Part shown: positions 1-64,000 of the stretch, piece by piece
Layout: each line of letters starts with the position of its first letter
Numbering within the stretch: position 1 is the first letter of the stretch
Source: Polyangiaceae bacterium
GTDB lineage: Bacteria; Myxococcota_A; Polyangia; Polyangiales; Polyangiaceae
DNA length: 64,000 nt
Direction of reading: 5' to 3'
Assembly (NCBI GenBank): GCA_050287085.1
Contig: JBNKBE010000016.1
Coordinates: 1 to 64,000 of the forward strand
Position numbers and translations under genes: made by a program
Notes under the pieces: generated by a model
What the model saw: the letters and a program-made list of their open reading frames with translations, nothing else
Told to the model about the DNA's origin: nothing
Databases searched by the model: none

Positions 1-2
1 AG

Positions 3-245
3 AAAGCCTCGAAGAAGGTGACCAAGAAGACCTCGAAGAAAGCGGCGAAGAAGGTGACCAAGAAGGCCTCGAAGAAAGCGGCGAAGAAGGTGACCAAGAA
101 GGCCGCGAAGAAGGCGGCGAAGAAGGTGACCAAGAAGGCCGCGAAGAAGGCGGCGAAGCAGGTGACCAAGAAGGCCTCGAAGAAAGCGGCGAAGAAGGTG
201 ACCAAGAAGGCCTCGAAGAAGGCGAGCGCTCGCCGAGGGAAGTAG
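3..245 (+). CDS. Histone H1-like Lys/Ala-rich protein, C-terminal part (runs off the 5' edge)
   Basis: Frame is open from position 3. The protein is (KKAAKKVTKKAS)n-type repeats ending at TAG 243-245. Confidence 0.65.
   Translation, partial: KASKKVTKKTSKKAAKKVTKKASKKAAKKVTKKAAKKAAKKVTKKAAKKAAKQVTKKASKKAAKKVTKKASKKASARRGK
12..221. repeat. ~36-bp coding tandem repeat (aagaaggtgaccaagaaggcctcgaagaaagcggcg-like)
   Basis: About six imperfect copies are visible; each encodes a 12-aa unit. Confidence 0.85.
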
Positions 246-498
246 CCGCGTGCGGGCTCGCGGCGCGCGAGTCGGCGGTCCTTCGGTCGTCCGAGGACTC
301 GGGGGTAGGCCTCTATATAGGGGCTCTCCCGGCGTGCCGCTTCGGCCGCTGCTGTCACAGGGTCGCTGTCACAGGGTCGCCCTCGAGCGTAGTCTAGGGT
401 TCACTGGCGGCTTACGTCGTTATCTGTGACGAAGCACGCTAGGCTCGACGGGTCGGCTTCTGTGGTGCGGTACAACTACAGCGCTGGAGCCTAGCGCG

Positions 499-2451
499 TC
501 AGTGGTGGTCGTCGTTGCTTTCGGGGTCTAGGCTGCGAAGAAACGCGATGGCATCCTCAAGCTGGTCCAGCACCGGTGCGGGCGGCAGGGCTGATAAGAG
601 TTGGCGTCCGTAGCCTTTCGTTTGCAGGCGGCTATCGAGGACCGCAACCAGGCCTCGATCGCGTCGACTTCGGATGAGCCGTCCAAAGCCTTGTTGCAAC
701 GTCATCTGTGCCGTTGGCAAGGCGAGTTCGCGAAAGGGGTTTCCACCTTGCTCTTCCAACTCCGCAGCTCGCGCGCTGAAGAGCGGATCGGTAGGCACCG
801 GAAATGGCAACTTGTCGATGATCACCAGCCTCAAAGCCTGCCCCGGAACATCAACCCCTTCCCAGAAGCTCATGGTGGCCAGCAAGACGGCGTTGCTCGC
901 CTCGCGGAAGGCTTCCAGCAAGACGTGTTTGGGGGCCTCACCTTGGACGAGCAGGGGGTGAGCGCAGTCCGCAAGTCCGGCGTGAAAGGTTCGCAGCATG
1001 CTGAAGGACGTCACTAGTACGAACGCGCCGCCGGCCGCAGCGTCCAGCAGCGCTCGAACCTCGTGTATCGCAGCCTCCCCGTACGCGGAGGAGGCGGGCG
1101 ACGGCAGGTGTCGTGGGGCGTAAAGGCGCGCATGGGTCTTGTAGTCAAATGGAGAGTCCACCACCAATTCGGCAATCTCCGACGGACTGGCTTGGGCTCC
1201 GAGACGGGTCTTGAAGAAGTGGAACGGCGTCTCGCCCTCGCCGCCGCGCAGTGTTGCGCTTGTGAACACAAGGGTGGGCACCTGCTGAAATAATCGTTCA
1301 CTCAAGATGGGGGCCAGGGCGACAGGGGTGGAACACAGTGCCGGGCCGCCATCGCGCTCGATCCACGTGACACAACCGTTGGCCCCCTCCACCAGTGAGG
1401 TGAGCTCGTCTCTGAGCTGTCGGGCGCGCCTGGCGAGATTGCGGAGCGCTTCCGTCTCCGCGGTGTTTGGGTATTCCTCTGAGGACGGGACCGCCGCACT
1501 CAGCTCGAGATGTTCGAAACTGGCGTCTACGTCGAGGTAGCGTTGATAACACGCGCCTTGCCAGTGATCCGGACCGAGCAGCAGGCGCGGCTCTCGCCCC
1601 ATCAGCGTGAGCAGGCACTCAAAGAGTTGAGCTGCCGCGTTTTCGGCGCGCTCGACATGTCTTGAGCTGAGCAGTCCACGGGAGGGGAGCCATCGCTTCG
1701 CGTCCTCAGCCAGCAGCGACAATTTGCGCAGGCTCACGCGGCTACCAAAAAACGGGGCGGCGATATCCTCCACCCGGTGGGCTTCATCGAATATCACCGC
1801 GTCGTAGGGAGGGAGTACGTGACCGGGATGGGGTCCGCGAAGAGCGAGATCGGCGAAGAAGAGGTGGTGGTTTACGATCACCACTTGGGCCGCTTCCGCA
1901 CGGCGCTTGGCCCAGGTCACGAAGCACCGGTCGTAGTGCTCACAGCGCGCGCCGAGCCGCGTGTCGGTGGAGGCCGCTACGAGCTCCGCGACGCGCTCTC
2001 CGCCGGTGCCATCCATGAGCTCCGATAGGTCGCCGGTTTCGCTTTCATCCACGAATTGGCGCAGCGCGCGGTAGCTTTGGCTGACGCGCGCGCTGTCGAC
2101 GTCAGCGAAGCGTCGCCGGCACACATAGTTGCCAACCTCTTTGAGTACCGCCGCCGAAGTCGGGCGGCCGAGCGCGCGCTCGGCCAGTGGTATGTCCTTG
2201 TTCAGCAGCTGGTCTTGGAGCGCTCGCGTGGCCGTGGAGATCACCACGCGCCGTCCGCTCAAAATTGCTGGGATCAGATAGGCTAGGGTCTTGCCCGTGC
2301 CCGTTCCCGCTTCGCAGATGAGGACACCGTCCGTTGCCAGAGCGCGCTCGACCGCGGCGGCCATCGTCAACTGCCCGGGCCGCGACTCGTAGCCCGGAAC
2401 CAATTCCTGCAGTCTGCCCCCGGGGCCGAGGATTGTCGCAGCGTCGGTCAT
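499..2451 (-). CDS. dinG: ATP-dependent DNA helicase, DinG/YoaA family
   Basis: Q motif (RPGQ), Walker A EAGTGTGKT, DEAH box, SFWEGVDVPG, IDKLPF, QGFGRLIR. Start placed at ATG 2451 (MTDAAT). Confidence 0.93.
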   Translation of the reverse strand: MTDAATILGPGGRLQELVPGYESRPGQLTMAAAVERALATDGVLICEAGTGTGKTLAYLIPAILSGRRVVISTATRALQDQLLNKDIPLAERALGRPTSAAVLKEVGNYVCRRRFADVDSARVSQSYRALRQFVDESETGDLSELMDGTGGERVAELVAASTDTRLGARCEHYDRCFVTWAKRRAEAAQVVIVNHHLFFADLALRGPHPGHVLPPYDAVIFDEAHRVEDIAAPFFGSRVSLRKLSLLAEDAKRWLPSRGLLSSRHVERAENAAAQLFECLLTLMGREPRLLLGPDHWQGACYQRYLDVDASFEHLELSAAVPSSEEYPNTAETEALRNLARRARQLRDELTSLVEGANGCVTWIERDGGPALCSTPVALAPILSERLFQQVPTLVFTSATLRGGEGETPFHFFKTRLGAQASPSEIAELVVDSPFDYKTHARLYAPRHLPSPASSAYGEAAIHEVRALLDAAAGGAFVLVTSFSMLRTFHAGLADCAHPLLVQGEAPKHVLLEAFREASNAVLLATMSFWEGVDVPGQALRLVIIDKLPFPVPTDPLFSARAAELEEQGGNPFRELALPTAQMTLQQGFGRLIRSRRDRGLVAVLDSRLQTKGYGRQLLSALPPAPVLDQLEDAIAFLRSLDPESNDDHH

Positions 2452-2744
2452 CGGGCCTTTGGACTCTCCGCGGACCTGCTTTCCCGGATTGAGGGCCCGC
2501 AGGGAAGGCGAGGCGCTGGCGGGTGAGCCTGCTGCCAAAGCAGGCGCGAGATGTGATACATTCGTATTGAAAGTCCGATAGTTAGAGTCGTCGAAAGGCG
2601 CCGTCTCGAGGGCCTGATAGGGGTAGGGCTTCGGGTTTTGGGCGGCTGCGGCTCAGGCCCTCGTTTACCACGAAAGTCCGGCGTGTTATGTGCGGCGACC
2701 TTATCTGGTGTGCGCAGAGGGCGCGCGTTTTAGGGTTCGACGAC

Positions 2745-4451
2745 ATGCTGACACAGTTTCGGGAAAACGGATTGCTCAAAGGCCTCATGGGGGTCGTGGT
2801 CGTGTTGATCATAGCCGCCTTTGCTTTTACCGGTGGCGGCCCCATGCAAAGTGCCGAGCCTTCGCTGTGTGCTGTCGAGGTGGAGGGCAAATGCGTCGAG
2901 GTCGGGGACTACAACGCGTTGGTGCGGCTTATCGCTCCGCCTGGGGCGAGCAATAAGCAGCTCGCCAAGATGGGGTTTACGAAGTTCGCCATCGAAGCCC
3001 TCGTTGAGCGTGAGCTGTTGCTGAAAGAAGCCCGGCGGCTAGGCGTTGCGATCAGCGACGATGACGTGGACGACGAGCTTGCTGCGGGCCGAGTTCACTT
3101 TTCCTGGCCAGTAGACGCGCCCATTCCGCGGGCGCTCGCCGCCGGTCAACCCTTTCCGAAGCTCGGAGCGAACGAAGCCGTCGTTCAGTTGAACTTCAGC
3201 GATCCCAGCAGCGGAGCATTCGACTTCAAGAAGTATCAGCGTCAGGTTCAGCGCCTCACGCGCATGTCCAACAAGGACTTCAAGCGCAGTCAGAGGGAGG
3301 AGCTTGTCGCGGCGCGGGTTCGACGGATGGTCGCGGCCCCCGTCACTGTGTCGGAAGCAGAGGTCTTTGCCGAGTTCGAACGACAGAAGAGCTCCGCCAC
3401 GACCCGAACCGTTGAGGCCGATGCAGCGTGGTTTTCACGCTTTGGCGAGGCGATAAGCGATACGGTAGCGACGGACTATCTGGACAAGCATAAGGAAGCG
3501 ATCGACAAGGCTTACGAGGTCGCAAAAGCCAACTGGCAGGCGGGGTGTATCCTCGCAAGCGAGGTGTTCTTCAAGTACCCTGCCGGCGCCAGCGAAGAGG
3601 ACAAAGGCGCGGCCAAGACTCAGCTGGCAGAGGCTTCGGCGGAGCTCACTTCGGGGGGGCCCTTCGGCAGCGTCGCGCGGCTACACAGCGATGCAGAGTC
3701 GGCGCTTGTGGACGGCTTCATCGGTTGTGTCGTCAAAGGCAATACGCCTGCCCACGAGGCGGGCATCGAAGCCCTGGGCAAGTTGAGTCAGGGGCAATGG
3801 GCGACCGTGGACGCCCCCGACGGTTTGCGATTGCTGCGGCACGAGGGCACGCTTGCTGACGACCAGGTGGAGGCACGAGCGCGGCTGGAGATCGCTCGTC
3901 GCTTGGCCGCCGTCGATGCGGGCCGGGAGCGCGCAAAGGCTTTTGCCACGGAGCTCATCGCGGCCGGAAAAGCCGGACAAGAGTTGAAGGCTGCAACGGA
4001 AGCGTTGCGACAGCGTTATGCGCTCATCACCATGCCAGCTGGGTTGCAGAAGGCTGCGCTAGAGACAGCGGCGAGTCACAAACTCGCACCCAGCATGGAG
4101 ATCAGCCGTACCTTCACGCGGGCGAGCAGTCCAATCTTTGGGGTCAAGGACAGCGTCAACGTGGCCGAGCTCGTATTTGCTCTGGCCAAGCCCGACGACA
4201 TGGTGGAACAAGCGATTGAGACGCACAGCGGATTTGCCGTCCTGCAGCTCAAGGAAAAGTCGCTTGCAACCCAGGCGCAGTTTGAAGAGAAGAAGGCAGA
4301 CCTGATGATGGAGTTGCAGCAGTTCAAGCGCGCCGATGCCCTTGCGCGATACGTTGAGCGCCTGCGCAAGAACGTGAAGGATGTCCGAGTCAGTCCCGAG
4401 TTTGATGGCAATCAGGCTGCTTTGGATGGCGACGAGGAAAACTCGGGCTAA
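2745..4451 (+). CDS. SurA N-terminal domain / PpiD-like periplasmic chaperone (peptidyl-prolyl isomerase family)
   Basis: N-terminal TM (GLMGVVVVLIIAAFAF), LVERELLLKEARRLGVAISDDDV, VTVSEAEV, and a degenerate parvulin segment (FGSVARLHSD...DGFIG). Confidence 0.8.
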   Translation: MLTQFRENGLLKGLMGVVVVLIIAAFAFTGGGPMQSAEPSLCAVEVEGKCVEVGDYNALVRLIAPPGASNKQLAKMGFTKFAIEALVERELLLKEARRLGVAISDDDVDDELAAGRVHFSWPVDAPIPRALAAGQPFPKLGANEAVVQLNFSDPSSGAFDFKKYQRQVQRLTRMSNKDFKRSQREELVAARVRRMVAAPVTVSEAEVFAEFERQKSSATTRTVEADAAWFSRFGEAISDTVATDYLDKHKEAIDKAYEVAKANWQAGCILASEVFFKYPAGASEEDKGAAKTQLAEASAELTSGGPFGSVARLHSDAESALVDGFIGCVVKGNTPAHEAGIEALGKLSQGQWATVDAPDGLRLLRHEGTLADDQVEARARLEIARRLAAVDAGRERAKAFATELIAAGKAGQELKAATEALRQRYALITMPAGLQKAALETAASHKLAPSMEISRTFTRASSPIFGVKDSVNVAELVFALAKPDDMVEQAIETHSGFAVLQLKEKSLATQAQFEEKKADLMMELQQFKRADALARYVERLRKNVKDVRVSPEFDGNQAALDGDEENSG

Positions 4452-4532
4452 GGACTCGGTAGGCGATCGGCAACAAAGCGCAGGCGGACCGCTTTTGCTG
4501 TCGCTCGCTGGAGCCGTTGTGGCCACAAGGGC

Positions 4533-5816
4533 ATGACTACCAGGATTGAGCACGCAACGACTCGCGGAGACGGAGGTCTCCGCATGCAGGCGTTGCGTCT
4601 GCCACACCTGCGGAGTTCCGTTCTATCGTTGCAGCTAAACGTTGGCTCTCGTTTCGAGTCTCCGAGCGACAACGGACTCAGTCACTTTCTAGAGCATATG
4701 CTCTATCGCGGCGTGCCGCGATACCCCACGGCGCATGAACTGGCGCGTGCTTTCGAGAGCCGAGGTGGAACCCTAGCCGCGTCGACGTCGGTAGACACCG
4801 GCGTGATGGCGATTCGCGTGCCCGTTCAGAGTCTAATGCCCGTGGCTGAATTGCTTCGGGAAGTGATCGATGCTCCGACGTTTTCCGGCATCGAGGTCGA
4901 GCGCGGCATCGTGGCCGAAGAGATCTTGGAGGGGTTGGACGATCGCGGGCAGAGCATCGATCCAGACAATGAAATCCGCTCGTTGGTCTTCGCAGAGCAC
5001 GCCCTCGGCATGCCCATTACGGGTACGGCCGAGCACGTTCAGGGGTTCACGCGCGCTTCGCTGCGGAGCCATCTCGAGCGTTACTACAGCGCGGATAACA
5101 TGGTGGCCACGGTCGTCAGTCCCTTGCCAACGGACGTGGTCCTCGGAGACCTGCATCGCGCTTTTGGTGGGCTTCGGCGGGGTGATATCCCGGTAAGCTC
5201 AGCCCCAGGTGACGCCGTCGGCCCGCGCTTTCATTCCGTGCGTCACAGCTCGAGCCAGACCGACCTGCGAGTTGGCTTTCGTGCGCCGGCCTATCGCAGC
5301 GCGGACGAACCCGTCATGGAGGTCATTGTCCGTCTGCTCGACGATGGGATGTCGACGCGGCTGTATCACCGGATATGTGATGAGCGGGGCCTCTGCTACG
5401 ACGTTTCGGCCGGGTACGAAACGTACGTGGATTGTGGCCTGGTCGAGTTCAGCGCTGGCTCCGTGCACGAGCGTGCGCCCGACGTCTTGGAACAGATCCT
5501 CCTGCTGTTGTCGGAACTGACCCAGGAGCGCGTGGGGGATGAAGAGCTACGGCTCGTGCAACAACGTCATGCCTGGCAGTTCGACCAGATGCAGGATGAT
5601 GCAGAAGCCGTCTCCGAGTACTACGGCGTTGAGTTGCTGACTGGCGAAGTGCGCCTGCCTGCAGCCCGGCAGGCTCAAATCGACGGAGTGACTGCGGAGG
5701 ATATCCAGCGCGTCGCACGCCGGTGGTTTAGGGCTGACAATCTCCACGTTGTTGTGGTGGGCGCCATGAAACGTTCAGAGCTGGCTCGCTGCGAGCGTCT
5801 GGCGCGCGCGTTCTGA
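4533..5816 (+). CDS. M16 family zinc metallopeptidase
   Basis: GSRFE...GLSHFLEHM inverted zinc motif (HxxEH); C-terminal STRLY..I..ERGLCY. Confidence 0.93.
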   Translation: MTTRIEHATTRGDGGLRMQALRLPHLRSSVLSLQLNVGSRFESPSDNGLSHFLEHMLYRGVPRYPTAHELARAFESRGGTLAASTSVDTGVMAIRVPVQSLMPVAELLREVIDAPTFSGIEVERGIVAEEILEGLDDRGQSIDPDNEIRSLVFAEHALGMPITGTAEHVQGFTRASLRSHLERYYSADNMVATVVSPLPTDVVLGDLHRAFGGLRRGDIPVSSAPGDAVGPRFHSVRHSSSQTDLRVGFRAPAYRSADEPVMEVIVRLLDDGMSTRLYHRICDERGLCYDVSAGYETYVDCGLVEFSAGSVHERAPDVLEQILLLLSELTQERVGDEELRLVQQRHAWQFDQMQDDAEAVSEYYGVELLTGEVRLPAARQAQIDGVTAEDIQRVARRWFRADNLHVVVVGAMKRSELARCERLARAF

Positions 5817-5848
5817 GCATTCTCGAGGGGCGTGGCCCACGAAAGGGG

Positions 5849-6577
5849 TCACCACGGGGATGGAACTCGACCCGCTGGGGTTCTCACGCCCTGGGCCGAG
5901 AGCGAAGGCAAGAGGACCTCTTCAATCACCGCTACGCTTTCGAGCAATGACTTCGGACTTGGCGGCCGTTCACGGGCGGGCGCGGGGATATTCGCGTGAG
6001 TCGCTTTCCGGTCTCCGCTGGCCTGGCTCTTGTCGCCAAGCGCTCCCTCTTGCGCTCGAAAGCGCAGGGCAAAACACTCCCGCAAGCTGAAGCCGATCGC
6101 CAGTAGCTCGACTTGCGCGTGGTTTCGGGTGGCCGAGGAGCGGCGCAGCCAATGACCACGAAAGCGTCCTGCGATGGTGCTCTCAGGTTGTCCTTCGAAT
6201 TCCTCTGGCCTCAGTCGGAAACGTGGGTTGCTGCGCTGCGCTTCGAGCGCGCAATCGGTTGCGTCCACCAGCTGCCCTGCGTTCCATCGCTTGAGCTCCA
6301 GGTCACTCCCCGACTCGCGGTGGCGTGCGCCCCACCAGCTGCCGTAGGACGTGTTCCGCCAGCGCTTGGCTTCAGGAAGAGCAAAGCTCAGACGCTGAGC
6401 TCGGAGCACCACGGAGCGTACTTCGTAGGCTGAGAGCGCTCGCAGGGGCGGGGGCGGCGGGCGGCTGTGTGCGGGCCGATTGGGTCCTGGGGCCTGGCTA
6501 CCGCAGCCGCCGCTCCAGCCAGCGACGAGACCAACCCAAACGATGACGCGCCACCCTCGCACCCAAGAACACAACAT
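5849..6577 (-). CDS. Hypothetical lipoprotein
   Basis: Hydrophobic N-terminus ending SGGC followed by a Pro-rich linker. It fills the gap convergent with the peptidase. Confidence 0.5.
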   Translation of the reverse strand: MLCSWVRGWRVIVWVGLVAGWSGGCGSQAPGPNRPAHSRPPPPPLRALSAYEVRSVVLRAQRLSFALPEAKRWRNTSYGSWWGARHRESGSDLELKRWNAGQLVDATDCALEAQRSNPRFRLRPEEFEGQPESTIAGRFRGHWLRRSSATRNHAQVELLAIGFSLRECFALRFRAQEGALGDKSQASGDRKATHANIPAPARERPPSPKSLLESVAVIEEVLLPSLSAQGVRTPAGRVPSPW

Positions 6578-6685
6578 CGGCTATAGCCCACGACTCCCCT
6601 TCTTGGCCAGCTGCGACCACCCCCTGGCTTCCTGGGGCCGTCACTTTTTTCTTGGCGCCTGTCCCGACGGTCATGCTATGTGTTC

Positions 6686-7435
6686 GTGAGCTGTCGAGCT
6701 CGACCTGACCTATGGTGGGGAGCGTTCTGCGGGATAGTGGGCTTGGAGGCCCCCCGCGATGCTTAACATAGCTGGTAAGTCCCGCCTGGTTGTTCGAACC
6801 GCAGGGTTTATGAGAACTGCAGGGCTTGTCAGAACTGCAGGTTGCTAGAGCCGCAGGTTGTTAGAAGTACGGTCTGACCCAATTTGGGGTGACCGAGTGG
6901 GATTGACCGAAATAGGGCTGATTGGAAATGGGGCAAGGGTTGCCTCTGCCGTTTCTGCCGGTGTCATCTCAAGCCCGGAGTTGATGGTGAAGGCACCGAC
7001 AACGTTCACCACTGAGGTTAGGCGATTTTGCGTAGATCTCGCACCCAAGAAGCCTGACCAGTCAAAGAAGTCGGAAATTCGGCAGGCAGAGCATGCGGCT
7101 CTTTTCGTTGAGAGAAATCATCACCGGGTAGAACTCACAATGGGTTGAGCCAGCCACCGCGGCGACGGTCTCGGAGGCATGTGGACTTGGGGCAAGGGTA
7201 GAGCCGGCTGCGCGCACCGTATTCTCACCGGCGCCCTTTGACCTGGTTCAGCGAAGCTAGAGGAATAGACTCAACCCACCAGTTTGTAACAAACCAGTTA
7301 ATGACGGCAGCCTTTCGTCGTTTTACGCAAACGAGGTACTGCCTGCAAAAAGCTTGATGGGGCTCGGTCCGGGGCGGGACCCGAGCGGCGCGGGTCCCGC
7401 TGGCGTGACTCGCTCCTTTTCGACGAGTTCAGCTA
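6686..7435 (+). ncRNA. Candidate large structured non-coding RNA (family unknown; strand and ends tentative)
   Basis: No credible CDS and visibly lower GC than flanking genes. Nested long-range helices: 6696-6702/7424-7430, 6717-6724/7411-7418, 6729-6735/7394-7400, 6779-6786/7373-7380, 7141-7149/7270-7278, plus many local hairpins. G-U pairs fit the + strand. Confidence 0.45.
6796..6866. repeat. Four short direct repeats GARCYGCAGG with 18/18/16/16-nt spacing
   Basis: Copies start at 6796, 6814, 6832 and 6848. Confidence 0.75.
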
Positions 7436-7598
7436 GCAGCAAGGGCAGATGGCACAGGCCCACTAGAGCAAGCATGTATCCCAGTCGGGTTGGCGGTTGT
7501 AGGCCCCTCTCGGGCTCCAAAAGGCGAGCGAACGACGTCGTGCTGTGAAACTTAGCCCCTCGGGGCACCTACAAGATCGAGGATATTCAGGAAGCTAC

Positions 7599-8201
7599 AT
7601 GGACGGACAGCGTCAACGAGTTGGCGGTCGTAGAAACCGCAAGAAAAAGAAGAGGGCAGAGCCAAAGGCACGGGCGGAACCCGTCACCATCGTGGCTCGC
7701 CGACCCGATTCCCCTCGCATGCTAAAGGTGTCCCGTCGCGGGATAGCGGCCTCGGCCCAGCCAAAGCGTGCACAACAGGATAACCCAGATGAAGTGGCGG
7801 ATGCCGGCATCAAGCTGGAGCCGGAACGTCGGCGTCGTGCGGCGCGTATCCTGGAAACCAAAGCGAGTCCTCTCACGGAAGATGAGTTGCGACAGGAGCG
7901 CCTCGTCGAACGCCTTCGCCTGAGCGAGGGGCGGGCGGCCATCACCGCCGCAGCCAATGCACTGACCGAGAGCGGGATTCAGTTTCCGGAGCAGCAGGAT
8001 GTTCAACTGCAATTGCTCGAGCACACCGACGAGAATCATGCGAGTCAAGCGATCGCCGTCATGCGTCGACTCCTCGAGGAGCAAGAGCCGATCAAGCGTC
8101 CGATTCTAGATCAGCGCTTGCGGCGTCTCGAGGACGAGGCTGAGGACACCGAGGTGCGGCAACAGGCGGCTGAACTGCGTCGCTACATTCGCGTGGCCTG
8201 A
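7599..8201 (+). CDS. Hypothetical protein (basic N-terminus, helical C-terminal domain)
   Basis: ATG 7599 follows AGGAAG. Its stop overlaps the next start (TGATG). Confidence 0.75.
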   Translation: MDGQRQRVGGRRNRKKKKRAEPKARAEPVTIVARRPDSPRMLKVSRRGIAASAQPKRAQQDNPDEVADAGIKLEPERRRRAARILETKASPLTEDELRQERLVERLRLSEGRAAITAAANALTESGIQFPEQQDVQLQLLEHTDENHASQAIAVMRRLLEEQEPIKRPILDQRLRRLEDEAEDTEVRQQAAELRRYIRVA

Positions 8202-8623
8202 TGACGCTGTCTGCTGCGGAGTTCGAGCGTGAGTTGGCCCTGCTGCAGCGGAGTCTGGACGGCGAACTCAACCATGGTTGTGTTCAGTGTCGAGACTGTC
8301 GTGGGTGTGTACGTTGCACCTTCTGCACGTATTCAGAGGGGCTTGTCGCATGTCACTACTGCGTGCAAGTGACGCGTTCTAGCGACAGCTCCCACTGCCG
8401 CGAGAGCTCAAGACTGATCGGTTGTCAGCACTGTGTTCAATCACAGGACTGCCTGGACAGCAGTTATCTCGTCCTGTGCAGAGGACTTAGCAAGTGCACG
8501 TATTGCTTCGGTTGCGTGGGGTTATCGGGCAAGGACTTCTGCGTGTTGAACAAGGCCTACAGTCGACAGGACTATTTCGCGTTGACTCGCGCGCTTTCGC
8601 GCGAGCTGCGATTGGAGATGTAG
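8201..8623 (+). CDS. Cys-rich repeat protein (CxxC periodicity)
   Basis: 17 Cys in 140 aa, often every third residue, with C-terminal CTYCFGCVGL...F.VLN..Y. Translationally coupled to the upstream gene. Confidence 0.75.
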   Translation: MTLSAAEFERELALLQRSLDGELNHGCVQCRDCRGCVRCTFCTYSEGLVACHYCVQVTRSSDSSHCRESSRLIGCQHCVQSQDCLDSSYLVLCRGLSKCTYCFGCVGLSGKDFCVLNKAYSRQDYFALTRALSRELRLEM

Positions 8624-8633
8624 GCGGAGTCCG

Positions 8634-8981
8634 GTGTCACCAGGGCAGGACACCGCGCGTGAACGACGGGAGGCGCTCGACTTGCTTTGGGCCCACGTCG
8701 AGCAGCATTGGGAAGAGCCCTCCGCTCACCAGGCGCTGCTTTCGCAGTGCAACAATCCGTCGGCGCTCTCGCACGTAGCTCGTCTCTATCGAGCCGCCCA
8801 GGCGGAACCGGAGAGGCGTGCCGTAGCCGAGCGCCAGCTGAAGGCGGTCTCTCTGCTGGCGTTTGCGCAGCTGCAACACGGGCCTCGACCCGCGCCAGGA
8901 AGGCCTATGAAGCGGTTCCTCGGGTTGTGGTTCGTCTTCTGCGTTCTGTTTGCGGCTATGCTCTTTCTCGCGCTGCGTTAG
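8634..8981 (+). CDS. Hypothetical protein with C-terminal TM helix
   Basis: RBS-like GGAG before GTG; C-terminal FLGLWFVFCVLFAAMLFLAL. Confidence 0.65.
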   Translation: MSPGQDTARERREALDLLWAHVEQHWEEPSAHQALLSQCNNPSALSHVARLYRAAQAEPERRAVAERQLKAVSLLAFAQLQHGPRPAPGRPMKRFLGLWFVFCVLFAAMLFLALR

Positions 8982-9147
8982 CCTGCGGAGTATAGACTAG
9001 GTCGGTCGTACGGTGTAACGTGTAACACTCGCTGGGCCGCATTCGTTCGAGGAATGCCTGAAACGCGCCCGTTGTTTCTCTGTCGGTGCGTTTTCTAGTA
9101 TGCGAAGGCATCCGCGCGCAGTTGCGCCGCGTACAGGAGGACAGTCA

Positions 9148-9762
9148 GTGAGATCAAGGCAAGTTACGGCTACCGTAGGTTCGTCAGCAAGCGCGCAGCG
9201 CGGGGCTTTCAGCACGTCGTGGGTAGTGGTCCTGCCAGCGGCGGCCCTGCTACTGAGCTCAGCTCTAACGGCGTGTGGGGGTGAGGCGCCGGAGCCGGTT
9301 GTCCCGACCCCGGTGGCCACAGTGCCCCCGCCCCCTCCGCCCCCCCCGCCCCCCATCGTGACCAAGGAAATGGACACGGGTTCCCAGGGTGACATCAATA
9401 TTTCCGCTGATATCCGCGCTGCTTGTGGCATCAGCGAAGCGGAAGCACTCTTCGCTTTCGATTCTGCCACGGTGCGCAAAGGGGATCTGCCCGTGCTGGA
9501 CAAGCTGGCTGCCTGCTTCTCTTCGGGTAAGCTCGCAGGGCGTAGGATGCGCCTGGTGGGTCATGCGGATCCGCGCGGCGACGAGGAGTACAACTTGGTG
9601 CTCGGTGGGCGCCGCGCTGATGGGGTGCGCCAGTACCTGATCGGCTCTGGCATGTCTGCGGGGCAGGTCGACTCCACCTCGCGCGGGGAAATGGACGCTA
9701 CGGGGACGGATGACGCCTCTTGGGCGCGCGACCGCCGCGTGGACGTGTTGCTAGCGGACTGA
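9148..9762 (+). CDS. pal: Peptidoglycan-associated lipoprotein (OmpA C-terminal domain)
   Basis: AGGAGG RBS before GTG 9148, lipobox LTAC, FAFDSA...GHADPRGDEEYNLVLGGRRA...DRRV; directly adjacent to tolQRAB. Confidence 0.85.
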   Translation: MRSRQVTATVGSSASAQRGAFSTSWVVVLPAAALLLSSALTACGGEAPEPVVPTPVATVPPPPPPPPPPIVTKEMDTGSQGDINISADIRAACGISEAEALFAFDSATVRKGDLPVLDKLAACFSSGKLAGRRMRLVGHADPRGDEEYNLVLGGRRADGVRQYLIGSGMSAGQVDSTSRGEMDATGTDDASWARDRRVDVLLAD

Positions 9763-9764
9763 GT

Positions 9765-10460
9765 ATGCAAGCGACAGAGCCCGTAGGTCGGCAGGCGCTC
9801 GATCCCTTCCAACTGATGATGCAGGCGTCCGGCGTTGTGCTGGTCGTTCTGCTCATCCTCGTTGTGGCGTCGTTCGCGGTCTGGGTGATTTGGTTTCTCA
9901 AGGCGTTCCAGCTGTCTCGCATGCGTCGAGCGCAGTTCGAGTTCGAGCATGCGGCGCGCGCCGCGACAGGGGTGGGCGAGCTCATGGGTCTCGCGCGTCA
10001 GCATCCGCTGGCCCCGGGGGCGCATATCGTTCGTGAGCTCGGCAAACGGCGCGCGCATCCGAATCTGAGCGCGGAGCTTCTGATGAGCGTGGCCAAGCGG
10101 GCCATTGTCGCCGAACAGCAACGCGCTTCCCGTCTCATGCCGGCTCTGTCGAGCATTGCATCATCCGCTCCCTTCGTGGGTCTCTTCGGCACGGTATGGG
10201 GCATCATGGACGCATTCCTTCAGATTGGTGCGCACAAGAGCGCTTCGCTTCCCGTTGTTGCTCCCGCCATCGGTGAGGCGCTGATCGCGACGGCCTTTGG
10301 CTTGGTCGCTGCCATTCCAGCTACGATTGGCTACAACTTCATCGACCAGAAGATCACCGATCTATTGGCTGAACTGGACGCGTCAAGCGAGACCTGGGTC
10401 GAGACCATGGCGGCGGATCCAAACCTGGCCGCTCACGCAACGCGCCCTGCAGCAGAGTAA
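9765..10460 (+). CDS. tolQ: TolQ/ExbB/MotA proton channel
   Basis: APFVGLFGTVWGIM and APAIGEALIATAFGLVAAIPA signature helices. Confidence 0.9.
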   Translation: MQATEPVGRQALDPFQLMMQASGVVLVVLLILVVASFAVWVIWFLKAFQLSRMRRAQFEFEHAARAATGVGELMGLARQHPLAPGAHIVRELGKRRAHPNLSAELLMSVAKRAIVAEQQRASRLMPALSSIASSAPFVGLFGTVWGIMDAFLQIGAHKSASLPVVAPAIGEALIATAFGLVAAIPATIGYNFIDQKITDLLAELDASSETWVETMAADPNLAAHATRPAAE

Positions 10461-10462
10461 TC

Positions 10463-10939
10463 ATGGGAGCGCAAATCGGGCGCGGTGGCCGACGCGGATT
10501 TCGCGACATCAATGTGACGCCCCTGGTCGACGTCATGCTCGTGTTGTTGGTCGTCTTCATGGTGACGGCGCCGTTGCTGACGACGGGACTTCAGATCGAC
10601 CTGCCTGATGTCAAGGCGGCGCCTGATGCAGCAAGCATCAAGGACGGAAGATTGCTCGTTACGGTCACCAAGGATCACCGTGTCCTATTTGGTGAAGATG
10701 ACGTGACCGACCACTTTGAGACGGCGCTTCTGGAGAACGAACGCGTCCAACGCGAGAAGGAGCTGTACATTCGTGCCGATAAGATGGCGCGCTACGGCAT
10801 CGTCGCCGAGGTGGTGGCCGCATCCCGCGCAGCCGGCGTTGTCTCGCTGAATCTTTTGGTTGAGCCGGAGACCGATGACAGCCCAGAGCCGTCTGAGGAA
10901 GGCAGCTCGAGTTCGAAGAAGTCCCCTCAGCCTCAATAG
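10463..10939 (+). CDS. tolR: TolR/ExbD protein
   Basis: INVTPLVDVMLVLLVVFMVTAP; IRADK.ARYG. Confidence 0.92.
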   Translation: MGAQIGRGGRRGFRDINVTPLVDVMLVLLVVFMVTAPLLTTGLQIDLPDVKAAPDAASIKDGRLLVTVTKDHRVLFGEDDVTDHFETALLENERVQREKELYIRADKMARYGIVAEVVAASRAAGVVSLNLLVEPETDDSPEPSEEGSSSSKKSPQPQ

Positions 10940-10945
10940 TAGACC

Positions 10946-11734
10946 GTGGCCTCCTCTGAGTACTCCGATCCCTCCTTTGCCGGGCGCGACGTTGTCGTGG
11001 CCGTGCTGTTGGCGTTTTGCGTGGAGGTGGGGCTGCTTGTTCTCTTGGGCACAATGGAACATCGTGCTGGGCCCGCGCGCGATGTCGTTCTGCCGCCCAA
11101 AGCGATAGCCGTCTCGATCAACCCGGTGGTGGAACCGAAGTTCCTGAAGCGCGGCAGCAAAGAAAAGGCCAAATTGCCGACTTTGGCGAAGCCAAAACCA
11201 CAGGCGAAGAAGCGCTACGAGGACAAGTCTGCGCCGAGCGTAAAGGCCGAGAAGCAGCGTGAAGAGCTACCGAAGAACGACGTAATAAAACACGACGAGG
11301 AGCCGCCTCCCAAGGACGCCGAGCTAGCAAGGTCGGTGGAGCCGGACATCGAAGTGGACCAGCCTGAGCCCACCTTGCAGAACGAGATCGGGCATGAAGA
11401 CGGAACCGAGGACGGAACCGAGACCGACCCGCTGAAGGCCCACGTTGTCAGCCAGTACCGATTGAAGCTGATCGCATGGTTCAAGGCCGGGTTTGTGACG
11501 GGTGATCCGTCTCAGTGCGCGCTGAGCGCGGTTGCTACAGTTGTCATTTCAGGCGGAACGTTTCAGAGCTACACGCTCAGTTCGAGCGGAGACGCGGCAT
11601 TTGACGCCCGGGTGCGCTCGACGCTGGACCGCAAGATCGGCCAGCAGGTACCCCCTCCACCGCCAAAGTATCCGGAGCTGCTCACCCCAACGCTTACCAC
11701 CCGCTTTTCTGGAAAGAATGCATCATGCAAGTAA
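10946..11734 (+). CDS. tolA: TolA/TonB-like energy transducer
   Basis: N-terminal TM, Lys/Glu/Pro-rich linker, C-terminal SSGDAAFDA motif; lies between tolR and tolB. Confidence 0.75.
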   Translation: MASSEYSDPSFAGRDVVVAVLLAFCVEVGLLVLLGTMEHRAGPARDVVLPPKAIAVSINPVVEPKFLKRGSKEKAKLPTLAKPKPQAKKRYEDKSAPSVKAEKQREELPKNDVIKHDEEPPPKDAELARSVEPDIEVDQPEPTLQNEIGHEDGTEDGTETDPLKAHVVSQYRLKLIAWFKAGFVTGDPSQCALSAVATVVISGGTFQSYTLSSSGDAAFDARVRSTLDRKIGQQVPPPPPKYPELLTPTLTTRFSGKNASCK

Positions 11735-13167
11735 GAATCGAGGACCCCAGAGTTTCTCCTGGCACCCGTGAGGCCGCGACGGCGTCAAGCTTCGGCTCTC
11801 ATCCCGGTCGGGTAGCGACCAAGCGGGTCGGCTTCTGGATGGTACTTGGCTGCATGGTGGCCGCACTTCTGCCAGAAACGCGCGCGTATGGGCAGACCAG
11901 GCCACAGCCGAGTGAAGATGCGCTGGGGGAACTGCTCATCACGGGGGAACAGGCGGATACTCGTCCCAAACTGGTGATTCTACCTTCGCTATCGCCCGAT
12001 CTTGAGGACGTTATCGTGCGCGGCGTCGTGCGCCGCGACTTCGAGTTGTCCGGATTGTTCCGCATGCTCGATGATGCCAAAGCGCCGCCCGGCTCCTACG
12101 GATTTGAAGATGCGGTGAACATCGCGGCTTGGCAGTCGCTCGGTGCTCAGATCATCGTCAAGCTTGCAGCGCGCAAGGTGGATGGTGAGCAGATCGAGGT
12201 CAAGGGGCTAGCGTACCTGGTGGCGGCGGGGCAGGCCCCGGTATATGAAAAGTCGATCGTGGTGCGCAAAAACCAGGTGCGGGTTACCGCCCACCGCATC
12301 ACCGACGCATTGCTCGGTGCACTCACGGGTCGCGAAGGAGGCTTCGCCAGCCGCTTGGCGTTTTCGACGAAGTGGGGGCGCAACCATACGCTCTTCACGG
12401 TGGACGCTGATGGTCACAACATCTCGCGGCAGACGGATCCTGCCATGACCAGCATGGCCCCTGCTTGGGGACCGGACGGCTACCTTTTCTACGTCGAGAG
12501 CCGCAACTACGCGCCGTTTCGGATGATGCGATTGGGGGAGAGTCGTCCACTAGCGCTGGAGTTCAAAGAATCGGTTTATGGCGTCGCGTTCAACGCCGAT
12601 GGCAGTCGCCTTGCCGTCAGCGTAGCAACTCCGGGCGGAAGCGCGATCTTCGTCGGCAACGGTGACGGTACCGACATGAACAAAGTGTCGAAGACGCCGC
12701 TGGCGGTGCACCCGGTGTTCAGTCCTTCCGGCAAGCTCGCCTGGGTCGGTGGGGAGCCGGAGCACGGCACGCAGCGCGTCTACGTGGACGGCAAGCCCGT
12801 TTCCCCAAGTGGCTTCAGCGCGGCGTCCCCCGCTTTTTGTGATAGCGAAGACGGGATTCGACTCGTGTTCTCCGTATCGGTAGGGGGCGATCGACGGGAT
12901 CTGGTCATGACCGGCGAAAGCGGCGGACCGATGGCGCGGCTCACCCAGGGCAAGGGCTCGAACACGTATCCCGCCTGCAGCTCGGACGGGCGGCTCCTAG
13001 CCTTCTTCTCCACTCGGGAGGAGGCACCCGGCTTGTACGTGAAGTCGCTGAAGACGTTTCAAGACATGAAGATATCGAGCCGCGTTGGCGAGTCTTTGCG
13101 CTGGGCCCCATTGCCTCCGCCTGACAAGCCCCAACCCACGGAGCCTGGTTTCCATCAACCCAAGTAG
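11725..13167 (+). CDS. tolB: TolB (N-terminal domain plus PD40 beta-propeller)
   Basis: DFELSGLF, AHRITD....LTGREGGFASRLAF, and repeats PAWGPDG / PVFSPSG / PACSSDG. True start may be downstream. Confidence 0.88.
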   Translation: MQVRIEDPRVSPGTREAATASSFGSHPGRVATKRVGFWMVLGCMVAALLPETRAYGQTRPQPSEDALGELLITGEQADTRPKLVILPSLSPDLEDVIVRGVVRRDFELSGLFRMLDDAKAPPGSYGFEDAVNIAAWQSLGAQIIVKLAARKVDGEQIEVKGLAYLVAAGQAPVYEKSIVVRKNQVRVTAHRITDALLGALTGREGGFASRLAFSTKWGRNHTLFTVDADGHNISRQTDPAMTSMAPAWGPDGYLFYVESRNYAPFRMMRLGESRPLALEFKESVYGVAFNADGSRLAVSVATPGGSAIFVGNGDGTDMNKVSKTPLAVHPVFSPSGKLAWVGGEPEHGTQRVYVDGKPVSPSGFSAASPAFCDSEDGIRLVFSVSVGGDRRDLVMTGESGGPMARLTQGKGSNTYPACSSDGRLLAFFSTREEAPGLYVKSLKTFQDMKISSRVGESLRWAPLPPPDKPQPTEPGFHQPK

Positions 13168-13199
13168 AGCGAGTTGGAGCGCAGAGGGGGCTCGGCTAG

Positions 13200-13760
13200 C
13201 TAGGGACCCATCAGGAGCCCAGCCAGCCCCATCGCGATCTGTACGTCCCCATCCAATTCGAGCCGTCCGTTCATCAACAGTTCGAGGGGGTGGGTCTTGC
13301 CTTGACGCAGCTCTTCGATGGCGTCAAGGCCACAGCGTACGACGCAAGCGGCTTCGAGCTGGCCCGTTCCGGGAAGCACCTCCACACGATAGCTTTCTGG
13401 ACCACTCACCTCCAGTGCGAGTCCTCCAGGCAGTCCGCGCAGCAACTGCCGCGCCTCTTCATCGAGGGCGATCAACCGTTGCAGTACGATCGGCTCGGCT
13501 TCGGCGGAAGCGCCCATCGCTTGTCCCACCAGGGCGTCGAACGTGCGCCGGGTCGCTCGCAGGCTTAGCAGGGCGTCCGCCGCTGCGGGACCGCTCACGG
13601 TCGTCAGCTGACCGCCTTCCACGCGCACGCTGAAGGCCTCGTCTCCAATCGTAGCGTGGGCCGATAGCGAGAGGGCGGCCGCGTCGGGAACAGCGACCTT
13701 GGCGGTGGCCCATTGCGAAGCCAGCCAATCATGGAAGAAGGTTCGAGGGGTGATGTTCAT
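13200..13760 (-). CDS. SCP2 sterol/lipid-binding domain protein (two SCP2-like halves)
   Basis: C-terminal HPLELLMNGRLELDGDVQIAMGL SCP2 motif. Start overlaps the PilZ stop (ATGA). Confidence 0.7.
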   Translation of the reverse strand: MNITPRTFFHDWLASQWATAKVAVPDAAALSLSAHATIGDEAFSVRVEGGQLTTVSGPAAADALLSLRATRRTFDALVGQAMGASAEAEPIVLQRLIALDEEARQLLRGLPGGLALEVSGPESYRVEVLPGTGQLEAACVVRCGLDAIEELRQGKTHPLELLMNGRLELDGDVQIAMGLAGLLMGP

Positions 13761-14065
13761 TTGTGCATGCGCGTCAACTGCGTGATCCGATGCGTTGCAC
13801 GGGCGCCCAACAAGCCGAACTGTACTCCAAAACCGTCTTCGCTTACCCAGCGAACCGTTGCCGACAGCGCCATGGGCTGCGCTTCGCCCGGGAAGCTCAT
13901 CAGCACTGTGAGCTCGGTGCCGTATGCGGGCTTCGAGTCTGCGGCTAGGAACATTCCTCCAAGGCTGAGATCTTTGGCATTCGCGTCGACGGACTCCCCT
14001 CCTGGGACGGAGTAGGTGACCGGAACGCGGAGCGTGATTCGCTCATGTAGGCGCTTTTCGTGCAC
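13757..14065 (-). CDS. PilZ domain c-di-GMP-binding protein
   Basis: RxxxR (RLHER), DLSLGG, VRW...GFGVQF. Confidence 0.9.
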   Translation of the reverse strand: MHEKRLHERITLRVPVTYSVPGGESVDANAKDLSLGGMFLAADSKPAYGTELTVLMSFPGEAQPMALSATVRWVSEDGFGVQFGLLGARATHRITQLTRMHK

Positions 14066-14154
14066 TGAGGACGACCTCGGGTTCTTGAAGTATCCGATCT
14101 GCTGCTGTGCCGCGTCGCGGATCCTTGTTATCGTTGGGTTCTAGCACGAGTTTC

Positions 14155-15018
14155 ATGGGGACCCAAAGCGATGCAGCGCCGCGCTTCGGCGGCTGGAGAG
14201 TCAGTGCCGTTTTGGCGAGCCTGACGGTGTTGTTGAGTCTCGTTTCGGTGCCTCGGCCGGTGGAGCCGGAGCACCTTCCCATGCCGATCGTGGGGGCTGC
14301 TCAGCTGCGCCAGCTCCTGCGTGCGACCGAGGCCCGTGAGCATGCAACGCCGAGGTTGCCCTACGAGGTGCGTGCAGTCGGGGAAGCCTACCGTGCCGTA
14401 GGGCGGGCTCACGCCTCCGGGCAGGGTGAGAGCCATGCTCTCGAGGTACTTCGCTCGGTGACCCACGCGGCGGCTCGGGCGCACGGAGGTCATCCGCTGA
14501 TGCTCCTGCGCGACGTGCAGTCTCAGCTATTTTTGGCCGCCGCTTTGAGCGAAGAGAGCGAAGCGCGCCGTTCGGAGCTCTCCGAGCTTCTTGGTGAGCC
14601 AAGCCCTCCCAGCCTTGCGGACGGACGTGTTCTGCGGGATGTGCAACCGGAGCTGCTGGCGCTTTTTCGCGTGCGATGGGCCGAGCTGACCGGGCTCCAT
14701 ACAGCCGTTGCATTTCGTCCCACGGCGGCGGAGCACCTGCTTGCAGCGCGTCTGCAACTGGTCAGCACCACGCCGTTCCTGGCGGAGGAGCTCACCCGGG
14801 CCCGGCTGGCGGCGGTGGCCACCATGACTCGTTTCGACGACACCTATCCCAGTGAGCTCGCCCGCGGGATCATTCTGCAGCAAGCGCAACGGCCGGGCCT
14901 CGCCCTGGACGCGTATCGTCGCTTCTTGATCGAACACACCGGTGGGCCGTACGCGCTCGCAGCACGCAACTACTTTGCCTCGGTTGTCCGACAAGTCGTC
15001 GCGGACTCTCCGCAGTAG
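14155..15018 (+). CDS. Hypothetical membrane-anchored helical protein (TPR-like C-terminus)
   Basis: TM segment VLASLTVLLSLVSV; C-terminal LARGIIL...ALDAYRRFL..H..GPY. Start uncertain. Confidence 0.6.
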   Translation: MGTQSDAAPRFGGWRVSAVLASLTVLLSLVSVPRPVEPEHLPMPIVGAAQLRQLLRATEAREHATPRLPYEVRAVGEAYRAVGRAHASGQGESHALEVLRSVTHAAARAHGGHPLMLLRDVQSQLFLAAALSEESEARRSELSELLGEPSPPSLADGRVLRDVQPELLALFRVRWAELTGLHTAVAFRPTAAEHLLAARLQLVSTTPFLAEELTRARLAAVATMTRFDDTYPSELARGIILQQAQRPGLALDAYRRFLIEHTGGPYALAARNYFASVVRQVVADSPQ

Positions 15019-15285
15019 TCCTGGGGAGCTTGCTTTTCACGCGCCCACCTCGCGGCGCTCTCGACCGGCTCGCGACTGGTCTTCGCATCCGCGCCCCCAC
15101 TTCGTGCCGGGCTCGCGTTGCAGCGGAGGGGCGCGTGGCCGGGGCGGGTCTTGTGTTCGATTGGACAAAGTACTACCAGCCCAGGGGAGCATGTGGCTGC
15201 CACGCTTGAACCTGACCCCGCCCGACGTCCCCCCTTGTAGCGATGCTGTCTTTGGGCGAAGCGCCTGGGCGATGAGAGGTCTTTG

Positions 15286-18200
15286 ATGAGCGAGCCGTCG
15301 AATCTGGCCGCGCTGGGGTTTGCTCTCCAGGATGGCGTGGTGGGCTGCACGGTTGCGGAGTGGGCGGCCGGAGTGCGCGGACCGGGTGTATACTCGGCCT
15401 CCGGGGTTGCTGGAGCGGGACTCGCCCTGCTTGTTGAGCGGCTGCGGCAGCGGCATCCGCAGGTCGTTGTGGTAGCGGCCGACAACGCGGCCTTGGCGGC
15501 GATCGCAGATGATCTCCAGCACGTGCTCGAACGGGCCGCGCAGCCGCGCCCCTGTGTCATTCCGGGACCAGAGGAGGATCCTTACGCACGGCTTTCGGCG
15601 GACCGCAAGCTACTCCAGCAACGCGTGGCGGGGCTCAGTGCACTAGCTGAACACACCGCGCCGGTCGTAGCCGTCAGTGCTGCGACACTGCTGCGACGAG
15701 TGCCTCCGCGCTCCGTTCTGCAACACGGCGCCGTCAGGATCGCAATCGACACCGAAATCGATACCAGTGCGATGGCTGAGCGGCTGGTCGCGGCGGGCTA
15801 TCTGCGCGTGCCGGTGGTTGAGGACCCGGCGACGTTTGCTCTTCGCGGCGGGGTTTTCGACGTCTGGGGAGCGGGGGCGCGGGAGCCTGTGCGGTTCGAG
15901 CTTTTCGGCGACCTAGTGCTCTCCGGCAAGCGTTTCGACGCTGAAAGTCAGCGCACCTTGGACGAGGTGCAGAGCGAGTTCTTACCACCTGCTCGCGAGG
16001 TAATCGCGACGCCCGAAAGCGTTGAGCGCGCCAGTCGGGAGCTTCGCGCGCTAGCAGACGCCGTCAACTTTCCCTCGAGCAAAGCACGCCGGCTGATCGA
16101 AGAGGTTACCTCGGCGCGTTCTCATTTCGATCTGTCGGCGTACCTGCCGGCGTTCTATCCGCTCGAGACGCTCTGGGACTTCATTCATCCCGACGCGGTC
16201 GTGGTGTTTCACGAAGCCGCAAGTTGCATTCGCGAGTTCCGGCGTCAGCGGCAGGCGTGTGAGCTCTCCCATTCCCACCAGGGTGAGCAGCCTCACTTCG
16301 AGCTTTCGGCGCTATGCGTTGAACCCAGCGAGCTGGAAGCGAGTCTTCAAGGGCGGCGACTTGCCACGGTGGGCGCGAGCCTCGTCCGGGGGCCGGAGCA
16401 GAGCAGTTGGCTTGAGCGTTTGGAAGCACCGCCTGCTGAGGCTCCCTCGATGGGGCAACGTGACCTTTCCGAGCTGCGGAGGGATGTCAAGACGGCGCGT
16501 GCTGAGTCAGGCAAGGCTGCGGCGCTCGATCCGCTGATCAGGCGGCTAGGCGCGTGGCAAGCCGAAGGGCTTCGTGTGGAGATCGTGGCCCGCTCGGAAG
16601 CGCAAGCCGGGCGTTTGGCGTCCATGCTCAGGCACCACGATATTCAGGTGAGCCGCGACGCGAGTGGAGCCGCGTCGGAGGTACATCTGGTCGTCGGCAA
16701 ATTGGCGCACGGAGTGATCGCTCCGTTTGAGCGATGTGTGTGGCTGACCGAGGAGGAGATCTTCGGTCAACGCGCTCACGGGGGGCGCAGTCGTCGCGCA
16801 AACAAAGACAATCTGCTCGACTTGCGCGCCCTCTCCGTCGGTGACGCCGTGGTCCACGTAGAGCACGGCGTTGGACGCTACTTGGGCTTGCAGACTCAGC
16901 CCGGACCGGGTGGGAGTCTTCTCGAACTCGTGGTGGTCGAGTATCTGGGGGGGAAGCTGTTTCTCCCGGTCTACCGACTCAATCAGATTCAGAAGTTTTC
17001 TGGGGGGGAGCACCCCAAGCTAGATCGACTGGGCGGGCAAACCTTTGCTAAGACCAAGGCACGCGCTCGCAAGAAGGCGCGCGAGATGGCCGATGAGCTT
17101 CTGCGGCTTTACGCTGAGCGGCATGCTGCGACGAAAGAACCCGTCCCTCCCGCGGACGACGACTATCTAGCGTTCGAGGCAGCATTCCCGTACGAAGAGA
17201 CCGGCGACCAGGCTGCCGCCATTGTCGACGTCGCGAGCGATCTGGAGTCGTCTCGTGTGATGGATCGTTTGGTTTGCGGTGACGTGGGCTTTGGCAAGAC
17301 GGAGGTTGCGCTGCGGGCGGCGTTCCGGGTTGCGGCGTCCGGAAAGCAGGTAGCAGTATTGTGTCCAACCACGGTGCTCGCCCAACAGCACTACCTCACG
17401 TTTCAGCGGCGTCTAGAGGAGACTCCGTTCAATGTTCGTGTCCTCAGTCGCTTTCAGACCAAGAAGCAGGTCAGCGAGACCCTGGCTGGGTTGCGCAAGG
17501 GGACGGTGGACATGGTTGTCGGCACACACCGCTTGCTATCCAAGGACTTGCAGTTCGCACGTTTGGGCTTGCTCGTGGTGGACGAGGAACAGCGCTTTGG
17601 TGTCGTGCACAAGGAACGGATCAAGCAGCTACGGACGAGTATCGACGCGCTCACTTTGACGGCGACGCCGATCCCCCGAACCCTGCAGCAGGCGATCGGC
17701 GGATTGAGGGAGATGTCGTTGATTTCGACGCCCCCAGCGGCTCGCCGCGCGGTGCGCACAGTGGTCGCCCAGTTTGACGATGGCATTGTGCGGGAGGCGG
17801 TGGAGCGGGAGCTGTCACGCGGAGGACAGGTGTACTACGTCTACAACCGCATCGAGGGTTTGCACGAGCGAGCTGCGCGCTTAGCGGTATTGTTTCCTCA
17901 AGCCAAGATCGCCGTCAGTCACGGTCAGATGCGCGAGGCGCTATTGGAGCGTACCATGCTCGAGTTCATGGAGGGTCACTTTGACGTGCTGGTGACCACC
18001 GCGATTGTGGAGAGTGGTCTCGACATTCCGCGAGCCAACACCATGATCATCGACCGCGCTGATCTATTCGGGCTCGCGCAGCTCTACCAGCTTCGCGGAC
18101 GGGTCGGACGTTCCATGGAGCGCGCGTTCTGCTATCTCTTGGTTCCGGCGCCTTCTGAACTCTCGGAGGAAGCCCGCGCACGAATCGAGGCGTTGGAGCG

Positions 18201-18825
18201 CCACACTGAGCTCGGCTCTGGCTTTCAGATCGCGGCACTCGATATGGAGCTGCGCGGCGCGGGGGATCTGCTGGGCGCCGAACAAAGTGGAACTGTCGCC
18301 AGCGTCGGGGTCGAGCTGTTTTCCCGTATGCTCGAGGAGGCGGCAGCCGAGCTGCGTGGTGAAGAGGTCATTTTCGACATCGAGCCGGAGCTCAGCTTCG
18401 ATCTGCAGGCACTGCTGCCGGAGAGCTATGTCGACGACGTTGGGGTGCGGCTATCTCTCTACAAGCGGCTCGCCAGCGCCTCGTCGCAAGCGGAGGTTGT
18501 CCGTCTCGGCACGGAGATGGAAGATCGCTTTGGGCCGCCTCCGAACGAGGCTCGCTGTTTTGTTCAAATGATGACGCTCAAGCCCGCCTTGAGGCGCCTG
18601 CGGGTGACGGTATGTGAGGGGACGAGCTCAGGGGTAGCACTGCGCTTTCGCGACGATACACCGCTGCAGGCGGCCAAGCTCGTGGAGCTTGTGGCGCGCA
18701 GTCGGGACCGCTACAAACTGCAGCCCGATGGACGTTTGGTGCGCCGCATCCAAGAGACTGAGCGCCGCATGAATAGCCTGGAACTGGCGGAGCTCCTGCT
18801 GACAGAGCTGGAAGCACAGCTATGA
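15286..18825 (+). CDS. mfd: Transcription-repair coupling factor
   Basis: UvrB-homology region (FALRGGVFDVW), RID (GDAVVHVEHGVGRY), CGDVGFGKTEVA, DEEQRFGV, QLRGRVGR, DMELRGAGDLLG and the TRCF C-terminus. Confidence 0.97.
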   Translation: MSEPSNLAALGFALQDGVVGCTVAEWAAGVRGPGVYSASGVAGAGLALLVERLRQRHPQVVVVAADNAALAAIADDLQHVLERAAQPRPCVIPGPEEDPYARLSADRKLLQQRVAGLSALAEHTAPVVAVSAATLLRRVPPRSVLQHGAVRIAIDTEIDTSAMAERLVAAGYLRVPVVEDPATFALRGGVFDVWGAGAREPVRFELFGDLVLSGKRFDAESQRTLDEVQSEFLPPAREVIATPESVERASRELRALADAVNFPSSKARRLIEEVTSARSHFDLSAYLPAFYPLETLWDFIHPDAVVVFHEAASCIREFRRQRQACELSHSHQGEQPHFELSALCVEPSELEASLQGRRLATVGASLVRGPEQSSWLERLEAPPAEAPSMGQRDLSELRRDVKTARAESGKAAALDPLIRRLGAWQAEGLRVEIVARSEAQAGRLASMLRHHDIQVSRDASGAASEVHLVVGKLAHGVIAPFERCVWLTEEEIFGQRAHGGRSRRANKDNLLDLRALSVGDAVVHVEHGVGRYLGLQTQPGPGGSLLELVVVEYLGGKLFLPVYRLNQIQKFSGGEHPKLDRLGGQTFAKTKARARKKAREMADELLRLYAERHAATKEPVPPADDDYLAFEAAFPYEETGDQAAAIVDVASDLESSRVMDRLVCGDVGFGKTEVALRAAFRVAASGKQVAVLCPTTVLAQQHYLTFQRRLEETPFNVRVLSRFQTKKQVSETLAGLRKGTVDMVVGTHRLLSKDLQFARLGLLVVDEEQRFGVVHKERIKQLRTSIDALTLTATPIPRTLQQAIGGLREMSLISTPPAARRAVRTVVAQFDDGIVREAVERELSRGGQVYYVYNRIEGLHERAARLAVLFPQAKIAVSHGQMREALLERTMLEFMEGHFDVLVTTAIVESGLDIPRANTMIIDRADLFGLAQLYQLRGRVGRSMERAFCYLLVPAPSELSEEARARIEALERHTELGSGFQIAALDMELRGAGDLLGAEQSGTVASVGVELFSRMLEEAAAELRGEEVIFDIEPELSFDLQALLPESYVDDVGVRLSLYKRLASASSQAEVVRLGTEMEDRFGPPPNEARCFVQMMTLKPALRRLRVTVCEGTSSGVALRFRDDTPLQAAKLVELVARSRDRYKLQPDGRLVRRIQETERRMNSLELAELLLTELEAQL

Positions 18826-18924
18826 CCCTATGACCTCGGTAGAGTCGCCGCTATCGTGCCCGTCACCGGGGGGCAGCGGCACGAATCTGCTTGGGTTTCG
18901 TGTAGAATCGGCTTACTGACGACC

Positions 18925-19638
18925 ATGGCAGTGAAGGCGTTGCTTGTGGCCCCACTTTTGGTTGCTGTCGCGTGTGCGCCGGTGGTCTCGAAGCAGGCCC
19001 TGTCCGACAGCGGTAGCCCGCCGCCCGTGGGCTACTACTACGGAGCGGCGCAGCCCGCGGAGTTTCGGCAGGCGTCCCCGACCGAGTCCACCGCACCTTC
19101 GACCAAGAGTGCCGTTCGCAGGGCAGCAAAGGTCGAGGGCGAGGAGAAGAAAGATGCGGCGTCCTCGCCGGCGAGTTCGACTGCTGAGCAGAAGGAAACG
19201 CCAGCAAAGCCGTCTGAGGACAACAAGTCGGCGAGCCCGTGGGCGGGGGACTATCTGGGGCGGGACACGCTCAAACTCGAGCTCGCGAACCGCACCGCGC
19301 CCCCTCAAGTCGACGACGGCGCAAAGCTTCGCGTGGATGTCGATGGGCAGCGCGTGACCTTCGTGGTTGTTGATAGTCAAGAGGGGCAGGAATTGTGCTC
19401 CGTATCTGGACCGCTTTCAGCGGATCAGGCGGTGATCGAATTGGAGCAAGTGGCAGATTGCTTTTCCGGGCTCTTGCCGCTGCCCATGCAGACGGAACTA
19501 GCGCGCGGCCGGTGCGAGCTTGCTAGTGGCGAACTCACGTTGCGCTTCGCGTTGGACGTTACGGTTGCCACCGACGAGCTGACGCTCGAAGGGGAGCTCG
19601 AATACGAGTTTGTCGGCAAGCCGCAGAAGAAGGACTGA
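18925..19638 (+). CDS. Hypothetical lipoprotein
   Basis: Lipobox AVAC, low-complexity linker, beta-rich C-terminal domain. Confidence 0.65.
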   Translation: MAVKALLVAPLLVAVACAPVVSKQALSDSGSPPPVGYYYGAAQPAEFRQASPTESTAPSTKSAVRRAAKVEGEEKKDAASSPASSTAEQKETPAKPSEDNKSASPWAGDYLGRDTLKLELANRTAPPQVDDGAKLRVDVDGQRVTFVVVDSQEGQELCSVSGPLSADQAVIELEQVADCFSGLLPLPMQTELARGRCELASGELTLRFALDVTVATDELTLEGELEYEFVGKPQKKD

Positions 19639-19997
19639 GCCCGCGGCCGGTGCATGCGACATGGCTTGGGTATGGGTTCGTGCGGAGCTGGTCGTCGGCC
19701 GCCAAAGCTTCGGCCGCACGCCAGTGGGAAGACCCTCCGCGCTCTGTGCACGTCAGCGACTCGGTTCGCGGGTTGTTGTGTCACGTGCCGTCTGAGTTGC
19801 TGGGGTAGAGCGACATGACCCGCCTAGGGACGACGCAAGGCGACGCTCGCTCGCCGCTCGTCGGCTCAGTATTTGATCTGACGGCACTTTTCCCGAGCGA
19901 TGCGTCGTATGGGGTGGGGCGTCGCCGGGGCATTGCGTACGTTTGCTACGCGCTTCTGCGTTGACCACGGTTGCGAGCGCCAGACGCGAGCGTACGG

Positions 19998-21071
19998 ATG
20001 CTAGAGTGCTCGGCGTTGTTGACGTCCATCTCCGATCAAGTCACGCGGCGCTCCCATCGCCGCTTTCCGAAGGCATTGGGAAGTGCCCTGGCACTTCATG
20101 CGGCGTTGCTCCTTTTCCTTTCCCGTGCGTCGCCGATCCCGCTTCCGCCACCGTCGGAAACAAGTGCGTCCATTTTTGACCTCGTGTTCGACGAAGAGCC
20201 GGAGCCCGTCACCGGGCGAGGGCAGGACACTGAGCCACCCGGGGGCGAAGGTGCTGTCGAGCAGCCACCGGCGCCCCCGAAGTCACCTGGCGTTTCCCGA
20301 CCAAGCAAGACGCCGCGTGCAGTATTGGCTCCCAGGCAGGCTGCTGTTGACAAGGACGCCCCGGTGGCGTCGGAGCAAGCTGTCGAAGACGTGGAAGTTG
20401 ACGCTGCCCTCGACGCCTTGATGGCAGAAGCCTTTGAGGAGGAGTCGGCGTTTGTGTTGCCCAAGGCCGCCGCCAGGCGGGTCGAGGTGGTCGGCTCGGC
20501 GCCGGTGGGCAGCGGTACAGGGCTACGCAAGGGACAACCCACTCGTGGTCAAGGGTCGGGACCGGGGGGCGTCGGTCGCGGTGAGGGGCGCGTCGTGCGG
20601 GACTCATTTGCTCTTGGCGGCCCAACGGGCACTTTCAGGGCCGACGTCTGTGCCATTCCGAGGTTTACAGCTGCGCTGGCGAACATCCGGGAGTGCCCGC
20701 GCCTGCTTACGTTCTATACGGATCGCTTCAACATCTCATCTCGCAGCTTCACGGAAGGCTTTCCCGGGATCCCGGAGCGGACCGAGTGGTTTGCCATCAA
20801 GTACACGGGCACGTTTACCGTTCGCCGGTCGGCGGGGTACACCTTTCGTCTCGTTTCCGATGATGGCTCAGTGCTGAACATCGACGATCTGCCCATCATC
20901 GACAACGATGGCACCCACAGCCCGCGTTCGGTCTCGGCTCGCGTCGAATTGAGCGCTGGTCGGCATCAGTTGGAGCTCAAGTACTTTCAAGGGCCCGGTA
21001 GCCTGCTAGCCCTGCAGCTCTTTGTCGCGCGCGACGGCAAGCACGAAAAGACGTTTCGACCCGAGTTCTGA
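19998..21071 (+). CDS. PA14 domain protein with TonB-like TM and Pro-rich stalk
   Basis: SALALHAALL TM (SxxxH type); C-terminal EWFAIKYTG..YTFRLVSDDGS.L.ID...IDNDGTH...L.AGRH.LELKYFQ. Confidence 0.8.
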   Translation: MLECSALLTSISDQVTRRSHRRFPKALGSALALHAALLLFLSRASPIPLPPPSETSASIFDLVFDEEPEPVTGRGQDTEPPGGEGAVEQPPAPPKSPGVSRPSKTPRAVLAPRQAAVDKDAPVASEQAVEDVEVDAALDALMAEAFEEESAFVLPKAAARRVEVVGSAPVGSGTGLRKGQPTRGQGSGPGGVGRGEGRVVRDSFALGGPTGTFRADVCAIPRFTAALANIRECPRLLTFYTDRFNISSRSFTEGFPGIPERTEWFAIKYTGTFTVRRSAGYTFRLVSDDGSVLNIDDLPIIDNDGTHSPRSVSARVELSAGRHQLELKYFQGPGSLLALQLFVARDGKHEKTFRPEF

Positions 21072-21263
21072 GCTTCTTCCCGCTCACCCAGTCCTTGAGC
21101 GATTTGTTCTGCGACGCTCTGCAAAATGATGTGTGCTCGGGTGTTCTCCGAGCCTTTGAGGCCCACGTGGACGTGCGCCGCTGGTCGCCGCGGCAGAGAC
21201 AGCTGTTGCCTCGGTCTCAGAATCCGTCGCCGAACTAGGAGCGGCTCCTAGGGTTCAGGCCCG

Positions 21264-22970
21264 TTATTGGTCGCTCTCGAATGGACCCAGATCGGGCGCG
21301 CTCCCTGCGAAAGGCAGTCCGACGTCCACGCCCGCGTTGCGTAGATCGCTTCCGGGAGTGAGCTTCAGGTAGTCGATGTCAGGGAGGCTTCCGTCGCTCT
21401 TGCGAGGAGCCTTGAGCTGACTGACGTCCACACTGACGAAGTCGTCATTGGTCGCGGAGAGGCCGTTTTGCCAGCTGTTGTTGGCGATATCGGTGCGGGT
21501 TGCACTCAGGGAGCCATTAGTACCCAAGGACACGGTATTCTTGATGGTTAGGGCGGCGGCGATGTTGGAAGTGCTGAAGTTGATGTTGCTGCCGTTGTTG
21601 TGTGCGGCACTGTTGATGATCGTCACTTCACCGCGATTGCTGTTGTGGTCAAAGCCGTCATGCACGTTGCCAGCGGCGATGCACTGCCGATAGATCGCGT
21701 GGTGTGCGAGATTCTTGTCGTCGCTGCCACCGGTCTTGAAGCCGTTGCCATCTCCTGCCCCCACCGAGCCGTTCTTTAGCTTCCCATTGTCGATCGCCCA
21801 GCAATTCTCGTAGGTGGTCGTGATGTTTGTGGCCGGACGGAGGTATCCGTCCCAACCATCGTCCAGGTTGTTCCATGCGCGAGAGCCAACGAATCGATTG
21901 CCCGTGCCGACATCGAGCTTGGCCGCGAAGCCGTCGGCATTCTCTAGAGACGAGTCGGCATTGAAGTAGGAGTCGCAATTGAGGACGAGATTTTCGGATG
22001 CACCGTTGCCCAATTGTAGACCGGTGTCTGCACATTCGGAGAAGGTGGAAAACTCGATGGTGTTGTGCGAGCCGCTAACGAACATGCAGTTGTCGCCAGC
22101 GCCAGAGATATCGAGTCCGTATACGTGCCAGTAGTCGCCGGAGAGGATGAAACCCCGATTGCTCGAGTTCTCAGGCATAGCTGAGAAGTCGAGGTGAGGG
22201 CGTTCCTCGTCAAGGGGGTAGGCTCGCAGGTTGATGGGCAGAGCTTCACTGCCGTCGCCAGCGAGCCTGATGGTGGCATCTAGCGCGTATTGTCCGCCGC
22301 GGAGATACACGGTGTCGCCCGCGCTGGCCGTCGCAACGGCCTCAGCGAGCGGCAGTGGCGCGTCTAAGGAGCCGTCCGCTCCGGGCGACCCGTTCGGCGC
22401 CGCGTACACAGCATTAGGAGCGACATTGTCGGGGTCCTGTCCGTCCGCGCCCGCCGTGCCAGCGGCGTTGCCGTCGTCTCCCGCGTTGCCCCCTGCGCTT
22501 GTTCCGGCACTGTCCGGCGCTGAACCGGCGGTGTTCGGTACGCCAGCACTGCCCGCTGGCTCGCCGTCTGCCCCGCCTGTGCTGGCGCCGGCATAGGCCG
22601 GACCGGTCCCGCCAGGCGCACCGCTCTGGTTCCCACCGAGCCCCATGTTGTCGTTTGGAGCTCCGCCGTTGGTGTCGCCGCCCTCTGCGCCTGCCGCTCC
22701 GTCGCTGAGGTTGCCTGCCGTGCCTTGCGCGTTTGTCTCGCCACCGGAAGGGCCATCGTCCGGAGTACCGCTGCTCGCCGGGCTTCCGCTGTCGCCGTCT
22801 GAACAGGCGATGGAGAGCACAGCGATGGAGAGCGCAGCGATGGGGAGCACAGCCATGGAGAGCGCAGCGCTGCCGAGTCCCGCTACGCTTCGCAGCCGCT
22901 GCTTTCGATCGACGGAGGACGGGTACACGCTGGAGTGGAGGGAACGTGCGGAGATTGGGCTGCGACTCAT
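21264..22970 (-). CDS. Pectate lyase family PL9 (PelL-like beta-helix) lipoprotein
   Basis: NADGFAAK, RAWNNLDDGWD, GDGNGFKTGG; lipobox SIAC followed by a Gly/Ala/Asp linker. Confidence 0.85.
   Translation of the reverse strand: MSRSPISARSLHSSVYPSSVDRKQRLRSVAGLGSAALSMAVLPIAALSIAVLSIACSDGDSGSPASSGTPDDGPSGGETNAQGTAGNLSDGAAGAEGGDTNGGAPNDNMGLGGNQSGAPGGTGPAYAGASTGGADGEPAGSAGVPNTAGSAPDSAGTSAGGNAGDDGNAAGTAGADGQDPDNVAPNAVYAAPNGSPGADGSLDAPLPLAEAVATASAGDTVYLRGGQYALDATIRLAGDGSEALPINLRAYPLDEERPHLDFSAMPENSSNRGFILSGDYWHVYGLDISGAGDNCMFVSGSHNTIEFSTFSECADTGLQLGNGASENLVLNCDSYFNADSSLENADGFAAKLDVGTGNRFVGSRAWNNLDDGWDGYLRPATNITTTYENCWAIDNGKLKNGSVGAGDGNGFKTGGSDDKNLAHHAIYRQCIAAGNVHDGFDHNSNRGEVTIINSAAHNNGSNINFSTSNIAAALTIKNTVSLGTNGSLSATRTDIANNSWQNGLSATNDDFVSVDVSQLKAPRKSDGSLPDIDYLKLTPGSDLRNAGVDVGLPFAGSAPDLGPFESDQ
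22807..22869. repeat. 15-bp tandem repeat x4 in the PL9 signal peptide
   Basis: gcgatggagagcaca-like units at 22807, 22822, 22837 and 22852. Confidence 0.8.
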
Positions 22971-23188
22971 AGTGGGGAGTATTCAAGGTTTGCTGAGAGC
23001 GCTCGCCTAGGCAACAGTCATGGGCGCTCGCTCGCAATTTGCGGACTGCCCTGACGTCCGCGATGGCTCTCCGGACACGTAGTCGGGGGGGAGCATCTGA
23101 TTTGTGCTCCGACATGGTGACTTGGTCGCGGCTTGAGAACACTCCTGCTGCAGTGTTCGTCTGTACCGAAATCTGCTATAGCGCTTTG

Positions 23189-24286
23189 ATGTCGCCGCAA
23201 TCGTCGCGCCTCACAACGGCTCGCGCATCGCAAGCAGCAGGCGCATCGCAAGCAGCAGGCGCATCGCAAGCAGCAGGCGCATCGCAAGCAGCAGGCGCAT
23301 CGCAAGCAGCAGGCGGCGAAGGAGCCCTGGCCGGGGAGCAAGGACTTGTTGCGCGCCCATCGCCTGAGGCTCGCCGCCTCGGCGCACTTCGCAAGGAGAA
23401 TGCAAGGCTGGTGCGACAGATTGCGAAGAAACGGTCGGTCTTGGAGCAGATAACAGGACTTCAGCGGCTGGTAGGGCAACGGCTGAGCGAGGCGGGGGCC
23501 GCGTTTGGGGGACGCTACAACGCGGTTGGCACTGAGATCCGCCTACTGCTGGAGGGGCTGTTGGGGCCAGGCAGCGGGCTCAACAAGAAGGTTCGCGCTA
23601 GGATTCGGCGCGCGTACGGCGACCTGCTGGCGACTCTACCGGATGGTCTTACGCCGCGCGAAGCGGAGGACTCCGTGTCCGCGCATCGCGGACGGCAAGG
23701 GGCAACTGACAGCGACTCCGCGGGGGTCAGTCCGGGGGCACACACCCCGGGACCGGAGCGGAGCCTTCTGCTGCGCGCCTGCTTTCGGCGACTTGCTGTT
23801 GTGCTACATCCGGACAAGGTGCAAGACGACGCGTTGAGGCTGGAGCGCACGGCACTCATGAAAGAGGTGACGCGAGCCTACGATACGGCCGACTTGGCTC
23901 GTTTATTCGAGCTCGAGAGCGTGTGGTTGTCGGGGGAGGCCCATGCGGCAGACCTGGGTTCAATGAGTCAGAGGGTCGCGGATGCCGCGCTCGCGAATCG
24001 GGCGTTGCGTGGGCAATTGCGCCAGCTCACCCACGCCTACAAGCAAGCGCGCGCCGCGTTGCCGTTCGAGCTCGACCTGCGGCTGAACGCCACAACCGCC
24101 GAGCGAGTGGAGCGGAGCCTGTCGGAGCTCCTTGCTGCAGCTAGACGAGAGCTGGACCGGCTCGAAGAGTTGCGAGACTTCGTAGTCACCTTCCGCGCAG
24201 GGGACATGAGCCTGGACGCATTCTTGCTTGGGCCTCGCCCGGGCGAAATGCGCGTTGCGTCGAGCGACGCCACGCTCCGTGGGTGA
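23189..24286 (+). CDS. J-domain (HPD) coiled-coil protein
   Basis: FRRLAVVLHPDK...LMKEVTRAY..DLARL. Start uncertain (ATG 23189). Confidence 0.7.
   Translation: MSPQSSRLTTARASQAAGASQAAGASQAAGASQAAGASQAAGGEGALAGEQGLVARPSPEARRLGALRKENARLVRQIAKKRSVLEQITGLQRLVGQRLSEAGAAFGGRYNAVGTEIRLLLEGLLGPGSGLNKKVRARIRRAYGDLLATLPDGLTPREAEDSVSAHRGRQGATDSDSAGVSPGAHTPGPERSLLLRACFRRLAVVLHPDKVQDDALRLERTALMKEVTRAYDTADLARLFELESVWLSGEAHAADLGSMSQRVADAALANRALRGQLRQLTHAYKQARAALPFELDLRLNATTAERVERSLSELLAAARRELDRLEELRDFVVTFRAGDMSLDAFLLGPRPGEMRVASSDATLRG
23223..23312. repeat. Perfect 18-bp tandem repeat x5 (gcgcatcgcaagcagcag; encodes ASQAAG)
   Basis: Five identical copies read directly from the sequence. Confidence 0.95.
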
Positions 24287-24443
24287 GCGAACAAGTCTAT
24301 GGAGGGGCGCGGCGCCTGGCTGCGAGGGAATCGTGGCGAGCGCCGGAGTGAACACCATGGCTCTTTGAACCGCGTGCAGCCCGCGAAAGTATGGGGCTCT
24401 TTACCGGTCGCTTGAGGGTGCCTTCCCTGGTATAGCTGGGGCG

Positions 24444-25106
24444 ATGCTCAAGCTCGGCTACAGCACCTTGTTCACGTGGTTGATGGGCGCTGGCGTGTTG
24501 TGGTCACTGTGGACGCTCGTGCAGTCTCCCCCGCCCCTTCTCGACGCGCTGCTGCTCCTGGGCCTGTGTTTGTTGCTGACGGATTTGATCAGCGGTCTCC
24601 TGCATGTGATCTTGGACAACCCTCGTTCGCTCGAGGTCCCAGCGATCGAGGGCTTGGCCCAGGGGTTTCAGCGTCACCACGAGCATCCGTCTCGCATCTA
24701 TGAGATGCCCCTCTATCAGCATCTCTATGTCATGCATCTGCCTCTGACGGCGCTCTTCCTGGTCACCATTCCCTTTCAGGAGTCGCGTCTGTCGGTCGTC
24801 TTCCTTGGCATGGTGCTGGCGCTGCACTTGATGCAGATGGCGCATCTATGGGCCCACCTTCCGCCTGAGCGTGTCCCTGGGCTGGTCACGCGGCTTCAGA
24901 AGGCTGGCATCTTGCTGAGCAAGCCGCGCCACGACAAGCACCACACGCCTCCCTACAACAGGGACTTCTGCATCATGACCGGGATCTGCAATCCTTTGCT
25001 CAACGGTGTCGTATCGGTGGTCGGCACCACTACCCACTGGTGGAATGCCATTTTTGTCGCGGTTGCCCTCTCGCCGATGGCGACCGCGTGGCTCATGAGT
25101 CTTTAG
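24444..25106 (+). CDS. CarF/TMEM189-family lipid desaturase (plasmanylethanolamine desaturase-like)
   Basis: D.ISGLLHVILDN, FQRHHEHP, HLWAH, HDKHH, FCIMTGICNP His boxes and TM helices. Confidence 0.8.
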   Translation: MLKLGYSTLFTWLMGAGVLWSLWTLVQSPPPLLDALLLLGLCLLLTDLISGLLHVILDNPRSLEVPAIEGLAQGFQRHHEHPSRIYEMPLYQHLYVMHLPLTALFLVTIPFQESRLSVVFLGMVLALHLMQMAHLWAHLPPERVPGLVTRLQKAGILLSKPRHDKHHTPPYNRDFCIMTGICNPLLNGVVSVVGTTTHWWNAIFVAVALSPMATAWLMSL

Positions 25107-25107
25107 G

Positions 25108-25243
25108 GCCAAGGCGCGGGACTCCATGAGTCCTCTGTGGCCATCCTGGAGTCCTCCATGAGTCCTCTGTGGCCATCCTGGAGGACTCCATGAGTCCTCT
25201 GGGGCCTTGAGAGTGGAACCCCATGGGTCCTTCGGGCCTTGGC
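25108..25243. repeat. 32-bp palindromic tandem repeat cluster (REP/BIME-like) bounded by an 8-bp inverted repeat
   Basis: Units at 25122, 25154 and 25186 with GGACTC-CAT-GAGTCC cores; flanks gccaaggc (25108-25115) and gccttggc (25236-25243). Confidence 0.7.
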
Positions 25244-25365
25244 GCGGGGCTCTGCGGCGTGTTGGCCTGTCGCGGCGTTCTGGTGGCTCCTCAGCCTGCC
25301 ATGGGCGGGGCCGACGATGTCTCGCGTCGCTCCTGGGCCTCGCAGCTGATGGGGGGCCGTGGACG

Positions 25366-25397
25366 CAGAAACGCCGCCCCGGGATGAGGGCGGCGTT
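25366..25397 (-). terminator. Probable intrinsic terminator of the DUF1592/DUF1552 operon
   Basis: 10-bp stem aacgccgccc (25370-25379) / gggcggcgtt (25388-25397) with a short T run on the minus strand, ~40 bp after the stop. Confidence 0.55.
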
Positions 25398-25437
25398 CAT
25401 GACCCCCAGGGGGCGGCGGCCTAGTTTTCGTCGGAGC

Positions 25438-26856
25438 TCAGCCGATCCCTGCCAGGGGTCCGCTGCAAAACTGGGGGTCGCCGAATGTCTCGCGGTTGTC
25501 GCCGCAAAGCCTCAGCAACGATAGCAGTAGGTTGTTGTGAGAATCGCCGCCGAATCTCATGAAACGACCCGTTTCGAGGCCACCGCCGCGTCCTGCAAGT
25601 AGGAACGGCATGGCGTTCTTTCGGTGGGTTGGCGGTTCTTGCAGCTCCGAGCCGAAGAAGAGGATGCTTTCGTCAAGAAGGGAGTGCCCTCCCATATCCA
25701 CTTCGCTCATCTTCTGAATCAGGTAGGCGTGCTGCTGCGAGTACCACTTGCAGATCTGCTCGCACTCGTCGGGCTTGAAACCGCCGTCGTGCTGATAGAA
25801 GTGGTGGTGCTCGGACAGATTGAGCCACGGGAAGGTATGTTTCGCTTCAGTATCTGACCACTGCAGCGTGGCAACAGCCGTGATGTCGCACGCCATTGCC
25901 ATTACGAGCATGTCCATGAAGAACTGCCCGACCGTAGGGATTGCGGCGTCAGACGAACCGTCTTTGATCGACCCGTCGTCACTCGAGTTCAGGCCGCTAG
26001 TGGGATTGTAGCCGCTGGTATCAACCCGCTCCGGGACCTTGCATGAGGAGGACTCCATCACGTCATCGCTATTGAGCCGCTGCTCCAGCGCGCGAATGTG
26101 GGTCAAGTGTTCCTCAAGCTTCTGTCGGTCGCGCACACTCAGTAGCTGACTGACCTTTTCGTAGCGCTTGTCGAGGTAGTCGAGCATGGAGCGCTTGCCC
26201 TCGAGCATGGCGGGGGTTGCGGTAGCATCGCCCGGATCAATACTGCCGAAGATCTGCACCCAGACGTCGACCGGATCCAAACGCGGCGACAGCGGGCTGA
26301 AGTTGGGGTCGTCCGCAAACGTCAGCGAGTTGATCGGATGAAGCTTGCCGTGGGACTTGCCCGTTGCCCAGCGCACGGCCAGTCCCAGGCTCTTGTGCTG
26401 CTTCCCTTCAGAAAGGGAGCCGGCCAGCACCTGATCAATAGAAGGGCCACCCGCAAACTGACCGCGTTGCCCAGACTGTGGAGTTCCGGTCAACAGCGCG
26501 ACGATACCTGCTTGGTGCTGCTCTCCGACGGCACTGGCCATGTCCAGGCCGTCAACGACGACGATGTCATTCTTCACCGGTTCAAGGGGCGAGAGAATCG
26601 AACTCAAAGTGAAGTCCGTGGTCGAACCATTGGGGAGCCAGCGATCGCGGACGGTACCCCCGGGCTGGTAGACGGCCATGAAGCGCTTGGCCGCGCCGTC
26701 GGCTTGCCCCCGGGCATCGGGTACCATCGCCTCGAGCCAAGGCAAACCAATCGCCAGACTTCCGGCACCACGCAGTACCGTTCGTCGGGTGAGGCGTGAA
26801 CCCGCACGCTTTGAGCCACTGGCGCTACGACGCGTCCCGAGAGATAGGGCTTTCAT
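25438..26856 (-). CDS. DUF1552 family protein (Tat-like signal)
   Basis: TRRTVLRGAG..IGLPWLEAM, GPSIDQ, S.LD, D..KLEEHL..IR.LE, SLLDES. ATGA overlap with the upstream gene. Confidence 0.88.
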   Translation of the reverse strand: MKALSLGTRRSASGSKRAGSRLTRRTVLRGAGSLAIGLPWLEAMVPDARGQADGAAKRFMAVYQPGGTVRDRWLPNGSTTDFTLSSILSPLEPVKNDIVVVDGLDMASAVGEQHQAGIVALLTGTPQSGQRGQFAGGPSIDQVLAGSLSEGKQHKSLGLAVRWATGKSHGKLHPINSLTFADDPNFSPLSPRLDPVDVWVQIFGSIDPGDATATPAMLEGKRSMLDYLDKRYEKVSQLLSVRDRQKLEEHLTHIRALEQRLNSDDVMESSSCKVPERVDTSGYNPTSGLNSSDDGSIKDGSSDAAIPTVGQFFMDMLVMAMACDITAVATLQWSDTEAKHTFPWLNLSEHHHFYQHDGGFKPDECEQICKWYSQQHAYLIQKMSEVDMGGHSLLDESILFFGSELQEPPTHRKNAMPFLLAGRGGGLETGRFMRFGGDSHNNLLLSLLRLCGDNRETFGDPQFCSGPLAGIG

Positions 26857-28748
26857 TCCGTGACTCCTTCCGGCAGGTAGAGAAAGGCATCGGTCTGGGT
26901 CAGATTGATCAACAGTTGTTTCACGTTGTGATTGGTGGCGGCAAATGCCTCTTCGAGCTGGTCGGTGCTGCACTTATCAGCGACCGTGATTTCCCTACCG
27001 TATGCATAGGTCTGCCAGTTTCTAGCAAAGCAGGCGTGTGTCTTGGGTGAGGCGGCGATCTGCCGCACTAGCTCCACTGGGCCGTCGAAGGGCTCCGGCA
27101 GCGCTCCTACGGAACCCGTGGCGTCGATGGTTACGCCGTTCTCCTGGTCCCGCCATAAGCCGACCGCATCGAAGTTTTCGAGCGCAAAGCCCATTGGATC
27201 CAACAGAGCGTGACAACCAGCACACACCGCTTGTTTGCTATGGGCCTCGTAGCGCTCACGCCCTGTATCTCCCGAGTAGGGATCTGGGATCTTCACCATC
27301 GCAAAGACCTCAGCGGAGGGCAGCGGCACGTCCATGCACAAGACGTGGTTGAGCAGGAAGCCGCCGCGCCGCACGGGATTCGTCACGTTGGTGATTGTCG
27401 TGCCGGTCAGCAGCGCGCCTTGAGTGAGCAGCCCCAGACGCTTGGTCGTGTCGTCGATGTCGACCCTGCGGAACTCCTCCCCCGTGACGCCCTCCACGCC
27501 GTAGAATTTGGCGAGCGTCTCGTTCATGTAGGTGTAGGGCGCGGTGAGGATCGCCTCCCAGTTGCCGTCTTCCTCGAACACGGCACGATCGAGAAACATC
27601 ATCGTCTCGTCGTGCATCAGCTTCCCAATCTGGCCTGAGAAGGTCGGGAAGAGTTCAGCATCGCGCGTCAGATCGGTGAGCGTGCCGATCGGCAGATAGC
27701 TTTCGAAGAAGTGCCCCACAACTTCGCGTGCTTCGGGCGTCTCAATCAGGCGTTCTGCCTGAGCTCTGACACCTTCCGCAGACGACAATTCCCCCGCGTT
27801 GGCTGCCGCGAGCAACGCTTCGTCCGGAGGTCCACCTCGGAATAGGTAGCTGAGCCGCGTTGCCATCTCGTGGTTGGTGGGTCGTCGGTAGCCATCCGCG
27901 CCCACCTCTCCCAGCTCGACTCGATAGAGAAAGTCGGGAGACTGCAGCATTGTCTGCATCGCCAGTGCGATGCTTCGAGAGAAGTCACCCTCTCCCCGCG
28001 CTACTTCCTGGATCGCCAGCAGCTCGCTGACTTCCTCGTCGGCGAGCGGGCGACGGAAGGCACTAGCACCGAAGCTCCGCACGAACTGATCGGCGCAAGC
28101 CGCCTCTGTTTCGGCCGTGACGTCTTGTAGGCAGGGTGCGTAGCGGTTGGCGAATTCCGCCGAGTCCATCGCTTCTCCCGCGATTCGCTCCGCGATGCTG
28201 GCGTATTGCTCGATGAGAAACGCGGAACTGGGTTGGGCGGCTGCGTCGTTGCCGAAGCCATTTCCCAGGAGCTCGGCTGGGAGGCCGTCTCCGGCCCTAG
28301 CGCTCGACTCGGTACCTACCAGCTTTTGCATCGTGGTTGTGTACTCGAACTGCGTAAGCCGCCGCAGGGGGGCCTCACCGGGTTGGGGGGCATCACACGA
28401 CGCGGGTGCGACCACCGGAGTACCGCCGCTGCCGCCGTTGGTATCTCCGGCCATACCGGCGCTCTGTTCGCCGCCGGAGCCCGCCGCCGGGGGGGTGACG
28501 TTCGGCGCGCCGCCGTTGTCGTCCGTAACGCCTCCGCCAGCACCCGCTGGGGACGGCAGGGGCTCGACCGGCGCTTCACCGGAGCACGCTGCCAGAGCAC
28601 TTAGGGTGATAAGTGAACAGAAAGCTGAACTGATGTTCAGTTTCCTTCTGGGGCGCGCAGCACGCGTCGATGACGTGTTGCAGACCAAAGCTTGTTTGCT
28701 GTCGGCTATAGCTCGCACTGGTACCTCTTGAGTCCACGGGGCGACCAC
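26853..28748 (-). CDS. DUF1592/DUF1588/DUF1595 domain lipoprotein with one CxxCH
   Basis: LRRLTQFEY..T, AFRRPL, LQSPDFLYR, ATRLSY....PPD, GLLTQG, NPVRRG, CAGCH, DPMGFALENFDAVG.WR; lipobox LAAC. Start uncertain. Confidence 0.88.
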   Translation of the reverse strand: MVAPWTQEVPVRAIADSKQALVCNTSSTRAARPRRKLNISSAFCSLITLSALAACSGEAPVEPLPSPAGAGGGVTDDNGGAPNVTPPAAGSGGEQSAGMAGDTNGGSGGTPVVAPASCDAPQPGEAPLRRLTQFEYTTTMQKLVGTESSARAGDGLPAELLGNGFGNDAAAQPSSAFLIEQYASIAERIAGEAMDSAEFANRYAPCLQDVTAETEAACADQFVRSFGASAFRRPLADEEVSELLAIQEVARGEGDFSRSIALAMQTMLQSPDFLYRVELGEVGADGYRRPTNHEMATRLSYLFRGGPPDEALLAAANAGELSSAEGVRAQAERLIETPEAREVVGHFFESYLPIGTLTDLTRDAELFPTFSGQIGKLMHDETMMFLDRAVFEEDGNWEAILTAPYTYMNETLAKFYGVEGVTGEEFRRVDIDDTTKRLGLLTQGALLTGTTITNVTNPVRRGGFLLNHVLCMDVPLPSAEVFAMVKIPDPYSGDTGRERYEAHSKQAVCAGCHALLDPMGFALENFDAVGLWRDQENGVTIDATGSVGALPEPFDGPVELVRQIAASPKTHACFARNWQTYAYGREITVADKCSTDQLEEAFAATNHNVKQLLINLTQTDAFLYLPEGVTE

Positions 28749-29196
28749 GCCTCGGCGGAGCCGGGCGCTGCGGTAGTGCAGGTGCAGACGGGTGCGGGAC
28801 CTGTTCTTCTACCGTATGAAAACGGCAGCCCAACTACCAAGCCACGCTCTAGCACCGCGTTCCCTGGATGACCATACGGTTCGGGAGCAGAGCTGCAGGG
28901 ACCTCCCCAATCGCGTCGCACGCTGGTGACGGGACTGCTGTTTTGGAGCCACGCTGAACCCCGTTTAGCGCATGTGGTGTTCTTGGGGGAGAGCCACAAA
29001 AAGCTGTAACAAAACGCGATGCTCGAAACTGAGCGCGGGGCGTGGGACCAGCCGGTGAGTTCTGCATCAACCGCCAACCCAAAGGGGGATTCTTGCGCGC
29101 AATGCGCAGGGCGCTGAGCCACCCGCGGGGCGCGTGAATGGCGTTTGGCGTGGCGTGTTGCAGGCCTGCACCCCGGGGGCTAGTCACCGGGGAATA

Positions 29197-30216
29197 TCAG
29201 GGGGCGAAGCAATACAGGGAGCCGCGGCCACCCCCTTGAGTCACGGTGCCTTGCGCGTAGTTGGCGTCGCTGGGAGCGCAGCCTACAGTGTGAGTCGTCG
29301 AGAACGAGGGTGGAAGGCCCCCCCCGTCGCGGTTGGAGTGCCCGACTTGGGCGACATCGCTTGAGGAACTCGAAGTCCAATCCTGGCATGTCGCATCCAC
29401 CGCGAGGGTCCCATCCTCCTGGGAGCCAGTCAGAATGTCATGGACCGAGTTGGCCAGCGTGTCGCCATTTTCGTCCAGCGCCACGTTCAGATCCGTGGGC
29501 GGCCACGTTTCGTCGAGCGCCCCTCCGGCCGCCTGATCGTGCAGCTGCGTCGGGTCCCGCGCGATCACCACGCCGGCGTGATTGCGCCATGGGCCAGTCC
29601 CAATGCGATCGCGCGCGTCGGCGCTTTGGGTGCTGAGGTAGGCACGCCACATCTTGGTACTGCCGACCGCTTCCGCCAGCTCTTGGCAGAAGGCATCCGC
29701 CCCGTCGAGCCCGCCTAGGTCACCTCCGCTTGGCGCGCCACGGCTCGTCACGAAGAAGCTCATCGCTCCATCGTCATTGGCGCCGCCAGCAGCTCCGTCG
29801 CTGCCGGCAGCTCCCCCCGCAGCACCCGCGGTGCCGCCGTCGCCCGCGGTGCCCGCGGTGCCCGCGGTACCCGCGCCGCCGTCCCCACCCGCGGTGCCCG
29901 CGCCGCCCGCGCCGCCCGCGGTGCCGTCCCCGCCCGCGCCCGCCGACGTTCCGCTCCCGTCTTGTTGATCGCCGGCGGAGCCGCCGCTCGCGGCCGCGGC
30001 GCCCGCGCCGCCCATTGTTGTGCCCGCACTTCCGCCCTGGGAGCTGTCTGGGCCACTGCTTTCGCCGGCGGTGTTTTCGGTGCCTCCATTCGGGCTGCCC
30101 GAGCCGCCGGCGTTGGCCTGCGGTGTTGGGGTGGCCTTGTCTCCCCCGCAGGCACCCAGCAGTATTCCGACGAGGGCCAGCCGCCTGCTATCGGCAAGTA
30201 TTCTAGAGGTTCCCAT
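29197..30216 (-). CDS. Lipoprotein with Gly-rich linker and C-type-lectin/endostatin-like (DUF1554-like) domain
   Basis: Lipobox LGAC; SFFVTS..GDLGGLDGADAFCQ.LA..WRAYLS..ARDRIG.GPW; terminal LYCFA. Confidence 0.75.
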   Translation of the reverse strand: MGTSRILADSRRLALVGILLGACGGDKATPTPQANAGGSGSPNGGTENTAGESSGPDSSQGGSAGTTMGGAGAAAASGGSAGDQQDGSGTSAGAGGDGTAGGAGGAGTAGGDGGAGTAGTAGTAGDGGTAGAAGGAAGSDGAAGGANDDGAMSFFVTSRGAPSGGDLGGLDGADAFCQELAEAVGSTKMWRAYLSTQSADARDRIGTGPWRNHAGVVIARDPTQLHDQAAGGALDETWPPTDLNVALDENGDTLANSVHDILTGSQEDGTLAVDATCQDWTSSSSSDVAQVGHSNRDGGGLPPSFSTTHTVGCAPSDANYAQGTVTQGGGRGSLYCFAP

Positions 30217-30455
30217 GGCGCATAGCGTACATGTTCCTGCGTGTTGTGTGCAGCCTTGATGCTCATGAGAGCGCCTGCGCCTTTCCTAGGGCCCGCGGAG
30301 GGGCAAGTCCTACTTGCGCCGGCCGAGCCTCTTGCTGTGGCGCGCGGGGCTAGTCGCTGTGCTCCTTGAGCTACTCCAGTAGCCCCGCGGGGTGGGGGGA
30401 GGGCCCTAGGCTTCCGCTCCAGGGGCTGTCGACCAGCGTGACGGCGTAGGCCGAT

Positions 30456-31340
30456 TCAGAGCAATCCCCACACCCGTAGGGCTTGCTCGAAGGTATCGAG
30501 GTGCAGCTGCACTACTCGGGGGATAGAGCCGTCCGCTTCGACCTGATAACCTCCTGCAAGATTCCAGGCGATCGGGATATCAAGGGCACGTGCGATCGAT
30601 ATCATCCGGGCGTCGCGTTTCTTCATTTGAGAGCTTGTCAGGACGCCGCCCAGCGGATCGTCGACGTGAACGTCAGCCCCCGCTTGATACAAGATGAGCT
30701 GCGGCTGGTACTGCGCGAGTGTTGCTTCGAGCGCCGACACGGCCTGTAGGTAGCTTTCGGCTTGCTCCGGCTTGCGGAACTTCGCGCCGAAGCTTACGTG
30801 CAGAACCCGATCGGCGAGCTTCAGCTCGTCGATGATGGCTTGTGTCCCGTCGCCGTAGTGGTAATCGCAGTCGATGATGGCGACCCGGTCGAGCCGACCT
30901 TCGTCCAGGAGCTGGACGGCGCTCGACATCAAGCCGTTGAAGGTGCAGAACCCGCGACTGACGCGAGGACCGGCGTGATGGAAGCCGGATGTCAACGACG
31001 CGCTGATTCCGTCCTGCAAAGCGAGCAGGGCGGAGCGGTAGCAGGCGCCACAAGTGTACACCAGCGAGCGCGACACCGATTCGGAGGCTGAGCCGAAGCC
31101 ATTGCGGCGTCTTAGGTGGAGCACATCGTCGACGAAGTCTTGGTCGTGAATGCGATACAGTGCGGCTATGGGCGCTGGCGTTGGACGCACCAATTCGATG
31201 GGCCAACGCGTTGCGAGCAGCGCTTCAGCGACCGCCTTGGGTTTTCGATCCCCCGGGGAGCGCTGATCGCCGGCGTCGGAGACCATGTCTTCGGAGTAGA
31301 CGACCCTGAGCTTTGAGAGGCTGGGGTGGAGGGGCTTCAT
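30456..31340 (-). CDS. Histone deacetylase / AcuC-like amidohydrolase
   Basis: GFHHA, GFCTFN, IIDCDYHYGDGT, YQAGAD.H..DPLG, AGGY. Confidence 0.92.
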   Translation of the reverse strand: MKPLHPSLSKLRVVYSEDMVSDAGDQRSPGDRKPKAVAEALLATRWPIELVRPTPAPIAALYRIHDQDFVDDVLHLRRRNGFGSASESVSRSLVYTCGACYRSALLALQDGISASLTSGFHHAGPRVSRGFCTFNGLMSSAVQLLDEGRLDRVAIIDCDYHYGDGTQAIIDELKLADRVLHVSFGAKFRKPEQAESYLQAVSALEATLAQYQPQLILYQAGADVHVDDPLGGVLTSSQMKKRDARMISIARALDIPIAWNLAGGYQVEADGSIPRVVQLHLDTFEQALRVWGLL

Positions 31341-31346
31341 GAACTC

Positions 31347-32225
31347 CTACAACTGCGCCGCGCAGAGCTGACTCAGTTGATCGAGGGTGGCGCGTCCGGG
31401 GCTGAAGAAGCCGGCTTCGACTTGCTGATCGAACTGACTCGTGAAGGCTCGTCTCCTGTGTTCGGGCGCTATGGCGAGCGTCGTCAGACGCAGGAAGCGG
31501 AAGCCCGTGCACTGTGCGATGGGAATCACATTGCCGGCCAGCTCACGGTTCTGCCGCGTCGCCGCGTCGTCTTGGTAGCAGGCTGCGAACAGACTTCCGG
31601 GTGGCAAGAGAACGCCATTGAGATATGTCGTGCCAAGGCTGATACACGAGTGGCTGTCACCGAGGCTTTCCTTCTCCAGCAATAGAGCCTGCCCATGCGC
31701 ATCAATGAGGACATTGATGCGGCCGCCGCGCCGCAAACGTCCGGTTGCGAGCTCCAAGAAGTACTTTTCTGCGAGTGAGCAGGTTCCGACTTCGAGCTTC
31801 TCCCGATAGAAAGGCAAGAACGTCGCTTGCCGCTCAGCTTCCGCCATCGGCCTTGGCGTTACGATGTCGGCCATCAGTGCTGCCAGCAACTGGCTTTCCT
31901 CTCGGCACAGCCGAGCCGGAAGGCTCGCAAGCACCTGCGCGAGAGCTGGCTGACGTCCCGCCTTGCTGACGCCAGGAAAGAGCAACTCTGCGGCATCGTA
32001 GCGTTCTTCCGGGGTGCGGTTGATGTGGACCGCCAGGTGTCGACAGGCCTGTGCGTAGCCGCAACCCCTCCTCTCAGTGCGGTGAGAGAAGTGTTCGCCG
32101 AGCATCTCCAGCAGCTTCTGGTTCAGCGATAGTCCGTCGTCGGCGAACGCACGGACCAGCTCATGGACCTCTTCTTCATGGGCGGGTGTTTCCGGTATGG
32201 CCATCTGGAAGGCGGGAGCGGACAT
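31347..32225 (-). CDS. Hypothetical protein, co-oriented with the HDAC-like gene
   Basis: 292-aa globular-looking ORF; its stop is 6 bp upstream of the HDAC ATG. Confidence 0.75.
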   Translation of the reverse strand: MSAPAFQMAIPETPAHEEEVHELVRAFADDGLSLNQKLLEMLGEHFSHRTERRGCGYAQACRHLAVHINRTPEERYDAAELLFPGVSKAGRQPALAQVLASLPARLCREESQLLAALMADIVTPRPMAEAERQATFLPFYREKLEVGTCSLAEKYFLELATGRLRRGGRINVLIDAHGQALLLEKESLGDSHSCISLGTTYLNGVLLPPGSLFAACYQDDAATRQNRELAGNVIPIAQCTGFRFLRLTTLAIAPEHRRRAFTSQFDQQVEAGFFSPGRATLDQLSQLCAAQL

Positions 32226-32414
32226 GGTCTTGGTTGGTCTGAGGACGATGAAGCCGGGGAAAGAAGTGATTCTTCCACAAACGACAGGCGCTGACCAAAG
32301 GTTGCATGTTCACTTTCTCCTTCTCGCTGTCGTGTGCCGAGGTGTGTTCCTTGCGCATCGTGTGTTCTTTCCGGCTTTGCTCAATGGGGCGCCGTCTGAG
32401 TCGTTGTTGTGAGC

Positions 32415-33386
32415 ATGACCATTTGTCGCCGGGCATTCACCCGGGCCGGATTGCTGTTGGCGCTGGTCGGCTGCGAGGAGAGGCCCGAGCGCGTCAGCCG
32501 TTTGGATGCGCTGCGTGAAACATATGTGCCCATAGCAGACCGCCTCGTGAAGGACGTCGACCTGGTTGACCACGACGGGCGGCGCTTCACGGATGCGAAC
32601 CTCGAAGGGCGCTACAGCCTTGTATTCGTCGGGTATACGTCGTGTCCCGATGTATGTCCGCGGACGCTCGGCGTTGTGGCCCAGGCGCTGAAACAAGACG
32701 CATTGCCGCCGGAACTCCAGGTGCTTTTCGTGTCGGTGGATCCCGAGCGCGATCAGCAGGGGCGGCTCGCTGCCTACGTGGGCCACTACGACAAAGGTCT
32801 CGTGGGCTTGACCGGGGCGGAGGCCAACATTGGAGCATTCGTGGAAGCCTTGGGCGCGGCGTACGAGCGGCGCGATGACGGGTCAGGCTTCGTTACATTC
32901 GACCACTCCACGTCGCTCTTCGTGATCGGGCCAGACCTTCGGGTGATAGCCGCCATCGTGCACCCCTCCGGCGCTGAGATGGTTGCCCAGGGGGTACTGC
33001 GCGCCACCCAAGGGTCACAAATCGGGCTCAGCGTGGAAGGGGCGTGGCTGCTTAGGGGGCCTCCGGTGGCCTCGGTTCTGGCGGGCTTTCTCACCGTGCA
33101 CAACCCGGGCGCGGCGGAGGTGACCATTCATGGGGCGGAGAGCCGCTGGTTTGACCGGGTGGCTTTTCACGAGACGGAGACGGATGCGCAAGGGCGAGCC
33201 CACATGCGCGCCCTTTCTAACTTGGTTGTGCCCGCGCACGGTGAGGCGTTGCTGCGACCTGGGGGCAAGCACCTCATGTTGATCGGACCACGCCCGGAGG
33301 TCTTCGAGCTGGAGCGGGTGCCCATTGCCCTGCTGCTAGGCGACGGAAGTAGGGTTAATGTGGCTCTCGACGTGCGAGACCATTGA
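32415..33386 (+). CDS. SCO1/SenC - PCu(A)C copper chaperone fusion (lipoprotein)
   Basis: RR + LVGC signal; GYTSCPDVCP, VSVDPERD, DHS (SCO); FHET...HM...LRPGGKHLML (PCuAC). Confidence 0.9.
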   Translation: MTICRRAFTRAGLLLALVGCEERPERVSRLDALRETYVPIADRLVKDVDLVDHDGRRFTDANLEGRYSLVFVGYTSCPDVCPRTLGVVAQALKQDALPPELQVLFVSVDPERDQQGRLAAYVGHYDKGLVGLTGAEANIGAFVEALGAAYERRDDGSGFVTFDHSTSLFVIGPDLRVIAAIVHPSGAEMVAQGVLRATQGSQIGLSVEGAWLLRGPPVASVLAGFLTVHNPGAAEVTIHGAESRWFDRVAFHETETDAQGRAHMRALSNLVVPAHGEALLRPGGKHLMLIGPRPEVFELERVPIALLLGDGSRVNVALDVRDH

Positions 33387-34012
33387 GCGTGGACCATCGG
33401 GGCACGACCGCCCGTCGGGCAAGGACCCGTTGGCAGCAAGTCATCCATCGCGTCCTGCTGGCGTTGTGGCTTGTCGCAGCGCTCGTCGCGGTGGCGATGT
33501 TGATGGCCAACCATCTCGTTGCTATGCCCGTTCCAGAGGACGAGCGGCGGCTACGCGACGCCACGCGCGAGTTGCTCGGAGACGATTCTGGGCTTCGCGT
33601 TCTGCACGTCATTGCTCAGGACTGTTCCTGCACGCGCGGCCTTCTGGATGCCCTGATCGCACGGCGAGCGAGTCCGGAGCAGCGTGAGCTCGTGCTCTTC
33701 ATTGGACGTGACGTGGTCCTGGCAAGCTCGCTCGAAAGCGCGGGCTACGTCTACCGTGAAGCAACCCGGGAGCAGCTCTCTGAGCAACTGGGCATTGAAG
33801 CGGCTCCGCTGCTGGTGATTCTTGCGGATGACGACCTGGCCTACGTTGGGGGGTACTACCGGGAAGCGGCAACCGTCCGTGCGCGAGATGCTGAGTTGTT
33901 GGAGCGCGTTCGCCGGGGTGAACGACCCGATCCGCTGCCGCTCTATGGCTGTGCGGTGAGCGACTACCTCCGGGAAGCGATCGACCCCTTGGGCATTAGC
34001 AAGCTTCGCTAG
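33383..34012 (+). CDS. Membrane-anchored thioredoxin-like CxC protein
   Basis: TM helix, HVIAQDCSCT, AAPLLVI...YVGGY, LYGCAVS. Start overlaps the upstream stop. Confidence 0.65.
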   Translation: MSVDHRGTTARRARTRWQQVIHRVLLALWLVAALVAVAMLMANHLVAMPVPEDERRLRDATRELLGDDSGLRVLHVIAQDCSCTRGLLDALIARRASPEQRELVLFIGRDVVLASSLESAGYVYREATREQLSEQLGIEAAPLLVILADDDLAYVGGYYREAATVRARDAELLERVRRGERPDPLPLYGCAVSDYLREAIDPLGISKLR

Positions 34013-34087
34013 AGTCGCGGCACTTCGCGTCTTTGTTTCAGTCGTCGAGCGACGAACCGTACAGGGGGAGGTGCAGACGGAGCAAAG

Positions 34088-36073
34088 ATGAGCAAGATTC
34101 TAGCCACCCTGATTCTTCCGCGGGAGATAACCGACTTCGAGCGCGCCTACGTGCAGCGCGTAAACAGAGTAGGGCTGCTCTTCTTTGCCCTACACCTGCC
34201 CGTGTTCGTCATCATAGCCTACCTCAACGATACTGGGCCGATGTCAGCCGTTGTTCTGACGAGCTTGGTACTCGCCGGGCCTGCTTTGGCTTTTCGGACT
34301 CAGGACAATCCGCGGACGGTAGGGCTCATCTATGGCGTTACGGCCATGTTGATGGGCGGACTGTTAGTCCATTTCGGGCAGGGTCCTGTGCAGATCGAGA
34401 TGCACTTCTACTTCTTTGCCCTCCTCGCTATGCTTGCGGTGTACGGCAATCCCATGGTCATTGTGACTGCGGCGGTCACGGTGGCGCTGCATCACCTCAT
34501 CGTGTGGATGGTGCTTCCGAGCAGCGTGTTCAACTACGACGCGCCGCTTTGGGTGGTGCTCGTGCATGCCGCATTCGTCGTGCTTGAGTCGATAGCCACG
34601 TGCACCATAGCGCGTAGCTTCTTTGACAATGTCATCGGGCTTGAGAAGGTGGTTCAGGCACGTACCGAGGCGTTGGACGCACGCAATCGAGCCATGCGAC
34701 TCGTACTGGACAACGTCAGCCAAGGATTCCTGACGATCAATGCCGAGGGGGTCATCGCCAACGAATACGCTCGGGTTATTGAGACCTGGTTTGGCGTCGT
34801 CCCTGAGGGGGCACGACTGGGCGACTACTTGGAGCCTCACGACTCTGGCTTGGCCGATTCCTTTCGGCTCGGCTGGGACGAAGTTGTGGCCGACATCATG
34901 CCGCTCGAGCTTACGATTGCTCAGCTACCGCGAGCGGCGTCGATTGAGGGACGCGAATTTCGCTTTGACTACACACCACTGATCAAGGACGACAGACTCG
35001 AGGGCGCCTTGGTGGTGGTCAGTGATCAGAGCGCAGCTTTGGCTCAACTTCGGCTCGAGGCCGAGCAGAGAGAGGTGTTCCGCATCTTCGAGCGCGTGTT
35101 GCGCGACAAGGCTGGCTTCCTGGAGTACTTCGAAGAAGCCAACGAGCTTGTTGAGCTCATCGTCAGTGATCGCGTGACCGAGACCGAGGAACTCAAGCGC
35201 GTGCTGCATACCCTCAAGGGCAACTCGATGATCTTTGGGATCGATACCGTAGCGGAGCTTTGCCACGACATGGAGACCGCTATTGCGGAAGAACAGCGGC
35301 GTCCGACGCGGGACGCGCGAACCTTGTTGGAGCAGCGGTGGGAGGCTCTGCGTGCCAATCTGGACGCGCTGATCGGAACCGATCGCGGCAAGCTCGAAAT
35401 CGAGGACTCGGACTACGCGAGCACGCTTCACGCGGTGCTTTCTCACAAGCCCTACGAGGACATCGCGGAGCTGGTCGGGGCCTGGCGTTTGGAGCCGACG
35501 GAGCGTAGACTGCAACGTATCGCTGACCAAGCCAAGGGCCTGGCACGACGCATGAACAAGGAGATCGAGGTCTCCATTTCAGCGGGGGAAGGCCTGCGAC
35601 TCGAGCCGCAGCGCTGGGCGCCGTTTTGGAGCGCCTTTATCCATGTGTTGCGCAACGCCGTGGACCACGGAATCGAGTCCGAGGAAGAGCGCAACAATGC
35701 GGGGAAGACCCCTATAGGCAAGTTGACGGTTTCGACCGCAACAACGGCAAACGAGTTTGTCATCACTGTCGTCGACGACGGACGCGGGATCGATTGGGAG
35801 GCTGTGAGGACCAAGGCTAGGGCGGCGGGCTTGAGCGTCTCAACGCAGCGGGAACTCACTGACGCCTTGTTCCAGGATGGCGTGTCTACGCGCGACGTCG
35901 TGAGCGCATTCTCGGGTCGCGGCGTTGGCATGGGCGCGGTAAGGGTTGCGACGGAAATGCGAAGCGGCCGCATCGACGTGAAGTCGGTTGCCGGCCAAGG
36001 GACGTCTATTGGCTTTCGCTTTCCCCTCGCTGAGATGGCAGCTGACCCTGCCGACCAGTTTCGCGCAGCTTGA
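34088..36073 (+). CDS. Membrane sensor - Hpt - HATPase CheA-like kinase lacking a CheW domain
   Basis: ~6 TM with IEMHF/ALHH/LVHA; PAS-like LDNVSQGFL; Hpt LHTLKGNS; HVLRNAVDHGIE, DDGRG, SGRGVGM; ends after the G2 box. Confidence 0.88.
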   Translation: MSKILATLILPREITDFERAYVQRVNRVGLLFFALHLPVFVIIAYLNDTGPMSAVVLTSLVLAGPALAFRTQDNPRTVGLIYGVTAMLMGGLLVHFGQGPVQIEMHFYFFALLAMLAVYGNPMVIVTAAVTVALHHLIVWMVLPSSVFNYDAPLWVVLVHAAFVVLESIATCTIARSFFDNVIGLEKVVQARTEALDARNRAMRLVLDNVSQGFLTINAEGVIANEYARVIETWFGVVPEGARLGDYLEPHDSGLADSFRLGWDEVVADIMPLELTIAQLPRAASIEGREFRFDYTPLIKDDRLEGALVVVSDQSAALAQLRLEAEQREVFRIFERVLRDKAGFLEYFEEANELVELIVSDRVTETEELKRVLHTLKGNSMIFGIDTVAELCHDMETAIAEEQRRPTRDARTLLEQRWEALRANLDALIGTDRGKLEIEDSDYASTLHAVLSHKPYEDIAELVGAWRLEPTERRLQRIADQAKGLARRMNKEIEVSISAGEGLRLEPQRWAPFWSAFIHVLRNAVDHGIESEEERNNAGKTPIGKLTVSTATTANEFVITVVDDGRGIDWEAVRTKARAAGLSVSTQRELTDALFQDGVSTRDVVSAFSGRGVGMGAVRVATEMRSGRIDVKSVAGQGTSIGFRFPLAEMAADPADQFRAA

Positions 36074-36187
36074 GGCCGTTGCAACTGGCAACCAGGTGTG
36101 TGCCCTGGGTCGTATCGCCCTGCAGATGCAGTCGTCGTCGGAGTCGTTCCGGTCGGAGGTCGCCGCAGATGAGCAGCGTGGGTAGGG

Positions 36188-36243
36188 CGAGGACTTGGCA
36201 AAGCCCAGCGGGGGAGTTCCGGACCGGCTATCCATCAAGGTTG
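36188..36243 (+). repeat. 56-bp dispersed repeat, copy 1 (inverted relative to 44885-44940)
   Basis: 51/56 identical to the reverse complement of 44885-44940 by manual alignment. Confidence 0.85.
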
Positions 36244-36409
36244 CGGACAACGCCACGTCTTGGCTGAACGCAACGGTCGGGCTTTCAGCGGTAGCAGAGA
36301 GCTCGACCGTTGCGTCTTGCCTCAAGGTGCGTTCGCAAAGGGTGCAATTATCGCGCTCCAGGTGTTGGACCTTCTACAGGCGACCCGTTGTCGACCGTAT
36401 CTGAAGTTG

Positions 36410-38530
36410 ATGTGGGGTGTGTCAGCAGCGGCAGCGTTCAAGCGCAATTTTCTCGATCGCGGCGTCGAGCTAGCGGACTCTGGGCGCAAGCAGCGACAGA
36501 TCCGAACCGCCAACGCCGCGGGTATGCTCCTCGCAGCCCTGTCTTTGCCACACGTTGTGCTGTTTGCGCTGACTGGTGGCGTCGAGCCGGCGATCATTCT
36601 GGGGGTGGCTTCCGGCTCATACCTCAGCCCGCTGGTCTTCAATTCACGGGGCTGGTTCTGGCTTGGGCGCGCCATTCCGCAGTTGGTGGCAAGTGTGGTT
36701 GCGACCGTTCTTGCCGGGGCGCTGGGCGGGACGACCAGCGCGGATGTGATCATGTTTGCGCTGTCGGGGTGGGCCTTCGCGCTTTTTGACGCCCGCCGCG
36801 AGCCTTTCAGTTTGTTGTTGCTCAGTCTGACTCCGATCGTGGGCTTTGTGATCGTTGGCAGCGGCGTCGATCTCGGGGTGCCTCGCTTCCCCATGGAGCC
36901 TCTGACTCACCGTGTGGTGGCTGTCACGGGTGGTCTTATTGCCTTCCTGCTCTTCGTTCTAGCCTTGTTGATTGTCACGCGACGCGAACAGCTGGCGGAA
37001 GACGAGCTGCTAGCCACTGTGGCTCAGCTGCGCGCTGAGGTGACCGGTCGACAAGCGGCTGAGTTGGCGGCCTTGTCTGCGCGCGACGAAGCGCTTGCTG
37101 CCGAGAGGGCAAAGACGGAGTTTCTCGCTGTCGTGAGCCATGAGCTTCGCACGCCGATGAATGGCATCATCGGAGGGACGGAGCTCATCGCCGATACTCA
37201 GCTGGACTCCGAACAAAGAGACCTCGTGGACGTCGTGCGCTCGTCTTCCGGCTTCCTGCAGATGCTTATCGAGGACATCCTGGCCTTCTCGAGCCTCGAG
37301 TCCAAGCACATCCAGCTGGCGCGTGCCCCCGTTGATGTTCGCGCCCTCATCGGGGAGAGTATGGACGGTTTGCGGGAGCGAGCGGCGGAGCAGGGGCTTT
37401 GGCTCAACGTGGACATCGAGCCAAGCGTACCGCATGTCATTGCAGCGGACGCCATCCGGCTCCGTCAGGTCGTCCAGAACTTGGTAGGCAACGCGATCAA
37501 GTTCACGCCGCGCGGCCGCGTCGAGGTTCGTGTTCGGCATGCGCCGGGAGAAGACGAGCAGAAGATTCGCTTGATCATGGACGTTGTCGACACCGGCATT
37601 GGGGTTCCGGTCGAGCTCAGAAGGACGATCTTCCAGCGCTTCAGGCAGGCGGATTCGTCCCACACGCGCCGTTTTGGAGGTCTCGGCCTAGGCCTTGCTA
37701 TCACCAGCGGCCTAGTTGAGCTCATGGGTGGCGAGCTGACCGTCTCGGAAGGCGTCGAGGCCGGCGCTTGTTTCACGTTCCAGGCCCCCTTTGAGGTACT
37801 CGTGCGCGCCGTGCCGCAGCCCCGGAAGCCCATAGCCGCCGCTGTGGTCCTGACGGGCATAGCCCAAGAAGCCCTGGTGCATGCATTGCAGGGAGAGGGC
37901 GTTCGGATAGTTCCGAATCTCGTCGCTGCCGACATGATATTCGCGCCTTCTTTGGACGATATTCCAGAGCCGTTCCGCGGGCGTACCATCCTGACCTCTT
38001 CGGAAGCCAGCTGCAGAGATCCTCGCGTGCTTGCCTTGCCCATACGTTGGAGCCAGCTGCGCCGGCTGACGCAGGAATTCTGCCAACCTACGGCACCGCC
38101 TGCCGCGCAAGCGGCCGCGCAGGTCGTTTCGGTGCCCCCCGAGGTCCTGATCGTCGAAGACAACCCTGTAAACCAGCGTGTGCTTGTTCATCTCTTGCGC
38201 AAGCTTGGGGTCAGGGCCTCGGTCGCAGAAAACGGACGCGACGGTTTGGAGCGGGCAAAAAGTGGCAAGTACGCCCTGATCCTTATGGATGTGCAGATGC
38301 CCGAAATGGATGGACTAGAGGCGACGCGTCGCATTCGGGAGTTGGCGGACATTCCGCGTCCCACGATCGTGGGCGTCAGTGCCAACGCGTATCCAGAGGA
38401 TCTGGAACAAGCCAGAGAAGCGGGCATGGACGGCTACCTTGCCAAACCCATCAAGCTTGGGAAGCTAGAGCCCGTGATCGCTGCTGCGTCCACTTGTGAA
38501 GCGGTGGCGGCAGATGCGCTGCGCAAGTGA
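36410..38530 (+). CDS. Hybrid sensor histidine kinase / response regulator
   Basis: TM region; FLAVVSHELRTPMNGI; NLVGNAIKFT; DTGIG; GGLGLGL; C-terminal REC (VEDN, LMDVQMPEMDG, KP). Start uncertain. Confidence 0.93.
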   Translation: MWGVSAAAAFKRNFLDRGVELADSGRKQRQIRTANAAGMLLAALSLPHVVLFALTGGVEPAIILGVASGSYLSPLVFNSRGWFWLGRAIPQLVASVVATVLAGALGGTTSADVIMFALSGWAFALFDARREPFSLLLLSLTPIVGFVIVGSGVDLGVPRFPMEPLTHRVVAVTGGLIAFLLFVLALLIVTRREQLAEDELLATVAQLRAEVTGRQAAELAALSARDEALAAERAKTEFLAVVSHELRTPMNGIIGGTELIADTQLDSEQRDLVDVVRSSSGFLQMLIEDILAFSSLESKHIQLARAPVDVRALIGESMDGLRERAAEQGLWLNVDIEPSVPHVIAADAIRLRQVVQNLVGNAIKFTPRGRVEVRVRHAPGEDEQKIRLIMDVVDTGIGVPVELRRTIFQRFRQADSSHTRRFGGLGLGLAITSGLVELMGGELTVSEGVEAGACFTFQAPFEVLVRAVPQPRKPIAAAVVLTGIAQEALVHALQGEGVRIVPNLVAADMIFAPSLDDIPEPFRGRTILTSSEASCRDPRVLALPIRWSQLRRLTQEFCQPTAPPAAQAAAQVVSVPPEVLIVEDNPVNQRVLVHLLRKLGVRASVAENGRDGLERAKSGKYALILMDVQMPEMDGLEATRRIRELADIPRPTIVGVSANAYPEDLEQAREAGMDGYLAKPIKLGKLEPVIAAASTCEAVAADALRK

Positions 38531-38731
38531 TGGCTGGTTGCGAGTCAAAGTGCCGCACTGCGTTTGGAGTATCCCAAGCCGCCATGGTTGTGTGTCTATG
38601 TAGTTGCGTGTGGGGTGCTTGAAGTTTGTCGGGGTGTCTCGGGGGCCTGGCAGGTCGCTTTGCTCTGCTTGAGCGCCGCGAGGCGCGCCTTTGGCGTTGA
38701 ATGAGGCAGCGTGCATGGCTAGTAAGAGCCC

Positions 38732-39040
38732 ATGCTAGTGCACTCGGTATACTTCTGGTTCAAATCCGACGCGGATCCCGCGGTGGTGGCTCGCTTTGAG
38801 CAGGGCTTGGCGCGACTTGCGACCATTCCGGACATCGAGACCGCTCGCTACGGTAGGCCAGCGGCAACGCCCAAGCGGGACGCTATCGACGATAGCTATG
38901 CCTGGGCCCTGGTCGAGACGTTTGCGGACTTGGCGGCGCACGATCGCTATCAAGAGCATCAGATTCATCAGGAGTTCTTGCAAGAATTCGCGTCGAGCTG
39001 GGAGAAGGTCCAGGTGTACGACGTGCGAGTCAGTTCCTAA
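38732..39040 (+). CDS. Dabb family (stress-responsive A/B barrel) protein
   Basis: MLVHSVYFWFK...F..LAAHDRYQEHQIH..F.....V.VYD. Confidence 0.85.
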   Translation: MLVHSVYFWFKSDADPAVVARFEQGLARLATIPDIETARYGRPAATPKRDAIDDSYAWALVETFADLAAHDRYQEHQIHQEFLQEFASSWEKVQVYDVRVSS

Positions 39041-39044
39041 GGAG

Positions 39045-39881
39045 ATGTTGGCAATGTGGGTACATCGATGGGTTGGCTCTTGTCCTCAGATGGCGCTTAT
39101 CGGCGCCATCTCGACTCTGTCGCTAGCGTGCGGCAATCAAGACGCTCAGGGTGGCGCTGACGCGGGACAGGACGCGGGACGAATCCAGCAGACGCAAGAT
39201 GCCGGGAAGACGAGCCGCCCTAAGCCAGATGTCGCCGCGCTCGACGGCTCAGACGCGTCGGGGGAGGATGCTGCCCAGAAGGAGACCTCAGAGACCACGC
39301 CTCGGGATGCCGGATCTGACGGAGACTTGAAGCCGACAGACGGGGGCACTGATGCGGACGGAGGCCCAGGCGCCGATGCCGCCAGTGAACCCGCTGAGAC
39401 CGATGCGGGAAGTGGTTCGTCCACGCTTCCCGATATTAGCCTCGGGGGAATTTTGCTCATCGTGAGCGAGAGCACGAGTATGACCTTCCCCGAGGGCGTT
39501 TACCCGCAGCTCAACTACGTAGTGAGTTCTCCTAATACGGGGCGCAGCGTGACCTATCAACCGGCGCCCCTGGAGGCGGCCAGCGGCAGCTCTACCCTGA
39601 CCGCGGCCGTGGGTGACACTCCGAATGACGTCACGGGCGAAGAAAGCTGCGCGGTGCGCCACTTGGAGTTGCGTTATCCCGGCGCTACCGGTCTGTATCA
39701 GCCGGCCAACGCGGATCGCCAGCTGGAATGCACGCTTCAATGGGAGAAGAGAGCGGACGGCCTCTTTGTCGGTTCGTTCAGCGGCAAGTTCTACCGTGTC
39801 GACCTCAAGACCAGTCTGCGCGACGAAGACGAGTGGGTAGACGTGGAGGCGGACTTCGTTTTCGATCCCAAGAAACGTTAG
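39045..39881 (+). CDS. Hypothetical lipoprotein with Asp/Ala/Gly linker
   Basis: AAGGAG RBS before ATG 39045; lipobox SLAC; DAG repeats. Confidence 0.7.
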   Translation: MLAMWVHRWVGSCPQMALIGAISTLSLACGNQDAQGGADAGQDAGRIQQTQDAGKTSRPKPDVAALDGSDASGEDAAQKETSETTPRDAGSDGDLKPTDGGTDADGGPGADAASEPAETDAGSGSSTLPDISLGGILLIVSESTSMTFPEGVYPQLNYVVSSPNTGRSVTYQPAPLEAASGSSTLTAAVGDTPNDVTGEESCAVRHLELRYPGATGLYQPANADRQLECTLQWEKRADGLFVGSFSGKFYRVDLKTSLRDEDEWVDVEADFVFDPKKR

Positions 39882-39924
39882 GCCAGCGGCCGCCAGGCGG
39901 CCCGGCTAATACGCGGCCCGGCTC

Positions 39925-40803
39925 CTAGGCGGCCCTGCGTCGCTCGGACGGGGCCGGCGCGAGCGCCAAGCCGACTCCTCCCAGGATTAGCAGGGTGGCA
40001 ATCATGAGGCGAGGCGCCAGGGCTTCCCCCATGAATGCGACGCCGTAGGCGGCTGCCAGAACAGGCACGCTCAGCTGCACGATCGAGGCTTGGGTCGTCG
40101 TCAGCCCCTGAAGGGCGCCATACCAAATGGCGTAGCCGCAGCCAGACGCGAGGGCACCCGAAGCTATGGCGAGTGCCGCTCCGTTTGTGCTCAAGCTTGC
40201 GTCCGCTCCTTGTACGGCGGATACGGCAAGCATCATCGGGGCACAGGTAATGAAGTTATTGGCTGTGCTGGTCAACGGGTCGTCCACGCTCTGGCCATCG
40301 CCGCTCCGTCGCCCGCGCAAGGAATAGAGACCCCACGCTATGCCGGCGGTGGCCATCAGCAGTGAACCGACCCAGGAGGGGGCTGTTACCCCCGGCAAGA
40401 GCAGGTACAAGAGCCCGCCTGCCGCGAGCAGGGTGCCGGCCCACTGCGCTGGTCTTGGGCGCTCGCCGCTTCGCAAGGCGGCTGTGAGCATTGTCAGCTG
40501 CACGCATGCAAATAGCACCAACGCGCCCGTGCCGGTCGTGAGCTCGACGTAGGCGAAGGAAAACGGCGCGACGTACATCCCCAGCGCGAGGGCCGCACCC
40601 AGGTTGGCGCGGAATCGAAAAGAGCGCGAGCGCACTCGCGCCAGGAGCGCCAGTACAGCGGCACCGCTTACAACCCGAAGACTCGAGAAAGTCGCCGGAT
40701 CGAGCTCGCCCTTGCCCAAAGCCAGGCGACACAAGACGGAGTTTGCGGCAAAGGCAACCATGGCCAGCGCGGTCGTGAATAGAACTTTGGGCGCTGCAGC
40801 CAT
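39925..40803 (-). CDS. DMT/EamA family transporter
   Basis: AFAANSVLCRLAL, FSFAY..L.TGTGAL.LF..VQ, GYAIWY, QLSVPV; ~10 TM. Confidence 0.9.
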   Translation of the reverse strand: MAAAPKVLFTTALAMVAFAANSVLCRLALGKGELDPATFSSLRVVSGAAVLALLARVRSRSFRFRANLGAALALGMYVAPFSFAYVELTTGTGALVLFACVQLTMLTAALRSGERPRPAQWAGTLLAAGGLLYLLLPGVTAPSWVGSLLMATAGIAWGLYSLRGRRSGDGQSVDDPLTSTANNFITCAPMMLAVSAVQGADASLSTNGAALAIASGALASGCGYAIWYGALQGLTTTQASIVQLSVPVLAAAYGVAFMGEALAPRLMIATLLILGGVGLALAPAPSERRRAA

Positions 40804-40917
40804 CACCGGGGCGTAGAGCAATTCGTGTGTACCCTCAACCCGACTTCGGAAGGGGTCCGCACGATTTCGCTGTGCCTCGCGGCGTGAATCGCGAGCGTTC
40901 TTGAGCGCGGCGGGCGT

Positions 40918-42660
40918 CTACAGGGCGTCGATTGTAGCTTCCTGATGGGCTACTACGATGGGGGTTCGGTCAGCGGCCTCATACAGGCTTTGAAAGCGTT
41001 GAACCTCTGGTGTTTCGTACTCGAATAGTTCAGCTGCATAACGTGGTGAAAGCGATTGGTACAGCAGCTTGACAGAGATCTGAAGGGGCGGCTCAGCGCC
41101 GGACACGTCGATCCTGTATCCGACGCTATCGCTTCCCGCCTCGAAGTCATCGTCGCCGTCAACCCCCACCGGTCTCATCCAGGCAATGTCGGGGTGAGAT
41201 AGGGAAAAGCCTTTCGGGAGCAGGCGATTGTCCTTGCCGTAGTGGCTGCCTCGCAGAAGGCTGTAGGTGGGCGCATCTTCGTCGTTGAGCATTACCGATT
41301 CGAGTACATAAACCTCTGGGCTCTTGTCGATCTCGTCCCGGTGCACTTGGAACGGGCCGCCGACGAGTTCGCTGGGCAGAGGGCGCCCCTTGGCGTCGAT
41401 CAGCGTTCCGGACTCATCGAAGGCGCCGGAGTGTAGCAGCGTATTGCCCCGTGCATCTTCAATCCGAGCTTCGAGCCAGGCGCGCCGCGCGGGATGACCC
41501 GTGGGGAATTTGTGACCGGCTAGATTGATGACCTCAACGTCCAAGCGGAGTTCGGTTGTCGTGAGTTCAAGTGTTAAGTTGAGGTCGGCGGTATTGTGTT
41601 GGAGCTGCTCTGTTGCCAGTTGAATCGTTGCATCGAAAGCGGCCCGTGGCGCAGAAACGTCGAGTGCTGCAGCGTTGTCGCGCAAGATGGCAGGTATCAG
41701 CGTGTTGCCCCCAACGAAGATGTGCTGGGCGTACGGTTCTCGCTCGCTCAATCTGGGGAAGTCCATCCCCCCTGGATTGCGTGCCAGGGCGGACTTGATT
41801 GTGATGCCGTCTGCGCTCTCGTGTGGCATGTGACAACTCTGGCAGCTCCGCCCTTGGGCGTTCTTCGTCTCGTCGTTGAACGCGGAGTTCTTCCATTCCA
41901 GATAGGGGGCCTGTTCTGGCAGTACTCCAACCTCCAAGCCATCGACGGAAAGCGCGTGGGTCTGCAAAGTGTGGCACGTAGCACAGAGCGCGGACGCTTG
42001 AACGTGCTTGGCGTCTTCCGGTGTGAAGCCGGAAAATCGTTGCATGGGCATGGCAAACGGGTTCGGATGAGGGCCATAGATTCGGGCCTGGTCGTTGAGT
42101 TGGAATCCGCCGGAGAAGGAGCGTTCCTCGCCCAGATTGTCGCTTTCGATCTGATGGCAGACAGCACACGACACACCGTCGCGAGCTAGCCAACCCGCTT
42201 GGCTAGATTCATCGATTCGCGTCAGATCTGCACCGCTTTCCGACATTGGGGAATGGCAGCGCATACATTTCGCCTCGATGGCTGAGCGAGCGGATGGAAA
42301 CTGCGCCACCTCTGCTGACACCGCGGCGCGCCATAGCGGATCGCGCGCGGCATTGGCCATCATGCTCGAGCGCCACAGATCGAAGAATCCCACTGAACGG
42401 CCTCGATCGTCTCGCATGGCGTCCGCGCCGGCGCTGTTGCTGTGGCACTCAGCGCACACCTCAGAGCTAGCCAACTTGACCTGCGAGGTCGAACGACCAT
42501 TGCCGTCAAGCACTGAAACCGAGCTGGGTGTGGTTCCTGCGGCGTCCCCACCCGGTTTGCGACCCATACAGCCTGGAGCGGCCAGCGCGCCAGCGAGTAC
42601 CGTGGCGGCGACATATTGCGAGTGATATAGGGCCATCTGCATGAGTGAAGCATGGGTCAT
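40918..42660 (-). CDS. Pentaheme c-type cytochrome lipoprotein (c554/c552-like N-terminal heme domain)
   Basis: CAECH, CMRCH, CAVCH, CATCH, CQSCH; W..SMMANAARDP; GHKFPTG; DNRL.P.GF; APGC lipobox-like. Confidence 0.85.
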   Translation of the reverse strand: MTHASLMQMALYHSQYVAATVLAGALAAPGCMGRKPGGDAAGTTPSSVSVLDGNGRSTSQVKLASSEVCAECHSNSAGADAMRDDRGRSVGFFDLWRSSMMANAARDPLWRAAVSAEVAQFPSARSAIEAKCMRCHSPMSESGADLTRIDESSQAGWLARDGVSCAVCHQIESDNLGEERSFSGGFQLNDQARIYGPHPNPFAMPMQRFSGFTPEDAKHVQASALCATCHTLQTHALSVDGLEVGVLPEQAPYLEWKNSAFNDETKNAQGRSCQSCHMPHESADGITIKSALARNPGGMDFPRLSEREPYAQHIFVGGNTLIPAILRDNAAALDVSAPRAAFDATIQLATEQLQHNTADLNLTLELTTTELRLDVEVINLAGHKFPTGHPARRAWLEARIEDARGNTLLHSGAFDESGTLIDAKGRPLPSELVGGPFQVHRDEIDKSPEVYVLESVMLNDEDAPTYSLLRGSHYGKDNRLLPKGFSLSHPDIAWMRPVGVDGDDDFEAGSDSVGYRIDVSGAEPPLQISVKLLYQSLSPRYAAELFEYETPEVQRFQSLYEAADRTPIVVAHQEATIDAL

Positions 42661-42786
42661 GCCAGAGGCCTTTCGGTGTCATTGCCTGCCCCCGGGACCC
42701 CGTATCTTTCCCGGTCGCAACGACTTGCAACAGCTCCGTGCAACGCTTGGGGGGCTGGGACTTGTTGTTGCGTCGAGGTACTGCTC

Positions 42787-43641
42787 ATGACGACCCGTGG
42801 GGCGAAAGGCTTGTGTACTGACCCGACGGCGCGGTTTGTGGCCAGTGCGGTCGTTCTGATGGTGACCGTGCTCGCCCGCGTAGCTTCGGCAGAGCAGGAG
42901 AGCGACGGCGTGATGGCGGAGCGGAGCCGGCTCTTGCCAAACTATCGCCTCGGAGCGTGGCTGGGCCCGGATCACCTTCAGCTTCGGGAGGATCTGCTTC
43001 GCCCGTGGGTGTGGTCGGGCGGCGGCGTTCAGTTGGGGTTCAACCTTGTTCGGAGTAGCGCGGAGGCTCGTCAGTCCCTCGACCTTCTCTTGGGTGCGGA
43101 CGTCGTGAGCAATCGCTACGACCATCTGGGAGCGGCGATTGCCTATGGCGCGTCGGTGGCTTCACTACATCGAGTATTGAGTCGGGGCTCCCTTGGTCTT
43201 TGGCTGGGGGGAACCTACCGCTTCGAGACGCTGGTGGCTTATTACGCCCAATGGGATGACTCGTTCATGTATTGGCTTACCAGCCATTCCATCGCCCCGA
43301 CCTGGGGACTTTCCGCGGCGCCGCTGCGGGGTTGGGAACTCTTGGCGACTGTCGAGATCCCTCTCGTCGGTGTGCTCTCTCGGCCACCCACCGCGCGCGA
43401 CAACAAGGCGGACCCCTTGACGTACCCGCAGCATTGGCCAGCGTATACGCATCGTGAGCTGAGATGGTCCCACCCTGGCAATTGGTTTGCTCCCACGGCC
43501 GCCCTCACGTTGTCTCGCGAAAGCCGAGGCCCATGGACGTGGTCCTTGCGAGCTTCTGCTAGCTACCGCTTCTCGCCCATTCCGCGAGGGGTATGGGCTC
43601 TCCGCAATACTCTGAGCGTGGAGTTGAGTCGTGAACTCTAG
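42787..43641 (+). CDS. Hypothetical exported protein (possible outer-membrane beta-barrel)
   Basis: Signal peptide-like N-terminus and aromatic-rich amphipathic strands; overlaps the next gene. Confidence 0.55.
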   Translation: MTTRGAKGLCTDPTARFVASAVVLMVTVLARVASAEQESDGVMAERSRLLPNYRLGAWLGPDHLQLREDLLRPWVWSGGGVQLGFNLVRSSAEARQSLDLLLGADVVSNRYDHLGAAIAYGASVASLHRVLSRGSLGLWLGGTYRFETLVAYYAQWDDSFMYWLTSHSIAPTWGLSAAPLRGWELLATVEIPLVGVLSRPPTARDNKADPLTYPQHWPAYTHRELRWSHPGNWFAPTAALTLSRESRGPWTWSLRASASYRFSPIPRGVWALRNTLSVELSREL

Positions 43642-44752
43642 TCGCTTTGCATCGCGTCGTCGGTGGCTACGCGCGACGGCGGCGGCGTGTGGCGCTACGG
43701 TCGTGGGGTGTCTGCGTGAAGGCCGGCTCAAGCGCCCTATTGAATACACGCCCAAGCAGCGACCGGACTGGCCCGTCGCCGCGGCTGAGGCGGTTGGTCT
43801 GACTGCGACGGATCTGCGACGCGCCTACGAGTTTGTATTTGATCCGGAGCAGGTTCTCAACATTCGCAGCTTGTTGGTTGCCAGACGTGGTCGCCTCGTT
43901 GCGGAGGGATACGTAGCGGACGCCCATGACATCGACCGTCTGGGGGCGTTGATGTCGGCCACCAAGAGCTTTACGTCGGTGCTCGCCGCCATCGCGATTG
44001 AAGAAAAGCTCTTGCCGTCGCTCGACGTGCGGGTGGGCGACGTCTTCTCGGAGCTCCGCGCATCCCGTCGCTACGCCGACCTCACGCTGCGTGACGCCCT
44101 GACGATGCGCGCGGGGATTGACTACGCGAACGAAGACTTCTCGCTAGACATGGAGTGGGGTGACCATGCCGATTCGGTTGCCTTCTTGTTGTCCAAGCCC
44201 AAAGCGGCGCCTCCCGGTCGTGTGTTTCACTACACCGATGCAAGTCTTCATCTTGCCGGCGCGATCGTGGCGCAGCACGTCGGGATGCCACTCGAGCGCT
44301 TCGCGAGTCGTGTTCTATTCACACCGCTGGGCATTGAGCGCTATCGCTGGCTCAAGCATTCAGATGGGCGCAACTACGGTGCATACGGGCTGTTCCTGAC
44401 GCCGCGCGCGTTTCTGCGCTTCGGTCAGGCCATGTTGGACGCGCTAGCTGAACAAGAGGCGGATATCCCAAGTCGCCCCCGAATCGTCGGTCGAGACCGA
44501 CTACTACCAGCTGTTTCATTTCAAGTAGAGCCTGATTTCGGTGATGGCTTCGGCTACGGCCTTGCTTGGTGGATCACGCCGGAGCGAGACGGCTTCTGTG
44601 CATGGGGTCACGGCGGACAGATGTGTCTATGTCTGCCGGATGAACAGCTCGTCATTGTCGTCACTGCAGAGCCCAATTCCGACGAAGGTTCAGTCTCCGT
44701 CAGTGGTCATGAGCTGTTGCATATCAAACGTCTGCTGCTAGGTCGCGACTGA
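43631..44752 (+). CDS. Serine hydrolase, beta-lactamase class C-like
   Basis: SATKS (SxxK), LTMRAG, PG..FHY, GYG..WW, GHGGQ; Tat-like SRRRWL. Confidence 0.88.
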   Translation: MNSSRFASRRRWLRATAAACGATVVGCLREGRLKRPIEYTPKQRPDWPVAAAEAVGLTATDLRRAYEFVFDPEQVLNIRSLLVARRGRLVAEGYVADAHDIDRLGALMSATKSFTSVLAAIAIEEKLLPSLDVRVGDVFSELRASRRYADLTLRDALTMRAGIDYANEDFSLDMEWGDHADSVAFLLSKPKAAPPGRVFHYTDASLHLAGAIVAQHVGMPLERFASRVLFTPLGIERYRWLKHSDGRNYGAYGLFLTPRAFLRFGQAMLDALAEQEADIPSRPRIVGRDRLLPAVSFQVEPDFGDGFGYGLAWWITPERDGFCAWGHGGQMCLCLPDEQLVIVVTAEPNSDEGSVSVSGHELLHIKRLLLGRD

Positions 44753-44884
44753 CTCTCGGTCTTGGGTGCTCTTCGACGCCTAGTCCGAGCCCGTGGGGGG
44801 CGCATTCGGCGGCGCTGGGCCTGTTCATGAAGCGCCGGAGTCCGTCGTGCTTGCCGGGTCAGGCGCGCGCCCGACTATGCCGGC

Positions 44885-44940
44885 CAACCTTGATGGATAG
44901 TCGCTCCGGAACTACCCCACCGGGCTTTGCCAAGTCCTCG
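44885..44940 (-). repeat. 56-bp dispersed repeat, copy 2
   Basis: Reverse complement matches 36188-36243 with 5 mismatches. Confidence 0.85.
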
Positions 44941-45107
44941 GCGACAAGGTGCTTTCGCGTTGGAACCGGCCCCCCAAAATCGAACCCCCTCCCACCGGCC
45001 GAACCCCAAACCGCGGGGAGTGAGCAAGCTCGCTCTCCGCACCTCCGATCAAAGCTTCCTGCCATGTGAAGGTATCGACCTGTGCACCAGAGGTGCTATG
45101 GAATTGC

Positions 45108-45689
45108 ATGGCTTTGGTGTTCGCGTACGGAAGTCTTGTCAATGCGAAGAGCCGCGCGCGAACGTTGCACCCGAGCGCAGCGGTGCCGGCGTGCGTGCGT
45201 GGGGTAAGGCGCAGCTGGTGCGTGCGAGCATCGGACATCGGCGCGACCAGCCTTGGGCTCACGTTGGAACCGAACAGCTGGTGCAATGGGGTGTTGCTCT
45301 CAGTAGCCACCGCGGAGCTCTCAGCATTGGACGAGCGAGAGCGACAGTACCAGCGCGTTGCTCTTGATGTAGGCTGCATCGACGCCGAAAGACCGCTGTG
45401 TGGCAGCGAGCGCGTGTTGACCTATGTTGCGAACGAAGTGATCGCGCCGGACGATGAGCATCCAATTCTGCAATCTTATCTTGATGTCGCACTCAGCGGA
45501 TTTCTCGATATTGGGGTGCGAGCCGCCGCCGAGTTCGTCGCTCAGACGGAAGGCTGGCGGGGGGCGTGGCTAGACGATCGCGTGGCGCCTCGCTATCCGA
45601 TTCAGGAATCTTCGCATCCGAGCGTTGTTCTCGACGCCTTGCTGCAGCGCTGTTTGGGAGGCGGGCTCTCGTGCAGAGCTCGAACATAG
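45108..45689 (+). CDS. Gamma-glutamylcyclotransferase-like protein
   Basis: VFAYGSL, CNGVL, LDERE..Y, ILQSYLDV.L.G. Confidence 0.8.
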   Translation: MALVFAYGSLVNAKSRARTLHPSAAVPACVRGVRRSWCVRASDIGATSLGLTLEPNSWCNGVLLSVATAELSALDERERQYQRVALDVGCIDAERPLCGSERVLTYVANEVIAPDDEHPILQSYLDVALSGFLDIGVRAAAEFVAQTEGWRGAWLDDRVAPRYPIQESSHPSVVLDALLQRCLGGGLSCRART

Positions 45690-46638
45690 GCCTGTGGAGA
45701 CAGTTCCGGTTACGGTCATTACGGGTTTTCTCGGGGCGGGAAAGTCGACGCTGGTTCAGGCCTGGCTCCAAGAACTCCCGGCGGGTGAGGTGGCGGTGAT
45801 CGTCAACGAACGTGGTGAAGTGGGTATCGACGGCGAGCTGCTTGCGACTCATGTGGCGCGCCTCCGTGAGATCACCGGTGCCTGCGTATGTTGCGCCGGT
45901 CAGGCTGAGCTTGTCCGCGCTCTCGATGACTTCAGTCGGACGGAGCCTCAGCCCCGTCGGATTATCGTGGAAACCTCGGGCGCCGCCTCGCCCGCAGGCG
46001 TCCTGGGGGGGCTTGCGGCGCTCAGAAAGCACAAACGGCTGTCGCTTGATGGCGTTGTTACGGTTGTTGACGCGACCCGCGTCGAGACGGCACTCGCCTT
46101 CGACGTAGGTATCGAGCAGCTGGGATTCGCGGACGTGGTAGTCATGTCTCATGCCGAGCAGGTGGCAAGTCACGAGGCTTTCGCCACGCTGCAGGGCAGG
46201 TTGAAGCGCCATGCTCCGGCAGCGGTATTTACGGAGATCCGCTACGGTCGAGGCGTGCGGCGTTTGGAGGAGCTTCTAGCAGCTCGACTGGAGACGCTAC
46301 ATCTGGTGCCCAGTCGTCCGCAGCACGGGGCGATCGAGGCGGTGACTCTGGTCGCAGAAGGGGCGCTTGATGAAGAGCGGTTCATCACCTGGGTCGAGGG
46401 CACGCTCGGGGACGTCGAGGCGCGGCTCCTGCGTGTCAAGGGGATCATCGCGATCGCGGGGCTCGAGGCGCGTCTTGTGATCCAAGGGGTTGGAGGGGCG
46501 ATTGATGTTCAGGTGGGGGCTCCCTGGTTGGGGACAGCCCCCAGCAGCAAGATGGTAGTGCTTGGTCTCGGTCTCGATGCGGCCGAGCTTGAGAAGGGGT
46601 TTTTGGCGTGTTGTATCGCCCCAACGCTCGAAGCGTGA
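45625..46638 (+). CDS. COG0523 (CobW/ZigA-like) GTPase metallochaperone
   Basis: TGFLGAGKST, NERGEVGID, CVCC, ETSG, CobW_C LLRVKG. True start probably nearer 45694. Confidence 0.9.
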   Translation: MFSTPCCSAVWEAGSRAELEHRPVETVPVTVITGFLGAGKSTLVQAWLQELPAGEVAVIVNERGEVGIDGELLATHVARLREITGACVCCAGQAELVRALDDFSRTEPQPRRIIVETSGAASPAGVLGGLAALRKHKRLSLDGVVTVVDATRVETALAFDVGIEQLGFADVVVMSHAEQVASHEAFATLQGRLKRHAPAAVFTEIRYGRGVRRLEELLAARLETLHLVPSRPQHGAIEAVTLVAEGALDEERFITWVEGTLGDVEARLLRVKGIIAIAGLEARLVIQGVGGAIDVQVGAPWLGTAPSSKMVVLGLGLDAAELEKGFLACCIAPTLEA

Positions 46639-46897
46639 ATGAGGCGGACTGGCTCCGACAGTTTTCAGCCGAGCTGAGTCATCTCCCGTTGGGGCAGGTG
46701 TGCGAGTCGCGGGGGGCGGGTGGTGAAACGCCGCAAACCGAAGCCCGTTCCGCCTTGGTGCGAGTACGGCCGGCGAGTCGTTGACGGCGGGCGGAATTCC
46801 AGGAAAAGCAGATTGCCAACCAGTGGGCTGGAAGCCCTGCAGGCGTTGCGGAAGACTGTCCGACGGTCAGCCTCGGATGTAGGGTAGTGTAGCTCAT

Positions 46898-48691
46898 ATG
46901 CGTCGCCAATTCGGAGCTTCGTCTTTCGCGTCCCTAGCGATGGGGATCGCGAGTGCTTTGACGACGGTTTTTGGTTGCACCACCTACGACGAGAACTTGC
47001 TGGCTTCCACGTCGCGGCGTCGAGACAGCTCGGAAGCTGCGTCCCGTGATGCGAGCGTTGGAGACGCTGAGGGGCCCCAACGGGATGCCGGCGCGGCTCC
47101 GGGTGATGACGTTGGCGATCCGGACAAGGTATCTGATTCCGGCGCTTCGGGAAGCGGCGCGGGTGGGAGCGCGGGATCGTCCGGTGACGGAGGGGGCGCT
47201 TCGGGAAGCGACGCTGGCGAAAGCGCGGGCTCGTCCGGCGAAGGCGGTGAAGGGGGCGCGTCGGGAAGCGACGCTGGCGGAAGCGCGGGCTCGTCCGGCA
47301 CTGATCCTGAGGAGCCTCCGACGGGGGTACTTCTCAACGGAGTTCAGTGGGCTGATGCGATGGGCAATCCCATTCATGCGCACGGCGGCAGTGTGCTGAG
47401 GGAGGGCGACTTCTACTATTGGTTTGGGGAGAAGCGCACAGACAACAACAGGTTTCTGGCAATATCTGCATACCGTTCCAGCGACCTGATGCACTGGGAA
47501 TTCGTCAATGACGTCCTAGTGCCCACGGCGGACCCAGAGCTGGCGTCTGCCAATGTGGAGAGGCCGCGTGTTGTCTACAACGAAGCGACACAGCGCTACG
47601 TCATGTGGATGCATTGGGAGAACGGCGATGACTACACCGAGGCCCGCGCCGCGGTCGCTAGCTCTTCCGAAATCGCCGGGAACTACGTCTACCATGGCAG
47701 CTTGCGTCCGCTAGCAGACACGGGCGTCACGGAGTTGGGTAAGCCCGGTTATATGTCGCGGGACTGCGCGCTATTCATTGACGACGATGGCACCGGTTAC
47801 TTCATGTCGGCCGCCAACGACAATCGCGATCTCAATCTATATCAGTTGAGCTCCGACTATCTTGAAATTGAAGAGCTGACTGCGCAGTTGTCCAAAGGTG
47901 TCTTGCGCGAAGCGCCCGTCCTGTTCAAGCGCAAGGGGCGCTATTTCTTGCTGATGTCAGGCACAACCGGCTGGTCCCCGAATCAGTCGGAGTACGCGTC
48001 GAGTGAGGAGTTAACCCAGGGTTGGTCGTCGTTTGCGCCGGTCGCGGACGCCCACACCTACTACTCTCAGCCTACCTTTGTGTTGGCGGTGGGAGAGCGC
48101 AGCGGAAGTGATCTGCTCTATCTTGGCGATCGCTGGGCTGGGGCATGGCAAAAGCCCGTGAACGAGTCAACCTACGTCTGGCAGCCGATCGCTTTCCCCG
48201 ACGATACGACCATGACTTTGACGCAGTCGAGCAGCCTTCGTATCGATGTGTCGGCAGGCACGGCGACAGGTACGACAGCTCCGGTCGTCTTTGTTCACGA
48301 GGCCAGTGGCCTTGCGCTGTCGGTTGAGGGGTCCGTCGATGCGGATGGTGCTAAGCTGAAGCTGTCAGAGGCGGGGTCCGCCACTAAGTTCAACTTGAGC
48401 TACGATGGCGCCGGGTACTTCTATCTGGTGGCCGATGGCGGCACCCGCGTGGTCGACGTGCCCGACGAGTCACTGGCGGCCAACATTCCGCTCCAGCTTT
48501 GGAGGAACAAGCAGGGTGATCACCAACGTTGGCGACCTGTAGACCTGGGGGACGGTCGCTACCAGATCCAGGGCAAGCGGGCCGACTTCCGTATTGGTGT
48601 GGGAGGCGTTCCGGCCGTGGGCGCCGATATTCAGCAACAGGAACCGCTCGCCGGGGACGAACAAGTCTGGCGGATACTACCCGTGCCCTGA
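46898..48691 (+). CDS. GH43 glycoside hydrolase (exo-beta-1,3-galactanase-like) with C-terminal ricin-B lectin; lipoprotein
   Basis: IHAHGG, YYWFGE, ERP.V.YN, SRD..LF.DDDG, REAP, TGWSPN, SQPT, GDRW; QRW/QVW ricin motifs; VFGC lipobox. Confidence 0.88.
   Translation: MRRQFGASSFASLAMGIASALTTVFGCTTYDENLLASTSRRRDSSEAASRDASVGDAEGPQRDAGAAPGDDVGDPDKVSDSGASGSGAGGSAGSSGDGGGASGSDAGESAGSSGEGGEGGASGSDAGGSAGSSGTDPEEPPTGVLLNGVQWADAMGNPIHAHGGSVLREGDFYYWFGEKRTDNNRFLAISAYRSSDLMHWEFVNDVLVPTADPELASANVERPRVVYNEATQRYVMWMHWENGDDYTEARAAVASSSEIAGNYVYHGSLRPLADTGVTELGKPGYMSRDCALFIDDDGTGYFMSAANDNRDLNLYQLSSDYLEIEELTAQLSKGVLREAPVLFKRKGRYFLLMSGTTGWSPNQSEYASSEELTQGWSSFAPVADAHTYYSQPTFVLAVGERSGSDLLYLGDRWAGAWQKPVNESTYVWQPIAFPDDTTMTLTQSSSLRIDVSAGTATGTTAPVVFVHEASGLALSVEGSVDADGAKLKLSEAGSATKFNLSYDGAGYFYLVADGGTRVVDVPDESLAANIPLQLWRNKQGDHQRWRPVDLGDGRYQIQGKRADFRIGVGGVPAVGADIQQQEPLAGDEQVWRILPVP
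47141..47299. repeat. 54-60-bp coding tandem repeat x3 in the GH43 linker (GASGSDAGGSAGSSG)
   Basis: Units start at 47141, 47195 and 47255. Confidence 0.8.
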
Positions 48692-48731
48692 GGGCCCACC
48701 AGCGGGTGCATAGGGCACGGCAGGGACGCGC

Positions 48732-49139
48732 TCAGCGGCTCGCGGTCAACACTTTCGGCGAGAAAGCGATCATGCCGCACAACTGCTTCAGTTGAGGAGC
48801 ATGGTCCAGCACGTCGTCGTACGACCACGCTGCTTCGTTGAGCCACTCGCCCGCGACCTCAACGTCCCAGTAGCTTGCGTCTCCCTTGAGGGGGCAATGC
48901 GTTCGTTTTGCTGTGGGGCGCAGCTGGCTATCGAAGAGCTTGCGTTCGAAGTACACCGATTCTGGATAGGTTGTCTTGTAGGTCTCGCGCAGAACCAGTG
49001 CCTCCGCGCTGGCGCCTTCCACTTTCGCCAGGGCTGCAGGGATTGGGCGCACTTCGCGTACTAGACTCATGAAGTGCGCCGGCTCATTGGGCCGGCGGAT
49101 GAGAGTGGGCGACGGGTCTGTGAGGGGGGATCCTGTCAT
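48732..49139 (-). CDS. DUF427 domain protein
   Basis: L.E....VYF, THCPLKGDASYW, AAWSY, IAF. Start uncertain. Confidence 0.8.
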   Translation of the reverse strand: MTGSPLTDPSPTLIRRPNEPAHFMSLVREVRPIPAALAKVEGASAEALVLRETYKTTYPESVYFERKLFDSQLRPTAKRTHCPLKGDASYWDVEVAGEWLNEAAWSYDDVLDHAPQLKQLCGMIAFSPKVLTASR

Positions 49140-49327
49140 GGGGCTCCGGTTGGACTTGTTCGGCGAGGTGGTACGACTTTCGGACGGCTTGTCATGCTGG
49201 CAAGCTATCGGGATGTAGTCCACTCGCCCTCCGAGACAAGCCCCAGAGCGGGCGATTTGGCAGTGGACCGCCGCGTTCGCGCTGGGGCCGCGACGGCGGT
49301 GGGGTGCGCGGGGTGAGCCTGCTGCCT

Positions 49328-50215
49328 CTAGGGCTGCGATTGGCCTTGAGCTGGCGCCGCACCACTCGCTGGTGTTCCGACCCCATGGGGATTGGTCGGT
49401 GTTGCGGTCCCAGGTGAGACGGCGTTTGCTGCTGCCGTTGTTTGGCTCCGACCCTGTTCGGCCTTGGCCGCGATGGCCTTGATGGCCTCGAGGGTCGCTC
49501 CGTCCTTGGCTGCGGCTCCACTAGAGGCGGGCTCGGACGTCTTGCCAAGGATCTTGGCGTTCTCAAGCAACACCGCGTAGTGATAGCCGAGACCCAGATC
49601 GACATCGCGCCGAAGAGCGGCCTCCACGGTGACGACGTCGCCCAATTCGGCATCCGCGTTGGTTGTGACCGTGACGTCGTTGGTGCCTTGCTGGGCACTT
49701 CCGCTGCCATCACGCATGTGCAGGTAGGTCAATCCTTTGATGCCCCCGGTCTTGCGCACCACCGTGCCCGCAATGCGCACCGGTTTGCCCTCAAGCGATT
49801 CGACCTGTTGGTATAATTCTTCGATGGTGCGTCCTAACGCGCCCGCAGGCTTCGCTACCTTCTGTACTGGAATGTCGGGCTCTGCGTGCAGCGTGACATG
49901 AGGGTTCTCGTGCGGGTTTCCGGTTTCGCTCTCGGCGTCTACGCTCCCCGCGCGGGCCTGGCGATGGATCTCGTCGTTGGGCGCCTGGACTCCGTCCAAC
50001 GTCGTGCCCACCGGGCCCGCGACGACAGCTGGCGCTGGAGACGGCGCCGCGGCGGTACTCGCGCTTGCGGGTGGCTTACCGTTTCCGTCCAACCAGAATG
50101 CGCCTATCCCCGCGAGAGCAAGGACCCCTATGAGCACGTGCGGCAACTTGACGTAGCCGGGGGGCACCGCCGGGGTATTCTGATCTCCCTTTTCGTCTAG
50201 AATCTTGGTCGCCAT
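49328..50215 (-). CDS. Membrane-anchored OB-fold protein (NrfJ-like), last gene of the cytochrome operon
   Basis: TM helix; NPHENPH; V.IAGTVVRK.GGIKG.TYLH.RDGSG...DVTVTT...GDVVTV...DVDLGLGYHY.VLLE.A. Overlaps the upstream gene. Confidence 0.7.
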   Translation of the reverse strand: MATKILDEKGDQNTPAVPPGYVKLPHVLIGVLALAGIGAFWLDGNGKPPASASTAAAPSPAPAVVAGPVGTTLDGVQAPNDEIHRQARAGSVDAESETGNPHENPHVTLHAEPDIPVQKVAKPAGALGRTIEELYQQVESLEGKPVRIAGTVVRKTGGIKGLTYLHMRDGSGSAQQGTNDVTVTTNADAELGDVVTVEAALRRDVDLGLGYHYAVLLENAKILGKTSEPASSGAAAKDGATLEAIKAIAAKAEQGRSQTTAAANAVSPGTATPTNPHGVGTPASGAAPAQGQSQP

Positions 50216-52002
50216 ATCATTGCTCCTTGCACAACAATTACATTCACGTCGCGGCTGGTAATGTAGTCACCACTCGCCATCGCGGATATGTCATCGCCGA
50301 TGTACGCCGTGACGTCGGTGCCGATATCGTGCTCCAGGAAGCTGGAGTCATCGGCTCGGTAGCGCCCAAGCGCTGGTCGGTAACGGCCAGTCACATCGAG
50401 GGTCCCGGACAGTAGCGGTGCACCGACCGCAAGGACACCCGCGGTAGTCGTGAAGAAGGACCCGGAAGCATACATGCCGTTGACGCCCACGCGCAGGGGA
50501 CCTGCCACGTTTTGCAACTGCGCGCCGGCAAAGGCGGACAGGTTTTGTGAGTCGGCAAGCGCCGAGGTAACTGCGCTAGCTCCCAAGAATGCAGACCAAT
50601 CCTCGTCGCGATAGTTGGCCTGTAGACCGCCGCTGTAGCGGGTTTCAACGGCCTGGCAGGGTTCGTTGCCCGTACTGCCGCCAATGGGCGTCATCTGGCA
50701 GAACCACCCCGGTGGCAGATAAGACGCGATGAAGCGAGAGCGTTCAGGGCGTTGCAGGGCGAGTTGGCCGCCTACCTCAACCCGTCCCAGTCGGTAGCTA
50801 CCGTAGGCGGCCGCCTGAGTGAGTTCCGCAGAATCGGCACCCCACGGATTATCGGCGTCATAGAAGGAAGCCTCGAAGTTGGCACCAGCGAGCAGATTTC
50901 CCCCGAAGATGTCAAACGAGCCTGCGACCCTACGCTCGTCGAGCTCGCCACCGAAGGTGCTGCCGTAGGCAACGAGAGAGGCGCTTGGCGCGAGCTCGGC
51001 ATCCAAATCATTCCAGGTCAGCTCCGCGCCGAAGCGCGAGGCGCGACCTACGACGCCCCCCCCTAGCGGATCGGGCAGAACCCCACCGAACGCTGCTGCG
51101 TCGATGTCTGGGGCAACTCGTGCTTGGACGCGGGCGCCGTCGAGTGCTCCGAGCAGTCGGGCCGCTGCACGCAGGCGACCCGCCGCAGCCAACCAATCGT
51201 TGTCCGTTCCGTAGGTGGCCTGAAGTTGTCGAATCCGCAGGGGTTGGCGTGCGGCGTCACCGCGCCGCAATGCGAGCTCGCCGTTGGAAAACCAGCCGCG
51301 AGCCGCCAGATCTGCGTCGATAGCCAGGGGTTGAGCCTTGAGGGGTTCTAGGTGAACACGGGCTCTAAGCTGAGCGTTGCTGATGGCGGCTCTGCCGTCT
51401 CGTTGCGGCAGCACGCTGGCGGCGGTCAGAGCGAGCATCGCGTAGCTCCGGCGATGGTCGCTCATCTTGCCCAGGGGTATTGGGCTTGGGTTCTGGCTGT
51501 CGGCTGGAACTGTCGCCTCTGGCCAGCGATTCGAGAAGGACTCAAGCGGCTCGGGTGTGGGGAGCTTCTTGGCCTCTGTCGAGTCGGCCTCCGGAGTTAG
51601 TGTTGCGACGCCAACGGCGCCCGGTTTGACCACTTGCTCACCGAGGTCGACGGCGATGAAAGTGCCTGCGACACTGACCACATCAAAGGACTGCCGTCCC
51701 AGGGTGACTTTGTCGCCGAGGGAGGCCCGTTGTTTAGTGCCGACCAATTCTAGGTAGGCTCGTCCCCCGGAAACGTCGACGACCTTGGCTCGAACTCGCT
51801 GCGATCGAAGGGGCTTTGAGGACCTCTTGGCTTTGGGCGCTGACCCGGCGGGCACCGCTTGGGTCTTGGCGCCGGACCGGGAGCGCTTGGAGGGGGCAGC
51901 CACGGCGTACGTGGCCTCCAAGGCAAACATCATTGTGAAGGCCACCGTCAGCATTCGGCGATCCTGGCTGCGCCGCAGTGGAGAGATGCCAAAGGGGCTC
52001 AT
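50197..52002 (-). CDS. Putative outer-membrane beta-barrel protein
   Basis: Signal peptide, many alternating amphipathic strands, C-terminal ..GAMIWRPRF with terminal Phe; ATGA-coupled to the decaheme gene. Confidence 0.7.
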   Translation of the reverse strand: MSPFGISPLRRSQDRRMLTVAFTMMFALEATYAVAAPSKRSRSGAKTQAVPAGSAPKAKRSSKPLRSQRVRAKVVDVSGGRAYLELVGTKQRASLGDKVTLGRQSFDVVSVAGTFIAVDLGEQVVKPGAVGVATLTPEADSTEAKKLPTPEPLESFSNRWPEATVPADSQNPSPIPLGKMSDHRRSYAMLALTAASVLPQRDGRAAISNAQLRARVHLEPLKAQPLAIDADLAARGWFSNGELALRRGDAARQPLRIRQLQATYGTDNDWLAAAGRLRAAARLLGALDGARVQARVAPDIDAAAFGGVLPDPLGGGVVGRASRFGAELTWNDLDAELAPSASLVAYGSTFGGELDERRVAGSFDIFGGNLLAGANFEASFYDADNPWGADSAELTQAAAYGSYRLGRVEVGGQLALQRPERSRFIASYLPPGWFCQMTPIGGSTGNEPCQAVETRYSGGLQANYRDEDWSAFLGASAVTSALADSQNLSAFAGAQLQNVAGPLRVGVNGMYASGSFFTTTAGVLAVGAPLLSGTLDVTGRYRPALGRYRADDSSFLEHDIGTDVTAYIGDDISAMASGDYITSRDVNVIVVQGAMIWRPRF

Positions 52003-53123
52003 CGAGCTATTCCTCCAGGGTGACAGCCGAGGCAGCGCTGGCCTTGCACGGCGCTGCCTACTACTTGATTCGGATGCGCCTTAGCGAGGGCTGCTGCATT
52101 GTGTTGATGACAGCCGGCACAGGTGATGGCCTGAGGACGTGTTGTGGAAAGGTGGCAGTCACCGCATTGCGCCGAGCGGTGTGGACCCGTGGACAGCGTA
52201 AACACCATGTCGTGGCGCAACTCCACACGCAACGCCGATTGGGTGCTGTCGACGGAGTTGAAGCGCGAGCTTGTCACGAAGGCCGGTACCCACCCGCTTG
52301 CTCGATGGCATTGACCACAATCCCGCGGAAAAGGCGGTTGGTCCGGATCACCTGCAACACCGGTGTGCAGCGGGTGAATGTTGGGGCTCCGATATTGATC
52401 CGCATGGCAGGCAAAACAGTCAGCCGGGACGGGCTGAAATTCGTTGGTGGCGGTCGAGGTCCGCTGGTGACACTCGGTGCAGTCCAACAACGCATGCACG
52501 CCGGTCAAGGGCAAACGGCTGGTTCGGTGACGCGCGATGGCACGCGTGTCAAACCAACTTCGCGAAGAATGACAGTCGCCGCAGCGCTGCCCCAGGCGCC
52601 GACCGTGTACGTCCTCGTGACAGCCCGAACAGTCGCGTGTGATGGTGCGTTCGGCGGTATGGCAGTCGCCACAGGCCGCCTTCGAGTGTTGGCCCGTCAA
52701 GGGAAAGCCCGTGCGCGAGTGATCGAACCCACCCCCCGCACCAGCGCTGCCCGCTAGTTGCTTCCAAGTGTCCTGTTCGTGACACGCGGAACAGTCGAGG
52801 CTCGCAGTGACGCCCTTGTGGCGGGGCACGCGGCTGGGCTTGGGCTTCGCCGGAGGCCTCGGTCTTGTGTTGGACTTGGCCGCAGCGCTTGAGTTGCTTG
52901 CGGCGCTTGAGTTGCTTGCGGCGCCGGGTTGGGCCGGCGCGCTGCCAGTTGCAGAACCACCCGCTCTGACGGCGCTACTAGCGACTGGGGCCGTGGCTGC
53001 AGCGGAGCTCCTGCCACTCGCTTTGCTGGTTCCAGCGGGGCTCGGCGAAGGATACAACAAGGCAGCAGAAACCCCTGCCGCAACGCATACGCTCAGTAGC
53101 AGCGTTCCTAGGTTACCTCGCAT
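51999..53123 (-). CDS. Decaheme c-type cytochrome
   Basis: 10 CxxCH counted; H...FPLTGxH distal-His motifs; signal peptide plus Ala/Ser/Pro linker. Start ATG 53123 overlaps the upstream stop. Confidence 0.9.
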   Translation of the reverse strand: MRGNLGTLLLSVCVAAGVSAALLYPSPSPAGTSKASGRSSAAATAPVASSAVRAGGSATGSAPAQPGAASNSSAASNSSAAAKSNTRPRPPAKPKPSRVPRHKGVTASLDCSACHEQDTWKQLAGSAGAGGGFDHSRTGFPLTGQHSKAACGDCHTAERTITRDCSGCHEDVHGRRLGQRCGDCHSSRSWFDTRAIARHRTSRLPLTGVHALLDCTECHQRTSTATNEFQPVPADCFACHADQYRSPNIHPLHTGVAGDPDQPPFPRDCGQCHRASGWVPAFVTSSRFNSVDSTQSALRVELRHDMVFTLSTGPHRSAQCGDCHLSTTRPQAITCAGCHQHNAAALAKAHPNQVVGSAVQGQRCLGCHPGGIAR

Positions 53124-54963
53124 TGGAAGAGCTCCCTTCCTCTGCTGGTGCGTGCGGATCGGCGTGGCAGTCCCGACAGGTGTTGTATGGCAAGCGGTAG
53201 CGAACGGCGCTCGTTCCCTGCGCAAGCTTCGTCGACTGATGGCAACTTTCGCACTTCAGGGTCGCGTGTTTGCCTTGCAGCTCGTAGCCCGTCATCTCGG
53301 TATGATTGAATTCAGGGAGTTTGAACTTCCAAGGCGTGTGGCAATCGCCGCAGTCGCGTTTGGGCTCCGTCAATCGGAATTGCCCTTGATGAATGTCCTG
53401 ATGGCACCCTTCGCATTCCCGAGGGGCGTCTTTGTAGCTGGCGCCGCGGCCCGCCTTGCGATCTTCGGGCGTCGGCGAATGACATTGGTCGCAACGTGCG
53501 CTTGCGTGGGCCCCAATCAGCGGCCAGGTATCATGCGCGATATTGGGCAGATCCCACGCCAGCGGGCTGTGGCAATGGGCACAGCCACCCTGCTGCATCT
53601 CTTTTCGAAACTGGTCGCCGTGTGGATTGTCGTGGCACTTTTCACACTTCTGGTTCTCGAGCTTCCAGTTCAAGCGCTGCTTCTGCTTGAAGTTGTCGTG
53701 ACAGGTGCCACAAGGCACCGCTTGATGATTGCCGATCAGTGGAAAGGCTGTGGTCGCATGAAGCTGAACCCCAAACTGACTCGGCCGAAAGCCCGCATCG
53801 GTGTGGCATGCGCCGCATTCACCCCCGTTTCGCGCGGAGAATTCACCTTGGTGTTTGTCGTCGTGGCAATCTATACATCGCTCGAACTTCAGCTCGCGGA
53901 AGCGCTTCTGGGGGATTAGCTCCGGGGAGTGACATTCCGTACACGCTACGTCAACGTGTTTGCCGGTCAGGGCGAATGGGGTCTTGTCGTGGGCGTCCAA
54001 GCCCACTTGCCGCGGCAGCCCTAGCCACTTGATGCCCTTGTGGCATTGGGCGCAGTTGTTGCCAAAGTTGGCCTCGTGAATGGGTGCGTGGCAGCCCACG
54101 CAACGTGTGCCACGGGAAGGCTTCTTCAACAGTCCGCGGTCGTGGCATTGCTTGCAAGAGGCCTTGCTATGGCCACCGAAGAGGCTGAGACCGGGGTGCG
54201 CCGACCGCTTCATGTCGATCGACTTCCAACTGTCGTTGTTGTGGCAGCCGGTGCACACGTCGCCGAAGCGCCCCGCATGAGGGTCCTCGTGGCAGTTGCC
54301 ACACCGCTGGAAGGGCAATTGGTACTTAGCGGGGACGCCGTGACACTTGGCGCAATCGACCTTCTGATGGGCTCCAAGCAACTTGAAGCGCGCCAAGTCA
54401 TGATTGAAGTCGTGCAGCGCGACGACGTCGAAACGCCCCTGATTGTGGCAGTCGAGGCACTCATTGCCGAAGCGCCCTTTGTGGGGATCCTGATGGCAAC
54501 TGGCGCAACTTGAAGAGAGGCCCAGATAGGTCTTCGCGCCGCGACGATTGACTCGATTGTGGCAGGAGTTGCAATCCAGACCCGCGTGTGCGTCTTGGAG
54601 CTTCCAGCCCGACAGGGCGTGGTCAAAGGAACGAGGGTTCCAGCGGATGAGCCGCGAGCCGCGCCCGCGGTGGTCGACGTGGCAGTTGGCGCAGCTTTGC
54701 CCCTTGTAGTTGCGGCCGTGCAGACCTGTGCCGCGGGCTAGTGTGGCACCGACGTCGTCATGGCAGGCGGTGCACTTGCCATTCTCGATTTGGCGACCGG
54801 CCGTATGACAGTCACTACAATGGGCGTCCCCATCCAAGTGAGCATGACCGCCGGCCAAGTCACCCGGTGACAGGAACTGCGCATATGCCGGCGCCGAGCC
54901 TAGGACCAGGACGGCTACGACCAGCGATAACGTCCGTCGCAGGACTATTCGGACCAAATCCAT
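53113..54963 (-). CDS. 23-heme periplasmic c-type cytochrome
   Basis: 23 CxxCH counted in triheme modules (H..F.L.GxH-CxxCH-CxxCH.DPH-CxxCH); signal peptide ending AYA. Start ATG 54963. Confidence 0.92.
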   Translation of the reverse strand: MDLVRIVLRRTLSLVVAVLVLGSAPAYAQFLSPGDLAGGHAHLDGDAHCSDCHTAGRQIENGKCTACHDDVGATLARGTGLHGRNYKGQSCANCHVDHRGRGSRLIRWNPRSFDHALSGWKLQDAHAGLDCNSCHNRVNRRGAKTYLGLSSSCASCHQDPHKGRFGNECLDCHNQGRFDVVALHDFNHDLARFKLLGAHQKVDCAKCHGVPAKYQLPFQRCGNCHEDPHAGRFGDVCTGCHNNDSWKSIDMKRSAHPGLSLFGGHSKASCKQCHDRGLLKKPSRGTRCVGCHAPIHEANFGNNCAQCHKGIKWLGLPRQVGLDAHDKTPFALTGKHVDVACTECHSPELIPQKRFRELKFERCIDCHDDKHQGEFSARNGGECGACHTDAGFRPSQFGVQLHATTAFPLIGNHQAVPCGTCHDNFKQKQRLNWKLENQKCEKCHDNPHGDQFRKEMQQGGCAHCHSPLAWDLPNIAHDTWPLIGAHASARCDQCHSPTPEDRKAGRGASYKDAPRECEGCHQDIHQGQFRLTEPKRDCGDCHTPWKFKLPEFNHTEMTGYELQGKHATLKCESCHQSTKLAQGTSAVRYRLPYNTCRDCHADPHAPAEEGSSSNAR

Positions 54964-55862
54964 CGGAAGCCGTAGTACCAGGCGATGGCGATGTGGACGA
55001 TGACGGTGAACGTCATCAGAAGAGCCGCGAAGCGATGAAACCCGCGCCATGCCCGCAAGAGGGAATCGGCGGCGTGGGCACGAAGTTCGTTGTAGGCGAT
55101 GGTAGCACACTGCTGCACCGTCGGTTCGAGCAGGTTGAAGCGGTCCGAGGCAGAGAAACGAAATGGTTCAGCCGCCGCTATCACACTGCGTCGCCGCTCG
55201 ACAGCTTCTCGCCGCCACCGTGGTAGCATGCGTAGCGTTTTGGGCAGCGTGTGGCGCCCCTGAATCGGCGACGGTTGGAGCGAGGTGAGCTCGCTCTTGA
55301 GAGCCTTTCCTAGGCCCGGTACTTGAGCGTCGAGCTCCTGAAGCCCTTGGGCCAACAAGGTCAGGTTGGGGTGAGGTACCAGCGACTTCAAGAAGCGACC
55401 GATGATGCCCGTCACCATGAGAACAACCACACACCAGAAGCTGGTGGAGGCGATGCTGGAGCGCAGCTGAAACGCTGAATGAAAGAGGATGAGAGCGCCG
55501 CCAAGGATACCCGTTACGGCGTGAATCTCGAGCCACAGCTTCATCTTTCCGACGCGCCAGCGGGCAAAGCGGCGGCGCATCAGGTAGGTCAGATTCGTCA
55601 GAAAAAGCGCGGTTCCGACGATGCCATAGCCGTGACCCACCATGCCGCCGGGGCTGAGCACTCGGAACTGACTGTGATCGACGCGAGAATCGATGCCCAA
55701 TTCGTAGAAGTCTGCTCCGTAGGCCCAGATGAGTGCGGATGCAATAGCCGGTACGCCGAGCATTAGCGACGGCCATATCGCGCGAGAAAACAGTGATCCT
55801 TCGCGCGAATTGGAGGGGGCGGCGCCTGCGCCGTAAGATGGAGCGTCGAACGCTTGGCTCAT
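54945..55862 (-). CDS. Inner-membrane protein, putative di-heme b (ferric-reductase-like TM domain)
   Basis: ~5 TM helices; two H-X13-H pairs (WLEIH...LILFH and WRGFH...VIVH). Confidence 0.75.
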   Translation of the reverse strand: MSQAFDAPSYGAGAAPSNSREGSLFSRAIWPSLMLGVPAIASALIWAYGADFYELGIDSRVDHSQFRVLSPGGMVGHGYGIVGTALFLTNLTYLMRRRFARWRVGKMKLWLEIHAVTGILGGALILFHSAFQLRSSIASTSFWCVVVLMVTGIIGRFLKSLVPHPNLTLLAQGLQELDAQVPGLGKALKSELTSLQPSPIQGRHTLPKTLRMLPRWRREAVERRRSVIAAAEPFRFSASDRFNLLEPTVQQCATIAYNELRAHAADSLLRAWRGFHRFAALLMTFTVIVHIAIAWYYGFRWIWSE

Positions 55863-55889
55863 AGTGACGATAGGTCCTGGCGAATCAGC

Positions 55890-57221
55890 TTAACGTTCGC
55901 CGTACTTGGTTACCATATCCACTCCGAAGCTCTTCAGAAGCTGAGACGGAGGGGTGCCACCAATCTGCACGATAATGGCGTCGTTAGGTATCTGCTTTGG
56001 GCCGTTCTCTGTCAACAGTGTAACCCGCGAGTCCGTTAGTTCTGAGATGGTGGTTGTCATATGGGCGGTGACCTGACCACTTGCGATCATCGCATCGATA
56101 CGGGTGCGGTTCTCTGCCCTGCAGCGCGCAAATTGTCCGCGCCGATAGCTGATACCAACGGAGGCACACTGGCCGAAGTCAGCTAGAGCGATAGCCGATT
56201 CAACAGCGCTGTTGCCGCCGCCCACGACCAATACGTTCTTCCCTGCATAGGGATCGGGCTCCAACAGGCGATAGGCGACCTTCTTATTGTCCTCTCCGGG
56301 GACGCCAAGTTTGCGCGGAGAGCCGCGAACGCCCAGGGCAAGTACCACGTTGGCCGCGCGGTATTCACCGCCCGTGCTGACAACACGCCACGTGTTTTCG
56401 TCATGCGGCAGAATTTGCTCGACGAGTTCTCCAGAGCGCAGCGGAGGACTGGTCTTTGAGCGAATGTCTTCCCACACGTCGACCAGTTGCTCTTTGGACA
56501 TCGTCTTGCGTTTGACGCGACCGTAGAGTGGAAGGTTCAGGTCGCCCGTCATGACCACCTTGGCTCGGGGGTAGTGCAGGACTGTGCCGCCAAAGGATTC
56601 GCGGTCGAGCAACACGACGTTCAGGCCAGCTTCCATCAGGCGCAACGTTGCGCTGATTCCGGCTGGGCCCGCTCCGATCACCACCGCATCGAGTGCCCCT
56701 CCAACGCCTCGACGCGGTGGCTTGTCTTCATCGGGGGAGCCAGAGACGATGTGATCTGCGGCCTGACGGCCCTGATTGATCGCGTTTGCGATCAGTCCCA
56801 TCCCACCCAGTTCCCCAGCGATGTAGATGCCGGGGCGATTGGTCTGGAAGTGGGGATCGACTCGGGGTAGCTCAACACCCCGTTTGCGAGTGCCGTACAC
56901 GAGCGTGATGGCGTCGATGGGGCAGGCGGCCTCGCAGACGCCGTGACCGATGCAGCCGAGTGGGTTGATGAGCTTCGCTCGGCCTTGCACCAATCCAATG
57001 ACGTTCTTCTCAGGACAGCCCTTCACACACGCCCCCGACCCGATGCAGACGTAGGGGTCAATTTGAGGCGCGAGACTGGCGGCCACTAAGTCATCCATGC
57101 CGCTGAGATCTTGAACTATCTTGGCGGACTTAGATTCCTTGTGGCCGTCCAGACGCTCCCACAGGATGTAGAAGAGAAGGGAGAGCAAGACGAGGGCTCC
57201 GAAGAGTACTGCGGTCGTCAA
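55890..57221 (-). CDS. Membrane-anchored ferredoxin plus FAD/NAD(P)H oxidoreductase (TrxR/FNR-like)
   Basis: N-terminal TM; CxxSxxCxxxCP and CxxHxxCxxxCP; GIYIAGE; VIGAGPAG; VVGGGNSAVESA; SYRR. TTG start with a purine-rich RBS. Confidence 0.88.
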   Translation of the reverse strand: MTTAVLFGALVLLSLLFYILWERLDGHKESKSAKIVQDLSGMDDLVAASLAPQIDPYVCIGSGACVKGCPEKNVIGLVQGRAKLINPLGCIGHGVCEAACPIDAITLVYGTRKRGVELPRVDPHFQTNRPGIYIAGELGGMGLIANAINQGRQAADHIVSGSPDEDKPPRRGVGGALDAVVIGAGPAGISATLRLMEAGLNVVLLDRESFGGTVLHYPRAKVVMTGDLNLPLYGRVKRKTMSKEQLVDVWEDIRSKTSPPLRSGELVEQILPHDENTWRVVSTGGEYRAANVVLALGVRGSPRKLGVPGEDNKKVAYRLLEPDPYAGKNVLVVGGGNSAVESAIALADFGQCASVGISYRRGQFARCRAENRTRIDAMIASGQVTAHMTTTISELTDSRVTLLTENGPKQIPNDAIIVQIGGTPPSQLLKSFGVDMVTKYGER

Positions 57222-57239
57222 TGAGAGCTGTCCTGTTCC

Positions 57240-59111
57240 TTAGTCGTCTTCTGCGCGGCCGTCGCGGTGGCAGTTCAAGCAGAAGTTCACCGGTGCGTCG
57301 CCGCGGGGGTAGTTGCCCACATCGTTGTGTTCTCGGTCCATGCGGGCCCTGCTGTGAACGCCGGTGTGGCAGTTGACGCAGTCGGTATTGCCAGCTCCAT
57401 TCGGCCCAAGTTCGGGCTTGTGGCAGTCGTTGCAGGCAAAGCCGCTGTGGCGACCGCTACTGATGCGGAACTGGGCGTCGGGGTGTAGGCCACCACTGGC
57501 AGGCTTCCAGCCGCTGGTAGAGTGGCAGTCGGCGCAGGTGGTGGGGAAGTCGGAGTGCCCGGGGTAAGGGCTGCGATCGTAGTCGTCACGGTGGCAACCG
57601 ACGCATTCCTCGGGAGCATTGTCGTAGACCGGTGGATCGCCGGTGTGGCAGCTGGCGCAGCTGGTCGACGCGTGAGCGCCGGTCAGAGGCCACGGATGCT
57701 GGAAGCTCGGTCCGATGGAGGCGGGGCGCCATCCGTCGTTGCTGTGGCATTCCGAGCAATTGGTGGAGAATCCACTATGGTCGAGCGCAGCACCGGCGCG
57801 GTCATCATCGTGGCAATCGATACACTCGGTGGGAGTCCCTTCGTAGACGGGGGGCTCGCCGGTGTGGCAGTCGCCGCAGCTGGTCATGGCGTGAACGCCA
57901 TTGAGCGGCCACGAGTGAACGAAGTTGGGGCCTATGCTGGCAGGCTTCCATCCGTCATTGCTATGACACTCGGCGCAGTTCGTCGAGAAGTTGCTATGAT
58001 CGGGGGATGCTACGTTGTTGCGGTCATCGCCGTGGCAATCGATACACTCGGTGGGAGTCCCTTCGTAGACGGGGGGCTCGCCGGTGTGGCAGTCGCTGCA
58101 GCTGGTCATGGCGTGAACGCCATTGAGCGGCCAGGAATGCTTGAAGCTGGGGCCTATGCTGGCAGGCTTCCATCCGTTGTTGCTATGACACTCGGCGCAA
58201 TTCGTCGAGAAGTCGCTATGATCGGGCGAGGCAACGTTGTTGCGGTCATCGCTGTGGCAATCGATGCACTCGGTGGGAGTTCCCTCGTAGACAGGGGGCT
58301 CGCCGGTATGGCAGTCGCTGCAGCTGGTCATGGCGTGAACGCCATTGAGCGGCCACGAGTGCTTGAAGCTGGGGCCTATGTTCGCGGGCTTCCAGCCTTG
58401 GTCGCTGTGGCACTCGGAGCAGTTGGTCGAGAAGTCGCTGTGGTCCGGCGATATTACGTTGTCTCGGTCGTCGCTGTGACAGTCGATGCACTCAGTAGGC
58501 GTACCGTCGTAGACGGGTGGGTCGCCCACGTGGCAGCTCGAGCAGGGCGCAGCAGCATGTTCTCCCTCCAGGGGCCACGGATGTACAAAGCGCGCCGCGC
58601 TGCCGACGAGGGTGGCCGGCGACCAGGCGTCAGTTGTATGGCACGTCTGACACTCTTCTGGGAACGCACTGTGGTTCGGTTGAGTCACCTGATCGCGATC
58701 GTCGCGGTGACAGCCGATACACTCCTCAGGCGTGTTTGCGAAGACGACGGGCTCGCCGGTATGGCAACTGCTACATTGGGCGGCACCGTGAGCGCCGGTC
58801 AGCGGCCATTCGTGAGAGAACCCGGGGGCAGGCGACCAGAACTTCTCGCTATGGCAGTCCTCGCACGTCTCGGGCATGACTCCGACGTGCAAGGGGTTTG
58901 TCGCTTCGGCAAACTCATCGAGGTGGCAGCTCGCGCAGTCGCCAGAGACAACCGGGTGATGGTCCTCGACCTCCTGGCAAGCCGTGTTCGCTAGCGCGCC
59001 CAATGCAAGCATGAACCCGGCCATGCCGGCACGAGTTCCGCGCTTCTGCCTTGTGTGTCCGACCGGGGTTGTTTGGTCGGTCCCTTCCCTACACTGGTCG
59101 CCGTTAGCCAT
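57240..59111 (-). CDS. 23-heme c-type cytochrome lipoprotein with tandem triheme repeats
   Basis: 23 CxxCH counted; lipobox-like LANTAC; 74-aa repeats HSWPLNGVH-CxxCH-CIDCH-PDH-CxECH. Confidence 0.92.
   Translation of the reverse strand: MANGDQCREGTDQTTPVGHTRQKRGTRAGMAGFMLALGALANTACQEVEDHHPVVSGDCASCHLDEFAEATNPLHVGVMPETCEDCHSEKFWSPAPGFSHEWPLTGAHGAAQCSSCHTGEPVVFANTPEECIGCHRDDRDQVTQPNHSAFPEECQTCHTTDAWSPATLVGSAARFVHPWPLEGEHAAAPCSSCHVGDPPVYDGTPTECIDCHSDDRDNVISPDHSDFSTNCSECHSDQGWKPANIGPSFKHSWPLNGVHAMTSCSDCHTGEPPVYEGTPTECIDCHSDDRNNVASPDHSDFSTNCAECHSNNGWKPASIGPSFKHSWPLNGVHAMTSCSDCHTGEPPVYEGTPTECIDCHGDDRNNVASPDHSNFSTNCAECHSNDGWKPASIGPNFVHSWPLNGVHAMTSCGDCHTGEPPVYEGTPTECIDCHDDDRAGAALDHSGFSTNCSECHSNDGWRPASIGPSFQHPWPLTGAHASTSCASCHTGDPPVYDNAPEECVGCHRDDYDRSPYPGHSDFPTTCADCHSTSGWKPASGGLHPDAQFRISSGRHSGFACNDCHKPELGPNGAGNTDCVNCHTGVHSRARMDREHNDVGNYPRGDAPVNFCLNCHRDGRAEDD
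57500..58820. repeat. ~222-bp tandem repeat (about 6 units, central ones near-identical)
   Basis: cagctggtcatggcgtgaacgccattgagcggcca recurs at 57877, 58099 and 58321 (period 222). Confidence 0.9.
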
Positions 59112-59538
59112 AAAGTTCCCACATGCTGGTTGAGGTCCTCAGAGCGGGTGGTGGCCGCCGTGGGCGTGGACTGTGAGAAGCTCGAGGGAATTCGCTGTAT
59201 GCGGATGGACAACGTGGAAAAGTGAAAGAGGAATGAAATCTGAGCGACGATTCTGAGCAGTCGTTTCGTCCGTTGGCGTGCCCGTCACCCACCCATTCGG
59301 CCCAGCAAGACAGCGGCCCAATAGCCGGGTGTGCCCGATCGAGTCTCACGGCTCAGGGGGGTCGAGGCCGGGGCGGGGCTGTTCTCCAGACCGGCGTTCT
59401 TCGTTGGAGGATGGACTCCGCCCGCAGCGTGACGCTCGGTTTGTTTTCCTATGCTGGGGGGACCCTGGGGACTCGAGCGTAGCCAGGGCAATACTGCGCG
59501 GGTAATCTCGCCCGCGTCACTCGCACAAAAGGTGGAAG

Positions 59539-60630
59539 ATGAAAAAGCTCTGCTCGGTTGGGTCGCTCCTGGCGGTGGTAGCCGCTGTCTCTCTGCTCTC
59601 GCTTCATGGGGCTGAGGCGGCCCCGAAGGGAGCGGCGCCGAAGCGCCCAGAGAACGGCAGTTCGATTGCGAAGTCACAACCCGTCGTAGCGACCCCCGCG
59701 CCACTGCGCGTTCCGCTGAAGCCGCTTCGGAACATTCCGCGCAACTGGACCACAGTTCACGCCTACGAGCGTGGGGTGCGCGACGCGATGGATATTGCAG
59801 CGACTGGTGCATTCAACGGTGTGCCGGCGCTGGGCGGCTTCCGCGTTCACTTTGAGAATGGCGACCACAAGTTGCGACGCGTCGGCGTCGCTCCCAAAGG
59901 AGCTCTCGCGCAGTTTTCCTTCAGCGATCAGAACGGGGACGATCCCTACGCGGCAACTGCGACTTGGGCTCTGCTCGGCGCTGGGACATCCGGCGTTGTA
60001 CACGCAAGCGGCAGCGGACGCTTCGAGATACCGCTCGGGTCGGTGAAGGCGGGGCACACGCTGGTGCTGTCGGGGTTCGAGTTTCAGCGAAAAGGAGGGA
60101 CTGACGCCAACGTACGGACCATAGGTATTTGGCTGGACTCTCAGAAAGCGACGGCGCGAGTCTCGCTGATCGATGATCAGGGGGCTGACTTCCGCGGCTT
60201 TGAGCGTACGCTTGGGATGGCGTTCCTCAGTTCTTTGGTGCCGCTCGGGGACTTGGCGGCGCAGACCAGTACGATGAGCGGCGCGATGCATCGCTTGCAG
60301 GACGGCGCGCTGCGTCCCTACGCCGTGTCAGTGTATTATGCGTGGATCCCGAACGAATTGGTGGAAGGAACAGACAGCTTCACCGGCACAAGTCGTATGC
60401 CTTCATCGGGGCGCCAGTTCCCAGGAAACGGTGTGATTCAGGGCTTCGAATTCTACTTCGGAAACAGCGATCATCACTTGCTGGACTTTGGGGTCCTCGG
60501 CAAGCTGATGAATCCACCCCCGCCCGCGATGCAGACGCCGTCCGGAGAAGCGGTGGCCTTCCAGGATAACAACCGCGATGATCCTCTGACCTGGGCCGTG
60601 CGCATGGTTCGGCTCACGCCGCGACCGTAG
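59539..60630 (+). CDS. Hypothetical secreted protein with three internal repeats
   Basis: Signal peptide (AEA); three GF.F....D..L/V..GV/I....F/I.D...D units. Confidence 0.75.
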   Translation: MKKLCSVGSLLAVVAAVSLLSLHGAEAAPKGAAPKRPENGSSIAKSQPVVATPAPLRVPLKPLRNIPRNWTTVHAYERGVRDAMDIAATGAFNGVPALGGFRVHFENGDHKLRRVGVAPKGALAQFSFSDQNGDDPYAATATWALLGAGTSGVVHASGSGRFEIPLGSVKAGHTLVLSGFEFQRKGGTDANVRTIGIWLDSQKATARVSLIDDQGADFRGFERTLGMAFLSSLVPLGDLAAQTSTMSGAMHRLQDGALRPYAVSVYYAWIPNELVEGTDSFTGTSRMPSSGRQFPGNGVIQGFEFYFGNSDHHLLDFGVLGKLMNPPPPAMQTPSGEAVAFQDNNRDDPLTWAVRMVRLTPRP

Positions 60631-60948
60631 GCGTTGGCAGCGGTGCGGCATGAATCGCACGTATCCGCTATCTGGTGCGCGCTATCACGTTGTGACGAGG
60701 GTGACTGGCCTGAAACAGTCCGTTCTGGAGCACACCAGTTGCGGCCTCATTGGGATTGGTGAGCTAGGGTGTTATCGAAGCCCGCTCTAGGGAAGGCGGG
60801 CGGCAGATCGGTCTCTTGGGCTTGTGCGTGCGTGGTGCCGGACGTACGCTGGATGCGCCCTTTGCCCTTTTGCAGGGCGAGCGGGCGCGCTGCTTCTGTG
60901 GCAGTGTGGTAACTCGGCAGCGCTTCGCGTTGTCACCGCAGTCACGCT

Positions 60949-62190
60949 GTGGATACAAGGAGAGCTTTGATGATATCGGGTCGTACAGTGACGGTTGGCA
61001 GTGCGGTTGGCCTTTTTCTGAGTGCTTGCGGCGTGGAGCCGGTGGACGGCAGTCCGGCGGGCGGCGCGTCGGGGATGGCGGGCGCCGGCGGGGGCGCTGG
61101 CGCCCCCGCGGAAGTGGCGGGCGGCGGCGCAGGGGGCACGGCCCCGGGCGCAGCAGGCGCGGTCGGAGTGGCCGGCATGACCACGGGCGGCATGACGGGC
61201 GCATCCGGTAACAGCGCTGGGGGCGCGAGCGCGGGCACCGACGGCGGCGGCATGGGGGGTGGTGTGGACGTTGCGGGTGCCGGAGGTGCTGAAGGCGGCG
61301 CTGCGACTGGCGGCGCTGCGACCGGAGGCGCTGAGACTGGCGGCGCTGAGACTGGCGGCGCGGGCTCGGAGCCCAGCGTGCCGGGGGCAATTCCGCTCGG
61401 AAACGATCCGGTGAAGAGCGCCGGCTGCGGCAGCATGCCGACGCTTACCGCGGGTAAACATACCATCATGAGCACGGGTCAACAGCGCAGCTACATCATC
61501 GATATTCCCAACGGCTACGATATGGACGAGCCACACCGGCTGTTCTATACCTCCCACTGGATCGGGAGTACCTCGGAGGCTGTCCGCGACCAGAACTACT
61601 ACTTCCTGAAGCCGCTAGCCCAGCGCGACGGTGTCCCGGCCATCTTTGTTGCGCCTCAGTCGGATGGTGACCGGTGGCAGGAGAAGGATCACGCACTCTT
61701 CGATGACCTTCTCGCGCTGGTCAAAGAAGATCTGTGTATTGATACGACGCGGGTGTTCGCGACTGGCTTTAGTTTTGGGGGGATGATCACCTACTCGCTG
61801 TCGGTCAACCATCAAAAAGACATTCGCGCCGCCGTGGGCATTGCCCCTGCCAACTACAATATCTATGTCCCGCCGCGCACCGGAGAGCCCATCGCCTGGA
61901 TGCAAACCACGGGCATGAACGACGGGACATGTCCTTGGGTGCAGCAGAACAGCGTCACCAACGGTGCCAAGTTCATTGCGATTGAACATGCCACCGACAA
62001 CGGCTGCGAGGTGCCGAACGACCTTCCGACCTGGCAAAACGGCGGGCACCTTTGTTACGATTTCGAGGGTTGTCCGAGTGAGTACCCCACCAAAGCGTGC
62101 ACCTTTAACGGCGATCACACCAACATCAGCAACGAGAACGGGCAGAACTGGATCCCGAATGAGTCTTGGGACTTCTTCATGCAGTTCTAG
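60949..62190 (+). CDS. Alpha/beta-hydrolase esterase (CE1 / PHB-depolymerase LpqC-like) lipoprotein
   Basis: Lipobox LSAC, Gly-rich linker, RSYIIDIP..Y, CIDTTRVFATGFSFGG (GxSxG), G.ND, F.GDH. Confidence 0.85.
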   Translation: MDTRRALMISGRTVTVGSAVGLFLSACGVEPVDGSPAGGASGMAGAGGGAGAPAEVAGGGAGGTAPGAAGAVGVAGMTTGGMTGASGNSAGGASAGTDGGGMGGGVDVAGAGGAEGGAATGGAATGGAETGGAETGGAGSEPSVPGAIPLGNDPVKSAGCGSMPTLTAGKHTIMSTGQQRSYIIDIPNGYDMDEPHRLFYTSHWIGSTSEAVRDQNYYFLKPLAQRDGVPAIFVAPQSDGDRWQEKDHALFDDLLALVKEDLCIDTTRVFATGFSFGGMITYSLSVNHQKDIRAAVGIAPANYNIYVPPRTGEPIAWMQTTGMNDGTCPWVQQNSVTNGAKFIAIEHATDNGCEVPNDLPTWQNGGHLCYDFEGCPSEYPTKACTFNGDHTNISNENGQNWIPNESWDFFMQF

Positions 62191-62362
62191 GCCTGCAGTC
62201 TAGGGGCATGCACGTGGGTTTGGCCCGACTGCGGAAGGACAAAGGCGCCTAGCGTGGGTCTGAGCTTGCTCGGCGCTGTCACCAAGGATGCTCCGAAGCG
62301 TCCCTTCTCCGAAAGTGACGACTTCGGAGAACGACGACCTGGGCGAGATGGCCACTAGCGGC

Positions 62363-63004
62363 TTATTGCTGCGGTTTGCGCGTGACGAGGAAGAGGTCGT
62401 GACTCTTGGTCGGATAGAAGCCGGCTTCCTCCACGCTTAGCCGGACCCGCTCGATGGCGCTTCGAAGTGCCGCTTCGGTGATGAAACTGACAAAAGGCGC
62501 CCGACCGAGAACTCTCATCAGCGGAATGATTCCGCGAAACAGGAAGTTGCTATCGCCAAGGCAAGGGGTCTTGGTTATCAAGACCCCGCCCGGCTTGAGC
62601 CGAGAGCAACAGAAGGTGATGGCCGCTTCGATATCTGGCAGCAGATGAAGGAGATTGAACGCCATCACAACGTCGTAGGACCGCGTATCGGCGGGGGCAT
62701 CCCCCAACTCGCAGACGCTGAAGCTGACGTTCTCAACGCCTTGCGCTCGCGCTTTGGCTTGGCCCAAGCGGATCATCTCACCGGAGATATCGGTGGCCCG
62801 CACACTCGCCACGTAGGGCGCTAGGTGAAGGGCGGTGGTGCCGGTACCACAACCCAACTCCAGGACGTGATCCTCTGGCTTCAGGTAGTCGCGCACCCGT
62901 GCCAACGTTTGCTGATAGGCGCTGTCGTCTGGAACCGGCCTTTGAGCGTATTGTGCTGCTATTCGATCCCAGAACTGGGCGTTTGGGGGGAAGGATCGGC
63001 TCAT
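62363..63004 (-). CDS. Class I SAM-dependent methyltransferase
   Basis: FWDRIA..YA, VLELGCGTG, TDISGEM, YDVVMAFNLLHL, LKPGG. Start ATG 63004. Confidence 0.92.
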   Translation of the reverse strand: MSRSFPPNAQFWDRIAAQYAQRPVPDDSAYQQTLARVRDYLKPEDHVLELGCGTGTTALHLAPYVASVRATDISGEMIRLGQAKARAQGVENVSFSVCELGDAPADTRSYDVVMAFNLLHLLPDIEAAITFCCSRLKPGGVLITKTPCLGDSNFLFRGIIPLMRVLGRAPFVSFITEAALRSAIERVRLSVEEAGFYPTKSHDLFLVTRKPQQ

Positions 63005-63023
63005 GGCGGGCTCCGACGCGCGC

Positions 63024-63431
63024 TCAGTGTTCGCTGGGGCTGGCAGGCAACTCGTATTCGAACGCGTAACGGTGCACGCCGCTGACGAGCTCGATGGACA
63101 TGTCACCTTGTAGGCCACGAAGCTCACCCGTGCCGGAATTGGGGACGACAGTGACGGACGACGAGCTCTTGCCATCGTGCATGGTTGCGGAGTGTTGCAG
63201 CACGAAGGTTCCGCTGCGCTCACCAAGGGTGCCTTGCACGCGTTCCAGGGCGACGTAGCCCGCCGAACCCTCCACCTGCGTGCGCGCGCCGAGCATTTCG
63301 ACCTGGCTCGAGCCTCGCAGCCCCCCACTGAACTGCTTGTCAAAATGCCCGCGCGCGAGCGATATGCCGTGCGCGTTGTCGTAGGGAGGCTCGAACTTGG
63401 CTGATACCTCGAAGGTGCCCACGGCTTTCAT
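63024..63431 (-). CDS. DUF3224 family protein
   Basis: KQFSG.L.G.S, AGYVALE.V.G.L..RSGTFVLQH, VVP.SGTGEL.GL.G. Confidence 0.88.
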   Translation of the reverse strand: MKAVGTFEVSAKFEPPYDNAHGISLARGHFDKQFSGGLRGSSQVEMLGARTQVEGSAGYVALERVQGTLGERSGTFVLQHSATMHDGKSSSSVTVVPNSGTGELRGLQGDMSIELVSGVHRYAFEYELPASPSEH

Positions 63432-63643
63432 GCCGATACCGTAGCCCCATTTGCCTTTCGGTCTTGAAGAAAAGCGACATGCGACGCCCGCTACCGATGT
63501 GACGATGCCGAAGAGAGTTGCCCGAGCTGCCTCCTAGTGGCAATGGCCATGGTGGCGGGGGCTGTGGTCGTGGGCGCTGCGGCGCAGCCACCCGAGCGAG
63601 CGCTGGCAACCTCGACGCCTGAATGGCTTGTCTGCTTGAGCAC

Positions 63644-64000
63644 TCACTCGGCTTTGGCTGCTGCACATACCGCAATGTTGAACATGGGGGAACCTATGGC
63701 ACCCCACATGCGAAGCCAGAGCGGAAGATACATTTCCGTTCCGCGCGCGGCTGTGATGTCGCCCAGGTCGAGCACATGGGACCAGCCGAACCACTGCTTG
63801 AGTACGTTGGTCTCTACCGTGCGCTTTGCCTCATCGTCGTTGCCACAAAGGAATAGCGTGTGATCTCCTGGCACTGTCTTCGGGTTGATCATGACGGGAG
63901 CGCTCACAGTGTTGAGCGTCTTGACCACTTTTGTCCGGGGGAAAGTGGCTTGGATTTGTTCACCCAATGACGTGTGGTTGCAGGTGCTGAGCACCGGTGG
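63644..64000 (-). CDS. NADPH-dependent F420 reductase-like oxidoreductase, C-terminal part (runs off the window)
   Basis: SLGEQIQ..FP..KVVKTLNT, CGND..AK, FGW..V.DLGDI..ARG.E.YLPLW. Confidence 0.85.
   Translation of the reverse strand, partial: PPVLSTCNHTSLGEQIQATFPRTKVVKTLNTVSAPVMINPKTVPGDHTLFLCGNDDEAKRTVETNVLKQWFGWSHVLDLGDITAARGTEMYLPLWLRMWGAIGSPMFNIAVCAAAKAE

Follow-up and report, generated by a model that had tools for sequence, protein, structure and literature searches.

A predicted 5' untranslated leader of variable length upstream of a conserved gene and a probable tol-pal-like operon in Polyangiaceae

Genes and coding content of the locus

In the 64,000-nt stretch of a Polyangiaceae genome analyzed here (the window), an interval of about 1 kb (6578-7598) separates a divergent ORF from a conserved ORF. 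The divergent hypothetical gene (5849-6577, minus strand; start uncertain) has a homolog at the same place in several relatives and matches no Pfam or NCBIfam family. The conserved hypothetical gene, here called X (7599-8201, plus strand), encodes 200 aa, and its start was moved from GTG 7545 to ATG 7599 because its orthologs begin with M[DE]GQ. X orthologs are present in all 17 genus genomes and in 22 of 24 family genomes, and the closest homolog is 62% identical. The conserved N-terminus of X is disordered, basic and rich in Arg and Lys, with near-invariant ARRP..P and AASA.P motifs, while the C-terminus is predicted to form a HEAT/ARM-like helical domain (pLDDT >90 over most of residues 91-200). 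X has no Pfam or NCBIfam family, its neighbors in the Atlas are unnamed Myxococcota clusters, and fold searches returned generic helical-repeat matches only (best Z 10.5; none in Foldseek at E ≤0.001), so that the fold pointed to no function. The genes that follow (8201-13167, plus strand; annotated with Pfam) encode a Cys-rich protein, a hypothetical protein, OmpA/Pal-like, TolQ, TolR, TonB/TolA-like and TolB proteins in an order that is largely conserved in 16 relatives. Judged from this arrangement, they probably form one operon headed by X and would be co-transcribed. The 140-aa Cys-rich protein directly after X (8201-8623) carries repeated CxxC units and matches no Pfam or NCBIfam family.

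A first-pass annotation of the window had described about 1 kb between divergent genes with no convincing coding sequence and with lower GC, and both observations hold. According to a hexamer model trained on the genome itself, 6578-7598 is non-coding except for one weak minus-strand frame. Fourteen stop-to-stop frames of at least 50 codons overlap the interval; the only clearly coding one belongs to the downstream gene (score 40.8), an 82-codon minus-strand frame (7323-7568) is weak (5.1), and the remaining 12 have negative scores. A possible coding ORF at 6858-7148 was ruled out on a negative coding score and the lack of a Pfam match. The GC content is 0.55-0.59 as compared to ~0.61-0.65 in the flanks, and only 8 of 228 gaps of at least 600 nt are this low. 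The length of the gap is ordinary for the genome (49 of 4,263 gaps reach at least 900 nt), with the reservation that the gene caller was crude and that some of these gaps are missed genes. As a separate observation on composition, the high-numbered contigs C87, C88, C93, C112, and C138 of this genome (G000) contain AT-rich stretches unlike the rest of the genome, a possible contamination of the bin. Three sets of DNA contigs indicate that the probable source carries the region unbroken. A mobile element finds no support: the region is single-copy, with no second copy found in the genome, has no notable terminal repeats, and yields only matches of E ~1 in phage and plasmid collections.

A conserved promoter-like motif upstream of gene X

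Upstream of X orthologs lies a conserved motif in which a T-tract is followed ~22 nt later by TGTG[C/G]TAT. At this locus it occupies 6644-6682 (plus strand), with the T-tract at 6645-6650 and an extended -10-like element, TG-C-TATGTG, at 6674-6682 (predicted start ~6688-6689). A matrix built from 23 short-leader orthologs only, with this genome excluded, assigns 20.0 bits to the site at 6644, a score reached at 4 of 12.4 million genome positions. The next-best score within 3 kb upstream is 7.6, and in leaders longer than 200 nt the matrix finds the expected site 22 times out of 23. As the -10 core resembles tRNA promoters of the same genome (e.g., TATGTT, TATGCT), the start was placed at ~6688. 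Its sequence and conservation within the family suggest that the motif is a sigma70-type promoter. Transcription from ~6645-6682 would then give X, and probably the tol-pal-like operon behind it, a non-coding 5' untranslated leader of ~910 nt (6688-7598, plus strand) continuous with the mRNA. The first-pass annotation had delimited a structured RNA of ~750 nt at 6686-7435. Its left boundary falls within 2-3 nt of the predicted start, its right boundary finds no support, and the leader most likely runs to ATG 7599.

No internal promoter exceeded shuffles in the leader, although the scan is weak (best score 7.2 against a mean shuffle best of 9.4). In three sister-clade loci (L082, L161, L111), a common internal TTGACT-N16-TAAACG lies ~400-900 nt before the start codon and possibly represents a secondary promoter; transcription of some long leaders may therefore begin closer to the gene. 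Together with the low GC, this site would fit an alternative in which the region is an untranscribed or weakly transcribed spacer, or the remnant of a decayed gene or mobile element, and X uses an unrecognized promoter closer by. We consider this quite unlikely. No long leader has lost the far motif, and in the sister clade the first ~30-65 nt after it are conserved; a remnant is further opposed by the single copy, the lack of phage or plasmid matches and the missing coding signal.

Folding of the region against chance

The first-pass annotation had interpreted the region as a large ornate RNA in the manner of GOLLD, ROOL or MISL, with ends that pair in a nested way. The quoted helix arms are all there (with GGGT at 6887), but pairing does not exceed chance. 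The MFE is -297.2 (z = -1.01; 19 of 118 shuffles equally stable), none of 34 sliding 120-nt windows reaches a z of -2, and helices of at least 7, 8, 9, and 10 bp number 265, 102, 43, and 15 versus 263, 104, 41, and 17 in shuffles. The four helices proposed to close the ends score 35, with a shuffle mean of 35.0 and 42 of 100 shuffles scoring as high. Forcing the whole proposed model yields -266.0 instead of -297.2, a cost of 31 kcal/mol. The listed helices are what chance gives; the first-pass annotation itself had cautioned that short helices arise by chance in GC-rich DNA. In the ensemble, only three local hairpins persist, at 7016/7059 (p 0.90), 7306/7343 (0.87), and 7374/7400 (0.92), and none of the long-range helices exceeds a p of 0.08. 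The arms of the 7374-7400 hairpin serve again in two of these long-range helices, which compete with it, as had been recognized, and are therefore not independent evidence.

Local structure is found at several places on the plus strand. Hairpins at the 5' end (6687-6702 and 6720-6764, the latter with pairs 6729/6757 and 6739/6752) have pair probabilities of 0.62-0.99 within 6687-6764, and the first 84 nt (6687-6770), a window picked after looking, fold with a z of -2.6 (2 of 200 shuffles). A local 8-bp hairpin, GGTTAGGC/GCCTGACC (7016-7059; p 0.90-0.99), has no homolog that we could find. An 11-bp GC-rich hairpin at 7373-7401 (p 0.80-0.92) has no adjacent U-tract and is not among the calls of a terminator scan; it is a possible pause or terminator-like site, and the short sequences that resemble it in G153 and G155 have unrelated surroundings. 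The last 166 nt of the leader are less structured than shuffles, the minus strand folds with a z of -1.8 (20 shuffles only), and the initial 70 nt, in a duplex test, give a z of -0.74 at this locus.

Could the region nevertheless be an independent structured non-coding RNA of ~750 nt, private to the lineage and closed by pairing of its 5' and 3' ends? Its 5' arm would begin at the predicted start site, its GC is unusually low, and no close relative is available in which covariation could appear: the genome sits on a long branch of the X tree (own branch 1.07), and the closest X homolog has 62% identity. Moreover, a folding z alone is not decisive, since the 6S candidate of the same genome scores +0.5 and real RNAs can thus be missed. 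However, RNase P, tmRNA, and SRP RNA of this genome reach -4.1, -2.6, and -2.5, while folding, helix counts and end closure of the region are at chance level. In a helix-chain test, the ends close above shuffles in one of 16 long leaders and at no shared position. Given that Rfam matches and homologs are missing as well (see below), we regard an independent RNA as very unlikely.

Known RNA families and homologs

A search with 4,227 Rfam models produced no match in the region to GOLLD, ROOL, OLE or any other family. The sole match at E ≤10 was a chance mir-325 (E 1.4) outside the region, and nothing reached the gathering scores in 15 orthologous loci. The hallmarks of RNase P, tmRNA, and SRP RNA, which the first-pass annotation had reported as missing, are indeed absent from the region; the copies of the genome lie on contigs C8, C17, and C22, and a 6S candidate (37.4 bits, below the cut-off) lies on C6.

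An alignable homolog of the region was found neither in 17 genus genomes nor in 382 family genomes, of which two candidates per genome were scored, nor among 24 long orthologous leaders. DNA searches returned short pieces only, in one of 40 relatives, four of 17 genus genomes (E 0.008-0.05), and six of 382 family genomes. The matches examined, with the genus match L047 left out, lie in unrelated contexts. Of the 17 genus genomes, the same search recovered 6S in 15; tmRNA was recovered in 14, in 12 of them near full length. Homologs with conserved, covarying stems are lacking at distances at which 6S and tmRNA are easily found. The orthologous position in relatives holds unalignable sequence of 108 to ~2,060 nt, and shared k-mers and pairwise alignments to the 24 leaders do not rise above chance (at best 1 of 30 shuffles, for two pairs). 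A literature search, which left most subscription papers uncovered, returned no description of the locus or of leader expansion in the family.

Leader length and tandem repeats

The relatives that carry orthologous loci are labeled Polyangiaceae. Scans with single-protein queries found nothing, and alignment queries found 51 and 48 loci. The start of X was located in 99 loci (86 non-redundant), and 47 were kept at a motif score of at least 12 bits after removal of two duplicates; the loci dropped were mostly on contigs cut short upstream or had weak matches. Motif and gene are 108-212 nt apart in 25 loci and 305-2,057 nt apart in 21 (910 nt at the present locus), and one further locus has an uncertain leader of 1,362 or 2,530 nt. 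In an X tree of 53 rows, which does not include L113, L116, and G015, leaders longer than 215 nt fall into two well-supported clades and one unplaced row. In 11 of 13 genus neighborhoods, no gap found by a crude caller is longer than the one before X, and gaps of at least 1,500 nt are absent among 213 sampled elsewhere in G004 and G009. The position is therefore a hotspot, which drift alone does not explain.

The leader contains a decayed minisatellite (6778-6865, plus strand; TRF period 18, score 64) with four 16-18-nt copies of GARCYGCAGG... (6796-6865) and a degenerate fifth. Units of ~15-16 nt, TGACC...GGG, make up a second run (6872-6933, plus strand) in which decay has gone further; it was recognized by eye and is absent from the TRF output. 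A unit near-identical to that at 6796-6865 forms a fresh 18-bp intergenic array in G158 (L207; E 2e-7), between genes that presumably encode trigger factor and ClpP, which they resemble. Of 16 leaders of at least 600 nt, 13 are more repetitive locally than shuffles (≤2 of 100); of 24 leaders of up to 200 nt, one is. The units of the long leaders are short, degenerate and mutually unrelated, with no common motif. Inserted tandem arrays account for most of the difference between two closely related leaders, L107 (661 nt) and L117 (913 nt). Such variation in the copy number of units is seen between this pair and not for the present copy, which has no close relative.

Tandem arrays are common in the genome as a whole. 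We counted 359 intergenic arrays with periods of 8-40, corresponding to 32.7 per 100 kb versus 7.4 in coding sequence (4.4-fold), and the periods peak at 13-21 bp. Other arrays in the window lie at 57622-58526 (222 bp x4), 25119-25206 (32 bp x2.8), 23223-23315 (18 bp x5.2), 22807-22869 (15 bp x4.2), and 61294-61361 (15 bp x4.5). Words of the GCAG/CTGC type are mildly enriched in the array units of G000, several of which share an RGCCGCRG core. On its contig C34, short tandem duplications occur in spacers before tRNA-Tyr and tRNA-Gly that are presumably transcribed and non-coding. The repeat rate of the present leader is ordinary (rank 77 of 228). Recognizable repeats make up ~150 of its 910 nt (TRF covers 46 nt), so a duplication origin of the remainder is our extrapolation.

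Constraint within the leader

In close pairs, the first 70 and the last 40 nt of the leader are kept better than the middle. The middle is not simply neutral, since the L107 and L117 leaders are 81% identical over aligned columns, more than the four-fold sites in X (65%, n = 98); for unrelated pairs of leaders, identity is ~60%. In the sister clade, the 5' end carries an invariant 10-mer, and a hairpin lies over the Shine-Dalgarno sequence of X (L107:981-1015 and 15 further loci) with 94.5% of cells paired. It includes one compensatory pair (G-C / G-U / A-U), and covariation is weak (22 of 500 shuffles). The short leaders have no single alignable structure in common (mean z about -0.8).

These features bear on whether the leader is a regulatory device, for instance an attenuator or a site of autoregulation to which X binds through its Arg-rich N-terminus; the hairpin at 7373-7401 would then act as pause site or terminator, and length and middle blocks would matter. 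The first-pass annotation had offered a long regulatory leader as its fallback. The long leader agrees with the conserved upstream motif and the left edge at the predicted start, while regulation stands as a rival that we judge unlikely. It would account for an expansion specific to this locus, for middle blocks conserved above four-fold sites in close pairs, for the sister-clade hairpin over the Shine-Dalgarno sequence and for the conserved basic, disordered N-terminus of X, and the autoregulated 838-nt deaD leader of E. coli sets a precedent in the available text of the source (PMC7430678). However, no motif common to the clades exceeds shuffles except the 5' 10-mer of one clade, the deaD mechanism needs Rho, which was not found here, and both RNA binding and autoregulation by X are speculation guided by its composition.

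Rho in the lineage

The RNA-binding domain of Rho was not found in this genome, which is 96.8% complete, and the best full-length matches of the Rho search are ATP-synthase-type ATPases. Rho was likewise found in none of 17 genus genomes and in three of 41 searched genomes. Among 275 family genomes that are at least 90% complete, it was found in 59 and not detected in 216, and 15 of 16 other sampled families of the order gave no detection. A published survey counts 1 of 12 Myxococcota as lacking Rho (PMC11347177).

What might the absence of Rho mean for leader length? As a factor, Rho terminates untranslated RNA, and hence its absence may permit long leaders; in other words, Rho loss may let long untranslated leaders persist. 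Termination of this kind was shown for the deaD leader (PMC7430678). Rho loss is not sufficient, since the Rho-less G019, G021, and G012 have short leaders and in the Rho-positive G020 the motif lies ~430 nt ahead of the first in-frame Met. The genomes in this comparison are related.

Comparison with known systems

Bacterial intergenic minisatellites or VNTRs consist of short tandem units whose copy number differs between close relatives. The present case shares the short units, their abundance in the genome and copy-number differences between relatives. It differs in that many unrelated units have piled up and decayed at one promoter-anchored site, and in that this copy is mostly decayed. Sponges of the CsrB/RsmB type are repeat-rich, poorly conserved non-coding RNAs with many GGA/ANGGA motifs. 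The leader is similarly repeat-rich and poorly conserved, and CsrA is present in the genome (a CsrA domain in L186, G000:C21:43352-43507, lies in a 184-aa open frame, which would exceed the usual length of CsrA should its start be far upstream). However, GGA occurs 13 times versus 21.0 expected and ANGGA three times versus 10.0, with no enrichment in relatives. This depletion excludes a CsrA sponge, also as a variant of the regulatory reading.

The likeness to MISL is one of size class only. The same applies to GOLLD, ROOL, and OLE, which have covariation-supported stems and Rfam profiles (10.1101/2024.12.08.627333). GOLLD and ROOL are described there as residing in phages or prophages, often near tRNA islands; here, no tRNA was found in the window, the neighborhood is a conserved core one, and phage matches are missing. 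The closest parallel to a deaD-type long 5' UTR is the stretch of hundreds of untranslated nucleotides from promoter to gene, with the upstream promoter facing the gene recognized here by sequence, as the conserved motif. The deaD leader is described as among the longest known in E. coli (PMC7430678). Unlike it, the leader studied here has 910 nt and those of relatives up to ~2,060 nt, with a ~19-fold range in length among orthologs, and no Rho was detected.

Interpretation and implications

We propose that the region is probably an inflated 5' untranslated leader of gene X rather than a new large folded RNA; if the regulatory variant is included, an inflated leader becomes highly probable. 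The ancestral leader would have measured ~110-140 nt. In this genus, it would have grown repeatedly by slippage-type tandem duplication of 10-20-nt units that later decayed into ordinary-looking sequence. Selection would act mainly on the ends, that is, the promoter, the 5'-end hairpins, and the ribosome-binding region, and the middle would tolerate insertions. The absence of Rho probably lifts the usual penalty on long untranslated RNA. An inflated leader leaves the low GC of the gap without explanation, and both the hotspot before X and the identity of close leaders above that of four-fold sites speak against purely neutral growth.

A further and more daring reading, which we rate as a long shot, is a functional but sequence-fluid long RNA with conserved ends and a freely expandable interior, comparable to telomerase RNA, that serves as a scaffold bound by the Arg-rich X, whose gene follows directly, and became evolvable through Rho loss. 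If true, Rho loss would be a route to kilobase-scale non-coding RNA in bacteria.

As a candidate for an ornate RNA, the region should be dropped. For termination specialists, the non-detection of Rho in 216 of 275 family genomes may be of more interest than the locus itself. What is left is a natural series: in a lineage without detected Rho, the same promoter and gene stand 0.1 to 2 kb apart, with non-coding DNA between them. Such a series makes it possible to test directly whether leader length is limited by Rho and how new non-coding sequence arises in bacteria.

Follow-up and report, generated by a model that had tools for sequence, protein, structure and literature searches.

To our knowledge, the characterised electron conduits of Gram-negative bacteria all draw on the quinone pool. 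The systems closest to the locus described here are the PCC3 and PCC4 porin-cytochrome clusters, genomic predictions that were published with a quinone model (He, Barco, Emerson and Roden 2017, PMC5566968). In that article, the PCC3 inner-membrane protein (IMP) is defined by a WX3HX13H motif on each of helices 3 and 5 and by SGXXG on helix 4, and is accompanied by a periplasmic cytochrome with a median of 21 hemes and few amino acids per heme, a porin of at least 20 strands, and one extracellular cytochrome rich in Thr, Ser, Ala and Gly. Parts of the later literature now cite PCC3 as a possible iron oxidase. The accessible text on ptdABCDEFG (Elbon, Stewart and Glass 2024, 10.1101/2023.11.21.568154) lists, besides a porin, proteins of Fe-S and ferric-reductase-like type and an oxidoreductase that binds FAD/NAD(P), and gives no mechanism. 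A Bacteroidetes cluster with six multiheme cytochromes and a barrel is described in PMC8258643 as enriched on an anode. A link between PCC3 and a flavoprotein was not found in the article text, as far as available, of PMC5566968, 10.1101/2023.11.21.568154, 10.1101/2022.03.26.485925, PMC10732223, PMC7399161, PMC8258643, PMC9900912, 10.1101/2025.02.27.639646, PMC13386937, 10.64898/2026.05.27.727921, PMC5615132, PMC12525009 or PMC8238504; figure gene maps, He Supplementary Figure 4 (PCC4 redox-gene domain plans), bioRxiv supplements and subscription journals lie outside this scope and may show such a link. Within the same partial coverage, the literature searched contained no experimentally characterised system of the architecture reported below, as the preliminary description of the locus had supposed.

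The window analysed, a 64,000-nucleotide stretch of a Polyangiaceae contig, contains seven co-oriented open reading frames on the minus strand, running from 59111 to 49328 in the following order:

57240..59111, minus strand: 23-heme c-type cytochrome with lipobox LANTA-C46 (23 CxxCH)
55890..57221, minus strand: membrane-anchored 2x[4Fe-4S] and TrxR-fold FAD/NADPH oxidoreductase (Pfam/NCBIfam)
54945..55862, minus strand: five-helix IMP of 305 aa with two WX3HX13H motifs (motifs, hydropathy)
53113..54963, minus strand: c-type cytochrome of 23 hemes; ordinary signal peptide (23 CxxCH)
51999..53123, minus strand: c-type cytochrome of ten hemes, carrying a signal peptide and an Ala/Ser-rich linker (10 CxxCH)
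50197..52002, minus strand: outer-membrane beta-barrel of 601 aa with terminal Phe (AlphaFold2 model, fold matches)
49328..50215, minus strand: membrane-anchored OB-fold protein with His/Pro-rich linker (weak Pfam OB match)

Taking 54963 and 53123 as start positions (the longest open frame of the 53113..54963 gene begins at 55110), the successive junctions are gaps of 18 and 27 bp and overlaps of 19, 11, 4 (ATGA) and 19 bp. This recount reproduces the tight co-oriented packing reported earlier, with its two short gaps and otherwise overlapping ends, and the three cytochrome genes carry 23, 23 and 10 CxxCH motifs, giving the 56 c-type hemes previously claimed. Only 11 reading frames in the 6.2-Mb genome hold at least three CxxCH motifs and only four hold at least ten, three of the latter lying in this cluster, which argues against chance; together with the CxxCH counts themselves and the recurrence in loci of relatives, this rules out an artefactual origin. 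A consensus sigma70-like promoter was not found for the cluster, and the downstream DUF427 gene has no homolog in the relatives' loci that were fetched. An ESM Atlas search returned unnamed clusters only. Heme c maturation genes, whose presence elsewhere in the genome the preliminary description had proposed to confirm, are there, as are genes for aa3 and cbb3 oxidases and alternative-complex-III-like genes, and the host looks aerobic, judging by its gene content.

Pfam finds cytochrome c7/c3 repeats in all three cytochromes. The signal-peptide 23-heme protein (24 aa per heme and 28 additional His) is a candidate periplasm-spanning wire; in Polyangia loci its gene comes immediately after that of the IMP, its relatives have 20 or 23 hemes, and the 21-heme cytochromes encoded in PCC3-like loci match its profile at about 290-385 bits. 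The decaheme gene sits between the 23-heme and barrel genes, and its product, whose homologs have 10 hemes in 51/54 cases and a lipobox-like signal in only 6/54, is a candidate for the cytochrome inserted in the barrel. A lipobox-like signal is found in 49/69 homologs of the 57240..59111 lipoprotein, the relatives of which carry 4-29 hemes, and this protein is a candidate extension of the wire at the outer membrane or, if exposed, at the surface. In the long Bacteroidota cytochromes, the last 10 hemes score best on the lipoprotein-family profile in 28/28 and the N-terminal 10 on the decaheme profile in 20/28, the latter by narrow margins; there, decaheme-like and lipoprotein-like segments appear to tend toward a single chain.

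The 601-aa protein, earlier flagged as a barrel candidate, has no match in Pfam or NCBIfam, but the AlphaFold2 model of residues 34-601 (pLDDT 88.1, pTM 0.69) bears the proposal out: the DSSP list gives 22 consecutive strands, and there is also an N-terminal 68-residue beta domain with a low-confidence linker. In the fold search it matches outer-membrane barrels, at best with Z 17.9 and an rmsd of 4.7 across 362 residues, and only model residues 149-568 are aligned. A TonB-dependent receptor would fit in size, but the restriction of the alignment to 149-568, the lack of a plug of ~150 aa and the lack of a Pfam match speak against it. Decaheme, barrel and outer lipoprotein cytochrome follow the same outer-membrane plan as Shewanella MtrCAB and Geobacter Pcc, which are however fed by quinol oxidases rather than by an NADPH module. 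Membership of MtrCAB/MtoAB is ruled out, as the decaheme has no match to TIGR03508 (DmsE/MtrA) and the barrel none in NCBIfam or Pfam; the DmsE/MtrA model scores 43.5 bits on the 23-heme lipoprotein, against a cut-off of 192.2, and MtrB ranks only 48 among generic barrels in the fold search.

Five hydrophobic peaks and the charge profile indicate the topology of the IMP, and its two previously noted H-X13-H pairs (W110-x3-H114-x13-H128 and W272-x3-H276-x13-H290) hold up, with the W/H motif residues invariant in 86/86 aligned homologs. The IMP profile matches that of the IMPs from 21-heme PCC3-like loci with probability 99.6 and E 6.5e-25. Helix 4 carries TGxxG (T in 46/65 Polyangia-type domains), a conservative variant of the SGxxG found in PCC3 (S in 26/26 Bacteroidota and 70/70 PCC3-like metagenome domains), and the protein falls on a separate Polyangia branch. 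We predict from these features that it is a di-heme b carrier across the inner membrane, of PCC3/PCC4 type and of a TGxxG subfamily. Pfam returns a weak DUF4405 match. Neither a match to PF01794 (ferric reductase, E 0.01) in Pfam nor a meaningful solved relative in a PDB search with the IMP profile, which gave helical-repeat noise only, was obtained, and this counts against an NADPH-fed reading.

Judged from sequence, the cluster resembles the described PCC3 type in its five-helix IMP of ~300 aa with a pair of WX3HX13H motifs, the adjoining 20-23-heme periplasmic cytochrome of about 24 aa per heme, a further large repeat cytochrome and the 22-strand barrel. In place of one outer cytochrome there are here two proteins, the decaheme and the lipoprotein, which do not appear to belong to the Ser/Thr/Ala/Gly-rich type, and the published four-gene model uses quinones and has no flavoprotein. 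In 21-heme-type Myxococcota loci, the 11-21-heme outer cytochromes score low on our decaheme and lipoprotein profiles. Homology to PCC3 was tested by proxy, through loci that fit the published description and whose IMPs are homologous, the named Sideroxydans ES-1 and Leptothrix cholodnii being compared by description only. PCC4 and ptd likewise combine a porin with multiheme cytochromes, an IMP of ferric-reductase-like type, an oxidoreductase that binds FAD/NAD(P) and an Fe-S protein, but they have a cNMP/Fe-S protein, and neither a 20-23-heme wire nor a large extracellular cytochrome. Membership is rejected on heme counts (23, 23 and 10 here; 4, 5 and 10 there) and because Pfam finds no cNMP domain among the seven proteins; ptd-like loci L122, L142 and L143 nevertheless carry the present flavoprotein family, fused to a tetraheme domain.

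A four-His transmembrane heme b carrier that passes electrons outward from a cytoplasmic NAD(P)H flavoprotein, either fused to it or a protein of its own, is also the plan of NOX/ferric reductases and of MsrQ with Fre. The present IMP appears to differ from these in having five helices (six in the ferric reductase fold) and has no PF01794 match, its partner is a TrxR-fold flavoprotein with a ferredoxin rather than an FNR-fold protein or Fre, and its electrons would go to a multiheme wire. As reported in PMC12525009, redox data on E. coli MsrQ favour NAD(P)H/Fre over quinol as donor, and ubiquinone co-purifies with MsrQ. This quinone binding, and the fact that the same four-histidine protein is taken as quinone-active in PMC5566968, which likens the motif to cytochrome b and proposes quinone exchange, speak against NADPH as the source and for a conduit in which the di-heme b protein trades electrons with the pool of quinones in either direction, for instance in Fe(II) oxidation, with the flavoprotein as a side branch (NADPH:quinone input) or a regulator. 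The host's alternative-complex-III-like genes and oxidases could use incoming electrons, and PCC3 IMP transcripts are up in the iron-oxidising Sideroxydans CL21, according to 10.1101/2025.02.27.639646. We nevertheless regard this quinone-linked reading as rather unlikely, as it leaves unexplained both the near-constant linkage and repeated fusion to an NADPH flavoprotein and the pairing of the IMP family with three flavoprotein types, as set out below.

The flavoprotein gene, which starts with TTG, encodes a 4Fe-4S dicluster and a Pyr_redox domain by Pfam. Its best solved relatives are YpdA/Bdr (bacillithiol disulfide reductase; 7a7b, 7a76) and TrxR-type ferredoxin-NADP+ reductases (3ab1), which share the TrxR fold without CxxC and the NADPH-type motif; the present protein differs from them in its circular permutation and in its fusion with a His-substituted ferredoxin and with a membrane anchor. 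Among 166 unique flavoprotein domains, a GE motif precedes GxGxxG and GxGxxA is present, cluster 2 has His in 161/162 domains with a residue there, and position 2 of cluster 1 is S in 96, C in 62 and T in 3. A CxxC dithiol occurs in 0/166, which rules out a thioredoxin reductase, and 146.8 bits on the YpdA model, against a cut-off of 339.9, rule out a YpdA ortholog. The K/R content around the anchor (4.8 after, 0.4 before), the absence of a Tat motif from the 166 domains and the topology of the fusions described below point to a cytoplasmic flavoprotein, and rule out the periplasmic location that the preliminary description had named as refuting its proposal. At E 1e-100 the family occurs in 31/301 sampled genomes of the Bacteroidota phylum, and at E 1e-60, paralogs included, in 102/301 of the Myxococcota phylum.

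The flavoprotein domain is fused to the IMP in 24 of the best 150 representative IMP homologs, among named hosts in Myxococcaceae/Archangiaceae and Anaeromyxobacteraceae; 15 of the 24 carry the whole domain and one has the reverse order. In either order the flavoprotein stays on the cytoplasmic side and helix polarity is unchanged. IMP-selected loci contain the flavoprotein in 70/80 and the barrel in 67/80 cases. Starting from the flavoprotein instead, 30 Bacteroidota-phylum loci gave 29 with a barrel homolog and 23 with the IMP, all 7 without IMP being contig or fetch ends, and strong Myxococcota loci gave the IMP in 17/18. PCC3-like metagenome loci of at least 8 kb have the flavoprotein in 27/29. 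From either search start, the pairing spans Myxococcota, Bacteroidota and Steroidobacteraceae. The Bacteroidota barrel link is one-way (Polyangia profile E 8e-15 to 8e-6, reverse E 0.18). Distant IMP-family members adjoin other NAD(P)H flavoproteins (FNR with 2Fe-2S; Pyr_redox with FHA and cNMP/Fe-S), so pairing with a nicotinamide enzyme recurs. Observations that run against an NADPH source are that the flavoprotein gene is often divergent (on the opposite strand in 50/70 Polyangia loci), that no copy lies within 10 kb in L013, a locus that is not cut, and that in L138 and L121 the flavoprotein occurs with no IMP. The conserved unit comprises five components, while the co-oriented seven-gene form is local; co-conservation, as earlier expected, extends to this core but not to the single-strand layout or the OB gene (homologs in 8/80 IMP-selected loci), and an obligate seven-gene operon is ruled out.

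The constant linkage and fusion with an NADPH flavoprotein suggest that electrons come from NADPH and not from quinones, and we think it somewhat probable that the cluster builds a quinone-independent outward conduit. The entry module of NAD(P)H flavoprotein, Fe-S clusters and di-heme b proposed earlier is in this sense upheld, indirectly, by co-conservation, fusions in both orders, topology and the barrel model; such an architecture has already been predicted in print. From directly observed motifs, topology signals, the barrel fold model, co-conservation and fusions, we infer cofactor binding, subunit contacts, surface exposure, direction and acceptor as follows. Cytoplasmic NADPH would reduce the FAD of the anchored flavoprotein, and the two [4Fe-4S] clusters, one His-substituted, would hand single electrons first to the heme b on the cytoplasmic side (H114/H276) and then to the one on the periplasmic side (H128/H290), as happens in NOX/ferric-reductase systems. 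The signal-peptide 23-heme cytochrome would carry them over the periplasm to the decaheme inside the 22-strand barrel, and at the outer membrane the 23-heme lipoprotein would prolong the wire. As charge would leave the negative side with no pump at work, the conduit would conserve no energy and would slightly discharge the membrane potential, and it would likely serve to dump surplus reductant on, or supply it to, acceptors outside the cell such as Fe/Mn oxides, humics or partner cells. The cluster itself indicates no acceptor, and the host is aerobic-looking with few other multiheme cytochromes, which weighs against the NADPH reading.

An NADPH-fed wire could also stop in the periplasm or at the outer membrane's inner face. 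It would there store electrons or provide reductant for enzymes of the envelope, for iron assimilation or for O2/superoxide chemistry, and the barrel would serve export or assembly rather than conduction. Surface exposure is not obligatory for lipoproteins, porinless related clusters exist (PMC5566968, Table S6; L122, L142 and L143), and hosts include aerobes such as Emticicia oligotrophica. Several flavoprotein-selected loci have no detectable barrel; in Myxococcota a barrel homolog was detected in only 8/18, so some versions may stop in the periplasm, or have a barrel that escapes the profiles. For the present cluster we consider such an ending improbable in view of the unplugged barrel encoded downstream of the decaheme gene in Polyangia loci, the joining of outer segments in Bacteroidota and the range of 4 to 82 hemes in the terminal cytochrome across relatives, as expected of outward extension. 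Reductant supply to LPMOs was dropped, as the 96.8%-complete genome gave 0 matches to PF03067.

Both directions had at first been left open. TrxR-type FNRs are reversible and porin-cytochrome wires bidirectional, so that an extracellular donor might reduce NADP+ through the same chain, and iron oxidisers carry PCC3. Prolixibacter denitrificans, a cluster host, figures in literature on Fe0 corrosion, although PMC8368055, by its title, attributes this corrosion to nitrite. Inward flow is highly improbable: with NADP+ at about -320 mV and a membrane potential of about -150 mV (textbook values), we calculate that a donor near -470 mV or lower would be needed.

If outward flow from NADPH holds, the conduit would conserve no energy, and this would change what PCC3 presence means in metagenomes. 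Tentatively, and with more doubt than conviction, we extend this to PCC3-grade clusters as a class, including candidate iron-oxidation markers. In heterotrophs of aerobic or facultative habit, among them myxobacteria, Bacteroidota and Steroidobacteraceae, these may be NOX-like, quinone-free exporters in which a dedicated, permuted NADPH flavoprotein supplies a di-heme b protein and a 40-100-heme wire, and which cost membrane potential. Gram-negative extracellular electron transfer would then have a second logic, one that serves redox balance or chemistry outside the cell and not respiration. The matter can be put to the test directly, as natural single-chain flavoprotein-IMP fusions exist and cultured, non-pathogenic hosts carry the set, Prolixibacter denitrificans DSM 27267 (L068) and Emticicia oligotrophica DSM 17448, the latter on a plasmid with its own ccsA.

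The OB-fold protein, counted earlier as the seventh gene, keeps its weak Pfam OB match but, being rare, falls outside the conserved unit and is probably accessory. We take an NrfJ- or CcmE-like maturation factor to be a candidate identity, for which a literature search yielded nothing useful. Homologs occur in 11 loci in all, including the Emticicia plasmid, where the protein is annotated as 'GW dipeptide domain-containing protein'.

On reading the window, we confirmed all seven open reading frames (59111 to 49328, (-)) in the order of the preliminary description (23-heme lipoprotein, flavoprotein, inner-membrane protein (IMP), 23-heme cytochrome, decaheme cytochrome, 601-aa barrel candidate and OB-fold protein), together with the 56 CxxCH motifs and tight junctions, and the cluster is real and intact as far as reading frames show. 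The closest named relative is a Polyangiaceae MAG (locus L001, ~70% identity), which makes Polyangiales the probable order of the host. In our best reading, which we favor with modest confidence, the cluster encodes an outward, NADPH-fed electron chain to the outside, in which NADPH would reduce the FAD of the flavoprotein, and electrons would then pass through its Fe-S clusters, the first and second heme b of the IMP, the 23-heme cytochrome, the decaheme sitting in the barrel and, finally, the lipoprotein.

Flavoprotein and IMP tend to occur together across genomes. Of 132 genome loci selected by the IMP, the 80 best include 70 with the flavoprotein and 67 with a barrel homolog, counts that, like those that follow, are descriptive since related genomes are not independent; nine of the ten loci lacking the flavoprotein are truncated on one side (L013 is not). 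The flavoprotein search matched 31/301 genomes of the Prolixibacter phylum, and the resulting loci (all matching genomes except the centre genome) hold a barrel homolog in 29/30 cases and the IMP in 23/30, the seven without IMP all lying at contig or fetch ends. In Myxococcota, where 20 loci were picked for long contigs, 17 of the 18 strong ones include the IMP, a barrel is detectable in 8 of the 18, and the two weaker ones are ptd-like. Both proteins form one chain in 24 of the best 150 representative IMP homologs, the flavoprotein being complete in 15 and partial or interrupted in 9; one of the 24 has the reverse order, and both orders are compatible with one topology. An Emticicia oligotrophica plasmid carries ccsA, IMP, flavoprotein, 23 hemes, 40 hemes, barrel homolog and OB in a single run.

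A CcsA-type heme lyase gene (930-1050 aa) adjoins the cluster in several Bacteroidota loci (L089, L095, L068, L073, L075), and related clusters at L014, L057 and L071 contain fragmented genes (from frameshifts or errors of assembly). Locus L081 (8145-11186) encodes one 1013-aa chain whose N-terminal region resembles a cNMP-binding domain by eye (without a Pfam match) and which also has Fe-S motifs, the permuted flavoprotein and an IMP domain; its gene is preceded by that of a 30-heme cytochrome. In the host's own genus (L082:8362-15495 and L083), an IMP fused to a pentaheme domain adjoins a cNMP/Fe-S protein as well as an FHA-domain-bearing Pyr_redox protein, possibly as a regulated redox module.

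The nearest solved structures to the flavoprotein (55890..57221, (-)) are YpdA/Bdr and TrxR-type ferredoxin-NADP+ reductases. The G-x-Y-I-x-G-E/D segment, terminal in YpdA/TrxR-type enzymes, here stands ahead of the GxGxxG motif, so that the fold is circularly permuted. Across 166 unique domains, the nicotinamide site comprises GxGxxA and a conserved Arg after SY, and the CxxC dithiol is absent from all; the second Cys of the second Fe-S motif is His in 161/162 domains with a residue there, and the same position of the first motif holds Ser, Cys or Thr. Based on these conserved motifs, the enzyme probably prefers NADPH. An anchor helix was detected in 155/170 flavoproteins, with basic residues following it and without a Tat motif; the domain thus faces the cytoplasm, in line with the preliminary description.

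The IMP (54945..55862, (-)) has five hydrophobic segments and two copies of W-x3-H-x13-H, invariant in 86/86 homologs, and the loop after helix 2 is rich in Arg/Lys (4.8 K/R vs 0.1 D/E). Distant family members bear a C-terminal pentaheme c domain, offered in support of an N-in/C-out topology, from which both His pairs would run in the same direction, with H114/H276 facing the cytoplasm and H128/H290 the periplasm. In a midpoint-rooted tree of 61 rows, subsampled from 184 domains, the window IMP falls in a Polyangia branch, separate from the Bacteroidota and 21-heme branches. He et al. 2017 (PMC5566968) give the same two motifs, plus SGXXG on helix 4, as the signature of the IMP of the predicted porin-cytochrome clusters PCC3/PCC4; the window IMP has TG in place of SG. 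The same paper proposes two b hemes and quinone exchange for that IMP. A conduit linked to quinones, with the flavoprotein as a side branch, seems to us rather unlikely. For MsrQ, redox data (PMC12525009) point to NAD(P)H/Fre, rather than quinol, as the donor. These data, and the pairing of other IMP-family members with unrelated NAD(P)H flavoproteins, argue for NADPH entry.

The 601-aa protein (50197..52002, (-)) lived up to its description as a beta-barrel candidate in its model (pLDDT 88), where a small beta domain precedes 22 consecutive strands. Its fold matches are outer-membrane barrels, the best being 22-strand receptors, although these carry a plug region that the 601-aa barrel lacks. 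A lipoprotein signal is present in the first (23-heme) cytochrome in 49/69 homologs, and the other two cytochromes are mostly without one. In 28 long Bacteroidota cytochromes (one unrelated 19-heme protein excluded), the lipoprotein profile is the best match for the last ten hemes in 28/28, and the decaheme profile for the first ten in 20/28, the latter by narrow margins, which suggests that decaheme and lipoprotein are two pieces of a single outward chain. From gene order and the MtrAB analogy, the decaheme would be the cytochrome threading the barrel; that the wire instead ends within the envelope seems to us distinctly unlikely. The terminal cytochromes of loci L074, L076 and L150 hold 82, 73 and 76 CxxCH per chain.

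The preliminary description had allowed electrons to run outward or inward, and it is the outward direction that we retain. The membrane potential favors electron transfer to the outside and is discharged by it, and thus, if the outward reading is true, the system is a reductant outlet and not a respiratory chain. Inward NADPH formation would need a donor near -470 mV (textbook values in both cases), and we consider it very improbable.

The proxy for PCC3 was drawn from 539 metagenome loci holding the second, PCC3-like IMP subfamily, of which the best 80 were used; this subfamily is homologous to the window type. Among these 80, the 29 loci of at least 8 kb match the published PCC3 description (IMP length, SG motif, 21-heme cytochrome); most have a very long Ser/Thr/Ala/Gly-rich cytochrome of up to 76 hemes, and 27/29 hold the same flavoprotein (divergent), the remaining two being truncated upstream. 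Steroidobacteraceae members occur in 6/8 looked-up clusters. Compared via loci fitting PCC3's description, rather than named members, our cluster is a Polyangia variant of PCC3-grade clusters. It is not a strict PCC3 member as defined, because of the motif variant, the split outer cytochrome and the comparison to named members by proxy loci.

Elbon et al. (10.1101/2023.11.21.568154) describe the operon ptdA-G, its function given as unknown, as encoding a porin along with an FAD/NAD(P)-binding oxidoreductase, ferric-reductase-like and cNMP/Fe-S proteins, and cytochromes of 5/4/10 hemes, counts that match PCC4 of He et al. and on which we equate the two here. The parts list of such clusters is thus already in print, and the available portions of the published accounts yielded no NADPH-entry mechanism. 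Assignment of our cluster to PCC4/ptd or to Mtr was rejected; by analogy, it would combine an entry of NOX type with an Mtr-type outlet. The ptd-like clusters L122:3552-10845, L142 and L143 encode a pentaheme protein, and their flavoprotein bears a directly fused tetraheme domain, with no barrel detected in the three; L122 additionally holds a cNMP/Fe-S/membrane protein.

The ccm genes sought elsewhere in the host genome are represented by CcmE, above cut-off, and by CcmF-like and CcmC-like genes, both under NCBIfam cut-offs. The genome also has an aa3 oxidase adjoining alternative-complex-III-like genes, and a cbb3 oxidase. Two further genes lie in the window:

48732-49139, (-), DUF427 gene, same orientation as the OB gene and 188 bp after it
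40918-42660, (-), pentaheme protein of 580 aa, without NCBIfam match

The DUF427 gene is without a homolog in the fetched related loci. The pentaheme protein, which stands alone, has a weak likeness (E 1e-12 to 4e-7) to pentaheme domains of L082, L142, L143 and L122 that are fused to IMP-family proteins or lie in ptd-like loci. At locus L224:3116-6450 (G000 C1 about 223100-226450), the only other decaheme gene in the host genome comes after genes for a NirB-like flavoprotein and for nitrate-type ABC transport.
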